Positions 1 to 64,000 of a stretch of 64,000 bases of DNA are shown in pieces. The first letter of the stretch is position 1; each line of letters begins with the position of its first letter. Origin of the DNA: Octopus sinensis (lineage: Eukaryota); NCBI RefSeq assembly GCF_006345805.1, contig NC_043011.1:37522464-37586463 (forward strand), read 5' to 3'. A model generated the notes under the pieces. That model was not told where the DNA came from, did no database searches, and saw only the letters and a program-made list of their open reading frames with translations. Made by a program: the position numbers and the translations under genes.

Positions 1-724
1 CGTTTTTGGACTGTGTTTTGGTGGCTCATTTTTGTACAACCATTGTGCTGAATGTTTATGGTTGTTGTATTGGATCCATGTCTCATCACATGTTACAATT
101 CGACTCAAAAATGATATATATTGGTGACGAGAAAGTAGCACAATGCAGGCTCCCAAGCGTTGCTGTTTCTGAATGTCATTGAGTTCATGTGGGACTCATT
201 TATGCAACTTTTTCACCATACCGATTTGAAATGAGTCAATATCATTTGCTTGCTAACACCAAACAACCTCAATAATCCACAGACTTTGAGATGGATCTGA
301 CTCGATGGTAGCTTTCAGTTCGTCTTTATCCACCTTTGTTTTTGGTCGACCGCGTTCTTCATTTGTGAGTTCAAATTTACAAAATCGAAATTCTGCAAAC
401 AAATTTGATACTGACTGCTGTGTAATAACATCAGAATGAAACACTTCATTAATATCTCGAGCGGTCTGTGGTGCTGTATTTCCAAGAAGGAACTCATATT
501 GCAAAACTGTACAAATTTCAGACTTACCCATCTCTAAACAAAAATAGCAGAGAACGATTTATAAATACTTTATAAAGCGCAAAATGAGTTGGAATAAAAA
601 CATAGATGTGACAACATTTTAACAAAAAGAATGAAGATTGTCAAAATACAATGATGACGCAAAATGAGCAACTGTCAAAGTTTACCATATACTGTACTGT
701 ACGTTTCATATTTGACGGCCTAAT
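1..724 (-). mobile_element. Mariner-family DNA transposon relic (5' TIR plus decayed transposase N-terminal half; runs off the window start)
   Basis: ORF 253-531 resembles the mariner HTH N-terminus (LQYEFLLGNTAPQTARDINEVF...ERGRPKTKVDKDELKATIESDP). After a frameshift the minus strand continues with WVPHEL and RIVTCDETW (first catalytic Asp). Candidate TIR TATTAGGCCGTCAAATATGAAACG at 702-724 abuts a (TA)n tract. Confidence 0.88.
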
Positions 725-1326
<602 letters not shown>

Positions 1327-1632
1327 TCCTTACATGTGTTTCAGCTAATCGGCTGTGCTTGGGAAACCTCCTGATAGAGCTAGTATCAAAAGTCCATAAC
1401 TCACTGGATTAAATTATTACCGTTAGAGTGCAAAGATTTCCCAGAGATTTCCTCCAACATTATTCACGAGGATTTAGACACATGAACCAGATCTCCAGCA
1501 TTAAGCCCTTATCTTAGCAAATGTCCTGAATATAGAAATACTATAGTAACTTAGTTTCGGCTGATTTATGATTTTCCAATAAAGTGCTAACACTAAACTG
1601 CGATAGTACTTATGCAGATGCTTGTTTGTGTA

Positions 1633-1681
<49 letters not shown>

Positions 1682-1720
1682 ATTTATACATAAATATAAA
1701 TGTTCTTATTTTTTTTCTAG

Positions 1721-1796
1721 ACTTCTTAGCATCACAATATGGTAAAAAGTGTTGGAATTCCGATGGATGCAACTGGATATGAATTTGTCATCGAAG
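1721..1796 (+). other. Possible host exon (short 5'UTR plus MVKSVGIPMDATGYEFVIE, phase-1 donor)
   Basis: Polypyrimidine tract plus TAG acceptor ending at 1720, ATG at 1739 in ACAATATGG context, frame open to AAG|GTAGAT donor at 1797. No homology recognised and no downstream exon identified. Confidence 0.25.
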
Positions 1797-1926
1797 GTAG
1801 ATTAATTTAAGCAAAATTTATCTGTTCAGCGAGTTTTCAATATCTTGTTGCAAACGTGTTTGGTACCACCATCACATATACTCACATAAACAACAAAGCA
1901 CACACATGTACACACATGCACACACA

Positions 1927-1965
<39 letters not shown>

Positions 1966-1967
1966 AC

Positions 1968-1998
<31 letters not shown>

Positions 1999-2489
1999 CT
2001 TAAATGTACACTATTTTATATTGAGAATTTGTTGTCTGTTGACTTTTTATACATGCTAGGCCACTGGTGCTGAAATTTCTAAAAATATTCACCACCTTAT
2101 ATAATTTTACGAATGTGATTTCAGCTTTTCGAAGTTCGGTTCGGCATTTCTCATTTTACTGCCGATCGAAACAGCTCTTGCGTGGTGAATTTTGATAAAA
2201 ATTATAACATATAATGATGAGAGACGTGTTATTTGTCTCTAAATATATATGTTAATTGTTAAGGCAAGGATACTGATAAGGATTCGCTTAGCAAATTATT
2301 TTATTTGCAAAAATAATCCGAAACCTAGGTATGACCGTAAATAATAACAAGGTAAAAGTTTTTAAATTACATTCTCTTTAAACGTCGTTTTGGTCGTTTT
2401 GACTGCTTCTTCTAGCGTAAAATTTACCTATTAAAGGTAGTTTTCTCTTGTATTTAAATGTCTACTATCATATATATATATATATATAT

Positions 2490-2604
2490 CCGTGACCACC
2501 GTGACAGACCAGGCTATCATATGTTGCTACACATCGCTGATCACAATGCGCTTCGCATTGTTTTAACCTTGAACTGACGCCACCCCGCTGGCTAAGCGAG
2601 CAGG

Positions 2605-2607
<3 letters not shown>
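2490..2607 (-). mobile_element. Interspersed repeat fragment, probably the 3' part of a tRNA-derived SINE, flanked by (TA)n on both sides
   Basis: GC-rich island between TA tracts. Related degenerate sequence occurs at ~42720-42830 and ~60720-60800. Confidence 0.5.
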
Positions 2608-2645
<38 letters not shown>

Positions 2646-2784
2646 TGTAGATTCACAAAAAAATTTATTGACAAGTTCGAAAGACGAATGAAAGTTCTAA
2701 CAACAATGACTTAATAAAAAAAGAATTATTTTCCCCAAAATTCTTGAGTTCTCCTCTTTTCTCAGTATTCAATATAAGCGGTAG

Positions 2785-2900
2785 GCGAGTGGATTATTTG
2801 GACACTAGAACTTGCCTGGTACTGGAGTATATCGATCACAGCGGGATGAAAAGTGAACTTATACCCAGCGGAATTTGAAAACTGAACGTAACGTATCACA
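2785..2900 (-). mobile_element. Degenerate SINE family B fragment
   Basis: GGATGAAAAGTGAACTT...CAGCGGAATTTGAA matches the reverse complement of the family B core seen at 27680 and elsewhere. Confidence 0.6.
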
Positions 2901-3188
2901 AGTAAATATTGGTATCGATTGTGTTGAAAGCCATAAAGGTTCTGCCAAGTTTCAACTATTCTGTAGATTGTGGTAGGATTATCTTTTAATTCATGCTTTA
3001 TTGTATTTACTTTTTTTCTTTATTTCTATGCTAGGGTATAGAATTGCCATTTATATACAAGTATAATCAGCTGAAATTGCAAAGATAATCTGGTACTTGA
3101 CTGAGGAAAGAAAACTTCGAATGACTCGTCCGGGTTATCTTTGTATCGTCTATCTGGATGTTTTGTTGTCCCATTTTGTATTTCATAT

Positions 3189-3241
<53 letters not shown>

Positions 3242-3988
3242 TATATGATGTATATATATTCTTTGATAGTTAACCACTGGAAAATATGAGCTTAATGAAT
3301 TTCTGCGAAGTATGTATAAATTTTATAACAGCGATACTTCTGCTACAAATACAGCTGTATGTTACTCAACGGAATTGTACAGGAAGTGATTTTCTTGGTG
3401 GGACGACAATATGCTAATGCAACTCTTAATAGGAAATTCAGGCTAAACAAAAGAAAAAATCAATATTTGTATGATGCAATATTTGTGCTTCTTACACAAG
3501 TGCTTTTTAGACCGTCTTCAAAAATACTTCAAATTTCACTTATTGATACAAAACGAAACATAATTCAAAACGTTCTATAAAGTAACATTCTGACATTTCA
3601 ACGGGGCAATTCTTCGTGTTTTATGACATTCTTGAGAGCATTCAAATGGTCAAATGTAGTTGGAAGTTGATGTTAATGTTTTCCAGTGTGTGTCATTGGT
3701 GGGAAGCGTTTGAATTTCATTTAAACCTAGAGTCATTAAACCTTCGGGCTTCGACGTTAACGGCCTTGATACATTTTTCTTTTCTCTGTTTAATGCTTCT
3801 TTTCTGCAACATTTTATTTCTGGTATCTGAAAAAGAATCGATTTTGTTAAATATTCAAATTAAGGCAAAAAATTAGATTTAATATAAAATATTATTTGGC
3901 TATTTCAAAGCTGTTCACTCATACATACATTCGTATACACATACATACAAACATATGTGTGTACGTATGTGTATATCTATCTATCTAC

Positions 3989-4072
<84 letters not shown>

Positions 4073-5500
4073 GCCACACTATTTTGTCCAGATAAGCAAT
4101 ATTTTTGTATTTACTATCATAAATTCATTGATTTATTATAAATCGCACTGACCAGTACGTTATACATTCCAGAATCTCTAATTTCCGTCCCTTGGAGAAG
4201 TATAGCATTTACTTAACGTATTTTTAATTTTCAACAAAGCATCTGAATGGGTGATTTTTTGTAGACACATTCATTGAAATTTATTGCATAAAGTTCGACT
4301 AAGAATTCCTGAAAAAACGTAACTTATAATAACGGATTTCGTGAAAGATGGACGTATAAAAAAGAAATAATTTATATATTAGCAATAAAACGTCGTTTTT
4401 TTTTTCTCTGGTTGCGTATAATTTCGATCATCGTGTCATTACCAGTAACACCTTTATACATTTTATCATTGGTCGGAAAATTACTTCACCATCCATCACT
4501 CGATGTTTCCTATAGATGCAGCAGTGCCTGGCTTAAACATGGGAAGTCAATTTCTTTGCTGTCTTCTCTGTTTTCTCTTTGCTCGAACGCGAATCTGCTC
4601 GAATTACTTACTTTCTGCAATTCATTATAATCTGACAATTCTTTTTTTGTTTTTTTTTCGTATTTTCAGTCTTACGTAACTAGACATCCTATTGTATTAT
4701 TCTATCCAAAGTAAATCTGAACACAGAATGACAGTAAAGATCTCATTGTTCTTTTGGTAACCATGGTTAAAACTGCTATTAATGATAGAGAGATGAAACT
4801 TCGATATTTGTATTCTCACCAAAAGTCAACTTCTGTTCATCAGAACTATGTTCTGTCACGTGAGGATGTCGGTACAGTGTTCTGTGTTCCTTGTTACGTT
4901 TCGGTCGTGTGATCCTATTCCAACATTTCTCACTAATAGTCGATAGTTTAAAACAGCAAATTACTGTTACTTCTTTTTCTTTTCTTCGATATATTTCTAC
5001 CTTGATATACATTTAGCAAAAGCAACATGGATCGCTGGAACGAGTTTTCATTTTGAGGCAACAGATATTGAAGCAGCCTCTATGATAAGTTATTACCTTA
5101 AATAAGGTTACAAATCTGAAAAGTTGGGCAGAATTTTAACTGGCGAAAATTACATTGAGGTAAAATTATACGTGCATTGCTTTTCATTAATTCGTATACA
5201 ACTGAAGATGTGTAATCATCACGTACTTTGAATATCTATAAAAGCTTGTCAAATATTCTGCAGATGAAAGATAAACAGAGGCATGCCTTACGCATCTACA
5301 GCTTTATTTGAAGGCAAACGAATGGCGACGAATAATAATGCTTTTGATTGTTTGTAAATATATCGTAGCATAGTAACCCGTTCTTTTCTATACCGATCGC
5401 TACCCTTCGATTAAGTGGAAATGTGGCATGTGCTTGTGGCGCGTGTGAGTCTGTGTGCGTATGTATGCATTCATACATGTATACATATGTGTGTGTAGAT

Positions 5501-5558
<58 letters not shown>

Positions 5559-5586
5559 TAAGTGTGGGTGCTGTTTTGCGTGCGTT

Positions 5587-5628
<42 letters not shown>

Positions 5629-5799
5629 TGCATGTTGTGTGTATCTTGTTAGTAGTAGGCGTCGTAACTAGAGTGAAACTTTGAATTCATTTCCCAAAAT
5701 TAATAACATTTACAGAAAACAGCAAAGTACTAATAATCTTGTTAAAATATCGTGTAGAAAGACACACATAAGCGTGTATGTATAGATGTGTGTCATATA

Positions 5800-5865
<66 letters not shown>

Positions 5866-6129
5866 AAAAAATGAAGTTCGAAAATGCTACTGTATTATAC
5901 AATTTTTAATTTTTATATATACATTATAACATGTTTCAGTTCCTGAAATGAACCTTATCAAAAAAAGTTATATATAAAAAGAGACAGCTCATGCCGTCAA
6001 ACACAAGAAATTCATTTATAATACACAACGGAGTCAGACATCTTAGAGTTCATGTATAGTTGATATATAGTTCATGTATAGTTGATATATAGTTTGAAGT
6101 ATATGTTCAAAGTGTTCGATGCAGTGGCC

Positions 6130-8105
6130 CACGGTGGCGATACGTATTCAATACAAAAAACAGATCAAAGTGGTGGAAAGCGGTCAATACAGAAGATTGA
6201 TGTTTCCGAAAGAGCGAGGAATTCATTTTTACCTTAAGCAATTGTGATGACCCATGGTGGAAGTTCGCTGGGTGGTTCTAGTGAGTTTTTGTGAAATGCT
6301 CGGTTTTATAATGCCTGTTAGGTGGTCAATCTAGCGTAGCGTGACGTCATCAATGTTTTGACCAATCGTTTCGTTAGGTGGCTTTAACCAAGTGGAACGG
6401 GACGTCATCATTATTTTGACCAATCGCTGCATTATAACTCCCTCTTGTTTGTTTCCTGTCTTGACCAGTCGCTTCGTTAGTCAAGCATAGCGGGACGTCA
6501 TCCAGATTCTGCCCCATCACGACTTATAGCTACATTAGATCTGCCCCCTGTCTGTACTTGTTAGGTGACTATTCAGCAGAAAAGGACGTCATCAATATTC
6601 TGACTAATGACTGTCCCCTGTTTGTATCCTGTCCATTCTAGCAGAGCTAGACGTCATCAACTTGTTGACCATCAGAATCGGGTCTGACCCATAGCTGTAT
6701 CGTATGTATCAGGGTCAGATTTGCACGAAAGAATTTTTTCCTTTTTTACTAAGGCATATTTCCGTCAGAGTGAGTGTCTGTTTGAAGTAGCGGCCGTGGT
6801 GAAATTTGGTTCTCCTTTTCGGAGGACTTATCTTTTGTTTTAGTATTCCTGGCCCAGGGTGTTTAAACTTGGTCTAAATTTTTTTATGAAATATAGTTCT
6901 TTATTTTGGCGTTGTGTGAAGGTGCGTTGTCACTGAATTTATAGAGCGGGTTAGTTGTAAATTTCGGATTTACATTTCCAGCACATCTATCTATGTGTCC
7001 GCTGACCGGTATTTTGCGGTAATCAGGGTTTCTAATTTGTGATTTATGCACCGCCATCCTGTTACGTAAGCTATTTTTTGTATGGCCTATATACTGCCTA
7101 TTGCAGCCTGCGCATGTTATGACGTAAATTAAGTTTTCTGATGCGCAGGTGAAGTTTGTTCTAATGGTGAACTGGTGGCCTTGTTCCAGTATAAATTCTG
7201 ATCCTTCTTTCAAGATGACACAGATTCCGCAGTTGGGCCTTCCACATTTTCTAACTGCTGGTTTTGTGGTTGATGTTGAGTGCAGTGTAGCTTGGGTTAA
7301 AATCCTTTTCAATGATTTTGGTTGCCGTTTACTTTTAATGATGGTGTGTGTTTCGAGGATCCGGTTCATCTTTGGGTCTCCCTTTAGTAGGGCTGTGCTT
7401 TGTAGTATGGTGTTGAAGGCCTCATTGTTGAGTGGGTTGTGTGTAGAGATGTAGGAAGGGTTTTTAATTGTTCTTTCTTTTTTGGTTTTGTTTGTCTCAG
7501 GTCTTCTATACTTAATTTAAGTACCCGTTGGATTGCACTGTCTATTAGGGGCTGTGGATATTTCTATTTGTGAGTGTGGTTCTAAGTTCCTGGAGACGTG
7601 TGTGTCGGGTGTTTGTGTCTGATATTATGGTGCAAATCCTTCTAGCTAAACAAAAAGGGACATTCATTCTAGTGTGTCGTGGGTGGCATGAATTAAAGGG
7701 TAGGTACTGTTTAGAGTCTGTCGGTTTATAGTAGATATCTGTCTCTATTTTGTTGCCGGTTTTCTTAATGAGGATGTCTAAAAATGGTAATTCTTTTTCG
7801 TTGAGGTCCATCGTGAATTGTATATTGTCATTTATTCCATTTAATAGAATTTTAAATTCCTCAAGTTTCTCTATGCCTTTGTCCCAGATGATGAAACAGT
7901 CATCGAGGTATCTTTTCCAGTTGTTATGGATAGGTGGCGAAGGTGTTTCCATATTTCTCGAGTGTCATCCGGTATAGTATTTTCTCGAGGTATCCCATCA
8001 CTAGGTTGGCAAAAGATGGTGCAGTACGCGTGCCCATCGCTGTTCCCGATCTTTGCCTGTAGAAATCATTGTCAAAAATAAAATAATTGTTCTCTAAAAT
8101 GAATC
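6130..8105 (-). mobile_element. Penelope-like retroelement, 5'-truncated and frameshifted: RT C-terminal half, GIY-YIG endonuclease and 3'/pLTR region (probably Neptune-like)
   Basis: Minus-strand frames give YRQRSGTAMGTRTAPSFANLVMGYLE, KRYLDDCFIIW, LPFLDI, YYKPTDSKQYLPFNSCHP (7545-8105), then CGRPNCGIC...TCASENLIYVITCAGCNRQYIGHTKNSLRNRMAVHK (6884-7369), ending ...FRPSLN. RT precedes the endonuclease. The 3' boundary near 6130 is approximate. Confidence 0.93.
6343..6658. promoter_or_regulatory. Array of five GACGTCATC (CRE/ATF-like) motifs, several paired with CCAAT-like boxes, in the Penelope 3' region
   Basis: GACGTCATC at 6343, 6401, 6494, 6585 and 6650, most followed by TTGACCAATC-like sequence. 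The motifs are seen directly; function is inferred. Confidence 0.45.
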
Positions 8106-8188
8106 TAAGTCCTTCTATTATAAGGTCTTTGTTTATGCGATATATATATATATATATTATATATATATATATAATATATATATATATA

Positions 8189-8235
<47 letters not shown>

Positions 8236-8353
8236 GTATATGTGTCCATGTTATATACATTGATACATACAGAGACAAAACAGACACACTCTTTTAGCGA
8301 ATTAAAGGATATATTTATATAAATTCTTTTCACAGCTAAGGTTACACCGGCGT

Positions 8354-8752
8354 AGGATTTGCTATGTGGTAAGTAGCTTTCTTACGAACCACATGGTTCC
8401 GGGTTCAGTCCATCTGCGTGGCACCTTGGGCAAGTGTCTCCTACTATAGCCTCGGTCTGACCAATTACTTGTGAGTGAATTTGGTAGACGGAAACTGAAA
8501 GAAGCCCATCGTATATGTCGATATATATATATGTATGTATATATATATTTGTGTGTCTGTGTTTGTCCCCCCACCATCACTTGACAATCGATGCTGGTGT
8601 GTTTACGTCTACATAAACTGGCGGTTCGGCAAAAGAGACCGATAGCATAAATACTAGGCTTACAAAGAATAAGTTCTCGGGTCGATTTGCTCGACTAAAG
8701 GCAGTGCTCCAGCATGGCCACAGTCAAATGACTGAAACAATTAAAAGAGAGA
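8354..8752 (+). mobile_element. SINE family A (tRNA-derived head, CORE-like CCTTGGGCAAGTGTCT block, internal TA/TG microsatellite, stem-loop tail)
   Basis: High similarity to copies at 10181, 52001 and 58245. A/B-box-like head TGTGGTAAG...GGTTCAGTCC; tail CAGCATGGCCACAGTCAAATGACTGAAAC. Confidence 0.88.
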
Positions 8753-9414
8753 GCTACACAAACATACAGTAGAAAAACAAACGTACAACTCACACATAGA
8801 CGCACACACACACATAAACATACTTGCAGACACAAACACGCACGCACACACAGAGATACTCGCACACAGACACACACATACAGACACACGTACATACGTA
8901 CAGACACACACACACATATGCACACACACACATAAATATACACAGAGGCAAACACGCACACACAAACCGCTCCAAATGATAATTTACTTCGAAATTTCCA
9001 GCGAAGAGAGAAAGACTAAATTTGGTTTATATTTGTTGATATATAATTATTAATTGCCAAACTTATGCACTTCTCTAACTTTCATATGCAATCAGTTATC
9101 TCGAAAGTCTTACCATCACCAACGAAGTAATACGTTTCATTAGAAGCTCCTGGAGGAATCGGTACTGCAAGTACAGAGCTGTGATTGATTTATACCCGAT
9201 TGGGGATATAGTCCAATAGAGAAAATCTTACATAATTCATCACTCGAAAATTGAATTTTCCTTTCATTGTCCCTTATGGTCCTTCGTTTTCCTGTTTCCT
9301 AACCAAAACACTGTATCTACACCACGCCTACCTCGCATCGTTCTTCCCCTCACTTTCTGAATCACTGTATCGCTCTCCTTCGCTCCGACACTCTGTCTGC
9401 GCGTGTGCGTATGG

Positions 9415-9471
<57 letters not shown>

Positions 9472-9587
9472 ATATATAATATATACATATATATATTGTG
9501 TGTATATATGTATGGGTGTGTGAAAGAGAATATATATATATATATATACAAATATATGTATATATATATATACTTATATACCACGCA

Positions 9588-9661
<74 letters not shown>

Positions 9662-10075
9662 TATATATACATATATATAGGCGTGTGTGTGTCTGTATGT
9701 GTTCCTTTGTCTTTCTCGTTCTATGGCATTCTTTCTTTTTGTGATTTGTGCATCGTTTTCTTCCTCCATTTTATCGCCACCTGACAATCACTTTCTCTGT
9801 ACATATGTCTGTATTACACTTCCATATATGCAGTACTTTTAGGCCGTTAGCCAAATAATATTACCTGTTAATTTTGTTATATAGTTCATATTCTTTCAGA
9901 ATAGCTAAGACGTCATTTTTTTCGTTGTGGGTGGAAGATGGTCGAAAGAGGTTGGTGGCAATTTAATATTCTGTTCGACAGACAGGAAAAAAATATGAAG
10001 ACATATTTGGATAGTAAACTGCTTATATATGTACATATACATATATCCATGCACATCACACGCACACGCACACTC

Positions 10076-10133
<58 letters not shown>

Positions 10134-10180
10134 TGTGTGTGTTTACGTAGATAAAACTATATATATATATATATATATCA

Positions 10181-10559
10181 GGAGTGGCTGTGTGGTAAGT
10201 AGCTTGCTAACCAACCACATGGTTCCGGGTTCAGTCCCACTGCGTGGCATCTTGGGCAAGTGTCTTCTGCTATAGCCCCGGGCCGACCAATGCCTTGTGA
10301 GTGGATTTGGTAGACGGAAGCTGAAAGAAGCCCGTCGTATATATGTATGTATATATAAGTGTGTGTGTATATCTTTGTGTATATTTTGCTTGACAACCGA
10401 TGCTGGTGTGTTTACGTCCCCGTCACTTAGCGGTTCGGCAAAAGAAACCGATAGAATAAATACTGGGATTACAAAGAATAAGTCTCGGGGTCGATTTGCT
10501 CGACTAAAGGCGGTGCTCCAGCATGGCCGCAGTCAAATGACTGAAACAAGTAAAAGAGA
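10181..10559 (+). mobile_element. SINE family A, full length
   Basis: GGAGTGGCTGTGTGGTAAGTAGCTTGC head directly after (TA)n, with the same body and tail as the 8354 copy. Confidence 0.9.
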
Positions 10560-11153
10560 TATATATTCTCATTCAGTAGACATCATTTAAAGCACTAATT
10601 TCAACAAGAAGACTTCGGCTATTCTTTACAGCCTTCAACAGTGTTTCTTTGCAGGATTCATATACTAAGAGTGATTCTTATTGCTGCTTCGTTAATGTTT
10701 CTAGCTAAAATATGTGAATAGCAGGGTCCTTCCTAGCTTCTCTATTTTTATCTCTTATGAATCGTGTCAGGTTATCGAAATCTCATACACATGCTTTAAC
10801 ACAATGCTTGTCGATGGAACTACAAATGGTGAAACAATAGGCAACGTATATCCTACTACATAATTCTGAAGAATATCGTTTTACATATTTCATCTATGCT
10901 CACATGTACACATACACACACACGCAAACACAAACACACACACACGAACGCATGCACGCACACACACACACACAGACACACATATATATATATAATATAT
11001 GTATATAAATTAAATATACGATAAAACATTTACCGAGAACTAAATAAAGTACAAAATAATAAATAGACAGTATATAATTAGTGAATAGACTACACGTGTT
11101 TTGTAGCTATATTTACAATCCTAATTTTCCCCTGTGTTTGGAATCATATTCCC

Positions 11154-11188
<35 letters not shown>

Positions 11189-11319
11189 TATTATTATTAT
11201 TAGTAGTAGTAGTAGTAGTAGTAGTATAGTAGTAGTAGTAGTAGTAGTAGTATATATATATATATACACACATATATATGTACATGTATATATACATATA
11301 TATATACATACATATATAT

Positions 11320-11375
11320 ATGGTGCCCCAGCATGGCCGTGGCCTTCGGGCTAAATCATTTTAAAGGATTTTAAG
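11320..11375 (+). mobile_element. Tail-only (5'-truncated) retroposon fragment
   Basis: GGTGCCCCAGCATGGCC plus hairpin, directly after a TA tract. The same tail occurs at 18405-18470 (-) and 60628-60685 (+). Confidence 0.55.
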
Positions 11376-11449
11376 GATATATACAACAAGGAAGGTAGCT
11401 ACTTAGAAAATTTTTGTAAAATATGGAAGTAGTAACCATAATGAGAAAT

Positions 11450-11891
11450 TATGGCTGTTCGACGTTACTACCGTTTCTAACCCCAGAAAGACCCTCCTCC
11501 AACTGGCCATCGATGCAATTTGCGTCCGGTATATATTGCAAGAACTGGCGATCAACATCACATGTCATTATATTTAGTACTTTCATCTCTCATAGATATT
11601 TTTTAGCAAGCTACTTTGCTTGTTCCGCAATCAGTAACTGATTTTCTCTTGGTTTTCTAAATACTGCGAGCTCGAGCAAATTTCTACTACCTCTATTGGC
11701 CGGATGTTAACCACTGCCGATGGACCCAAAACAACTCGAAACCGTTCTGTCTGGTGACCGTATCGTTTGCTAGATGATCGCAAGTGTTCGCTCCCCTGCT
11801 TGCAATATATACCTGCTACAGTTTACAATGATAACCAACTGGAAGAGCCTCTTCTTTGGGTTAAAAATGGTAGTAACGTCGAACAGCCATA
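11450..11891. mobile_element. MITE with ~93-bp terminal inverted repeats and TA flanks
   Basis: 11450-11542 is the reverse complement of 11799-11891 without indels. The outer 23 bp (TATGGCTGTTCGACGTTACTACC) and inner 15 bp are perfect and the middle is diverged. TA is present at both ends. Confidence 0.8.
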
Positions 11892-12239
11892 TTGATGTGT
11901 TGATAAACATTACTTATATATATAATATGCTATTCCGCTTATACCTTACAATTCAGCCTTACAATTTAGGTTCAAAGGAAGATAGCTCTTTTACCTTTTT
12001 ACCATATACTTTTTAGATATTAGTTTTTTGTTTTCGTTTTCCGTTTTGTACCTTCTGCGTTTTCTATATGGTGAATTCTCGTTTCTTTCGTGTTTCTTCT
12101 GTTATTCAATTTGTTTGGTTCGTTATGATAAGTGGTTTCTACATGAAGTATATGTTTGAGATATTTCTCAACTATTAGTAGTACTTTATAGACATGTATT
12201 GTGTTCTTTAACTAAATTATATATATATATACACACCCA

Positions 12240-12299
<60 letters not shown>

Positions 12300-13334
12300 T
12301 CAAACACGCAAAATCAGACACACACACGCTATGCATTCATATAAAACATACATGCACAAACACATTTCTGAATACGGGTATATACAGACTCATATAAGTA
12401 TATATGTATAAAAGCTGATTTCTTGTTAAATGTAAAACTGAAACGGTTGTAAATATTTCTTTTCACCAGTCGTTTGCACAAAGGCATACGAAGGACATTT
12501 ATTTCAATGCCTATTGACAGAAATAGATTGTATTATGTGCTACAGTTTTACAATCTATATATTTGCGTCACACAAAGCAAGTATGACTTAGCATTTGTTC
12601 TCTTATTTATACAATGTGAATATCCCAGCCAATGGAATTGTGAGCACATCTTAGCTGTGTATACAGATTATAGAAATACCAAGCGTTCGTGAATCAATAT
12701 AAAACCTTATATTGTAAACACTGTATGTTTGCGTGTTTTTGCTTCAACCACCGCGTCTATGCATAACATCTACTATATAATTAAAACCATCATGGCTCCA
12801 TGCAGTTGTGTATGTAGATATTAGTGATCCTTGCTAGATATAACGAAAGCGTAAATATTTGTATCCCTCATTGGTGCAATAAATAGAATTCTTTGCTTGA
12901 CCTTTATTCATCAGAAATATGTATTAATGGCTGTGCTAGCATATTGGTATTTCCTTTGCAAAATATGGTTTCCAGCAATTAGGTGAAATGAGGCAGAGTA
13001 GAACAAACCGTTTTGTCCTGAAAATCGATAGAATACGAGAAATTCATTTTAACACATGATCTCAGAACAGGGAGATGTTATAATTCACCTAGCTATTTCT
13101 GCATGTAAAAAATAATAGACAGCTCCTCGTTGTAAACCCAGCTATTAGAGGTGAAGGGCAATTGGATATAGGTATTTGTTTTGTAGAAGTATTTTTTTTC
13201 ATTTCATTGGGAGATAGAGTTATGCCATTGGGTTTTATGAGGGTCTCTGAGTGTATTTACAATTGTAGTCCTTAAACAAACATATTTAAGTTTTAAAAAA
13301 CAACAAAAAACGAAAATATATAACATTTTACTTG

Positions 13335-13640
13335 TTTCAATCATTAGACTGCAATCATGTACGGCGCCAACTTCAAGAATTTCACTGGAACGAATCAATT
13401 CCAGTACCTATTCCTTTTAAGCCTCGTACGTATTTCATCGCTCTTTTTTACTGAACTACTAGATTACAAGCATGTAAACACACCAGCACTGGTTATCAAG
13501 CGGTAGTGGGAAACTAACACAAACACACATATGAACATACACCCCCCCCACAAACCACATACTCACACACACACACGTAATGCGTGTTTTCTCCACTCAC
13601 AAGATCTTGGTCAGCATGTGGCTATTGTAGAAGACACGTA
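13335..13640 (-). mobile_element. Degenerate SINE family A copy
   Basis: Reverse-complement matches to the family A tail (TTGTTTCAATCATTAGACTGC), body (GTAAACACACCAGCA) and CORE-like block (AGAAGACAC). Confidence 0.65.
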
Positions 13641-16309
13641 TGCAGGGTGTCACCCCAACACACGGACACCAACACTAGAAACAATTTAAGATTAAAATCT
13701 TCCGAAAATAGAGAATCTGGATTGGTACAAACAACCACTAAATTTGACAGCTAAATATCTTGAAACTTATACCAGATATTTAAAATAACAGTTTGCGCTA
13801 AATAGTCATAACTATGCTACAAGTTTAATAACAACCAATGCATTAATGACGAGTTAATGTCAGCCCTTTGGTTGTATCGTGTGTTTTTAACGAAGAATCT
13901 CTAATATTCTAATACAAAGTTTCTGATATCAACAGGAACAACATATTTCGAAAACAAAATCCCCGGAGAGCTTTAATGTTGATGTTACTGGGTATTACGT
14001 TCAATGAATGCATAGATTAAAACTGTTGCCATAGATGCGTCAAGACGTGTGAATCATGGCTTAAGAATCATTGCCATACAATATAGATAAATCTGCTTCA
14101 CTGGTACATGGCCTACGTTCACTACGTGTTGTTGGTAACAGTAGCAGAAAATGATGTGGATATATTATTCACGTTGTAGCAGGTGTTTATGTCAACTGAA
14201 TAGATCGTTACTTTCTACAATCTCTATTAAAGCTTAAAATTGACGAGATGCACAGAAACCTGAACCAAATACAACGGAAACTGACATACATTGCGCTTTT
14301 AAAAAGACATATTTCAAGTAGGGAAGATATATATATATATATATATATATATGAGTAGAGAGAGAGAGAGAGAGAGAGAGGGAGATAGAGAGATGATAGA
14401 GAAGAAGAATTTAGAATATAATTAAAGACAAAGAACAATGGATTAAAGAAAATGAAAAATGGTGTTTTTGAGACATACGACGAACTATTATAATTAGGAC
14501 CTAAATTTCACACAAATTACACCGTACAATTTCGAAATGGGAGAAAGTATTCTTAAAACAAGCATTCATATTTCTGTGGTAAAGAAGTGTACCCACGAGA
14601 TTCGAGCTCGGTTCTTTTCCATATTTTTGTGAATCTGAAGTTCGATTCGCATCTACATGGTTTTAGGCTCACTCCCCTTCGGTGACATGTATAATATACA
14701 GATATAATTGTGTGGTTAAGAAATTCGCTTTCTCTTCACGAGATTCAGGCTCAGTTTCTGCTGCTGTGTGTTTAGATAATAAGTTCGTACCGAAACCACG
14801 TCGTTGCGACTAAGTGTCCTTGCGAGCCATATCGTATAATATGCAGGAATCATTGTGTAGTTATGAAGATTGCTTCACATCCACGCGTCAATCGGACTCA
14901 ACTCCCCTGCAAGGCATCTAGGTGATATGCTCTCTGTTATAGCATCGATGGGCTAATGCTAGTTCGGTTTCCCCCAGTAATGTATCGGCTCGACAAAAAA
15001 CATCAGACAATAAATATGATGCTTAAATAGAATGCTGGAATCGTCTAAGTTGTTGCTCAATAATGGCTGCAAACTAATGACTGAAAAATACAAACCATTA
15101 AAAGAGTAAGAGAATCTTAGATGCAATATTTCAAACAATCGACAAAAGGAGAATAGAACAGGATGGGCATGGTTGTATTGTCTCTCATTTATGGCTTGTA
15201 CGATCAAGGCCGCTATCATAGGAAACCAACACTAGAAAACATCCCAAGAAATTCTAAAATCACATTTGCGCAGCCAAAATGGAGAGCACACAAAATCAAT
15301 TGATTTTATGAACATGAAAAGCAAGTCCAGGACTGATGGAAATTTCCAAGTGTTAACCAATGAAATAGAGAGAAAATGCATTTACAACGTCACAACAAAT
15401 ATATTTTGAAATCTTAATTTTAAGTAAATTTGTTCGGCTATTTCAGACTACTTGTAAAATGTCTGTCGTTCTAGTAATTATAGGAAGAATTAGTTTCCAA
15501 ATAAGTTTTGACATATCCAGAAAGTTTCTGTTTAAAAGAGACTCGAGTGTAATTTAACTTTCCCAGTATATTGTATCGTTCTATGGACTGTTGCCACAGG
15601 CTAGACACCACATCTCACACGAATACGTGCTCAAAGAGACAAACATACGTAATATACACAAGTAGATACACTATACACATACACACTCAAACATAGACAT
15701 GAAGGTTCATGCTCAAGAGGTTAAGGTTGTGATCTCGCGACATTAAAGCTGTGGGTTCGATATTTGGACAAGTTTGCGCATTTTGTTCTTAAGTTAGGCA
15801 TTTTTATTCGATACCGAAACTGCCTGAGGGATAACACGGTCCAGCAGTTACCCCCTTCAGTTTAGGATGGAACAGAAATTTGAGTGTCGTGTGGGTGTCT
15901 ATACCAGCTTGTGATTACATAAGCACTTCACAGAATTTAGGGTAGCATAGGACAAGATTACATTTTATACTAGCTGGCGAGTGAGTGCTATGATTTATAC
16001 AAATATATGTACCTTGTTGGGACGGTGTATATATCTGGGGTTAAGAGAGAAACATTTGAATATTATTCACTTTAAACTGAGTTGCCGAGAGTAATAGGTA
16101 ATAAACTACTGAACTGAAGTGCACAATCCACTACCCTTTCCAAAAACCAAGCGCACAGCCCTATATTCGTGCGTTCATCAACCTTACCACTATACAAAAG
16201 TTTTTCTTTTAATAGTATATATTCTCTATTGAAATCATTTTCCAGCTCTTTTACAAACTTTTCCTTCTAATTACGGCTGTTGACTTGTATTATTTCTGCT
16301 ATGATAATG

Positions 16310-17636
16310 GTTGCAGTGTTATTCGAACATTAATCTTGCATTACTCATATGATATAGTAAATTCATAAAGTAGTACCGTAATAATAGCGAAAAGTAAAGA
16401 ACTCACAAATTCAGTGACAAACTTAATTATTGAACAGTGGAAAGCAGGCAAAAGTTACAGGAAAATATCAGAGACCCTTTGTATTCCATTTTCTGCCATA
16501 TCTTCATTTATTCAAAGATATAAAAAAATCGGGAACTGTTAAAATCAGAATAAGATCCGGTGCACCACGCAAGATTTCCCCTAGATCTTTAACAAAAATG
16601 AAGCGAAGAATCGGAAAAAAAAACGCAATGATCACCAGAAAGGAGTTGCAAGAAGAATTGTTAGCTTCACAGACCAGTGTTACACTACGAACAATCAGCA
16701 ATGAACTTCATAGGAATGAACTGAAATCATGGTCTCCTAGAAAAACTCCGCTGTTGACTAAAAGGCATAGAGATGCCCGTTTAAAATTTGTTTATGAACA
16801 TAAAGATAAATCTGATACATTCTGGGAAAATGTTCTAAGGACAGACGAGTCGAAACTTGAATTGTTTGGACGAAATTCGCGTAGACATGTTCGTAGGAAA
16901 GATGGTACCGCCTATTCGCCGAAAAACACAATTCCTACTGTAAAGTTTGGAGGTGGCAACATCATGGTGTGGGGGTGTTTCTCTGCAAATGGTACTAGCA
17001 ATTTACATGTGATAAGTTGGTAGAATGAATGCAGAGATGTACCAAAATATTTTGAACAATGATTTATGGGACTCTGTAGAAAAGCTCCAGCATTGTGATG
17101 GGTCTGTTTTACAACAGGATAGTTATCCTAAGCACACGTTGATGTCTACCAAAAAATGGATTGTCTATCACAATATAAAATTATAAGAATCGCCAAGCCA
17201 ATCTCCTGATTTGAACCCCATTGAAAATTTGTGGCATTATTTGAAAATTAAAATTCCTTCAAGAGCCCCAACATGCATTGCAGATTTCAAGAAAATTTGT
17301 CAAGAAGAATGGGAAAAAATTCCTAAAGAAACATGCAAGTCATCGATTAAGAACTACAAGAATAGATTGGTTGCAGTGGAACTGAATAATGGTTATGCTA
17401 CGAAGTATTAAATCATAATTATCAGTTATTTATGTTCTATACGAATACTTTTTTCACCTCTATATATTTATAATTGAATATATATTCCTTAGTTACTATA
17501 ATTTATTAGTTTCTTTCGCATATTCTTAGTTTATGCATGTGTATGCAAATATAGTATTGGTATATCCCATTTATGTTCATTAGAATTTAAATAAATAAAG
17601 AATTTTTACATGTACAAATAATTATTTCCCCCACTG
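16310..17636 (+). mobile_element. Tc1-family DNA transposon with DD34E transposase pseudogene; right TIR present, left TIR not found
   Basis: Coding from ~16384 (start apparently ATG>ATA, AKSKEL...) through [38 protein letters not shown], then 34 residues to E in SPDLNPIENLW, ending GYATKY* at 17411. Frameshifts near 16525 and 17015 and one internal stop. The right end reads CAGTGGGGGAAATAATTATTTG on the minus strand and is followed by TA. Confidence 0.95.
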
Positions 17637-17714
<78 letters not shown>

Positions 17715-18404
17715 TGTATGTATGTATGTATGTATGTATGTATGTATGTATGCATGTATAAGCCATAATGTTAATACACATAAACCCAGTTATATCTGAA
17801 AGTTTTTGTGATGTTAATCTCCGAAATAAGCCATGTAGTCTTAATGGTGTGAGAGAAATAAATCTCAAGGAGTAGAATCTGTTGACGCTGGATTTAGACG
17901 CAAAATAACTCATATGTTGGGGAAAATATTACGCAGAAAAAATAGGAAGAAATATAATATTTGAGATACAATCTGATCCATTAAATCTCTAATTAAAATT
18001 TAAGTTGTCTAAAAGAAGGCTAATCCTTTAAATTCCTAATCCCCCAACTTATCCTAATCGATAATGCTGCAAATTATACATTTTAAACAAAACACAAGGA
18101 AGATATACTTGCTGTAAAAAACATGAAGCCCATAATCCGAGCTGACAACTGCCGCATGGTCAGAGGTATACACCAACAATCGAAAAGTGATGCGAATATA
18201 GCTGATGAAGACCAGGTCTGTTAAGCAGAAAGTACTCAGAAACTGTATGATATAGAGGGCGCATATACAAATCATATAAGCCAAGAAACTCAATGTTGGA
18301 ACATTCAATGTTCATACACACACACACACACACACACGTAGATGCATATGTGTGTGTGTATGTGTGTCTGCGTGTGTGTGTGTGTCTATGTATATGTATA
18401 TATT

Positions 18405-18470
18405 TTTTATTTTTTATTTTTTATTTTATCTAGTTTCAGCTCACGAGCTGTGGCCATGCTGGGGCACCGC
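18405..18470 (-). mobile_element. Tail-only retroposon fragment
   Basis: Minus strand reads GGTGCCCCAGCATGGCCACAGCTCGTGAGCTGAAACTAG followed by a (TAAAAAA)n-like tail. Confidence 0.65.
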
Positions 18471-18628
18471 ATATATATATAATATAATATATATATAATA
18501 TATATATATATATAATATAATATACCGGAGTAAACACATAAATGTGAAACAAGGTGGAAAAAAGAGTACTCAAATACTAGTGGTAGAGTAATATGCTTTA
18601 TTTTAAGCAGCAGAAAATTCAACAAAAT

Positions 18629-18666
18629 CTGTTACTCTGAGTTTCTCGTTGCCGTTCATCAGACAG
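18629..18666 (-). ncRNA. Minimal type I hammerhead ribozyme motif
   Basis: CTGT-CTGATGA-ACGGCAACGA-GAAA-CT-CAG-AG-TA-ACAG: stem I CTGT/ACAG, intact core, stem III with GUA cleavage triplet. Stem II is weak (CG-GCAA-CG with an A.A closing mismatch). Confidence 0.7.
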
Positions 18667-19040
18667 TTTTTGCTAGAATGGAACCGATATATCAATTCAA
18701 TCTAGACTCTTACAACCGCTACACATTTAAAAAGAAATGGGCTTGTTTGATTGGCCCTTTAGAAAAAAACGGTCAATCTTCGAGCGATAAACAAAAAGGT
18801 CAAAACTTTCTTCATTAATGTCATATGTATTTTATTCAATGTAAGGTTTTTTCCTCGGATTTTATAATTTTTATAAGCTTTTTATATATATATACATATA
18901 TTTTTGACCTTTTTGTTTATCGCTCGAAGATTGACCGTTTTTTTCTAAAGGGCCAATCAAACAAGTCCATTTCTTTTTAAAGGTGTAGCGTTTGTAAGAG
19001 TCTAGATTGAATTGATATATCGGTTCCATTCTAGCAAAAA

Positions 19041-19078
19041 CTGTCTGATGAACGGCAAAGAGAAACTCAGAGTAACAG
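19041..19078 (+). ncRNA. Minimal type I hammerhead ribozyme motif
   Basis: CTGT-CTGATGA-ACGGCAAAGA-GAAA-CTCAGAG-TA-ACAG. The core is intact; stem II has one more mismatch than the 18629 copy. Confidence 0.65.
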
Positions 19079-19300
19079 ATTTTGTTGAATTTTCTGCTGC
19101 TTAAAATAAAGTATAATATGATATATATATAATACAAATAAGAAAATGGAGAAATAAAATTTGGTTTGTTCATCACCCCGTTTAATACAATAAATGACTT
19201 AATTGCACTGCAATTAAAAACACTTATGTATTAAGAATTTGGGTACTTTACCAACAGTATATTGGATAAATGCTATCCCATAGTGGGTTATACCCATAAC

Positions 19301-19353
<53 letters not shown>

Positions 19354-19682
19354 GTGTGTGTCTGTGTGTGCAACATGTTTTCAAACTATTTTTCTCCACG
19401 TCACTGTTTAGTATATAAATACTTTTCTTTCAATTCACCTTAGTATGGAAATCACCTTGTCAAGCCTCATAACAATTTTTAATGATAGCCACCCCCACAC
19501 ATTTTTTTTTCCTGTGCTTTCTCCTATTTATGATAAATATTGAAAAACCAACAAAACAAAAATTACAAAGAACTGGCCAATACTTGAATAGAATTTTCAA
19601 TGCACTCTCCTTTCACGTGGCGTCCGTGTTGCAAGTATGTATGCAAAAATAATACCTATTAATTTCTAAAAAATACATTTTA

Positions 19683-19960
<278 letters not shown>

Positions 19961-19974
19961 AACAAAAAAACAAG

Positions 19975-20135
19975 AACAACATCGAAATTGACCTAAGGAA
20001 TAAGAACCCAGGTTCGAAATTTCACCAAGATACCTAATGAAGGCTGGAGGGTATATCAGCCGAAACGTTGTGTTAACAACAAACAAGATGGGGGGAAAAT
20101 ATCAGTCAAATGTAAATAATATAAATAATGTAGAT
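19975..20135 (+). mobile_element. Short retroelement end carrying a hammerhead motif at 20029-20074 with a core substitution
   Basis: GATAC-CTAATGA-A-GGCTG-gagggtatat-CAGCC-GAAA-CG-TT-GTGTT: stems I and II and a palindromic AACGTT stem III. The core reads CTAATGA rather than CTGANGA. Confidence 0.65.
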
Positions 20136-20469
20136 CTTACGTTGACTTTAAAATATTTCTCTGATTATCTCCCTTGAAAGCACGCTCATGGTTTCCACGT
20201 AATGTATGGCGGCGTTGCTGATTCTAAAGTTTCTGATTTTCGTTTCTCTATTACTAATTTTACTCGCGACTCAATCTTAATAGAAAATGATGCATAAAGA
20301 AATCAAACTACATAAACAAGCGCAACAATATCGCCCAGAAATTCAATAACACTAACATGTTCTGTAATAATAATAAATTCAATTTATCCTCGACAATTTA
20401 TAGTTTTACCACTTTTGAATATATCGCTCCTGTTTCAAACCTCTTACTTCCTTGATAATTGCATTTCTA

Positions 20470-20688
20470 ACTCTGCCTTGAAGAAAGCTTTACTTTTTGG
20501 ACTTATGTGTTTGTGCATGAAGATGTTAAACCCCCGTTAACAGAACTGTATGGGGGTCCTTTCCGTTTTCTTTCACGCACGGATAATTTTTTCACTATAG
20601 ACCTTAATAGTCGTAAACACACTGTATCAGTGGATAGACTAAAACGGAGCCTTCGTAGAGAAAAAAGTCCCTGTTCCCATTGCGGATG

Positions 20689-20690
<2 letters not shown>
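20470..20690 (+). pseudogene. Ty3/Gypsy integrase C-terminal fragment
   Basis: VFVHEDVKPPLTELYGGPFRFLSRTDNFFTIDLNSRKHTVSVDRLK matches the GPF/Y...VSVDRLK motif typical of Gypsy integrase C-termini. Confidence 0.78.
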
Positions 20691-20720
<30 letters not shown>

Positions 20721-20778
20721 ACACACACAGCATTTCAAACACGGCCTATACACCCATCTTCACATTCCATAACTACCC

Positions 20779-20989
20779 TTGGGATCGATCAGGCAATGGA
20801 CAAGGTTTCTGGATTATTTTTCCGATTTTTTTTACTTAATTTTGAGAGCGGTCGGGTTCATTTTTTATATTTTCATTTGTGACAGCAGTAGAGTTTATTT
20901 AAGATATTCTCATTTTAAAAATCATCAATAGGTTTGAGGACGTTGGTATTGCCGTGGCGGAGGTTTGTGCTTTCGTAGTGCTTTTGCTA
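20779..20989 (+). mobile_element. Non-autonomous Helentron/HINE-like element end
   Basis: Ends in CCGTGGCGGAGGTTTGTGCTTTCGTAGTGCTTTTGCTA, resembling from memory the subterminal GGCGGAGGT motif and end of Helentron-associated elements. GGATCGATC motif upstream. Confidence 0.45.
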
Positions 20990-21004
20990 TTATTATGATT
21001 ATTA

Positions 21005-21220
21005 AGGCCGTGAGATGGCAGAATCGTTAAACACACCGGGCAAAATGCTTAACCGCATTTCATCCGTCTTTATGTTCTGAGTTCAAATTCTGCCGCAATT
21101 GACTCTGCCTTTCATCCTTTGGGAGTCAATAGAATAAGAACCAGTTAATCACTGGGGTCGATTTAATCGACTTAGCCTCTTCACCGAAATTACCGGCCTT
21201 GTGCCAAAATTTGAAAACAC
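21005..21220 (+). mobile_element. SINE family B
   Basis: Head AGGCCGTGAGATGGCAGAATCGTTA, B-box GAGTTCAAATTC, core GCCTTTCATCCTTT, tail GTGCCAAAATTTGAAA followed by (ATT)n. Confidence 0.85.
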
Positions 21221-21275
21221 TATTATTATCATTATAATAATAATAATAATAATTATTATTATTATAATTATTATT

Positions 21276-21306
<31 letters not shown>

Positions 21307-22149
21307 TATTATTATTATTAATACTAATAATAGTATTTTCATAACACCTTTCTTGCCATAATATTTGTATAAACATTATTTGTTTTACAATATGATATTG
21401 CTTTTTAATTGATTAGAACATTTAAGTGCAGAAATAATCAAAAGCAGACAGACGTGACACCATTGTTTACGCCAGAATTATTCTTTTAATATTAATTAAA
21501 TGCAAAAAAAAATAATAAAATAAAAGATTGGCGTCAATTTAGAGAGAATTATCAGAGATGGACAAGTGCGAACTAAACATTTCCCCTTCACTGAACAAGA
21601 GAAGGGGAAACGCATGCGATTTGTTCTCATCTTAGTGTTACTATGACAGTAGTTCACGTCAAGAATATGAGGACAAATTTCAAGAATAAATGAACCGCGT
21701 GTTATATCACCATTTCCTCATCACTTTAATCATCACTACATCCAAATCTACCAGACCCATTAAAATTACCACTCTGCTTGGAGTGGCGTTAACAAGAAAA
21801 TCACCGCCCCTGCTTCTTGTAGCAAAAACACCAGCAAGAACAACAAGCATATTAACAACTGTAGTCACTTCATCGCCGTCGACGCTAACAACGGCTAGTC
21901 ATCCATTACCTTGTAGCTTTGAGATTTCAATGACGTGATTGGTTATTTTTAGAATAAAATTGCAGGGTAAGTGTAAAAGACCGGACCTGGCCAGATTGAA
22001 GTAAAAGTGGTAGATTATTTTAACTGGATATAACTGGCTTAAAAACGAAAGGATTTTCTGGAGTACACTACAAAGACTAGGTTTGAATAGCAATAACAGA
22101 ACAAACGCCATAACGTGGCCGCCATGAACACAATGCTATCATAAAAGAC

Positions 22150-22355
22150 TCAAATTTTTGAACAAGACCAGCAAGTTCGAAAGAGGAAGCAAGTCGATTG
22201 CATAGACCCCACATCTCAGATGCTACTTATTTTCATGATCCCGAAACGATGGAAACGCGAAGTAGACTTGGTGGTATTTGAACTCTGAATGTAAAGATAG
22301 TTGAAATGCCGCTAAGCTCTCTAGCCCGGCGTGCTAACTGTTCTGCCAGCTCGCC
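22150..22355 (-). mobile_element. Degenerate SINE family B copy
   Basis: Reverse-complement match to the family B head and core (ATTTGAACTCTGAATGTAAAG...CTAACTGTTCTGCCAGCTCGCC). Confidence 0.65.
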
Positions 22356-22359
22356 ATCT

Positions 22360-22669
22360 TAGATGGCTTGTTTGTTCCTTCCCGAGCCATGCCTGGCTGA
22401 TAAGGGTCGGTTTCCTGGTTTCCTTGGCGTATAGGTTCCCCACCTGGACGGGACGCCGGTGCGTCGCAGGTGAGCTGCAAGATGCAGGAGGAAAGGGTGA
22501 GAGGAAGTTGTGGCGAAAGAATCAGCAGAAGTTCGCCCTTACCTTCTGCCGAAGCCGCGTGGAGCTTAGGTGTTTCGCCCATAAACACACACATCGCCTG
22601 GTCTGAGATTCGAACCCGCGATCACTCGACTGCGAGTCCGCTGCTCTAACCACTAGGCCATGTGCCTCC
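22360..22669 (-). mobile_element. tRNA-derived SINE family D
   Basis: Minus strand reads GGAGGCACATGGCCTAGTGGTTAGAGCAGCGG (A box)...GGGTTCGAATCTC (B box). Related heads at 24888 and 53545. Confidence 0.85.
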
Positions 22670-23472
22670 ACATAATAAACATTATCACCACCAACCCTAT
22701 GTCTAGCACATCTAACGTCCTTGTATTGACAAGCAACAGCAGCTACGTAGTCAATGTGAAAACAATGTTTATTGACTAGAAGTAGGGTTTCCTTGAAAAC
22801 AGCAAATAAATAAATATATATATCATTCATGTGGTAAGAAAGAAGTATGAACTGTACAAATGATTCATGAGATCATACAATTTACAAACATATGGAACTG
22901 AATGTAAAAGTGACCAGGGAATAGAGAAAAGAATTGAAGCTGACCATTCTAACTCAAGTACAGAAATGATTGAAATTGTAGAATTTAGTCTGGATACATC
23001 CATCTCTCATACGATTTGGGGCAGTGTAAGCAGACTTCTCTCAAAAGTATATGTTAGAAAGCATTTTATTATACAATGCAGTACCACGGATTTAATGTTA
23101 TTTTCATATACATGATCCCTAATGGCAGAGAGATGGAAAAACAGGTATGTTCCACTAGTGATCGATATGTCAGGTAGACAACGGTATCCATTGTACTGAA
23201 AGATACGTGAAAGCAATCTTCGATGCAAAGTGGGTTCATAGAGAATTGATCGTGGGTCGGCCTGAAAGACCTGCTAGAGAAAAAAAAAATGTAAAATTCT
23301 GGAAGAGATAACCGATGAGATAGACCAGTACAATACTAACATTTGGAAGTGTTTAGGAAAATTAATCTGTAAACTAAACTAGTCTTATGGTATGACATCA
23401 ACTAATCTCAGGGTGTTGTATTTGTTGACGCTAGATGTAGATGCAGAAATATCACATATGTTTGGAAAAGCA

Positions 23473-23513
<41 letters not shown>

Positions 23514-24525
23514 ACAGTGTTACAATATTTGGAAAACAAGCTGATCCATGAAATCAGTATCAGTTTGTGTCATAGTGAGCAGAGGGTTCAAGTACCATAA
23601 AAACTGTAACGCTAATAATTTAAATGTCTTCTGCTAAATCTAAACTGCAAAAATCTGTAATACTGTTTAATATCAGAAGGATTCGCTGTTCTTGTACATC
23701 AAGAAGAGGCTTTATACAAATAAGGAGGTCGGACACTAACGAATTTTCGTAATGTCGATTTTGGTAGCGTCCATCAGTCACATGAAAGAGTGACATAGAG
23801 ACGCTGTCATCGGTTCGAGTTTTCAAAGTACAGCTTAGATCGAACTACTTTATCTACAATAATACATCTCTATTTCAAAACGGTTAGGACTTCGTTAAGA
23901 AGACGATCATTAGGATTTCATCGTGTGAACATGACTTCAATCTCACGTCAGATGGGCTGTAAACGCTTGGATTGTTTTGATGGAGCGGACAGTTTTTTTA
24001 TTTTTGTAGATTGGCATAATTTCATAACTCCTATACGTGTACAAATACGTTACGATTCTTTCTTTCTTCACAAGAAAAAAAAACTAGTGCGATATATCTT
24101 TCTAAGGCAAGCACACAAGGTGAAATTAACAAATACAGTACAGAATGATTTGAGGAAAACTTTTGTCCGTTTATCTAGCAAATCAAGAGACTGCAGAGGA
24201 GCTCCCTCACTGGCATATTTTGGATATTTCTAAGGAAATAATCAAAGTGTGCATCCTTAAAGTGGCTACTTCTAACCGCACAGAAATTGATTTGTTTAAC
24301 GACAACGTATGCATTGCCAGAGGTGAGACTTCATAACTATTATCTAAATATCAATATCAGTCTCTGTATTGTGATTAGTTCTACAGAAATTCCTTTCGCT
24401 GGAGAAATAGAATTTGTCAAGACATCACTGTTAATTATGGATTAGCAGAACATTTTTATAATCATCTTAAGTATTCCGAACAGATACTAAAGTTCTGTAT
24501 TGAGAGATTTGCCAACAGCATCGGA

Positions 24526-24572
<47 letters not shown>

Positions 24573-24887
24573 TAATAATAATAATAATAATAATCACCAT
24601 CAATACTATCATTCTGCCAACACCGCTGCCATGCTACACAATTTAAAGAATGTCATATTGGCTAACGATATCAACACAACAACTACCAACGCCATGACAC
24701 TTCGCTTACAGCATCGCTGCACATTATGACAACGAAGTAACATCCTTGCCAACGGTTGCAGTACCAAAGACCCGTTTCCTAGTATCAATTAGCGTTGTCA
24801 TCCAACCATCACCAGAATCACACTTCGCCAGTGCCGTTGTTACGCGTTACCAACAGCGCAAAGTCATATGTGTAACAACAACAGAGT

Positions 24888-25085
24888 GGAGGAGCAATCG
24901 CACAGAGGTTAGGGCAGCGGACTCGCGGTCGTAAGAACGTGGTTTCGATTCCTAGACCGGGTATTGTGAGTGTTTATTTAGCAAAAATACCTAAGCTCCA
25001 CGAGGCTCTGGTGGGGGTAGGGTGGGGGTGAACTCCGCTGTACTCTTTCACCACAACTTTCTCTCACTCTCTCTTCCTACTTCTG
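24888..25085 (+). mobile_element. tRNA-derived SINE family D
   Basis: GGTTAGGGCAGCGGACTCGCGGTC...GGTTTCGATTCCTAGACCGGG head and CCTAAGCTCCACGAGGCT body, as in the 22360 and 53545 copies. Confidence 0.8.
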
Positions 25086-27546
25086 CCACAAAGCAGAGGA
25101 ACCATTGTGTAACCCACTATGGTGTGGTAAACTTTCAGACTCTAGTCTAGATTGGGAATCCTCTGTACCCCAGGATGGTTCAGCTCTCCACCCGTTAAAA
25201 GCCACCGTTTACATAATGAGGATAACACCGCAGCTTTCGCGTCCGTGCAACCGCCAGTCTATCGCGTGTGGTGGGTGGATCTTCAAGTCGTCACACGCAT
25301 TCTTAGTAGCTTAGAGTAGGCTCGAATTAGAGATTATCCTTTGTGGCTAATGGCGTGGGACCTGATTGGAAGAAGAAGACAACAGCAGAAATAGTACAAT
25401 CACAGATATTACAAATACTAGGACCAAAATCTTTAGCAACATCACAATGACCATCAGTTCGCCAGTCCACTCGCTAAACATTATCTTTGCCAAGAGCTAT
25501 GGCGACATAATGCATGGCTACTATCAATAATAGCATTGCAACATCACGAGAATCCAATGTATCACTTCGCCAGCTTCGATACCATACACACTACAACCAG
25601 CACAACACCATCTCTGCAACTACAGCAGCCGCACCATCACAAACACTACTGCCATCACAACTATCACTACCACCACTATGTTTGTTCCCGGATTGATTGC
25701 TAGACGCCACAGCCAATGCAACATCATCATACTGTCATACGTGCTCCAGCTACAACACTACATTCCTAACATGACGAATAGTGCAACCATCACTTGCAGT
25801 GGCTGTGCGGAAGATGTTTACTTCTTAACCTCATTATTCCGAGTTCAGTCCCATAGCGTGGCTCTTTGGGTAACGGTCTTCTACTATAAGCGTTGGAACG
25901 ATCAAAGCTTTGTGATTGAAGTTAGTAGACAGGAACTGTTGATTTGTTTACGTCTCCGTAACGCAAGTGTTCGGCAATAGCGACCAATGTAGTGAGTACC
26001 AAGTGCTAAAATATGTACTGGTGTTGACTCATTCGACTAAGAAATTCTTCAGTGTTGTTGGGCAACATGGCCGCAGTCCAATGACTGAAACAAGTGAAAT
26101 ATAGAAATCATAAACGACTACTACTATATCATTTGATTATGAGTAATTATTATTTGGATTCATAAAAATTGCGCCTTTCTGTATGATATTGTTGTTTATG
26201 TCTTTTTTCCCCGTTATCATTTGTTTGCGTATTCCTGTGGTCAGACATAGGATAACATTCCATCTATGAAAACCGCATCTTTCTTTCTCTTTTTATTTTA
26301 TAAATATAGAATTAGGCCATATTATGAATTATTAACTTTCCTGTATTTTTTTTTTTTATGACGATATGTTGTGTATATAAGGACACTTCTATTTAAATAA
26401 ACATATTTTGGTTTCTTAGCTAAGTCGTTGTTTTTGTTTTCGTTAATTCTGAAGTGTTGCTAATGGTGCGATGTGATTGCTAGGGATTGTCGGTGGCGGC
26501 ATTTAATCCAACTTGTAATCAAGTGGTTTTCTAACTGAAAACCTATTTGCGTTGCCTTTTCGATACGTAGTAAATCCAAGATTTTAAAACAGTAGCAAAG
26601 AGGTGTTTGAAAAAGAAAAATATCCACTGCCATTCCTGCTATATCTAGTAGTTTTATAGAAGCCTTTTGATTCATTTGTAGACGCTTTAGTTATTGGTGT
26701 TGTTGATGAGATACAAGTCGACTTTTGTCCAGCTTACCTACATTCAAAGATGTTCAAATGAAGACGATTCACAGATATTAAATGGGTACTATTTTAAAAA
26801 GATTCACTAGATAGAGTCTCCCTGTTTGGCCTCAGAGTCTATCATGCGCTGCTCATTTCAGATTTTATTTGACGAGTACTAAAGATATTACATAAACAAG
26901 CGAAAATTAATCCAGTTGAAACTTAATTATAAAAACCGAAGAAAATATTGCAGATTTTCAAAACAGGTCTTTAAGTTGCAAACGAGTGTATGAAAACATC
27001 TTCAAACTTCAATATATATCCTATATCGATTCCGTATAGTAAACGTTAAATATCCCCAAACATTAAGTGTTAAACTGGCATTTCAAATTTATTGGTATTG
27101 CCAGACCAGCAACTAAACTATAACTGTAAAACTGATAATAAATGATACATTTTGAGTGGCTGGTTTATTCGATTAAATTAATACGAGTGCTCAGATGGTA
27201 TTTTGTTATATAAAACCTAGAAGGGTAGAAAGAAATACTGCGCTGTATGTGATTTAAGTTCTGAACATGAATAACTGCATGTAAATTCTATAAGAGCGAA
27301 GCTCCAACAATGTTTCGGCTATCGCACTGCCGAAGCTAGGCATCTAGTATATTATCTAACATTCAGGCAATAACACCTATTTTACAAAGTGAAAGGTGAT
27401 TAAACCGACGACAACAATCCGAAAATGACATGATAATTCATCAGTCTTAACGTGATGCAAACCAAGCCTAACCTGAGTAAGATTTGAGACTTAATGCTGA
27501 GGTGTTCAAGTAATTACCACAATGAAAACAATATATTAATTTGGCA

Positions 27547-28218
27547 AGGCGGTGAGCTGGCAGGATCGTTAGCACGCCGGGCGAAACGCTAATCTGTCCT
27601 TGTTTGTCCTCTCTGTGTGTAACCACTTGTGGGCAGTAAAAAAATAAGAGATGTTAGCACTCCCAGGGAAATGCCTTGTGGTATTTCGTCTGCCGTTACG
27701 TTCTGAGTTCAAATTTCGCCGAGGTCGACTTTGCCTTTCATCCTTTCGGAGTCGATAAATTAAGTACCAGTTACGCACTGGGGTCGATGTAATCGACTTA
27801 ATCCGTTTGTCTGTCCTGGTTTGTCCCCTATATGTTTAGCCCCATGTGGCTAGTAAAGAAATAGGTATTTCGTCTACCATTATGTTCTGAGTTCAAATTT
27901 CGCCGAGGTCGACTTTGCCTTTCATCGTTTCGGGGTCGATTAATAAAGTACCAGCTACGCTCTTGGGTCGATATAATCGACTTAATCCGTTTGTCTCTCC
28001 TTGTTTGTCCTCTCTTTATTTAGCTCCTTGTGGGTAGTAAAGAAATGGGTATTTCGTCTGCCGCTACGTTCTGAGTTCAAATTTCGCCGAGGTCAACTTT
28101 GCCTTTAATCCTTTTCGGGTCGATAAATTAAGTACTAGTTACGTACTTGGGTCGATCAATAAGACTGGACCGCTCCCCCATATTTTCGGGACTTGTGCTT
28201 AGAATAGAAAAGAATATA
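27547..28218 (+). mobile_element. SINE family B with an internal 184-bp tandem array
   Basis: Head at 27547. Unit starts GGTATTTCG at 27680, 27864 and 28048, each unit with a B box. Confidence 0.9.
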
Positions 28219-28457
28219 TTTAGTTGGCAAACAATGTACCTGGATGTAGAATAATCATGAAAAATATATTAATAACATTTTAAAATTATTTGAAAGTCGA
28301 ATTCTGTCGGGATTCGACTTTCAAATACTTCAGGTGCATTGTTTAATTTGTTTTCTGAAGGTCTAGAACTGAAACAGCTGTAAGGGATGAGTGTCGAATT
28401 TGCAATTAATAAATAATAATTCATTAATTACCTTTCTTTTTTCTTATCTTGTCTTAC

Positions 28458-28511
<54 letters not shown>

Positions 28512-29162
28512 GTAAACTTCATTAAATCCATTAAAATAAACTTAGCTTTCGTGCCCAAACATAATAAACTAAAACAGGGTTCTCTTCTCGTATAGCGTAG
28601 ATCGTTTACAAATAAATTAGTGATTGAGAAACCGCCGAGCAGCCAATTGCTGAGGACTTATTATGATTGGTGAAACTACGTATGATGGATGACATGATTA
28701 CTGACAAGAGGCCTTCCTGAATTTTTGTAAATATGTTAAGCTATTAGGGATTGCAGTAATTCTAATATTGCACAGAACTGTTAGACACGGTGAAATGATT
28801 CATATATGAGACGTGCAAGATTGAATGTTCTCTCTGCATTCAAATACAGAACATTTATCCATATTGCACATGTGTATTATGAAAACGCACTGACAGAAAC
28901 AGCAGTTGTGTTGTGCTGAATAAATCGCTAACTATGCTTCGGTGGATTGCGTTTTACGATCAGGGGTCCAATTCTGAGTTATATGTTGATATCAATTGAA
29001 CCTATCAATTTCCATTTGAACGTGCGAGCTCAAAACGCAAACACGTATATGCACAAACGTAGAATAAGCACACACACACACAACGCGGGCAGACACACTC
29101 ACACACACACACAAACTTGCATATGCGATGTGAGCTTACTCTTGTATATACATATATAAGTG

Positions 29163-29226
<64 letters not shown>

Positions 29227-29484
29227 AACAAACATATATATACTTATACATGTATGCGGATATATGCATATGTCCATATACATATATATCTACGTATGTA
29301 TATGTATATACATGTTTCAATATAAATATATATGTACATCAATGAATAACAAAAGGATATGAATTGCTAGTCGCTCATTAGCTTACGCGTGAAACTTCAC
29401 TTCGAACACCCATACAAAGACAAACATACAAGCACGCACACACACACACACACATGTATATTCATTATATAACATATATATGTG

Positions 29485-29537
<53 letters not shown>

Positions 29538-29619
29538 ATGTATATATATATATGGACATAGATACAGATATGTATGTAGGTATGAGTATATATATATATA
29601 TATATTATATATATATATA

Positions 29620-29663
<44 letters not shown>

Positions 29664-29988
29664 ATTTGTAAGTGGTAGCGAAATCACGTTGGTATCCAAT
29701 AGGCAAGTGACGAGGAGTGTCCCTCGATATATTTGCATGCGTTCGCGCTCCTTAATGTCTCGGAGCGTGGCTACTGGCCCGTTTCATTAGTTTTATTGCT
29801 CAGGATACTGTAAGCTCTTCATTCGCTACATCCTGCATTGGCAAAGTTTACATTACGTGAACGGGTATGGATGTATGCCAGAGTAAAACTGTTGGGTTAA
29901 TATTTACAATTTTCCAACATGAAAACTTAGTTATGCCACAGATATAATACACGTACATATATATGCACTCAAACATATACGTACAGAC

Positions 29989-30019
<31 letters not shown>

Positions 30020-30041
30020 TGTATGTATGTATGTATGTATG

Positions 30042-30094
<53 letters not shown>

Positions 30095-30646
30095 GTGTCT
30101 CCCTGTGTGTATATATACGTATATATACAGAGAAAATTATTGAAATAAAGAAATAAAAGCTTAGGTTTTATTGTAAAGATTATATATACACGTAAAAAGA
30201 AAGGCAAAAATTTGAATTTTCAGAAGATTAACAAACAAGTAAAACTATATATTATTTTTATTGGCCAAATGCGTTTTTCTTCAATATTTATTTTTGCTTG
30301 CAATAGCCGGTTCATTTTGTCAAACTATCGTATCTCCAGCTGCTTCAGATGCCAAAATATTAAAAATTGTCAAAGTGTAGTACAATGGTTTTGCTACGGA
30401 ATGATGAAACTCTCTTTTCGCTTTCTGAAAACGCATCGGTTTGGACTTATGGCACTTTTACATAACAGCAATGATATATAATTCAAATCATTTGAGTGCT
30501 ATAGTGTTTTCCATATTGAGATTCTCTCACTCTCATCTGTTGGCTCTCTGTCTCTCTCTCATTCTTTATTTTCTTCTTTCATTATGTCTCTCTTCCTGTG
30601 TGTATATAAGTATATATATATATATATATATTATATAATATATATA

Positions 30647-30679
<33 letters not shown>

Positions 30680-30732
30680 AATACACATATGCATATATAT
30701 ATATATATATACATACATATACATATATATAT

Positions 30733-30777
<45 letters not shown>

Positions 30778-30851
30778 TATATATATATAAACATACATAT
30801 ATATATATATATGATTATATATATATAAACATACATATATATATATATATT

Positions 30852-31621
30852 TACAATATCAGAGACCTGGGTGTAATTGTTGATGACGATCTCAGTTGGA
30901 GTGCACACATCAACAATAAGGTCGATATAGCTCGTAGGATAAGTTCCTGGATCTTAAGAACTTTCCGATCCAGAGAACAAGGTGTCATCATACCACTTTT
31001 CTCCTCCTTTGTACGGCCACACCTCGAATACTGCTGCCCACTGTGGTCTCCCCATACATTACAAAACATCTCGAGGATTGAATCACCCCAGAGGGCACTC
31101 ACTAAACGAATTGAAGGCATGGCTGCTCTCTATTATTGGGATCGTTTTAAAGCCTTGAAACTCTACTCTCTCCAGCGCCGCCGTGAGCGGTACATCATTT
31201 GCACGATGTGGAGAATATACCGCCAACTTTGCCCAAACGACCTGAACATTAGCTTCAAGGTTCATCCAAGACTGGGATCACGAGCCATACGTCCCCTGCC
31301 CAATTCAAGATCACAGCATACACTGCAACATAATTTCTTTTCCTCAACAGGCCCTGCCCTATTTAACATTGTCCCGAAAGAGATCAAAGAGGAAAAGAAT
31401 CCCATCAACTTTAAACGGAGTCTGGATAGATTCCTTCAAAGAATACCAGATAAGCCACCTATAATTGAATACACCTCACCCAACAAAAACTCACTACTTG
31501 AATGGACCATAAACAACACTTGACTTAAACAGGATTCAAATAACCCTATCAGGTGGTGCTATTTAGTAAGACATAGCCTGGATCAATCTTTGGTCGAAAC
31601 ATATCTAAGTTTATCTAAGTT
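30852..31621 (+). mobile_element. CR1/L2-like LINE 3' end, 5'-truncated, with an uninterrupted reading frame
   Basis: Open frame 30852-31523: [18 protein letters not shown]...FVRPHLEYCCPLWSP...LYSLQRRRERY...GPALFNIVP. The 3'UTR ends in stem-loop-GAAAC plus (TATCTAAGTT)x2. TA tracts on both sides. Confidence 0.93.
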
Positions 31622-31665
31622 TATATGTGTGTATACATATATATATATATATGTGTGTGTGTGTG

Positions 31666-31728
<63 letters not shown>

Positions 31729-31879
31729 TGCGGCGAGTCGTTCTCTTTTAGTTCCTTATAATTTACCACACTGACCGGTAAAATTTCTACTCATATAATT
31801 ATTTAGTTTATCAGAAATAACATGGTCAATAAATAGATTAATAAATAATTAAATAAATAAGGATATTTAACATAGGAAT

Positions 31880-32175
31880 GAGTCGGGCTCACAATCATGA
31901 GGTCGTGAGTTCGATTCTCGGACCTGGTCGTGTGTTTTGTCCCTGACTAAAACACTTTATTTTAGTGTTGCTCCAGGTTAGTCAGCCGTAGAACGTGTTG
32001 CGACATCACTGGTACTAAGCTGTATCGGCCTTTACTTTTCACTTGGGCAACGTCGGTGACGTGATGAAAGGTAGGCATGGGCTACTGCTTTTTTTTGCAT
32101 AAACAAACTTTCCCGGAGTTGTGCCTAGGAGGAGAACTTTCTAGGTATAATCCTATGGTCATTCATTAACACGTA
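31880..32175 (+). mobile_element. tRNA-derived SINE family C, degenerate
   Basis: GAGTTCGATTCTCGG B box, ACACTTTATTT...TTGCTCCAG body and CACTGGTACTAAGCTGTATCGGCC, shared with the 34888 and 54480 copies. Confidence 0.75.
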
Positions 32176-32705
32176 TCTTGGATATAACTTTTTTATCAAC
32201 CTGCATGGGTTTCGAACACGGAACGTTAAGGAGCTTGACTAAATATTTCATAGAATTATCGGCATTTCTGCCATCCACCATATTTCTGATAACAGAATAT
32301 TATTAGCTATATGAGCAGAGAATGGTAGAGATTCATCATTTTAAATGGACAACAAATTTAATAAAATCAAATTAAATTAAAAATCTAATATAACAGTACG
32401 TGTTTAATATTAACCCTGTTATATACGGACAGACACATACGTGAGTATACCTGCGTGTGCGTTGAAATCAGTGAGTATACACACACACCCACAACCCATA
32501 CATATATATGTATGTGTGTGTGTATATATATATGCATATACGTATATATACATATATATAATTCTGCGTATATATATATATATGTGTGTTTGTGTATAGG
32601 TATATATATATATATATATAGCTATATATGCATATACATTATTTATATACGTACATATGTATGTATATATGTGTATGCATACATATATATATATACGTAT
32701 ATATG

Positions 32706-32763
<58 letters not shown>

Positions 32764-33093
32764 CATATATATATGTGCGTGTCTGTGTATGTGAGCGTAT
32801 GTGTGTGTATGCACATGTGTGTGTCGGTGTGGCATATATATCTAAATTACACGTAAACATAAACACATAGGAATATATATATACATACACGCATTTTTAT
32901 ATGCACACATACAATTTTGTATATGCGTATGTATTATACGTGCGTGTGTATGTGGGGGAATGAGATTGTCTGTGTTTATATTTTGTAAGCACGTACGCAA
33001 GTAAACTGACATGAAATTTATACGTATCTACGCATGAATCTACGTATACACACTTACGCACGCCCACACACGCATACACACAGAAAGCCAGAA

Positions 33094-33134
<41 letters not shown>

Positions 33135-33164
33135 CACACACACACACACGCACACACACACACA

Positions 33165-33323
<159 letters not shown>

Positions 33324-33509
33324 TGTATATTATTATGTGAATATGAATATGAGGTTGTACGCATGAATATTCATCACATAGAAACACACAGGATTCAGTT
33401 CTGAATACAAAGTGTATCTACTGAATTTTAATGCACATGTGAAGAGTTACACGCTGAACGTATGTATACGTTAGAGATTGTAAAATTAATATGAATATAT
33501 ATCGCGGCA

Positions 33510-34265
33510 TAACGGGCGAAATTCTTAGCGGCATTTCATCTGTCTTTGTGTTCTGAGTTCAAATTCCAGTGCTGTCGATTTTGCCGTTCATCTATTGGTG
33601 TCGATAAAACAAGTATTTTTTTATCACTGGGGTCGTTGTAATCAAATTACCCGCTACACCGTAGTAGCCAGATTTGTTCCAAAATTTATGAATATAAAAG
33701 ATCGCGACCTGGCAGATTCGTTAGCACCCCAGGCAAAATACTTAGCGGTATTTCGTCTGTTGTTACGTTCTCAGTTCAAATTCCGCCGAGGTCGGCTTTG
33801 CCTTTCATTCTTTCGGGGTCGATAAATTAAGTACCAGTTACGCACTGGGGCAGATATAATCGAAATAATCCGTTTTTCTGTCCTTGTTTGTCATCTCTGT
33901 GTTTAGCCCCTTGTGGGTAGTAAAGAAATAGTTGTTTCGGCTGCCCCTACGGTCTGAGTTCAAATTCCGCCGAGGTCGACTATGCCTTTCATCATTTCGG
34001 GGTCGATTAAATAAGTACCAGTTGCGCACTGGAGTCGATGTGATCGACTTAATCCGCTTGTTTGTCCTTGTTTATCCAGTCTGTGTTTAGCCCTTTGTGA
34101 GTTGTAAAGAAATAGGTATTTCTTCCGCCTTTAAGCTCTGGGTTGTAATGACGCTGGGGTTGACTTTGCCTTTCATCCTTTTAGGGTCCATGAAATAAAT
34201 AACAGTTGAGCACTGGGGTCGATCTTATCGACTAAGCCCCTCCCCGATCTTACTTCCCTTGTTTT
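33510..34265 (+). mobile_element. SINE family B cluster with a 184-bp tandem array
   Basis: A partial copy at 33510-33660, then units starting at 33747, 33931 and 34115. Confidence 0.88.
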
Positions 34266-34340
34266 AATCATAGGACCTTCCGAATTTTTGTCGAGCGATG
34301 TTGGGTGACAAAGACAGACACACAAGCCTTTACAGACACA

Positions 34341-34399
<59 letters not shown>

Positions 34400-34421
<22 letters not shown>

Positions 34422-34580
34422 GACGTGCTTATTTCAGTTTCCGCCACTCAAAACCACTCATAAGGCTTTGGTCGGCCTGAGGCTAAAGAAGAAGACACTT
34501 GCCCAAGCTGCCACGTAGTGGGATTGAACCCGAAACGATATGGTTGATAAGCAAGCTACTATTTATCACACAGCCACTCG
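34400..34580 (-). mobile_element. SINE family A 5' half
   Basis: Reverse complement of the head and CORE-like block (GAAGACACTTGCCCAAG...CACACAGCCACTC). Confidence 0.8.
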
Positions 34581-34817
34581 TACGCCTATTGAGTATATTC
34601 ATTATCGATTTAATATATGGAGCTGTACTCTGAATGGAATTCATACAAATGTGTGTGTGTGTGTGTGTGGTTTGTGCTTGGAGAATATATTTATATTTCT
34701 TAACATATGAAGGTATTAGTAGCATTCACAGACATGTATTGAGTCCTTTAAATATATGATATTTATCATTAGATGGAGCAGTTTTTTCTGTTGAATCTTC
34801 TATCACGGAACTGTATA

Positions 34818-34848
<31 letters not shown>

Positions 34849-34887
34849 GATGGCACTCCGTCCGTTAACACGATGAGCGTTCTATTT

Positions 34888-35180
34888 GGTGAAGACATAT
34901 AGCTCAGTGGTTAGAGCGTAGAACTTAAGATCGTGAGGTTGTGAGTTCGATTCCCGGACCGGGCTGCGTGTCGTGTTCTTGAGCAAGACACTTTATTTCG
35001 CGTTGCTCCAGTTAACTCGGCTGTAGTAATGAGTTGTGACATCACTGGTACCAAGCTGTATCGGCCTTTCAGTGGTGTGGAGAGGGGAAGCTGGACTTCC
35101 ACAAACAATATTGCCCTGACTTGTGTCACGGAGGGTAACTTTCTAGGTGCAATCCCATGGTCATTCATGACCAAAAGGGT
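34888..35180 (+). mobile_element. tRNA-derived SINE family C
   Basis: A box TAGCTCAGTGG, B box GAGTTCGATTCCC, CTTGAGCAAGACACTTTATTTC body. Confidence 0.85.
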
Positions 35181-35199
35181 CTCCTCCTCCTCCTCCTGT

Positions 35200-35450
35200 T
35201 CTATTTGATAGGTCGAAGTGGCTGAGCACTCCACAGACACGCGTACCTTTCTCCTAGTTGTCAAGGTGAGTCAGCGTAACATAGAATGTGACAGGGTTGC
35301 CCCTTTTGAATGGCAGCTACAACTTATTTTTGCCAACAGAGTGGATTGGAGCAACGGGGAATAAAGTATCTTGCTCAAGGCCACATATCGCTCTCAGGAA
35401 TCCTGCATGCGATTTTACGACCGTGGATCGAATACACGCAACACTTAGCT
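35200..35450 (-). mobile_element. SINE family C variant, tail-to-tail with the 34888 copy
   Basis: GAGTGGATTGGAGCAAC...ATAAAGTATCTTGCTCAAGG is the reverse complement of the family C body; the 3' part matches the 38110 and 43270 copies. Confidence 0.7.
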
Positions 35451-35454
35451 AGGT

Positions 35455-35900
35455 GTCTTCACACTTATATGTGTATGTGTTGCGTGTGTGCGTGTGTGTG
35501 CTGCGTGTATGTGCGTGTGTAAGTAGCGTGTGCGTGTTCTTCCTGTGTGTGTGTGCTGCATGTGTGTTGCGTGTGTGCGAGTTGCATGTGTGTGTGTGTG
35601 TGTTGCGTGTGTGCGTAGTGTGTGTTGCGGGTTTGTGTATGTGGGTGTGTTGCGTGTGTGTGTGTTGCGTGTGTGTATGATTGTGTATTGCGTGAGCGTT
35701 GCGCCTGTGTGTGCGTTACAAGTGTGTGGGTTGCGTATGAGTATGTTTGTTGTGTGTGTGTGTTGCGTGTGTCTATATCTGTATTGCGTGTGTGTGTGCT
35801 GCATGTGTGTGTGTTGCGTGTGTGTGTATGTGTGTCTGTTGCATACGAGTGTGTTGCGTGTGTACGGGCGCGTGTGTGTTTGCGTTTGTGTGCATGTAAC
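35455..35900 (+). repeat. Degenerate (GT)n tract with recurrent GTTGC interruptions
   Basis: Directly visible; explains the long H/T-rich and C/V-rich ORFs. Confidence 0.9.
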
Positions 35901-36309
35901 GTATTGACCGTCATATGACGGAGCACCTTTGGAAGAATACATTTGATTCCATGGATAATACTGGCAACATAGCATACATACAATAATTATAGTTTAACTT
36001 TTAGCAAACTTTTTGGTGCTTATCCAAAATGATGAAACGAACACGGATTTTCAAAAGAAAAATATTTATTACTTCCCAATAAAATTAAAAACAAATATCT
36101 CATTTGCATAACTCCTCCCATAATTACTCTATCATTATATTCCCATTCGTTCTCCTCCCCCACTTGGCTTCAGCCCCTATGATTCTTTCTTTCTCTTCAT
36201 CCTGCACTTCTCTCTGTTTATTTTATTTCTCTTTTTCTCTCTCCCCCTTTCTGTACGACATACATCGTGGCTACAGAATTTAAGCAACTACCATTTGCAT
36301 CAGCTACTA

Positions 36310-36960
36310 CCATATTTTTTTCTACTTTAGGCACAAGACCCGAATTTTGGGGAAGGGGGCCAGTCGATTAGATCGACTCCAGAATACGACAGGTGCTTAA
36401 TTTATCGACCCCAAAATGATGAAAAGCAAAGTCGACCGCGGGAGATTATAAAATCAGAACCTGTATGCATTCGTTTCTTTCCTAGGCACAAGGCCTGAAA
36501 TTTTTGGGAAGGGGGGCTGTCGATTAGATCGACACCAGTACGCAACTGGTACTTAATTTATCAATCTCGACAGAATGAAGGGCAAAGTCGAGCCAATAGC
36601 GGAATTTGAACTCAGATAATATACATATTATTTTCTACTCTACGCACAAGAATCGAAATTTTGGTGGAGGGGACCAGTCGATTAGATCAACTCCATTATG
36701 CAAGTGGTACTTAATTTACCGATCCCGAATGGATGAAAGGCAAAGCTGACTGCAGCGAATTATAGATTCAGGGACTGTATATATTCTTTTCGTCTCTAGG
36801 CACAAGGTCCGAAATTTTTGGGGAGAGGCCATTCGATTAGATCGACACCAGTACGCAACTGGTACTTAATATATCGACCTCGAAAGGATGAAAGGCAAAT
36901 CGACCACGGCGGAATTTGAACTCAGAACGTAAAGATAGACGAAATATGGCTGCTATCATA
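36310..36960 (-). mobile_element. SINE family B tandem array, four ~156-bp units with an alternative tail
   Basis: AGGCACAAG-like anchors at 36329, 36484, 36642 and 36798. Each unit has the GGATGAAAGGCAAAGTCGAC core. Confidence 0.88.
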
Positions 36961-37302
36961 TTGACGAGGTAGCAGAATGCTACTACTTGAGTAATATTCC
37001 TTCTATTTCTTTACTACCCACAAGGGGCTAAACACAGAGAGGACAAACAAAGACAGACAAACTTGAGTAATATTCTTTCTATCGATACTGAAGTGGATGA
37101 AATGCTAAATAGACCTTCGTAGAATTTCCACTTGAAACATAAACACGGACAAAATGGCGTTACGTATTTTATCCGACGAGCTTACGACACTGCCCTCTTG
37201 CCACCTTAAATCTCCATATAATGATTTCAAAATTTTGCACAAAGTCAGCAATTTTAGAGAAGCGTAACTGCACAGCTGGTGAACGACCCCGATAATATGA
37301 AT

Positions 37303-38506
37303 GTTTATACATAAATGTGAGTTAAAATAAAACCTTGTCTGTGAGGCTATTAAACGCACTGAAGACCGCAACAGGATTTACAGATGCAAATATACTTCGC
37401 ACTGGACATCTTAACTCATCTAAGCAACAAGAAATAAATATTACGAGATATTTATCAGAAAATGATTGAATGAGATATTCAAATTTAATTTCTTCGGGAT
37501 ACAATACTGTCTATATGTAAAGTGGAACAGGATTTGACGAGTTTTGATTCTACTCTATGTATCATGTTCAGGGAATTATACATTTCTGAAGCTATAAAAC
37601 TCCCTATACTGATCATCTGAGAATTTACAGAATTAACGAGAATTTAAAGTACCACATTGTAAATAATATATAATAGATACATGTGGTTTTCAATGCACAT
37701 ATAAATGCGTCTAAAAGAGTGGATTTATTACAAAATGCTCAATAATTCGGAATATTTTATGTTAGATTATATCGACCCTGAAAGTATGAATGAATATCTT
37801 ATACTATCGATAAGCATTTGCTCGGCATCCTAAACGAAAATCCGACAAACGTGCATTAGACGTCTGCAGTTTAACCGTAACACTCGCATACTGACGCGGC
37901 CTTTCGACACGAAAATTTTCACGAATGTGCAGGAAGGCTGATATTATATCCCATTCAAGGTGCCATGCAATGGGACTCATACCACAACAATATAACAGGG
38001 AAGGATTCTTCTTACCATACACTCAGGCTGCGCCTGTGTATATTTACACTTTTATGAATACACCTTTATACATACATATAATATAAGGATGTATTTACAT
38101 ATGACTAGTGAAGGCGCTTGGTTTAATGGTTAGATTAATCAGCTTACGATCGTAATGCTGTTAGTTGGATTCACGGTGGCAAGCTCTGCCCTTCACCAAA
38201 CAAATTTTTTTCACGTTGCTCCAATCCACTCAGCTGGAAATAATGATTGGTACCTATAATTCAAAGTGCCAGTCTTGTCACATTCTGAGTCATGCTGAAT
38301 CTCCCAGAGAACTACGGTAAGCTTACACGTGGCAGTGGGGTGTTCAATTACACGTTAATCTCACGAGCAAGTTTCCCCGTTCATCGGATCAACTGGAATC
38401 CTCGTCGTCGTAACCGACAACCTGCCAATTATGTAAGAATATGAAATCCCTTTCTCTCTCTCTTTCTCTCTTTCTCTCTCTACACACACATATATACATG
38501 CATTAT

Positions 38507-38539
<33 letters not shown>

Positions 38540-38551
38540 ATATATATATAT

Positions 38552-38582
<31 letters not shown>

Positions 38583-39307
38583 GGTATATAACATTATATG
38601 CATGTATCCCTTTATATTCTCAAATCTAACAGATCGTCTAATAAACAAGAATGAAATACATACTTTGGTGTAAACATTGAACTAGATATAAGCGATCTGT
38701 GGAGCGTGGCTACAATTGGTTGGTTGAAATCCTTTACATATTTATATGTTTAAACCTAATTTATACATATCAACGTAATATACTTACATGATTCACTGTT
38801 TTGCAGTATTCCCTTAAACTTGATACTATATTTATCTAATATAAAATATTCCGAATTATTGAGCATTTTCTAATAAATCCACTCTTTTATACGCATTCAT
38901 ATGTACATTGAAAACCACATGTATCTATTATATATTATTTACAATGTGGTTGCAAGTCTACTTTGAATTCTCGTTAATTCTGTCATCTCTCAGATGATCA
39001 GTTTAAGGAGTTTTATAGCTTCAGAAATATATAATTCCCTGAACATGATACATAGAGTAGAATCAAAACTCTTCAAATCCTGTTCCACTTTACATATAGA
39101 CAGTAATGTATCCCGAAGAAATTAAATTTGAATATCTCATTCAATCATTTTCTGATAAATATCTCGTAATATTTATTTCTTGTTGCTTAGATGAGTAAAG
39201 ACGTCCAGTGCGAAGTATATTTGCATCTGTAAATCCTGTTGCGGTTTTCAGTGCGTTTAATAGCCTCACAGACAAGGTTTTATTTTAACTCAAATTCATG
39301 TATAAAC
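37303..39307. repeat. Long inverted repeat: ~470-bp arms (37303-37767 and 38834-39307) around a ~1.07-kb spacer
   Basis: Arms align by eye at roughly 90% or more, with a ~9-bp indel. Example: CCTTGTCTGTGAGGCTATTAAACGCACTGAA versus TTCAGTGCGTTTAATAGCCTCACAGACAAGG. Confidence 0.92.
38110..38430 (+). mobile_element. SINE family C variant, degenerate
   Basis: TTCACGTTGCTCCAATCCACTCAGCTG body and GGATCAACTGGAATCCTCGTCGTCGTAACCGAC tail shared with the 43270 and 53545 copies. Confidence 0.75.
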
Positions 39308-39348
39308 GTTGCGTTTTCATATCAAATAATATATAGGATGTGAAATAT

Positions 39349-39385
<37 letters not shown>

Positions 39386-39509
39386 GTATACATATATATT
39401 TGTGTGTTGGCGTATGTGTGCCTGTATATGTTTATGTCGTGAAACAATATATAAATACTATTCATATAGACACAGGCAAACATACATATATACATACATC
39501 ATAACACAC

Positions 39510-39551
<42 letters not shown>

Positions 39552-39575
39552 GTGTGTGTGTGTGTGTGTGTGTAT

Positions 39576-39632
<57 letters not shown>

Positions 39633-39740
39633 TGTATGTATATGTATATATATATATTCTGTAAAAAAATAATGATAGTATTTCATAGGCTTAAAGCGAT
39701 CACTGCGCAATGAATAAAGAAATAGTCTAATAATGGGGCA

Positions 39741-39818
39741 TGCAAGCCACGCGTGGGACTTGAAACCACATCTCGTTGTTTACACGAATAATTGTGCTAT
39801 CGATTACACTAGCGAACC
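39741..39818 (-). pseudogene. tRNA-like sequence (pseudogene or SINE head)
   Basis: Minus strand reads GGTTCGCTAGTGTAATCGATAGCAC...GGTTTCAAGTCCCACGCGTGG, homologous to 40037-40114. Confidence 0.5.
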
Positions 39819-40036
39819 AAACTACTGTTATCCGTCAGATTTAAGAATTATAGTTAGTTCGTAGTCGTGTTTGTAAGCAAACTTTCATGTCCTTTCATTG
39901 TGATGGGTTTGTGAAGCAGTGTCGATTGTTGCAATTCTGTAAATAATAATAATTTCTGAAAGCCCATGAAAGTGTGTTTACAAAAACAAACACGAACTAA
40001 TAATAACTCTTAAATAAGATAGCAAAACACCATGTT

Positions 40037-40114
40037 GTTTCGCTGGTGTAATCGGTAGCACACGTCGCGCCTAAATCTGACATGTGGGTTCGAGTTCCAC
40101 GCATGCGGGGAAAC
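40037..40114 (+). pseudogene. tRNA-like sequence, Val-like ends (pseudogene or SINE head)
   Basis: GTTTC...GAAAC termini, A box TGGTGTAATCGG and B box GGTTCGAGTTCC. The anticodon arm is degenerate. Confidence 0.5.
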
Positions 40115-40165
40115 CTATTATTTTTTACTGTTGAGGGGGTTATATGCCCTATTATTAGATCATTT

Positions 40166-40598
40166 GGATCTCATAGGTTTGAACGGCAGTTTTTAACATA
40201 ATTTCTAGGTAACTAAAAAATTTTAAACTTCGTATACTGGTAGAATGTGTTTATAAAACATCTCTTTCTCTTGGCTTTATTGAGAAAATTATATAGTTTG
40301 TAAGATATTTGTTGTTTATTTTTCTTTAATTTCTGCAAATTCAATCAATCAGTGACGTCTATTGAGTTGAAAAGCATTCTTGCCGTATGAATATGTCCCT
40401 CGTTTAAGAAACAGATTGGGTTTATTTACATTTTTGAAGAAAAAAAAAGATACCCTTCCCCACCCCTAACCCTAACTAACACTAACCCTAACCCTAAAAG
40501 AGATTGAAATGCAATAGATCGATTCTAGGGTCATAATTATGGGTGACAATTTCATATGACACCGCTAGAAAAAACTGCCGTTCAAACCGAGAAGATCC
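40166..40598. mobile_element. Non-autonomous TIR element with internal (CCCTAA)n
   Basis: TIRs GGATCTCATAGGTTTGAACGGCAGTTTTT (40166-40194) and AAAAAACTGCCGTTCAAACCGAGAAGATCC (40569-40598). Flanks GATCATTT and GATTATTT match at 7/8, suggesting an 8-bp TSD. CCCTAA repeats at 40464-40497. Confidence 0.8.
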
Positions 40599-40819
40599 GA
40601 TTATTTTCTTTAGTCATACCGCGGAGATCGCTTTAAGATTATAAAATACTAATATCATTATTTACAGAATTGTAAAATTCGAAACTGCTTAAAAAGATCA
40701 TCACACACAAACATATGCATATATATATATGAGAATATCATAATCAAACTTACGACTGCGAATTGAGAGACATTTCATCATACTGGGCAAAGTTTATTTG
40801 CATTTTTTAAATATAAGTA

Positions 40820-41030
40820 TAGTGGGCGTGCGGAATCGTTTGCACGCCGTACAAAATGTTTAGCGTCACTTCGTCCATATTTACATTCTGAGTTCAAATT
40901 CCACCGAGTTCGATTTTGCCTTTCATCCTTTCGGCGTCGATAAAATAAGAACCAGTTGATCACGGACATTGATATAAGTGTTTTATCCCATTCCGACCCA
41001 AAAATTTGTGCCAAAACTTGAAACTGATAA
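40820..41030 (+). mobile_element. SINE family B
   Basis: GAATCGTTTGCACGCC head, GAGTTCAAATTCC B box, GCCTTTCATCCTTTCGG core. Confidence 0.8.
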
Positions 41031-43269
41031 TTAACACAAGCGTCTAATTACTTACTGATCTTAATTTCGCACATCCGTTGCAAATATATCACTAACTTTG
41101 AAATGGACATTAGTTTACATATACTGACCCTTCCCTTGAAATCGCGGGCCATGTACCACAATTTGAAACCAATATTATGACCAAATATCTATTAATTAAT
41201 AATCTAATTTCGCACATTTTTGTTAATATTCTGACTCCGAGATAGGTATTTTATTTACATATACCAAGACATTTGTAAATGACAACGATTGTATATAGAT
41301 AACAGTATTTCATATAAGAGTGGGAGGAAACAATTCTGATATAATTATCTGTGATACAATTATCCATGATGGTGGTATGTATTTTATATATCACTTACAA
41401 ACAACGCTCCCATTGTCTTCAGAAATGATGGGAATTTTTTGACAAATTCTGTAATCCTAGCACGTCTGGCACAATTAGGGAAAAGAAATATCTTTTAGAA
41501 TTATCACTAGCGTAGTAATCAATATAAGCAAAGCAAAATATCCTGAATCTCACTTTAATTCAACTAAGTACTTGTGAAGAAACTGAAGCATGTAACAAAA
41601 TAATTAAAAATCCTAGTAACTGTATTATTCAGTGAGAGAAGCTTATTTTTCTTAGATCATCAAAATAATTTGTCAATGAGTTAAGTCATACTCTCATAAT
41701 GAGTCTTTCAAGTAATGAAGATCTGCAAGTAGTTTTAAGCAGAAAATCTGATATATAAAACATATAGATTATACACTCTCTTGCCACTAATATAACAACT
41801 GGAAAAGAAATATTAATCAATATAATTCTTGTTTCACTAGAACTTTAATCACACCAGAAGTTAAATATCTTATGTCAAATTACTCGAGTAATGTTCCAGT
41901 TAGATCCTTCGGTGTTTAGATCCTACTTTATATAGCTGTATGTGATTTGCTTCGGGAACATTTCAAATAGATAATTATTTCACAACGAGTGAGATATCTT
42001 TACAATATTAATACTAAATTCACTCAAACTAAAAACAGTTACATGCCTGTAAGGTGTTGTAGATACACCTATTTAACACTAATTACTTATTGCTTATTGT
42101 TGAAATATTGTAGATATTCATTTATTTCTTGAAATATTATAGACTATGAGGTGTTGATGACTTAGGAGCTAACACCGTTTTTGCAATGGCTATGCATATA
42201 CACTCAATGCTATATAATTCATATCTTTACGAAAATCGGAATATTTATTGAGGCTTCTGTAAATTACTTTTAACACTGCCTTCATTCTTAACAGGAAAAT
42301 TACTTTTTTACTATATTGACTAACTGAGATGAAATATTTGACTTTCATGTAATTGCTTTCACTAAGCGTTTGTTCATGAACGAAACGACACCAAAACAGT
42401 TACTCAGTACTACTTGGCTGTTTTTAATGGTAATCTGACAGGTAATTTGACGTTTATACATTCATATATTACCGATTATTTTCATGCGGTTATAACTTTA
42501 TCCCGATGTCGGATTCGCTGAAAAAAAAAAACACTTTGAGAATTATTACTTCTTATGAAATGATGAATTTTTATTCTCGTTGTGAAGACGCGTGGCTAAG
42601 TGTTTAGGGTTTTGCACTCACGGTCTAGCGAGGTTGTGTTCTTCAGCAAAACACTTTATTTCACGTAAGTAGGTAACCCTGCAACGGACTAGCCTTCTAG
42701 TAGGGGAGTATGTTTGTCCACTCGCAAAGCCTGCAAGGTGGACATCATTCGAAAGATAAAATGATGGAAAACGCATTGTAACCACCGATAAATAACAACA
42801 TCGACCGCCTGGTCCATCACGTGATCACGTAAAATTAAACCTCTTTTATATATGAGAATTCTATTGTAAGTTGGAGTTAATGAGGAAAAAATAACGTGAT
42901 ATTAGATATTTATTGAGTCTTGGAAGACATACATTTTTGCAGTAAAGGCGCCTTTTTTTTAACGTGCTTGCTACATTGCAGGGTTAATATCCAAAAGTAT
43001 GTTGGATATTTTTCTATCGATATGATTAGAATCAGTGTCATTATATTTGAATAATGGCTAGGGATGTACTTAATCAGAAACGCAGGCACGCACACACTCA
43101 CACGCACTCACAAGCACACACACACACGTACATATGTGTACATATGTGTCTTAATTAGAACCAGCACCACCTAAAAATATACTTTCGAATGACGATGCAT
43201 ATATACACATGTGTATAAGTATATAAGCATACATATATATATGTATGTGTATGTGTGCGCGCGCGCTCG

Positions 43270-43580
43270 TGAAGGTGCGTGGATCAGTGGTTTGGATACT
43301 CAGTTCACAAACCTAAGGTTGCGAGTTCAGTTCCTGGCGAAGCGTTGTGTCCCTGAGCAAGATACTATATTTTCACATTGTTCCAGTCCACTCAGCTGCC
43401 AAAAATGTATTTCAAAGGGCCAGCCCTGTCACATTCCGTGCCACGCTGACTCTCCCATAGAACTGCTTTAAGGGTACGTGTGTCTGTGAAGTGCTCAACC
43501 ACCTGCACGTTAATTTCACCAGCAGGCTGTTCCATTGATCGGATCAATTGAGACCCTCACCGTCATAACCGACGGACCGT
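43270..43580 (+). mobile_element. SINE family C variant
   Basis: GGATCAGTGG, GAGTTCAGTTCC, CCTGAGCAAGATACT, GTTCCAGTCCACTCAGCTG, ending GTCATAACCGACGGA. Confidence 0.78.
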
Positions 43581-43583
43581 TCC

Positions 43584-43636
<53 letters not shown>

Positions 43637-43730
43637 ATACATTATGTGCTTGTATGTATGTATATGTATATATATATATACATACATATATATATATATG
43701 TGTGTGTGTGTGTATATATATGTATGTCCA

Positions 43731-43933
43731 ATCAAAATAAACAACAAGGATATCCAGAAGTAATGCAGTACGATCGTTTTACGCAAGTACATTTAATTGA
43801 ACAATGCAATCATTACATCAATTTAAATGCTCTGCATTTAAATTATAGTAATGTTTGTATTGTTAAATTAAATGGAGTTGCGTAAAACGATCGTACTGCA
43901 TTACTTCTGGATATCCTCGTTTCGTATTTTGAT
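43731..43933. repeat. ~200-bp near-perfect palindrome (foldback/MITE-like), centred on 43832
   Basis: 43747-43786 and 43878-43917 are perfect 40-bp inverted repeats. Pairing continues imperfectly outward and inward to a 3-nt TCT loop. Confidence 0.92.
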
Positions 43934-44024
43934 TCTAATCATCTTATTTTGAGATTGTATGGATAATACCATACTAAATTCTGGTGCGTCAATGTAAGTA
44001 TCATATTCATCTGAATCTAATTTT

Positions 44025-44195
44025 TTGCTTCGTTCTCACTCTATAATTCCTCTTATTCGTTTCTCTTCAAGAGCGTAAGCTCGAAACGTAAAAGTATTTT
44101 TCATATTTCCCGCGCATCAAACTGATAGACTTGTTTATTGTTCACAGACTTGTCTTTGTCTGTTGTTTTTCTGTAAATTTCAATCATTTATATAT
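44025..44195 (+). mobile_element. pLTR-like repeat with a degenerate hammerhead motif (44060-44093)
   Basis: TTT-CTCTTCA-A-GAGC-GTAA-GCTC-GAAA-CG-TA-AAA. Stems are present but the core is degenerate. Same family as 44975-45165. Confidence 0.55.
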
Positions 44196-44974
44196 GTTTG
44201 TGTATATGTGTGTGTATCTGTATCAGAGACGACTCCAGGTCATCAACGTCGCTTGAGCTCATCACGTTACATGCCTGCTCGAAGATGTTCCCTTTTTCCG
44301 CTTTATTTGTAGCCCCGAATAGTTTTTTTTTATATCTATCACTATGTATTTCTGTATTTCTAAGTTATGGTAAAAATAAAGCAACCTTGCAAGACACCAC
44401 TTATCTTTACACAAAAACGTACAAAATAACAACAATGAAATAACGACAGCGGATTGTATAACAAACATCAGCAGTTTCACTGACGCTTATGCGCTTCACA
44501 AGAGATGCCAGTTCGTCTTTTACACCTACCAGGCTCGCTTTATTAGCCCGGGTTGCTGCATAATTTTTCGTTCCTTTAAGAATATTGTAGAAAAGAAATT
44601 TTTCATTGATATATTTATTGTTTCAAGAAAATATTAAATTTGAATTACTTTTAATTTTTACGATTATAGGTAGCACCTCGGTCTCTAACGTCTGAGGCCT
44701 AGTCCGCCGCATGTGAACGATATTGAGAGAACGTCTGCTGCGAATGATATTTTTTGACACAGGGCATATCTAAGACAAAAACCAGACGCTGAACGAAAAT
44801 AAATGAACTGCGACCAGGTTCAATATCAGGAGCCCGAGTAATTGGATGCAATTACATACCTTAAGTCAGTGTTGAAATTAAATTAGCTTGCAAATAGACG
44901 TTCACTTTACTAAATTTATATTTGGGCTAAGTCCGAACAGCCCAACTGCCGCCGTCGCCACTGATATATATATA

Positions 44975-45165
44975 TATAGGGAGAGTTTAAAAAAACAAAA
45001 GACAAAGACAGGTGGTTTACAAAGCAAACAGATATATTAGTATAACGCTCAGTAATAGAAAAAGTCTTTTACGTTTCGAGCCTTCGCTCTTCTACAGAAA
45101 GGGACACAGAAAAAACAATGAGAGAAACAAGGAGAGAGAAAATGTTTGTAGTGGCTAACGATGGG
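44975..45165 (-). mobile_element. pLTR-like repeat with a variant hammerhead motif (45066-45101)
   Basis: Minus strand reads CTTT-CTGTAGA-A-GAGC-GAAG-GCTC-GAAA-CG-TA-AAAG. The core CUGUAGA differs from CUGANGA at A6. Confidence 0.6.
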
Positions 45166-47717
45166 TGTGTGTGTGTATGTGTGTGTGCGTGTGTTTGTGT
45201 GTGTATGTGTATTTATTATTAATTTATGTATTTATGCATGTATTCTATGTAAACACCTAAAGATTATATTATTTAGAAGTATGCATTTTTGGTTTTTACT
45301 TTTTACTTTTGCGTTTCGAATCTTCCTATAGTAGCATCCTGTGTCATACCTGATGCCCCTTATATCTTCTCTCCGAACCTCTCCTTTTTACACCTACTCT
45401 CTCTCTTTCTCTCCTCTACTTTCCATTTATCCAAAATATACATATATTCTCTCCTTATCAACGTTGGGGAAACTGATGTCATAATGTCTCTATTCAATTT
45501 ACTAATACATATTCAATAATGAATAAAAAAAATCAAACAAAAAGTGATTGTTTCTCACTTCACTTTCATATTAACAATAATCGTAATAAAAATCAGCATT
45601 ATTTTTATCATGACCATCGTAATGATGTCTCTCTCATAATATTAATAATAATCATCTAGACTACCAGCTCCATTAACAAAATTAATATCGCCATCATTAT
45701 CATCATTAGTGTCTTCAGCAAGCCTATCGTCACCACCATCCCATCACCACTGTAAACATGTCTATTTTTGGTGTTGTTTTGTATTGTAAGTAATTATTAT
45801 TGCGCTAGTTATTATCGTTATTATTTATATTTATCAGTAGTAAACGTGATTTTCGAGTAATGCGAAAGACGCATTAATTTACAAATTGGATTGTTATTTT
45901 ATTTTATACAAGTGAACCTATTTTTGTGCTGCTGTTTTATTCTGTTCGTCTGGTAGAGAGAGAAAAGAGACTTAACTTTCGATTTTTTTTCTCTTCATGG
46001 TGTTTGCTGTCTGTCTATTTAAAAAACAATTGCAGACATGTCATTTAGTGAGCAGGCAAAAGGAATTATACCGTCGCCGCATTGGTGGCCAAACGTAGGT
46101 TTCCTAAAATAAATCAGGCTGACTTAAGCAAAATCAAAATAGAAAGGAGAAAAAATATATTTGCGTAAGTAAAGGAAATGCCAGTTGGAAATACAGACTC
46201 CGATGCCAAAAAAATAAAATAAAATAAGAACAATTGCGATATACAAGTTAATGTTTTCAAAATTGCTTTGCTAGCATAGTTAGCCAAAAAGAAAGACTGG
46301 ATACTGACCGACTCACAAAAGAAAGAATAACGTAAAAAATCTGTAATACAAGCAACCTTTTTTTTTTTTCTTTTCTGCTGAATGTATTTAAATTGCAAGC
46401 TATCAGAATAGAATTGACTGGGTTTAGCCAATCAGTAGCTATAGAAACACTAGATTAGAAAGGTAACTCGGTAGACGAAGAAGTGCCGTAGAAGGTATCC
46501 AACCAGCTCTATAACGCAAAACTTCAAATTACGTATTCCAAAACACTTGGGACCAAACGCCGTTCTCTGGATCCAGTTAGTGGGCATGATTTATAAAAAA
46601 AATCGAATAGGTTACTAAACCTATGAATGAATGATATTCGATTCTAAGCATTTGAATGCAGCTTTCCAGCGGTATTTTACTAATCTGTTCGATTGTCACT
46701 AGGACTGAAATTGGTAGGCATCAATACATATTTATAAAGATTTTAATATTTTCGCCTAGATGCTCACAAAGCGGCATGCATTTGTAAACGATAAAATGTG
46801 AGAAACGTACCTTCTTATGCATTCCTGGGGAGATCTAACCAAGAAATCAACTACTTCAAACGATATACCTAACTGATTGCAAGAAATAAACCTCTCATCC
46901 GTGGTTGGATTAGTGGCGGTCAATTCCAATATTTACAAGCAATATGTCAAAGCTTCGTGAGGGCAGTTGGCTTCGATACAATTTGTAGAGGGCAAATGTC
47001 GTATGTGGAACGGCTGATATCTTTCTCGAATGTATCAAACAACAAACTCGATCCGGTGAGAATGTCATTTCCCAACGCAACAGAAAGTCTTGCCTCTTCA
47101 TTCATTACTATGGAAGCTAGAGGCTTTGGAATAATCTAAGGATTTCAATATCATTGTCTTTGTACACATAAAAAAATGAAAAATTTGACGCTAAATGGAA
47201 GAGGTTCCTACCTCAGGAGGAGAGTTTTTAAACAGAGCGAAAATGTGATTGAGTATCTTCTCACATTAAGAGTTGAGTCTACCTTTGATGACAATGATAT
47301 AAACTGTGTTGTGTTTTACTCGAACGATGATATTGTTCAATGTTTTATTTTTTTGTTTCTTCTTGAGGTATGGTTTGGTCCAGAAATTCTAAGAAATTGG
47401 TATTGAGATGAAATTAAGAGTTACAGGATCTATAATCAATTGCATTCTGAAGTTGTTTGTTCTTCGTTTTCAAGATATGGAGGAAAACATTATTCATTGT
47501 TCTCCTCCCACACACTCACAAATACAGACACACAAACATACATACACACATGCACATATACGCACATATTCATATATATATACATATATACATATATACA
47601 TATATATATATACATATATGCATACATATATATATACATATGTATGTATGTGTGTATATATATATCCCATATATACATATATACATATATACATACATAC
47701 ATATATATATACATATG

Positions 47718-47759
<42 letters not shown>

Positions 47760-47810
47760 CATATATATATATACATATGTATGTATGTGTATATATATAT
47801 ATAATATATG

Positions 47811-47883
<73 letters not shown>

Positions 47884-48380
47884 ATATGTATTTATAGAAG
47901 TGGGGTCTTCGCTACAATTTCTAGTTTATGACAAAATTTTGATTAATTAGCCTTGTAGATGTCAGACATTGATAGCAACATCAAACGCTGAGGAATAGAA
48001 ATTCTTAATCAGTTTCGAAGAGAGTATGTTAGGTCATATCCCATTCCCGTTTGGTGAGATAAAGTTTTTGAATGCGAAAAACTTTATCTCTCTGACTGCA
48101 ACAATGCGACACATTTCTTCAAAATCTCTGCACTAGAACTTACCTTACAGACATGATTGCATTAAATATACTGGCGTTGATGATTAATCATTATGTTTTG
48201 AGTGTAAACATATATAAATTACGTTTTGTAAACAGCCGTCACCCCTTGGATTTGCAACTAATCAGTCATATTAAAGAGTGGAGAGACTGAAGTCATATAA
48301 CAAACATTAGATGGCTGCCATTTCTGACTTATACGTTTGCTCATCATAGCTTACCTCTCGTTCATTTTCTTCAGTTTTTT

Positions 48381-48442
48381 TTTCAATTATCCATTTTTTC
48401 TGATTTCTCGTTTCTTTCAGACAATCTGCTAGAATTTCTTAT

Positions 48443-48473
<31 letters not shown>

Positions 48474-48991
48474 AACACACACACACTCAAATATACACAC
48501 ACAAACACACACACACATATATGTATAACATAACGAAGGTGACTATAAAGTAATGGGTGCTCACCTCAATGCCTGATGCATCTGGACACATCTTCAGTGA
48601 TGTACCTAGTATCATCGGGTGTTTCCAGTCTTTCAGCATCATATATCCTCCACAGGTGATCCAACTGTGCCTGATTAGATGCCAGCTTGTGTCCAGATGA
48701 CCAACTATCTACCTTATGGCTCTCCTCTTTTGAGTTAACCATTTTGAGGCCATCTCTGCCGCATCGGTGGCACTACGGATGACCTTCCTCCTTCTCACTC
48801 CCTCGATACCCAAACTACTGAAGAAATTTTTCCATTATCCGTTTTTTTCTGATTTCTCGTTTCTTTCAGACAACCTGCTATAATTTCTTACACACACACA
48901 CACACCACACACACACATATATATATATATACACACACACAAACATACACATATATATATCTATAACATAACGAAGGCGATTATAAAGTAA
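48381..48991 (+). repeat. ~170-bp direct repeats (48381-48553 and 48829-48991) flanking the HERO-like insert
   Basis: Both copies read ATTATCC...TTTTCTGATTTCTCGTTTCTTTCAGACAA-CTGCTA...(CA)n...TATAACATAACGAAGG-GA-TATAAAGTAA. Confidence 0.9.
48554..48828 (-). mobile_element. HERO-like (RLE-type) non-LTR retrotransposon 3' end
   Basis: Minus frame FFSSLGIEGVRRRKVIRSATDAAEMASKWLTQKRR* resembles HERO-type C-termini (recalled). It is followed by a structured 3'UTR closed by a 12-bp IR, CATCTGGACACA/TGTGTCCAGATG. Confidence 0.72.
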
Positions 48992-49810
48992 GTATATAAA
49001 TGTGTGTGTTTGTATGAATGTATGTGTGCGTATATCTATAAATATGTGTGTGTGTGTTTGTATGTATGTACATATATATATATATGTAATATATACATAT
49101 ATGTACGTAGATTTACATTTATGCACACACATACATGCATATATATGCCTCTGTGTCTGTCTGTCTTCATGTGTATACGTGTGTGTGCATGTGTGTGTTT
49201 ATGTCGGTGTGTGTGTGTGTGTGTGTGGTTCCCTGTCCGTATTTCCTACGTACCTCTCTACCTACTTACCTATGTACCTATCTGATAGATACATAGATAC
49301 GACAACCAAGTTGTAGGGGACGGGTAAGATGATCCCATCGACATCAGAACAAAAAACGTGAAGCTCAAAGTTCACGGAAACGTGAGGCTGAAGCTCAGAG
49401 TTGAACACAGTAGGATTTGAACTCAGAATTTGTAGTACAGGAACAAATATGGCAACGACCTCATGATTCTACTCGCCGACTTACATTATACAAGACATAA
49501 CTGATGACCTTGATAATGAAATTCAATTATATACACAGTGCAAATAACCACGCATATACTGAAATATATTAACCAGAGTGCAAGTTAGTAACACTGCGTA
49601 TACACAGATCAAAGAAAAGCTATGTAAGTACAAATATTGTGCACATACAACCGTTTAGACGAGTGCAGGTACGTTTGGCTTTATTCTAAATCATTTCGAC
49701 ACTCGTCATATTCTTTATAGGTATGAGTGTAAATGTGTCCATTTTCCCTGTCTATCTCTCTTACCATACATTTATAAACATGTACACACACAGATATATA
49801 TATAAATATA

Positions 49811-49876
<66 letters not shown>

Positions 49877-50091
49877 ATATATATATGTATGTATCTCTCT
49901 ATATATATGTGTGTATCTCTATATATATGTGTGTCTTTGTGTATGTATGTACGTACGCGGCTGTATTATGTGGATGGTATTGTATGCAAGTATGTGTCTC
50001 TCTCTGTCTATATATATATATTGAAGTATAGAATATTTCACTATATAAGTATGAAATCTCTCTTACTCTCTCTCTCTCTCTCTCTCTCTCC

Positions 50092-50139
<48 letters not shown>

Positions 50140-51074
50140 GCATATATATGCATACGCACATATACACACACACACACACATATATATATATAACCACTCA
50201 GAGACACACCAGTATATACGCATATGTGCATATAAATGCGTGTGTATAAAGATGTATCAATTTCACATGTATTTGTGCGTATATTTCTAATATCTATACA
50301 TGAGTGTCTTTGTGCACGTATGTGTGCAGGTATGTATGTTTTTCTGTATGTATGAAAGTGTATATTTTGTATGTTTATGCATGTTTATATATCAACATCA
50401 TTCTCGTACATTCCAGTACTTGTACAATGGTAATAATCCTACGCGCTCTGCAAAATTCCTTCCAGGGCTTAAAGTAATAATGGTAATAAAATAATAAAAA
50501 AACATAAAAGAATTCTCAGCATTTGCACTTAGAATTTTGTATAAACATTGAACAATCACTATTTTGTGCAGTAGGTAAACAAAGTAAAAATTTGAAAAAA
50601 AGGAATCAGAACAATGTATAAGAAAATAAATAATAAAACGTACATTAAACAACATTCTTGGTAGTTTTATGCTGTACTTGACAATAAAGCAATTTGAAAT
50701 AGTAAGGTTCAACAAGTTTAAAACAGATTTCGAAATAATACGTCGTTTACCTTTGAAAGCTTTATTGAACGTTTGGTTGAATGGATGTATGAATGTATAT
50801 GTTAAAAGTGTGTGTGTGTTTGAATGTACCCATGCATGTAGGCCTGGGTAGATGTATACACGTAAGCATAGATATCTGGCTACATATATTGATGTCTACA
50901 CATATTAATCTATATCTATCTATCTGTTTATGCGTCTGTCTCTCAGCCTATCTGTCTATCTATCTATATGTGTCTACTTATCTATATATCTATTTGTCTG
51001 ACTGTCTGTCTATCTCTCAGTCTCTCTGTGTATATGTGTGTATACGTATGTGTACGTGTGTGTGTCAATAGAGA

Positions 51075-51077
51075 GAC

Positions 51078-51163
<86 letters not shown>

Positions 51164-51352
51164 GCAGATAGACAGGCAGATAGAGAGAAAGATAGATAGA
51201 CACGGACAGAGAGAGGAGGAGAGAGAAGATAGACAGAGATAGATAGGCATCGACAGGGAAGGACTGAGAGAGAGGGAAAAGAGATGATAGATCGATAGAG
51301 ACGGAGGGAGATAGACAGATAGATAGATTGATTGATAGATAGATAGAGAGAG

Positions 51353-51425
<73 letters not shown>

Positions 51426-51435
51426 TATAGATAGA
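51075..51435 (+). repeat. (TAGA)n / (GA)-rich compound microsatellite
   Basis: Directly visible. Similar (TAGA)n at 57290-57412 and (TATG)n/(TCTA)n at 29990-30092. Confidence 0.95.
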
Positions 51436-51484
51436 CTGACGTAATGATTAAAGGATAGCTAGATATACATTTACCCACTGATAT

Positions 51485-51574
<90 letters not shown>

Positions 51575-51579
51575 TGTGA

Positions 51580-51664
<85 letters not shown>

Positions 51665-52000
51665 ATATATATATATATATTATATGGAATACAGAGTTGT
51701 TGAACGCGCAATAAATGTGTATTCGTATTTACACGGCAAACGGAATATCTACTTAAAATATACATATCTACACCTAGATATACCTTTATTTTTTAAATAA
51801 ATAATCGGCGCAAGTGCTTATCTGACAACGCACGAGACTTGGTTGCTACTTCACTCTGTAACTTCTACCGATTATTAATAATAAATGTATATACACTCAT
51901 ACTTTGTGTTTTGCTTCTGTATTTGGATCGCTATACTTTTCTACGCGCACACACACACACACACAAATACGAATATTTGGGCGTAAGGTTCTTACCACAC

Positions 52001-52340
52001 AGAAGTGGCTCTGTGGTAAGAAGCTTGCTTCCCAAACATGGTTTTTGATTTAGTCCGATTGCCTGTCACCTTGACAACTATATTTTATTATAGGCTCGCG
52101 CCGACCAAAGACTTGTGAATGGATTTGGTTGACGGAAACTGAAAGAAGCCCGTCATATGCATATATATATATATGTATATATCTTTGACAACCGGTGTTA
52201 GTACGTTTACTTCTCTGCAACTTAGCGGTTCGATGAAGTGAGGGATAAAATAAGTACCAGGGTTAAAAAGAAGGGGGCCAATTGTTCGTCAACAACACTT
52301 GAAGACCATGTCCAGCATGGCCACAGTCAAATGGCTGAAA
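52001..52340 (+). mobile_element. SINE family A, diverged
   Basis: GAAGTGGCTCTGTGGTAAGAAGCTTGC head, GGAAACTGAAAGAAGCCCGTC body, CAGCATGGCCACAGTC tail. Confidence 0.8.
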
Positions 52341-52669
52341 CAAATTAAAAAGTGGAAGAATACATATACACACGTGTGGATGTACGCATGTGTATATGAA
52401 TGTGTGTAGATATATATTGGATACTTCTCATCAATAATGATAAAATATGTATGTGAGCTGCTGCTAAAACGTTCCTAGCTCTGGATAAAACTATATACTT
52501 CTTTTATTAACAGTTATCGCCAAACTAATATGGCAGTCCATAAATATAAGACGAAAGCTGCCGTTGATCAGCTCTAATAGGCCATCGCCTCTTGCTAGCT
52601 ATATGACACACGAACCTGTGTCCATTATAACCTTCGTAGTTTATAATGGACACAGGTTCGTGTGCCATA

Positions 52670-52990
52670 TAGCTTTTACGTTCTGAGTTCAAATTCCGCC
52701 GAGATCGACTTTGCCTTTCATGCTTTCGGGGTCGATAAATTAAGTACCAGTTACGCATTGGAGTCGATATAATCGATTTAATCCGTTTGTCTATCTTTGT
52801 TTGTCCTCTTTGTGTTTAGCCCCTTGTGGGTAGTAAAGAAATAGGTATTTCAGTAGTCTTTACTTTTTGAGTTCAAGTTCCATCGAAGTCACCCTCGCCT
52901 TTCAATATTTCGGAGTCGATAAAATGATTACAGTTAACTAATAGGTGTCGCTGCAAGTGACTTACCTACTCCCCCGAAATTGCTATCCTT
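52670..52990 (+). mobile_element. SINE family B, two units with the same TAAAGAAATA|GGTATTTC junction
   Basis: Unit junction at 52844 matches those at 27864 and 34115. Confidence 0.82.
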
Positions 52991-53544
52991 AAACCAAAAT
53001 TTCTTATTGTAATTTACATAACTTTTTTTCTTAATGCCGTAATCTTGTAGTATGAAGCTTCTTCAAATTATAGTTTCTAATTTCAGAAATTATCTCATTT
53101 ATTGATTTCTATTCCCGGAACCCCTACTAGAGGGCTTGGCTGATACAATAACGCCGACTTCACGATTTAACACTTAACTCTCGCTAAGATATACATCTAA
53201 CAGATTTAAATTAATCACGATATTTTCCATAGTATAGCCTCTGATATCCAGTAACTGTCGATGCTCTGTTCTCGCTTACTGATGGTGTACAAGATATTTC
53301 TAGTATTGAGCAAAATCGATTTCAAAATGTGTTGACCTATAAAAATATGCATAATTTTTAACACTGATCAGACATATATTAAATGATTCAGCGTGCACAT
53401 CTAAAATCCGGTGAAATTTTATCGAAATAGAAACGGTTGGTATTTCCTTGAGTTGAAATGCATGAGTACTGTGAATTAATATCATTAATATGATATAGTT
53501 ATTAATTGTAAATGTTAAAAGATGAACTATATGCATTACAGTGT

Positions 53545-53905
53545 AAACGCAATGGCCCAGTGGTTAGGGCAGCGCACTTGCGTTCGTAGGATCACGGTTT
53601 CTATTCCCAGACCGGGCATTGTGAGTGTTCATTGAACGAAAACACCTAAAGCTCCACGGGGCTCCCACAGGAAAGTGGGATTGTCGAATGCTACCGAAGT
53701 ATTTTGCAACAACTTTCTCTCACTCTTTCTTCCTGTTTCTGTTGTACCTGTATTACAATCGGCCATCTTTGTCACTGTCTGTGTCACGCCGAACCTCCCC
53801 GAGAACTAAGTTAAGAGTGCTCAGCCACTTGCACATTAATTTCACGAGCAGGCTATTCCGTTGGTCGGATCAACGGAAACCGTTGGCGTCGTAACCGACG
53901 GATTG
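53545..53905 (+). mobile_element. tRNA-derived SINE: family D head with a family C-variant 3' part
   Basis: AATGGCCCAGTGGTTAGGGCAGCG head as at 22669 and 24888. The 3' GGATCAACGGAAACCGTTGGCGTCGTAACCGACGGA matches the 43270 and 38110 copies. Confidence 0.78.
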
Positions 53906-54479
53906 TCATGACGATATGCGTTACATATGATTTATCGAGGCAGACGAAATTATGCAATAAATCTTATGGAATATTACCTTTTCCATAAAGTTCAATAAAC
54001 ATTCCTGTGTAGATAAGCTGTCGAATTTGAGTGACTTAGTTTCTAGGCTAAGTCAATGAATAAAAATCGCCTAGGTATGATATTGTTATAGCACATGTGC
54101 CAAAACCTGAAGGTCTAGTTCTCATGTTAGTGTCTTTAATTAAGAGAAACAAGCGAGTAAAATAAAACCTGTTTTTCAAGTAATCAATAAAGGAATGTTA
54201 GTTATTTAAACAGAATACGCACTAATCATCAATTCAATGAATTAATTTCAATTCTATCACAAAAAATATGTCCAGTGTAAAAGTGCGACGATTTGAAACA
54301 CTTTAAGAAACATCAACGGTTTTCTTTTTTTTTTTGTCCCTACATCATGCCTGGACGTGTACATTCCTGGCTACCGGCATTCTATTTTTGACCGTCACAC
54401 CATCTTAGGGGTTTGCTTTTCTATATTATATAATGCAATGTTCCCTTATTAGAGACGGTAAAAAGAGTAAATACCCCTT

Positions 54480-54767
54480 TTGTCATGACGGACCATGAGA
54501 TTGCAACTAGAAAGTTACCCTCTGAGGCATGAGTCAGGATTAGGTTGTTTATGGAAGACCAGCAATGGCCCACGCATGCCAGCCTCCCCGCTTCACGCCA
54601 CCAATGTTATCCATCGGAAAGACAAAGGTCAATACAGCTTAGTACCAGTGGGTGAACTGGAAGAACGTGATAGAAAGTGTCTTGCTCAAGAACACAACAC
54701 AGTTCGATCCGGAAATCACACTCATTACTTCATGATTGTGAACCTGACGCTTTACCACTGAGCCAGT
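54480..54767 (-). mobile_element. tRNA-derived SINE family C
   Basis: Reverse complement of the 34888 copy (AAAGTGTCTTGCTCAAGAACAC...TTTACCACTGAGCCA). Confidence 0.8.
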
Positions 54768-55797
54768 AAATAATTTTAGGGAAATTTAGCCGTCCTTTCT
54801 AATTCGGTCGAATGACCGCATGAAAAACATCATCACGACCTGAATGTTAGGATCGGAAGATTCCAGAACATGTGCTATCTGACAATCGTCTCATCTAAAG
54901 AATTATTCAAAATGTCGCTATACTAATTATATATTTCTTTGCAGTATTGAGTTTTCTCTAACAGACATTATCCATTTACATTTAAGCACATTGAATTACG
55001 ATGACAAATATTCAACTCACTGTAAACATACATGATGCTGTGATTAAAACGTTTATTAAATGAAAATTACTTCTACAATAAATTCATGTCTATATCGTCT
55101 TCAGTGAGATGAAACGAAAGTGGGGATGGCAACTCTGAAATCTCAATTAATTAAAACTAAAATTAAGCATGTTGCGAGATGAAGAAAACATCATGTTATC
55201 ACCTTAAGTTAATTTTCTTTTGCACTTTCTATTATAAGGAGTGGTTGTGGTTAATTAAGAAATTGCTTTGCTCAAACCATTAAGCTTGTTAAATAGTGTT
55301 AATTGATTTAAATATTTTATTTTTCAGGACAGCATCTCTGAATTATTTTCTTTCTCACACATTATACACAGATCAATTGTTGAAGTATAGGGGAAGTGCA
55401 GTGTACATGGAATAAATAATAGATACCATAACCGTTTTACAAAAGAAAAAAAAGAAGACCAAAGTGCCACGCCAAGCCCACAAGGTAGTTTTTCACCTCC
55501 AACAGAGTTAAAAGGAGTCTATATTTTATATATTCTTTCAGATGCTGCCTCCTGCTTTTTCGTTTTGTTTTCTTTGTATTTTATGTATGGTGAAATGGTT
55601 AAATTTGCCAGTAACTCCAAATAGAATTCGCGATGAATAATCAAAAGAAATTACAGAAAGTTTCAAGTATACATACATACATAAACACACACACACACAC
55701 ACATACACATATACATATATATATATATATGCACAAATACATATGTATATGTATATATATATGTGTGTGTGTGTGTATGTGTGTGCCTGTATATAAG

Positions 55798-55828
<31 letters not shown>

Positions 55829-55869
55829 GTGTATATATGCATTTATATACATAAATATATATGTGCATG

Positions 55870-55901
<32 letters not shown>

Positions 55902-57310
55902 AATGAGGAAGAGAGGGTAATCTTGAGTTCTTGCCGTTGAACTTTGTCAATGTTTTAGTAGGAATATGATTATCTTGAGACAGATGAAGCACGTCGTATT
56001 AAACATACAGCTAAAAGAAATAAGGTGTCAGCAGTTAAATTAAAAACCAAAAGAGAATAATCTAGTTAAACTTTCACTGGAAGTTGATGGTTCTGAATGA
56101 GAGAGAAAAATGTAAAATCGAAAAGCTGAACGTCAGATGGGGTGCGAGTGAGAATGGCGAGCAAGTGTCAGCTAGAGAGAAATAATGTTGAACACGAGAA
56201 TCAGTGAGTGATTGAGTGAGTGAGTGAGAAAATATGTGAGTGATTTAATTAGTGAGGGCGTGTGTCTGAGTGAGTGAGTGAGTGAGTGAGTGAATGAAGA
56301 AAACGAGGAAGACTAGAATGAGAAAACATTAAACAAAAACATTACTTAATACAGATGTGAAGTTTTGTACTTCAATGTAAAAGTATTTAGTGGAAGTCAC
56401 AATAAGTACAAATTGAAAGAATTATACCAGGTGTTGTAAAACGAAATGAGATTAAGTTTTACTAAAGTGGTTACCCCTTCCAAACACGACAAATATTGAA
56501 GTAACAAAAATAAAAGAAAGCAAAATAAAAGAAGCAAACGATTTTATGGTAATGAAATTACACAGAGTCTGTAAAATACATTAGTATTTCATTTAAGCAA
56601 TGCGATGTCGCCACCTTAAACGCATTGCATTCCCTCTGCGAATAAAATCTAAGGTGGAATATGGTAGACTTCAAAAGAATATATTTTTCGTTTATTTATT
56701 CTTTTACACATATGTTTATATATTTATTTATTCTATATCGTCTCGGAGGAGATATTGAAAATATAATCTTTTATACGTTGCTTACGAGGCAGCAATTTCA
56801 GGTTAGAAACAGAAGTCTCCAGTCAATGAATTAGTAAGATTTATAACCGTTCAAATCCTTTTAAACAGATATCATGCAAATGAGGTAAATCACTAACGCA
56901 AATTAGCACTGAGACAATTCTTGTCAGTGTAAATACAGTTATCATATAGATTCCTAACATTTAGTAATGACAATTTATTTAGTATCGGGGGACAAACGAG
57001 AATTTATATGTCTGCTGTCCTCTCGGGTTTCTGCATTTGAATTCTAAGAATTGTTTATGTTGTCTTAACAGTCTGATTTTACCAAACTAAGAAGTAAGAA
57101 TATTCTAGCGTAATATTTTCAGATGCGAGTGTAACAGACTTCTCTGCCAAATTTGATACGAGGAAATTGTGCAAATTCACGACACCACTTGACATGTTTT
57201 CTGAAGAATTCTCAATAGTGAGTCACCTACTATTTCCTCAACAAACGAAGTGAGGGTAACACTTCCTTTGATAAAGTTATATATATATAGAGAGATAGAT
57301 AGATAGATAG

Positions 57311-57405
<95 letters not shown>

Positions 57406-57438
57406 CAGATAGATGAACACGTACGTACACACACACAA

Positions 57439-58200
57439 TGTTGCCCCTACTGTATATATTGACGAAGAAGCATTACAAACTGTTTTTTTCACTTATCGTG
57501 GTTCTATTGCGTCGAATGATACTAAGATGGATAAAGAAATTGCGTCCAGAATCAGGAAGGCCAATTCCACTTTCAGTAAGCTTTACGATGGGCTTTGGAC
57601 TGCTACGACGTTTCGTTGAAGTCGAAAGTTGATGGATTCAAGTCATTGGTTTTCTCATCATTACTTTATGTGTCAGAAAATTGGATCCTACACCGTAAGC
57701 ACATCAACCACTTTGATGTTTTTCAAATGCTATACTTGCGATCTATCTCCAACATAAAAACCGAGTGGCCATATTTCTGACAGTAAGGTGCTAACAAAAT
57801 ACAACATATCGAGTATTGAAGCCATCTTCATCAGAATACAGCCTAGATAGTCAGGTCATCTCTCGCATATGAGCGGTATCAGAATTCCGAGGCAAATTCT
57901 CAACAGAAGGTCATTGGGAAGGTTATTCTTGCGTTTGAAATACAAACTAAAACACCATTTGGTGCGATGCGACTTTCCTATTTGTTCTTGGAAAAACAAC
58001 AGAACGCAGGACCTGGCACCAGTTCTGTTTCTTTCAGTTCAAAGATTTGAACAAATTTGACTCCAATATCGGGACCAACTTCGTGTGAGCATGCTGGTAA
58101 AAACGCTGCACCTTTAAATGAAAAGCTTACATGTAATTGTGGTTTTGCGGCACAGAGCAAAGCAGGCCATGCCGTCCACACAAGAAAACAAGTAGTAAAT
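57439..58200 (+). mobile_element. RTE-clade LINE relic: RT C-terminal region and terminal Zn-finger-like motif, frameshifted
   Basis: FTYRGSIASNDTKMDKEIASRIRKANSTFSKL, SSLLYVSENW, GHLSHMSGIRIPRQIL and TCNCGFAAQSKAGHAVHTR across shifting frames. Confidence 0.82.
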
Positions 58201-58244
58201 AATCCACAAACAATCGTGCAAACTGATTTCCCACTTTGTTCCAT

Positions 58245-58439
58245 TTACTCTCTTTGCTTGTTTCAGTTATTTGACTGTGGCCATGCTGGAGAACCGCCTT
58301 TAGTCGAGCAAATCGACCCAAGGACTTATTGTTTTTAAGTCTAGTACTTGTTCTATCTTTGTCTTTTGCCGAACCGCTAAGTTACGGGGATGTAAACACA
58401 CCAGCATCGGGGGGACAAACACAGCCACACAAACATATA

Positions 58440-58492
<53 letters not shown>

Positions 58493-58645
58493 GACGGGCT
58501 TCTTTCAGTTTCCGTCTACCAAATCCACTCACAAAGCTTTGGTCGGCCCGAGGCTATAGTAGAAGACACTTGCCCAAGGTGCCACGCAGTAGGACTGAAC
58601 CCCGAACCATGTGTTTCGTAAGCAAGCTACTTACCACACAGCCAA
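58245..58645 (-). mobile_element. SINE family A, full length
   Basis: Reverse complement of the 10181 copy, including the internal (TA)n. Confidence 0.9.
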
Positions 58646-60065
58646 AGTCCCTCACAGGCGCCAAGAGATACGTGCGTGTCCATAGAGCATGATTAACGCT
58701 TTATTTTAGTGAAGATTCATTTGTCGATGACGACGAGAGAATCCATCATAACAATTCGGAATTCTCTCTCCTCTTGCTTTGTCTGAAAATAATGCAAATT
58801 AACCCTAATATATTTTTCTTTTGTGTATTTATTTGCAATGGTCGAAACATCAGATTGGAAATCTTCAAACCTACCGTAAGTGTCCCTCTATATATATCAC
58901 ATGTTATATATGATTCTATATGCATACATAAATGTGTGATTTCGCATGTGTGGTGTGTGAGTACGCTCGCGGGCCCGAATGCACTTTGCCTTGTGTTTAG
59001 AGTGTTACAATTACGATCACAAAACCGTGTCATTGTTATTCATCAGGAATTTCTACTTCGGAGATGGCAAAACTATTGTCACCATACACTTGCACAATCA
59101 TTTTCCGCACTACGTTATTCTTATTCCTACGTTTTCGAATGTGTACATTCGAAAAGAGGAAGAAGAGAAAGAAGAAGAAGAAGAAGAAGAAGAAGAAGAA
59201 GAAGAAGAAGAAGAAGAAGAAAAAGAAGAAGAAGAAGAAGAAGGAGAAAAAGAAGGAGAAAAAGAAAACAAAGAAGATGAGGAAGAGAAAGAATTGGAAG
59301 GAAATGTGTTTATAATAACGATGTTTAATAATTTTTAGCAAACTAATTAATCATAGAGGACACAAATCTCAGAGGAAACGTTCTCATTTTAAAATAAATA
59401 GCTGTATGCAATGGAATCTTTGTGAATGGCCCCCGTTGACCTAAAGTCACAACGGGACTAAAATCATGCAAATATGTGACCTTATAATTGTTATGGTGAA
59501 ATTCCTGTGTATAGAATATGTGAAACACGTAATTTCTTTCTTTTTATGAAAAGCGACGCGCTTGCAGAATACGTATCATGTAAATAGGACAAAATACATA
59601 ACGATATATCTACTGCTTTTTACATCTTGAGTTAAAGTCCCGCCGAATAGACATTGCCTTTTAAAATTTTGGGGGACAATAAAAGGAGTTCCAGTTGAAC
59701 ACTGGGATCAGTGGCACTGATTTATTCTCAGCCCTAAAATTGATATCTTTCTGTATCAATGTCGAACTTATTGTTACTTTATGAGAATATGATGTTTCAC
59801 ATTTCTGCCTTAGATTAATTTGTAAAATACACGTTCTATTTAGGAGTCTGATCATTTAAATCAGTATTTGTTAAACAATTTTTATCTACCACTATTCTGC
59901 TGCTATAACAAAAACTGTCTCTAATATTCAATGCTCCTATAAATTATAAGTCATTTATAAATGTAATATCAGGCGAGGACAAATAATGTATTAAAAATTT
60001 ATCATTGACATGGCTTAGGGTTTTACGTGCAAGGTTTATATATATATATATACATATATATACAC

Positions 60066-60097
<32 letters not shown>

Positions 60098-60126
60098 GAA
60101 TATATATAATATATATATACATATAA

Positions 60127-60164
<38 letters not shown>

Positions 60165-60293
60165 GTATTTATATATATAAATATATGTATGTATGTGTGT
60201 ATTTACATCTATGTATCAATGTATCTATCTATCTACATATGTATATATATATATTATATATATATACATACATACATACACACATACTCACAG

Positions 60294-60349
<56 letters not shown>

Positions 60350-61471
60350 TATATATATGTATATAAGCAATAATAAATCTCTGAGCAAGGTATAAACAGT
60401 ATCTGCACGAGATCGTGATCTATATTTGCCACCTAAATGTGGCTAAAACTTAAAGTTGATGCTACAGCAGCTTGTAGCCCCAGAAAGACATCTCCTCGAG
60501 CTGGCTATTGACACCCTATCTGTGCCCTATCAGTATTTGCAAAAGGAAGTCATCGTTCCACTCTCCAGCCTGAAGTGATACACACGGAGCCGATTTTCTC
60601 GGTATTGACCCGTCATCATATATAAATGGTGGTGCCCAAGCATGGCCATATCTCATGAGTTGAAACTAGATCAAATCAAATCAAATCATATACCTATATG
60701 TATGATTTATGTATGTAGCACTGTATCAATCACATAATCGGAATTTGCTATACACGACGGGTAACAATGCGCTTCGTTGCATTGCTGTACATTTCTAATG
60801 ATGTCATCTGGCTGGCTCTGGCGGCTGGCAAACATTCCCTCCCAACGGGAAGCCAGTCTATTGCGAGGTTACCCATTTATAGATGAAAGGACCGGAACAA
60901 TGAGAAATTAAATATTTCGCTCACCGACACACTACACAACCGATCAAATAATCAAAACCACGGTTTTGTGACCGTTATTGTATCACTCTAAACACAAGGC
61001 GAAGTGCATTCGGGCCCGCGAGTGTACTCACATACACACATGCGAAATCAAACATTTATGTATGCATATAGAATCATATATAACATGTGATATATATAGA
61101 GGGACACACACGGTCGGTTTGAGGATTTCCAATCTGATATTTCGACCATTGTAAATAAATACACAAAAGAGAAAAAATATTAGTGTTAATTTGCATTATT
61201 CTCAGACAAGGCAAGAGGAGAGAGAATTCCGAATGTATATGATGGATTCTCTCGTCGTCATCGACAAATTAATGTTCAGTAAAATAAAGCGTTAATCATG
61301 CTCTATGGACACGCACGTGTCTCTTGGCTCCTGTGAGGGCCTTTGGCTGTGTGGTAAGTAGCTTGCTTACGAAACACATGGTTCCGGGTTCAGTCCCACT
61401 TTTGAGTGGATTTGGTAGACGGAAACTGAAAGAAGCCCGTCGTATATATGTATATATGTATATAACAATGA
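58491..61471. repeat. Inverted duplication pair (58491-59029 and 60959-61443) plus a 10-bp inverted duplication (59030-59039 and 61462-61471)
   Basis: Arms align along their full length; the right arm lacks ~54 bp of the SINE CORE block. TCATTGTTAT follows the left arm and ATAACAATGA follows the right arm after a short TA-rich stretch. Confidence 0.9.
59157..59292 (+). repeat. (GAA)n polypurine microsatellite
   Basis: Directly visible; explains the poly-E, poly-K, poly-R and poly-F ORFs. Confidence 0.95.
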
Positions 61472-61828
61472 ATAAGAGGATAAGTAAATGTTAACCTTAC
61501 TTTTCAGGGACCTGATGCCAATATGTAATTGTCATACGTACATATTCACACATACGTACGCACTCACACAAACAAACATATATGTATGTACATACTCATA
61601 CATACATATATATGCTCACACACACTTTTATATATATATATATATATATACATACATACACACACACATATATACATATATGAATAATGTGTACGCAACT
61701 TTATCCTCATATACACATAGCTGCTTACTTCCATACATGTAACATAATACACACAGACACACACACACAAATATACATATATATATATATATTAAACATT
61801 TATACGTATAAATATACATACATGCATT

Positions 61829-62340
61829 CACTGCTGTAGGATTAATGACATGTGCCCGCTAAATGGAGTCTGTATAACTAAAGCTATTATTTATGAAGCC
61901 TCCGTAAATTCCATGAACGATAATAATACAGTTTCATTTCAAAGATATGTGGGTCTCATAGAGGAAAATTTCAAAGCATGATTCAACAATCACACCTTAA
62001 GTGTCAGACACTTGAATAAACGAAAAACTACCAATATCCATTTACATATGGTTCTTCAAAGAACAAGGTGTTAACCACAAGATTTACTGGAACTTCTCAG
62101 CCAAGAGTAAACTTTATACCAACGGTAGTGCAAAGTGCAGCCTTGTAATATGGAAAGAAGGCGCATCTGGATAATTTCACTCGACCCCGCTGCATGTTTA
62201 AATTCAAGAAATGAACTTTTGGGGTTATGTCCATATGTCACAAATACCTGTTATGGTTTTGCCCCACTCTACAAGTTCAATGCTAGGATTCACGTCTCTA
62301 CTACGTTCCTGCACAAGCCTTCCAATACGTTTTAACTTCC
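61829..62340 (+). mobile_element. Second Penelope-like element: decayed GIY-YIG endonuclease C-terminus
   Basis: CCRINDMCPLNGVCITKAIIYEASV...RYVGLIEENFKA*FNNH...KCSL-CNMERRRI...CLNSRNELLGLC. This is a different endonuclease type from 6884-7369. Confidence 0.82.
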
Positions 62341-62596
62341 ATTAATTTTATAATTTTTTATATATATTCTTTCATTGTTTCCTTTTCCTTTTTACTTGCG
62401 TGAGTGTGTACGTGTGTGTATATATGTGTATGTATGTACATATATTATATGTATATGTATGTGCGTGTGTGTGTCTATATGTTTCTTTAAAAGTGGAAGA
62501 ATGCGTCGGTACATATGTGCGAATTTCATGCACATACTCCACGTCATTTATACGGATACACATATGTTTGTATATATACGGGTGCGTAAATGTATG

Positions 62597-62679
<83 letters not shown>

Positions 62680-63221
62680 TATGTATATACACATATATAT
62701 ACACACAAACGTTATTATACGTATGTGTATACGTATAAATATCTAAATATATATATATTATGTTACGTGTATGCATGTAAGCCTATGTGTATATGAAGGT
62801 CAGTTTGCGTACATATGTACAAATATATGCACGTGTGTGCTTCTGTGTGGGGGTATGTGTGTATGTATGAGTACGCACATATATATGAGTTTGTGTGTGT
62901 ACGAGTGTAGACATTGTGAATACAGGTGGTTTATGTTTATGTATTGGGAGAATATGGTTGCGTGCATCTTTTATCTTTTTTCCTTTTTATTTTTCTACCT
63001 ATTAGAGTAACTTCTCTTTTCTTCAACGATTTCATAACGTCTGTTGCGATAAATAGCCGCCAAGAAGGTATCGTAGATCTTCCCTCCGACATTCGGTACT
63101 CAGAGTACTACAATGAACATCTTTTACTAATTGTTCCAAATTATAACATATATAAATACACCTCTGTTTATCTATTATAGAGTTCTCATTCTTTTGTTGT
63201 TACGTTTTATTATTATTATTA

Positions 63222-63292
<71 letters not shown>

Positions 63293-63295
<3 letters not shown>

Positions 63296-63610
63296 TAATT
63301 TATTTTTATAGCGTGCTTTCACTTCACTACCGAGCGCAGCTCTGTGTGCCTTGGGTATGTGCTGTGATTTGTTGTGATGCTCTGATGGTTATTGTATGGA
63401 AAGTGTTCTGCGTAGGATGTGTGCAGTGCCTAGTAGTGCAATTTTCTGTATGTTATATGTGTTTGTAAGTCCTGGTGTTTTTGTTATGTATTTGTCTGAA
63501 TATTTTTTTATCATGCCTAATGCACCTACTATGATAGGAATTGTTTCTGTTTTCAGATTCCACATTCTAGTTACCTCTATTTCCAGGTCTTTGTATTTTG
63601 AGAGTTTCCA
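63293..63610 (-). mobile_element. Dong/R4-like non-LTR retrotransposon 3' end inserted in an (AAT)n microsatellite
   Basis: KLSKYKDLEIEVTRMWNLKTETIPIIVGALG...IQKIALLGTAHILRR* is a restriction-like endonuclease C-terminus. A short 3'UTR follows. (ATT)n lies on both sides (63207-63292 and 63611-63737). Confidence 0.88.
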
Positions 63611-63687
<77 letters not shown>

Positions 63688-63704
63688 CATTATTATTATT
63701 ATTA

Positions 63705-63738
<34 letters not shown>

Positions 63739-63742
63739 ACAC

Positions 63743-63786
<44 letters not shown>

Positions 63787-63902
63787 TTACAGGAAAATAT
63801 GAATATTATTACAATAATATTAATATCTACCAAGAATAAACCACCTTATATAAGCTATGTGGATCAATGATCGTACTTCGCGTTCACCTGCTGCCTCTCT
63901 CT

Positions 63903-63945
<43 letters not shown>

Positions 63946-63966
63946 TATATATATATATAATGGGAT

Positions 63967-64000
<34 letters not shown>

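What the first reader, a model, noticed from the sequence alone, without database searches (positions are those of the whole stretch)
58245..61471. Footprint of a ~2.4-kb inversion made by two staggered breaks
The layout matches A-X-Y'-(inverted)-X'-Y-D. X (~540 bp) is continuous on its outer left side with the rest of a complete SINE A, whereas X' stops in that SINE's internal TA tract. On the inner side X' continues into an old SINE remnant (~60720-60990) that is cut off after X. A 10-bp segment appears inverted right after X (TCATTGTTAT, 59030-59039) and direct after X' (ATAACAATGA, 61462-61471). Re-inverting gives a seamless CTGATGAATAACAATGAATAAGAGG. Inverted duplications at breakpoints are the established signature of staggered-break inversions in Drosophila; here both breakpoints are readable in one window.
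Basis: partly seen in the sequence, partly recalled or inferred. Interest (0 to 1): 0.72.

Follow-up and report, generated by a model that had tools for sequence, protein, structure and literature searches.

The report
Small inversion with duplicated breakpoints
A 2.4-kb stretch of repeat-rich, non-coding animal DNA was flipped long ago, copying about 540 bp at one break and 10 bp at the other; the footprint is real and can be read from this one sequence, but it is an ordinary example of a known kind of mutation.

Summary
Arms 58470-59029 and 60959-61464 are inverted copies: 483 aligned bases, 6% substitutions, and three indels of 54, 1 and 1 bp.

Each arm keeps one ancestral neighbour.
- The left arm runs outward into a full-length SINE. 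The right arm stops in that SINE's internal TA tract.
- A second, old SINE runs unbroken across the inner edge of the right arm, at 60958/60959. The left arm has only its first 49 nt, cut exactly at 59029.

A 10-mer occurs once per orientation in the whole 64 kb, exactly at the two new junctions (chance about 2-4e-4). Together these features call for an inversion of 59030-61461 flanked by duplications of about 540 bp and 10 bp. This is the layout ABC -> A C' B' A' C.

The mechanism is not settled. Staggered breaks with fill-in and end joining fit best, because junction microhomology is 0 and at most 3 bp. Replicative template switching gives the same footprint. So does insertion of an inverted copy with a 10-bp target duplication followed by recombination between the arms.

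No outgroup could be reached with the tools, and genome-wide copy number is untested. I rate it a new member of a known kind, non-coding and of modest interest. Two more inverted pairs of non-SINE sequence lie in the same window.

The parts
58247..58644 (-). Full-length copy of the first SINE family (SINE1). Its head, which looks tRNA-derived by eye, is at 58644. The internal (TA)n lies at 58443-58491 and the tail half at 58247-58440. This element proves that flank A and arm X are ancestrally continuous.
   Evidence: nhmmer profile from 4 other copies covers positions 12-388 of 407, E 2e-111. Alignment of copies. TRF.
58470..59029 (.). X, the left arm of the inverted duplication. It consists of part of the TA tract, the SINE1 head half, 384 bp of non-SINE sequence (58646-59029) and the first 49 nt of SINE2. 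The left limit lies somewhere within the TA tract, uncertain by about 22 bp.
   Evidence: The 384-bp non-SINE part has only these two copies in the window.
58981..59029 (-). 5' end of the SINE2 head (profile 157-205), cut off exactly at 59029. This is junction J1.
   Evidence: nhmmer. Nothing SINE2-like was found in 59030-59500 on either strand.
59030..59039 (-). Y', the inverted copy of the 10-bp duplication (TCATTGTTAT).
   Evidence: It is the only occurrence of this word in the window.
59040..60958 (.). Single-copy interior (C'...B'), inferred to be inverted relative to the ancestral order. It contains (AAG)n at 59154-59286 and TA-rich microsatellite at 60037-60365.
   Evidence: Inference from the junction evidence. 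Tandem repeats. No other copy in the window.
60776..61006 (-). Old remnant of the second, tRNA-derived SINE family (SINE2). It crosses the B'|X' boundary at 60958/60959 in register, with no gap at that boundary. This proves that X' and B' are ancestrally continuous.
   Evidence: nhmmer profile 9-204, 28.6 bits, whole-window E 1.7e-8. B' alone scores 14.3 bits. B' joined to the left-arm copy scores 32.2 bits. Random 102-mers reach the observed score in 8 of 1000 trials; the five best-scoring of those are hits inside the appended piece, as a true SINE2 copy would give.
60959..61464 (.). X', the right arm of the inverted duplication. It is the reverse complement of X and ends in a 22-nt TA-rich tract (61443-61464), the last 3 nt of which overlap Y.
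61344..61463 (+). Partial SINE1 copy in the right arm. It covers profile 12-67 and 121-185 and carries a 54-bp internal deletion. It stops in the internal microsatellite, which is junction J2.
61462..61471 (+). Y, the direct copy of the 10-bp duplication (ATAACAATGA), followed by flank D.
   Evidence: It is the only occurrence of this word in the window.

Best explanation
The ancestral order was A-X-B...C-Y-D. A single rearrangement inverted the segment and left both breakpoint sequences duplicated in inverted orientation, giving today's A-X-Y'-C'...B'-X'-Y-D. The new junctions are at 59029|59030 and at about 61461|61462.

The most likely mechanism has three steps. First, each breakpoint suffered a pair of staggered breaks, about 540-560 nt apart at X (one nick in the SINE1 TA tract, the other inside the SINE2 head) and 10 nt apart at Y. 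Second, the overhangs were filled in. Third, the ends were rejoined in the flipped orientation by non-homologous end joining.

The event is old: the arms differ by 6% plus three indels. It is therefore probably fixed. It lies in repeat-rich DNA with no recognisable host gene, so it is most likely neutral.

Shown here: the duplications, their orientation, which flank of each arm is ancestral, and the near-blunt junctions. Inferred: the inversion itself, the single-event origin, and the staggered-break chemistry.
For: - Inverted arms with 6% substitutions and three indels.
- SINE1 is full length only at the left arm and is truncated at profile position ~185 in the right arm.
- SINE2 is continuous across 60958/60959 but cut at profile position 157 at 59029.
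- The 10-bp inverted duplication is unique in 64 kb and sits exactly at the two new junctions, p about 2-4e-4.
- Microhomology is 0 bp at J1 and at most 3 bp (ATA, within the microsatellite) at J2. This comes from direct reading, and it fits end joining better than microhomology-primed replication.
- Arm size and divergence fall inside the published range for Drosophila inversion-linked duplications: 46 bp to about 1.9 kb, median 321 bp, mean identity about 88%. Six inversions there carry duplications from both breakpoints (PMC1885836).
Against: - No outgroup or second individual was available, so the ancestral orientation rests on the continuity of two SINEs and one 10-mer.
- The part of SINE2 inside the arm is short and old. 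On its own it scores 2.9-6.7 bits. Its weight comes from extending the B' alignment in register by 14-18 bits.
- Continuity of C-Y-D has no support other than Y itself.
- A stagger of about 540 nt requires long unwinding, a difficulty the Drosophila authors themselves note.
- The same footprint arises from other mechanisms.
- Copy number of the 384-bp non-SINE part is known only for this 64-kb window.
Confidence: 0.5

Rival explanations
1. The inversion and duplications are the same, but they arose by replication errors (fork stalling and template switching, or MMBIR). The nascent strand switched to the opposite template and back. This is the explanation proposed for the human complex variant class dupINVdup.
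For: The layout ABC -> A C' B' A' C matches the dupINVdup subclass as I recall its definition; the held papers name the subclass and its mechanism but were not read for the layout (PMC5338099). That class is attributed to replicative mechanisms (PMC6286558). J2 lies in a TA microsatellite, which offers 3 bp of microhomology. Two more local inverted duplications in the same window hint at a recurrent local copying process.
Against: J1 has no microhomology at all, and neither junction has a templated insertion. The human cases cited had at least 3 bp at every junction. Two junctions are too few to decide.
Confidence: 0.2
2. Two steps. First, an inverted copy of X was inserted about 1.9 kb downstream at site Y with a 10-bp target-site duplication, for example a retrocopy ending in the TA tract or a captured fragment at a staggered break. 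Later, homologous recombination between the two inverted arms flipped the interior. The end product is identical: A-X-Y'-C'...B'-X'-Y-D.
For: A copy truncated at one end, ending in a simple-repeat tract at the other and flanked by a 10-bp duplication resembles a LINE-mediated insertion; this is my inference. Inverted repeats of more than 500 bp only 2 kb apart are plausible recombination substrates. The structure is fully compatible.
Against: It needs two independent events. X' begins 434 bp upstream of the SINE1 head, so it cannot be the SINE's own transcript. It has no poly(A) tail or recognisable LINE tail, only the SINE's internal microsatellite. The Drosophila study considered and disfavoured such multi-step routes.
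Confidence: 0.15
3. There was no inversion. X' is simply a local inverted duplication (template switch or fold-back) placed next to unrelated sequence. The SINE2 continuity and the 10-mer are coincidences.
For: Two other inverted duplications in the window (37300-37767 / 38834-39310 and 18589-18805 / 18902-19118) show no short reciprocal duplication. So plain inverted duplications may be common here.
Against: It would need two unrelated SINE2 fragments to be joined in perfect register at profile position 156|157. Random appended sequence extended the alignment that far in at most 1.1% of trials, a figure that includes true SINE2 copies. It would also need an independent 10-bp coincidence of p about 3e-4.
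Confidence: 0.06
4. Assembly artefact: a chimeric join at the SINE or TA microsatellite, or a mis-oriented contig.
For: J2 lies in a TA microsatellite inside a high-copy SINE, the kind of place where assemblers misjoin.
Against: The arms differ by 29 substitutions and three indels, so they are two real, diverged copies. J1 lies in low-copy sequence. A misjoin does not create a reciprocal 10-bp inverted duplication.
Confidence: 0.03
5. A transposable element with ~540-bp terminal inverted repeats (foldback-like or a long-TIR DNA transposon) spanning 58470-61464.
For: Long inverted arms around a 1.9-kb core. A similar-looking pair exists at 37300-39310.
Against: The left 'terminus' lies inside a SINE that continues seamlessly outside the supposed element. 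The arm boundaries cut two unrelated SINEs. There is no direct target duplication at the outer ends, and the 10-mer sits inside one arm boundary and outside the other. No further copies occur in the window.
Confidence: 0.02

Closest known systems
Drosophila inversions with inverted duplications at both breakpoints: the staggered-break (isochromatid or chromatid) model of Ranz et al. 2007, PLoS Biol 5:e152 (PMC1885836)
   Same: Ancestrally adjacent breakpoint sequence is present as inverted copies at the two ends of the inverted segment. Both breakpoints contribute a duplication, as in 6 of the Drosophila cases. The arm size (about 540 bp) lies within their range of 46 bp to 1.9 kb, and the copies have decayed by substitutions and small deletions.
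   Different: This segment is only 2.4 kb, against chromosomal-scale inversions in Drosophila. The duplicated sequence is SINE plus non-coding DNA, not genes. Polarity is inferred from SINE continuity within one genome instead of from outgroup species. The organism is not a fly. It is an AT-rich, SINE- and microsatellite-rich animal genome. I recall the first SINE as resembling the abundant octopus SINE, but no tool confirmed that.
Human complex structural variant class dupINVdup (paired-duplication inversion; Brand et al. 2015; Collins et al. 2017, PMC5338099; Sanchis-Juan et al. 2018, PMC6286558)
   Same: The rearranged order is the one I recall for this class: an inversion flanked on both sides by duplications of the opposite breakpoint sequence.
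   Different: The one human example read here has a 458-kb inversion with ~280-kb duplications. Here they are 2.4 kb, with duplications of 540 bp and 10 bp. The 10-bp duplication would go unnoticed by read-depth methods, and the event would be called 'dupINV'. The human cases show at least 3 bp of microhomology at junctions. Here one junction is blunt.
Inversion by non-allelic homologous recombination between pre-existing inverted repeats (TE copies or segmental duplications)
   Same: Inverted repeats bracket the flipped segment.
   Different: Here the arms are not independent TE insertions. They share one SINE insertion site with private flanking sequence. Each arm lacks one ancestral flank, and a second, 10-bp duplication sits reciprocally. 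Simple recombination does not predict any of this.
Short-range template-switch mutations and microinversions in primates (PMC7954356, PMC8755829; seen in the search list only, not read)
   Same: They are local events that create inverted copies or small inversions.
   Different: As I recall, those events are tens of bases long. This one is kilobase-scale with a 540-bp duplication.

Membership tests
Inversion with breakpoint duplications (staggered-break type, Ranz 2007) | Inverted copies of the same sequence at the two ends of the inverted segment | tested here: met
   58470-59029 against 60959-61464, with 6% substitutions.
Inversion with breakpoint duplications (staggered-break type, Ranz 2007) | Each copy keeps exactly one ancestral neighbour: the outer one for one copy, the inner one for the other | tested here: met
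   SINE1 is full length across A-X and truncated in X'. SINE2 is continuous across B'-X' and truncated at the end of X.
Inversion with breakpoint duplications (staggered-break type, Ranz 2007) | The duplicated sequence is single-copy in the ancestral or outgroup arrangement and is not a dispersed repeat | tested here: inconclusive
   The 384-bp non-SINE part has only the two copies in 64 kb.
Inversion with breakpoint duplications (staggered-break type, Ranz 2007) | The interior has the opposite orientation in an outgroup | not testable with these tools
   No eukaryotic genome collection is available. ORF-based and DNA-pattern searches found nothing related.
Inversion with breakpoint duplications (staggered-break type, Ranz 2007) | A reciprocal duplication from the second breakpoint (present in a subset of cases) | tested here: met
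   10-bp Y' at 59030-59039 and Y at 61462-71. Each is unique in the window, p about 2-4e-4.
Inversion with breakpoint duplications (staggered-break type, Ranz 2007) | Junctions formed by end joining, with little or no homology | tested here: met
   0 bp at J1 and at most 3 bp at J2, read.
dupINVdup of replicative origin (FoSTeS/MMBIR) | Order ABC -> A C' B' A' C (the layout as I recall it for this class) | tested here: met
   The layout is verified here. The class is named in PMC5338099.
dupINVdup of replicative origin (FoSTeS/MMBIR) | Microhomology of 2-3 bp or more, and/or templated insertions, at the new junctions | tested here: inconclusive
   J1 has none. J2 has at most 3 bp, inside a microsatellite. 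There are no insertions. The comparison standard is from PMC6286558.
Transposable element with long terminal inverted repeats | Arms end at the element termini, direct target-site duplication lies outside both arms, and multiple copies exist | tested here: not met
   The left arm is continuous with a SINE outside it. There is no direct duplication at the outer ends. Only a single copy occurs in the window.
NAHR inversion between independent repeat insertions | The arms are independent insertions of a repeat family, each with its own flanks or target duplications | tested here: not met
   Both arms share the same SINE1 insertion site, a private 5' sequence and 384 bp of flank.

The most novel reading that the evidence does not exclude
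The event may be one visible instance of a frequent mutational class in this probably cephalopod genome that I have not seen described for cephalopods. The class would be kilobase-scale local inverted duplications and inversions. The 64-kb window holds three pairs of non-SINE inverted copies, all 94-97% identical. Such events would keep seeding long, near-perfect inverted repeats. Where those repeats are transcribed, they would fold into long double-stranded RNA, a possible substrate for RNA editing or small-RNA pathways. The events could also be polarised genome-wide from single assemblies, using truncated SINEs as internal outgroups.
Probability: 0.15. Interest if true: 0.55.

Novelty: new member of a known kind. 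Interest (0 to 1): 0.33.

Why it matters
In itself it matters little. It is an old, small and probably neutral rearrangement in repeat-rich DNA with no recognisable gene nearby.

Its value is as a clean worked example. Both breakpoints, both duplications and the ancestral polarity can be read from one sequence, because two unrelated SINEs happen to straddle the breaks. The same logic could be used to catalogue small inversions with breakpoint duplications in genomes that lack close outgroups. Collecting junction statistics over many such events could then show whether they arise by end joining or by replicative switching outside flies and humans.

Tried and rejected
(1) Outgroup through junction-spanning ORFs. 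Nine ORFs from X, C, the interior and B' were concatenated and searched against the 5.8-billion-protein collection. There were no hits, not even to themselves, so this genome's spurious ORFs are not in that collection.

(2) Outgroup through a host gene. No credible host exon was seen among ORFs of at least 70 aa; those that could be classified are transposon-derived.

(3) DNA pattern scans of metagenome contigs. A 24-mer from X gave 0 hits. The 20-mer spanning C-Y gave 11 hits, all in contigs with unrelated flanks, so they are chance matches.

(4) Organism identification through a LINE ORF. The best hit had only 68% identity and no name. The organism remains unconfirmed.

(5) An internal 'paralogous outgroup' for C-Y-D. 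The re-joined flanks were blasted against the window, and only microsatellite-driven alignments cross the join. A 57-nt relative of C at 55584-55640 loses similarity at Y, so it is uninformative.

(6) My first significance test for the 10-mer was inflated by self-complementary TA microsatellites (4e-3, or 4e-2 at TA-tract ends). I redid it with low-complexity words excluded.

(7) Other scans. ARAGORN found no tRNA in 58000-61800, and Rfam found no RNA family anywhere in the window. I looked for target-site duplications of the full SINE1 copy and saw none that was convincing.

(8) The transposon-with-long-TIRs and assembly-artefact readings were rejected for the reasons given under the rivals.
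Full report
**Context.** The window has about 34% G+C and is packed with TA/CA microsatellites and SINE copies. Its classifiable long ORFs are transposon remnants:
- a Mos1-type HTH at 256-558;
- a Penelope-like GIY-YIG at 6887-7516;
- a Tc1 HTH at 16427-17020 and a DDE_3 fragment at 17187-17408;
- a LINE reverse-transcriptase C-terminus at 30777-31520.

No host exon, tRNA or Rfam family was found. It is therefore animal, repeat-rich, apparently non-coding DNA. I recall the first SINE as resembling the abundant octopus SINE, but no tool confirmed the organism. The best protein hit to the LINE ORF is only 68% identical and unnamed.

The stretch 58470-59029 and the reverse complement of 60959-61464 align end to end. 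Over the part outside the microsatellite, 483 positions align with 29 substitutions (12 transitions, 17 transversions; K2P 0.063). There is a 54-bp deletion in the right arm and two 1-bp indels. The arms are thus two real, long-diverged copies, not an assembly duplicate.

**What the arms are made of.** I built a profile of the first SINE (SINE1) from four other copies in the window, 407 positions long.
- It matches the left arm on the minus strand from 58644 to 58247, profile 12-388. That is a full element with head, internal (TA)n at 58443-58491 and tail half.
- In the right arm it matches only profile 12-67 and 121-185 (61344-61463), ending inside the internal microsatellite.
- Both arms share the same junction between the SINE1 head and its upstream flank, plus a private 5' sequence that the other copies lack. 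They are therefore copies of one insertion, not independent insertions.
- The next 384 bp (58646-59029) occur only in these two places in the window.

**The inner side.** A second SINE family (SINE2) is clearly tRNA-derived; one copy reads ...TAGCTCAGTGGTTAGAGC... at its head. It has seven other copies in the window.
- A profile of those copies aligns continuously over 60776-61006 (profile 9-204, 28.6 bits, whole-window E 1.7e-8). It runs straight through the arm boundary at 60958/60959 with no gap at that boundary.
- In the left arm only profile 157-205 aligns (59029 back to 58981), and the match stops exactly at 59029. Nothing SINE2-like follows in 59030-59500 on either strand.
- The B' part alone scores 14.3 bits. 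Adding the right-arm piece gives 28.6 bits, and adding the left-arm piece instead gives 32.2 bits.
- Random 102-mers from the window reached the observed score in only 8 of 1000 trials. The five best-scoring of those were hits inside the appended piece, as a true SINE2 copy would give.

So X was once followed by B. That continuity survives only at X'-B'. The site 59029|59030 is a rearrangement junction.

**The second duplication.** Directly after the left arm comes TCATTGTTAT (59030-59039). Directly after the right arm comes its reverse complement, ATAACAATGA (61462-61471). Each word occurs once in 64 kb, and the match is exactly 10 bp. A naive resampling is inflated by self-complementary TA microsatellites. 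With low-complexity words excluded, and with generous positional slop, the chance is 2e-4. By base composition it is 4e-4.

**Inference.** Three independent features each mark which side of each arm is ancestral:
- A-X is ancestral, shown by SINE1.
- X'-B' is ancestral, shown by SINE2.
- The two remaining junctions carry a reciprocal 10-bp inverted duplication.

The only simple history that produces all three starts from the ancestral order A-X-B...C-Y-D and inverts the segment, duplicating X (about 540-560 bp) and Y (10 bp). That gives A-X-Y'-C'...B'-X'-Y-D, with 59030-61461 (2,432 bp) lying between the new junctions.

A plain inverted duplication without inversion does not fit. It would have to bring two unrelated SINE2 fragments together in perfect register, and it would also need the 10-mer coincidence. 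A transposon with long inverted termini is excluded because the left 'terminus' continues seamlessly into the rest of SINE1. A misassembly would not produce diverged copies or a reciprocal 10-mer.

**Mechanism.** Junction J1 is blunt: there is no shared base between the partners on either side. J2 has at most 3 bp (ATA) of ambiguity, inside the microsatellite. No filler bases are present.

This fits the staggered-break model described for Drosophila, which combines fill-in with non-homologous end joining. In that study 17 of 29 inversions carry inverted duplications of 46 bp to about 1.9 kb (median 321 bp), with mean identity about 88%. Six carry duplications from both breakpoints (PMC1885836).

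The same order of segments is, as I recall its definition, the human 'dupINVdup' class. That class is attributed to replicative template switching and typically shows at least 3 bp of microhomology (PMC5338099 and PMC6286558). With only two junctions I cannot exclude that route.

A third route gives an identical product: insertion of an inverted copy of X at Y with a 10-bp target duplication, followed by homologous recombination between the arms. It needs two events. The copy also has no poly(A) or LINE-type tail and starts 434 bp upstream of the SINE's own transcription start, so I rank it lower.

My estimates:
- an inversion of some kind: about 0.85;
- a single event by staggered breaks: about 0.5;
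- replicative switching: about 0.2;
- the two-step route: about 0.15.

**What could not be done.** The decisive test is the state of the locus in other individuals or species, and it was out of reach.
- Junction-spanning ORFs found nothing in the protein collection.
- The metagenome scans gave only chance matches.
- No eukaryotic genome collection is on hand.
- Continuity of C-Y-D has no support beyond Y. A 57-nt relative of C at 55584-55640 loses similarity at Y and is uninformative.
- The genome-wide copy number of the 384-bp non-SINE part is unknown.

**Assessment.** The specific break chemistry is the leading explanation but remains unproven. It is a new example of a known kind of mutation: small, old (6% arm divergence), non-coding and probably neutral. 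Its merit is didactic and methodological, because truncated SINEs serve as internal outgroups that let an inversion be polarised from a single assembly.

**In passing.** The same window holds two more inverted pairs of non-SINE sequence: 37300-37767 / 38834-39310 (93.9% identity, 1,066-bp spacer) and 18589-18805 / 18902-19118 (97.2%, 96-bp spacer). Neither has a short reciprocal duplication. Three such pairs in 64 kb suggests that a recurrent process may be at work.

Noticed in passing
window 37300-37767 and 38834-39310: A second inverted duplication of non-SINE sequence. The arms are 468 and 477 bp, 93.9% identical with a 9-bp indel. The 1,066-bp spacer holds a SINE2 copy (38333-38105) and a SINE1 head fragment (38021-37956). 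No inverted match of 6 bp or more lies within 12 nt of the junctions, and there is no obvious target duplication. The arms occur only as this pair in the window. It could be another inversion or duplication event, or a long-TIR element.
   Followed up: partly
window 18589-18805 and 18902-19118: A third inverted pair. The arms are 217 bp, 97.2% identical and only 96 bp apart, so they would form a hairpin. Each arm occurs only in this pair in the window. There is no short reciprocal duplication at the junctions.
   Followed up: partly
window 61399 (right arm), equivalent to 58534-58587 in the left arm: A 54-bp deletion inside the SINE1 head of the right arm only (profile positions 68-120). It arose after the duplication.
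   Followed up: no
window 55584-55640: A 57-nt stretch about 75% similar to the reverse complement of 59036-59088, the sequence just inside junction J1. Similarity ends at the 10-mer Y. It may be the terminus of an unrecognised repeat family, which would place a breakpoint at a repeat end.
   Followed up: partly
window 60615-60680: A fragment similar (83%) to 18419-18483, which the SINE1 profile matches at its 3' tail (positions 335-381). It lies in the interior of the inverted segment, on the + strand, just left of the SINE2 remnant.
   Followed up: no
window 256-558(-), 6887-8250(-), 16427-17408(+), 30777-31520(+), 57413-58060(+), 61850-62300(+): Transposon remnants. Pfam supports a Mos1-type HTH, a Penelope-like GIY-YIG and Tc1/mariner HTH plus DDE_3. 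A LINE reverse-transcriptase C-terminus has its best database relative at only 68% identity. By eye only, there is a broken LINE tail just left of the finding and a broken GIY-YIG-like fragment just right of it.
   Followed up: partly
window 59154-59286 and 60037-60365: Long (AAG)n and TA-rich microsatellite arrays inside the inverted segment. TA/CA microsatellites are so dense in the window that naive tests for inverted matches are inflated by self-complementary TA runs.
   Followed up: yes
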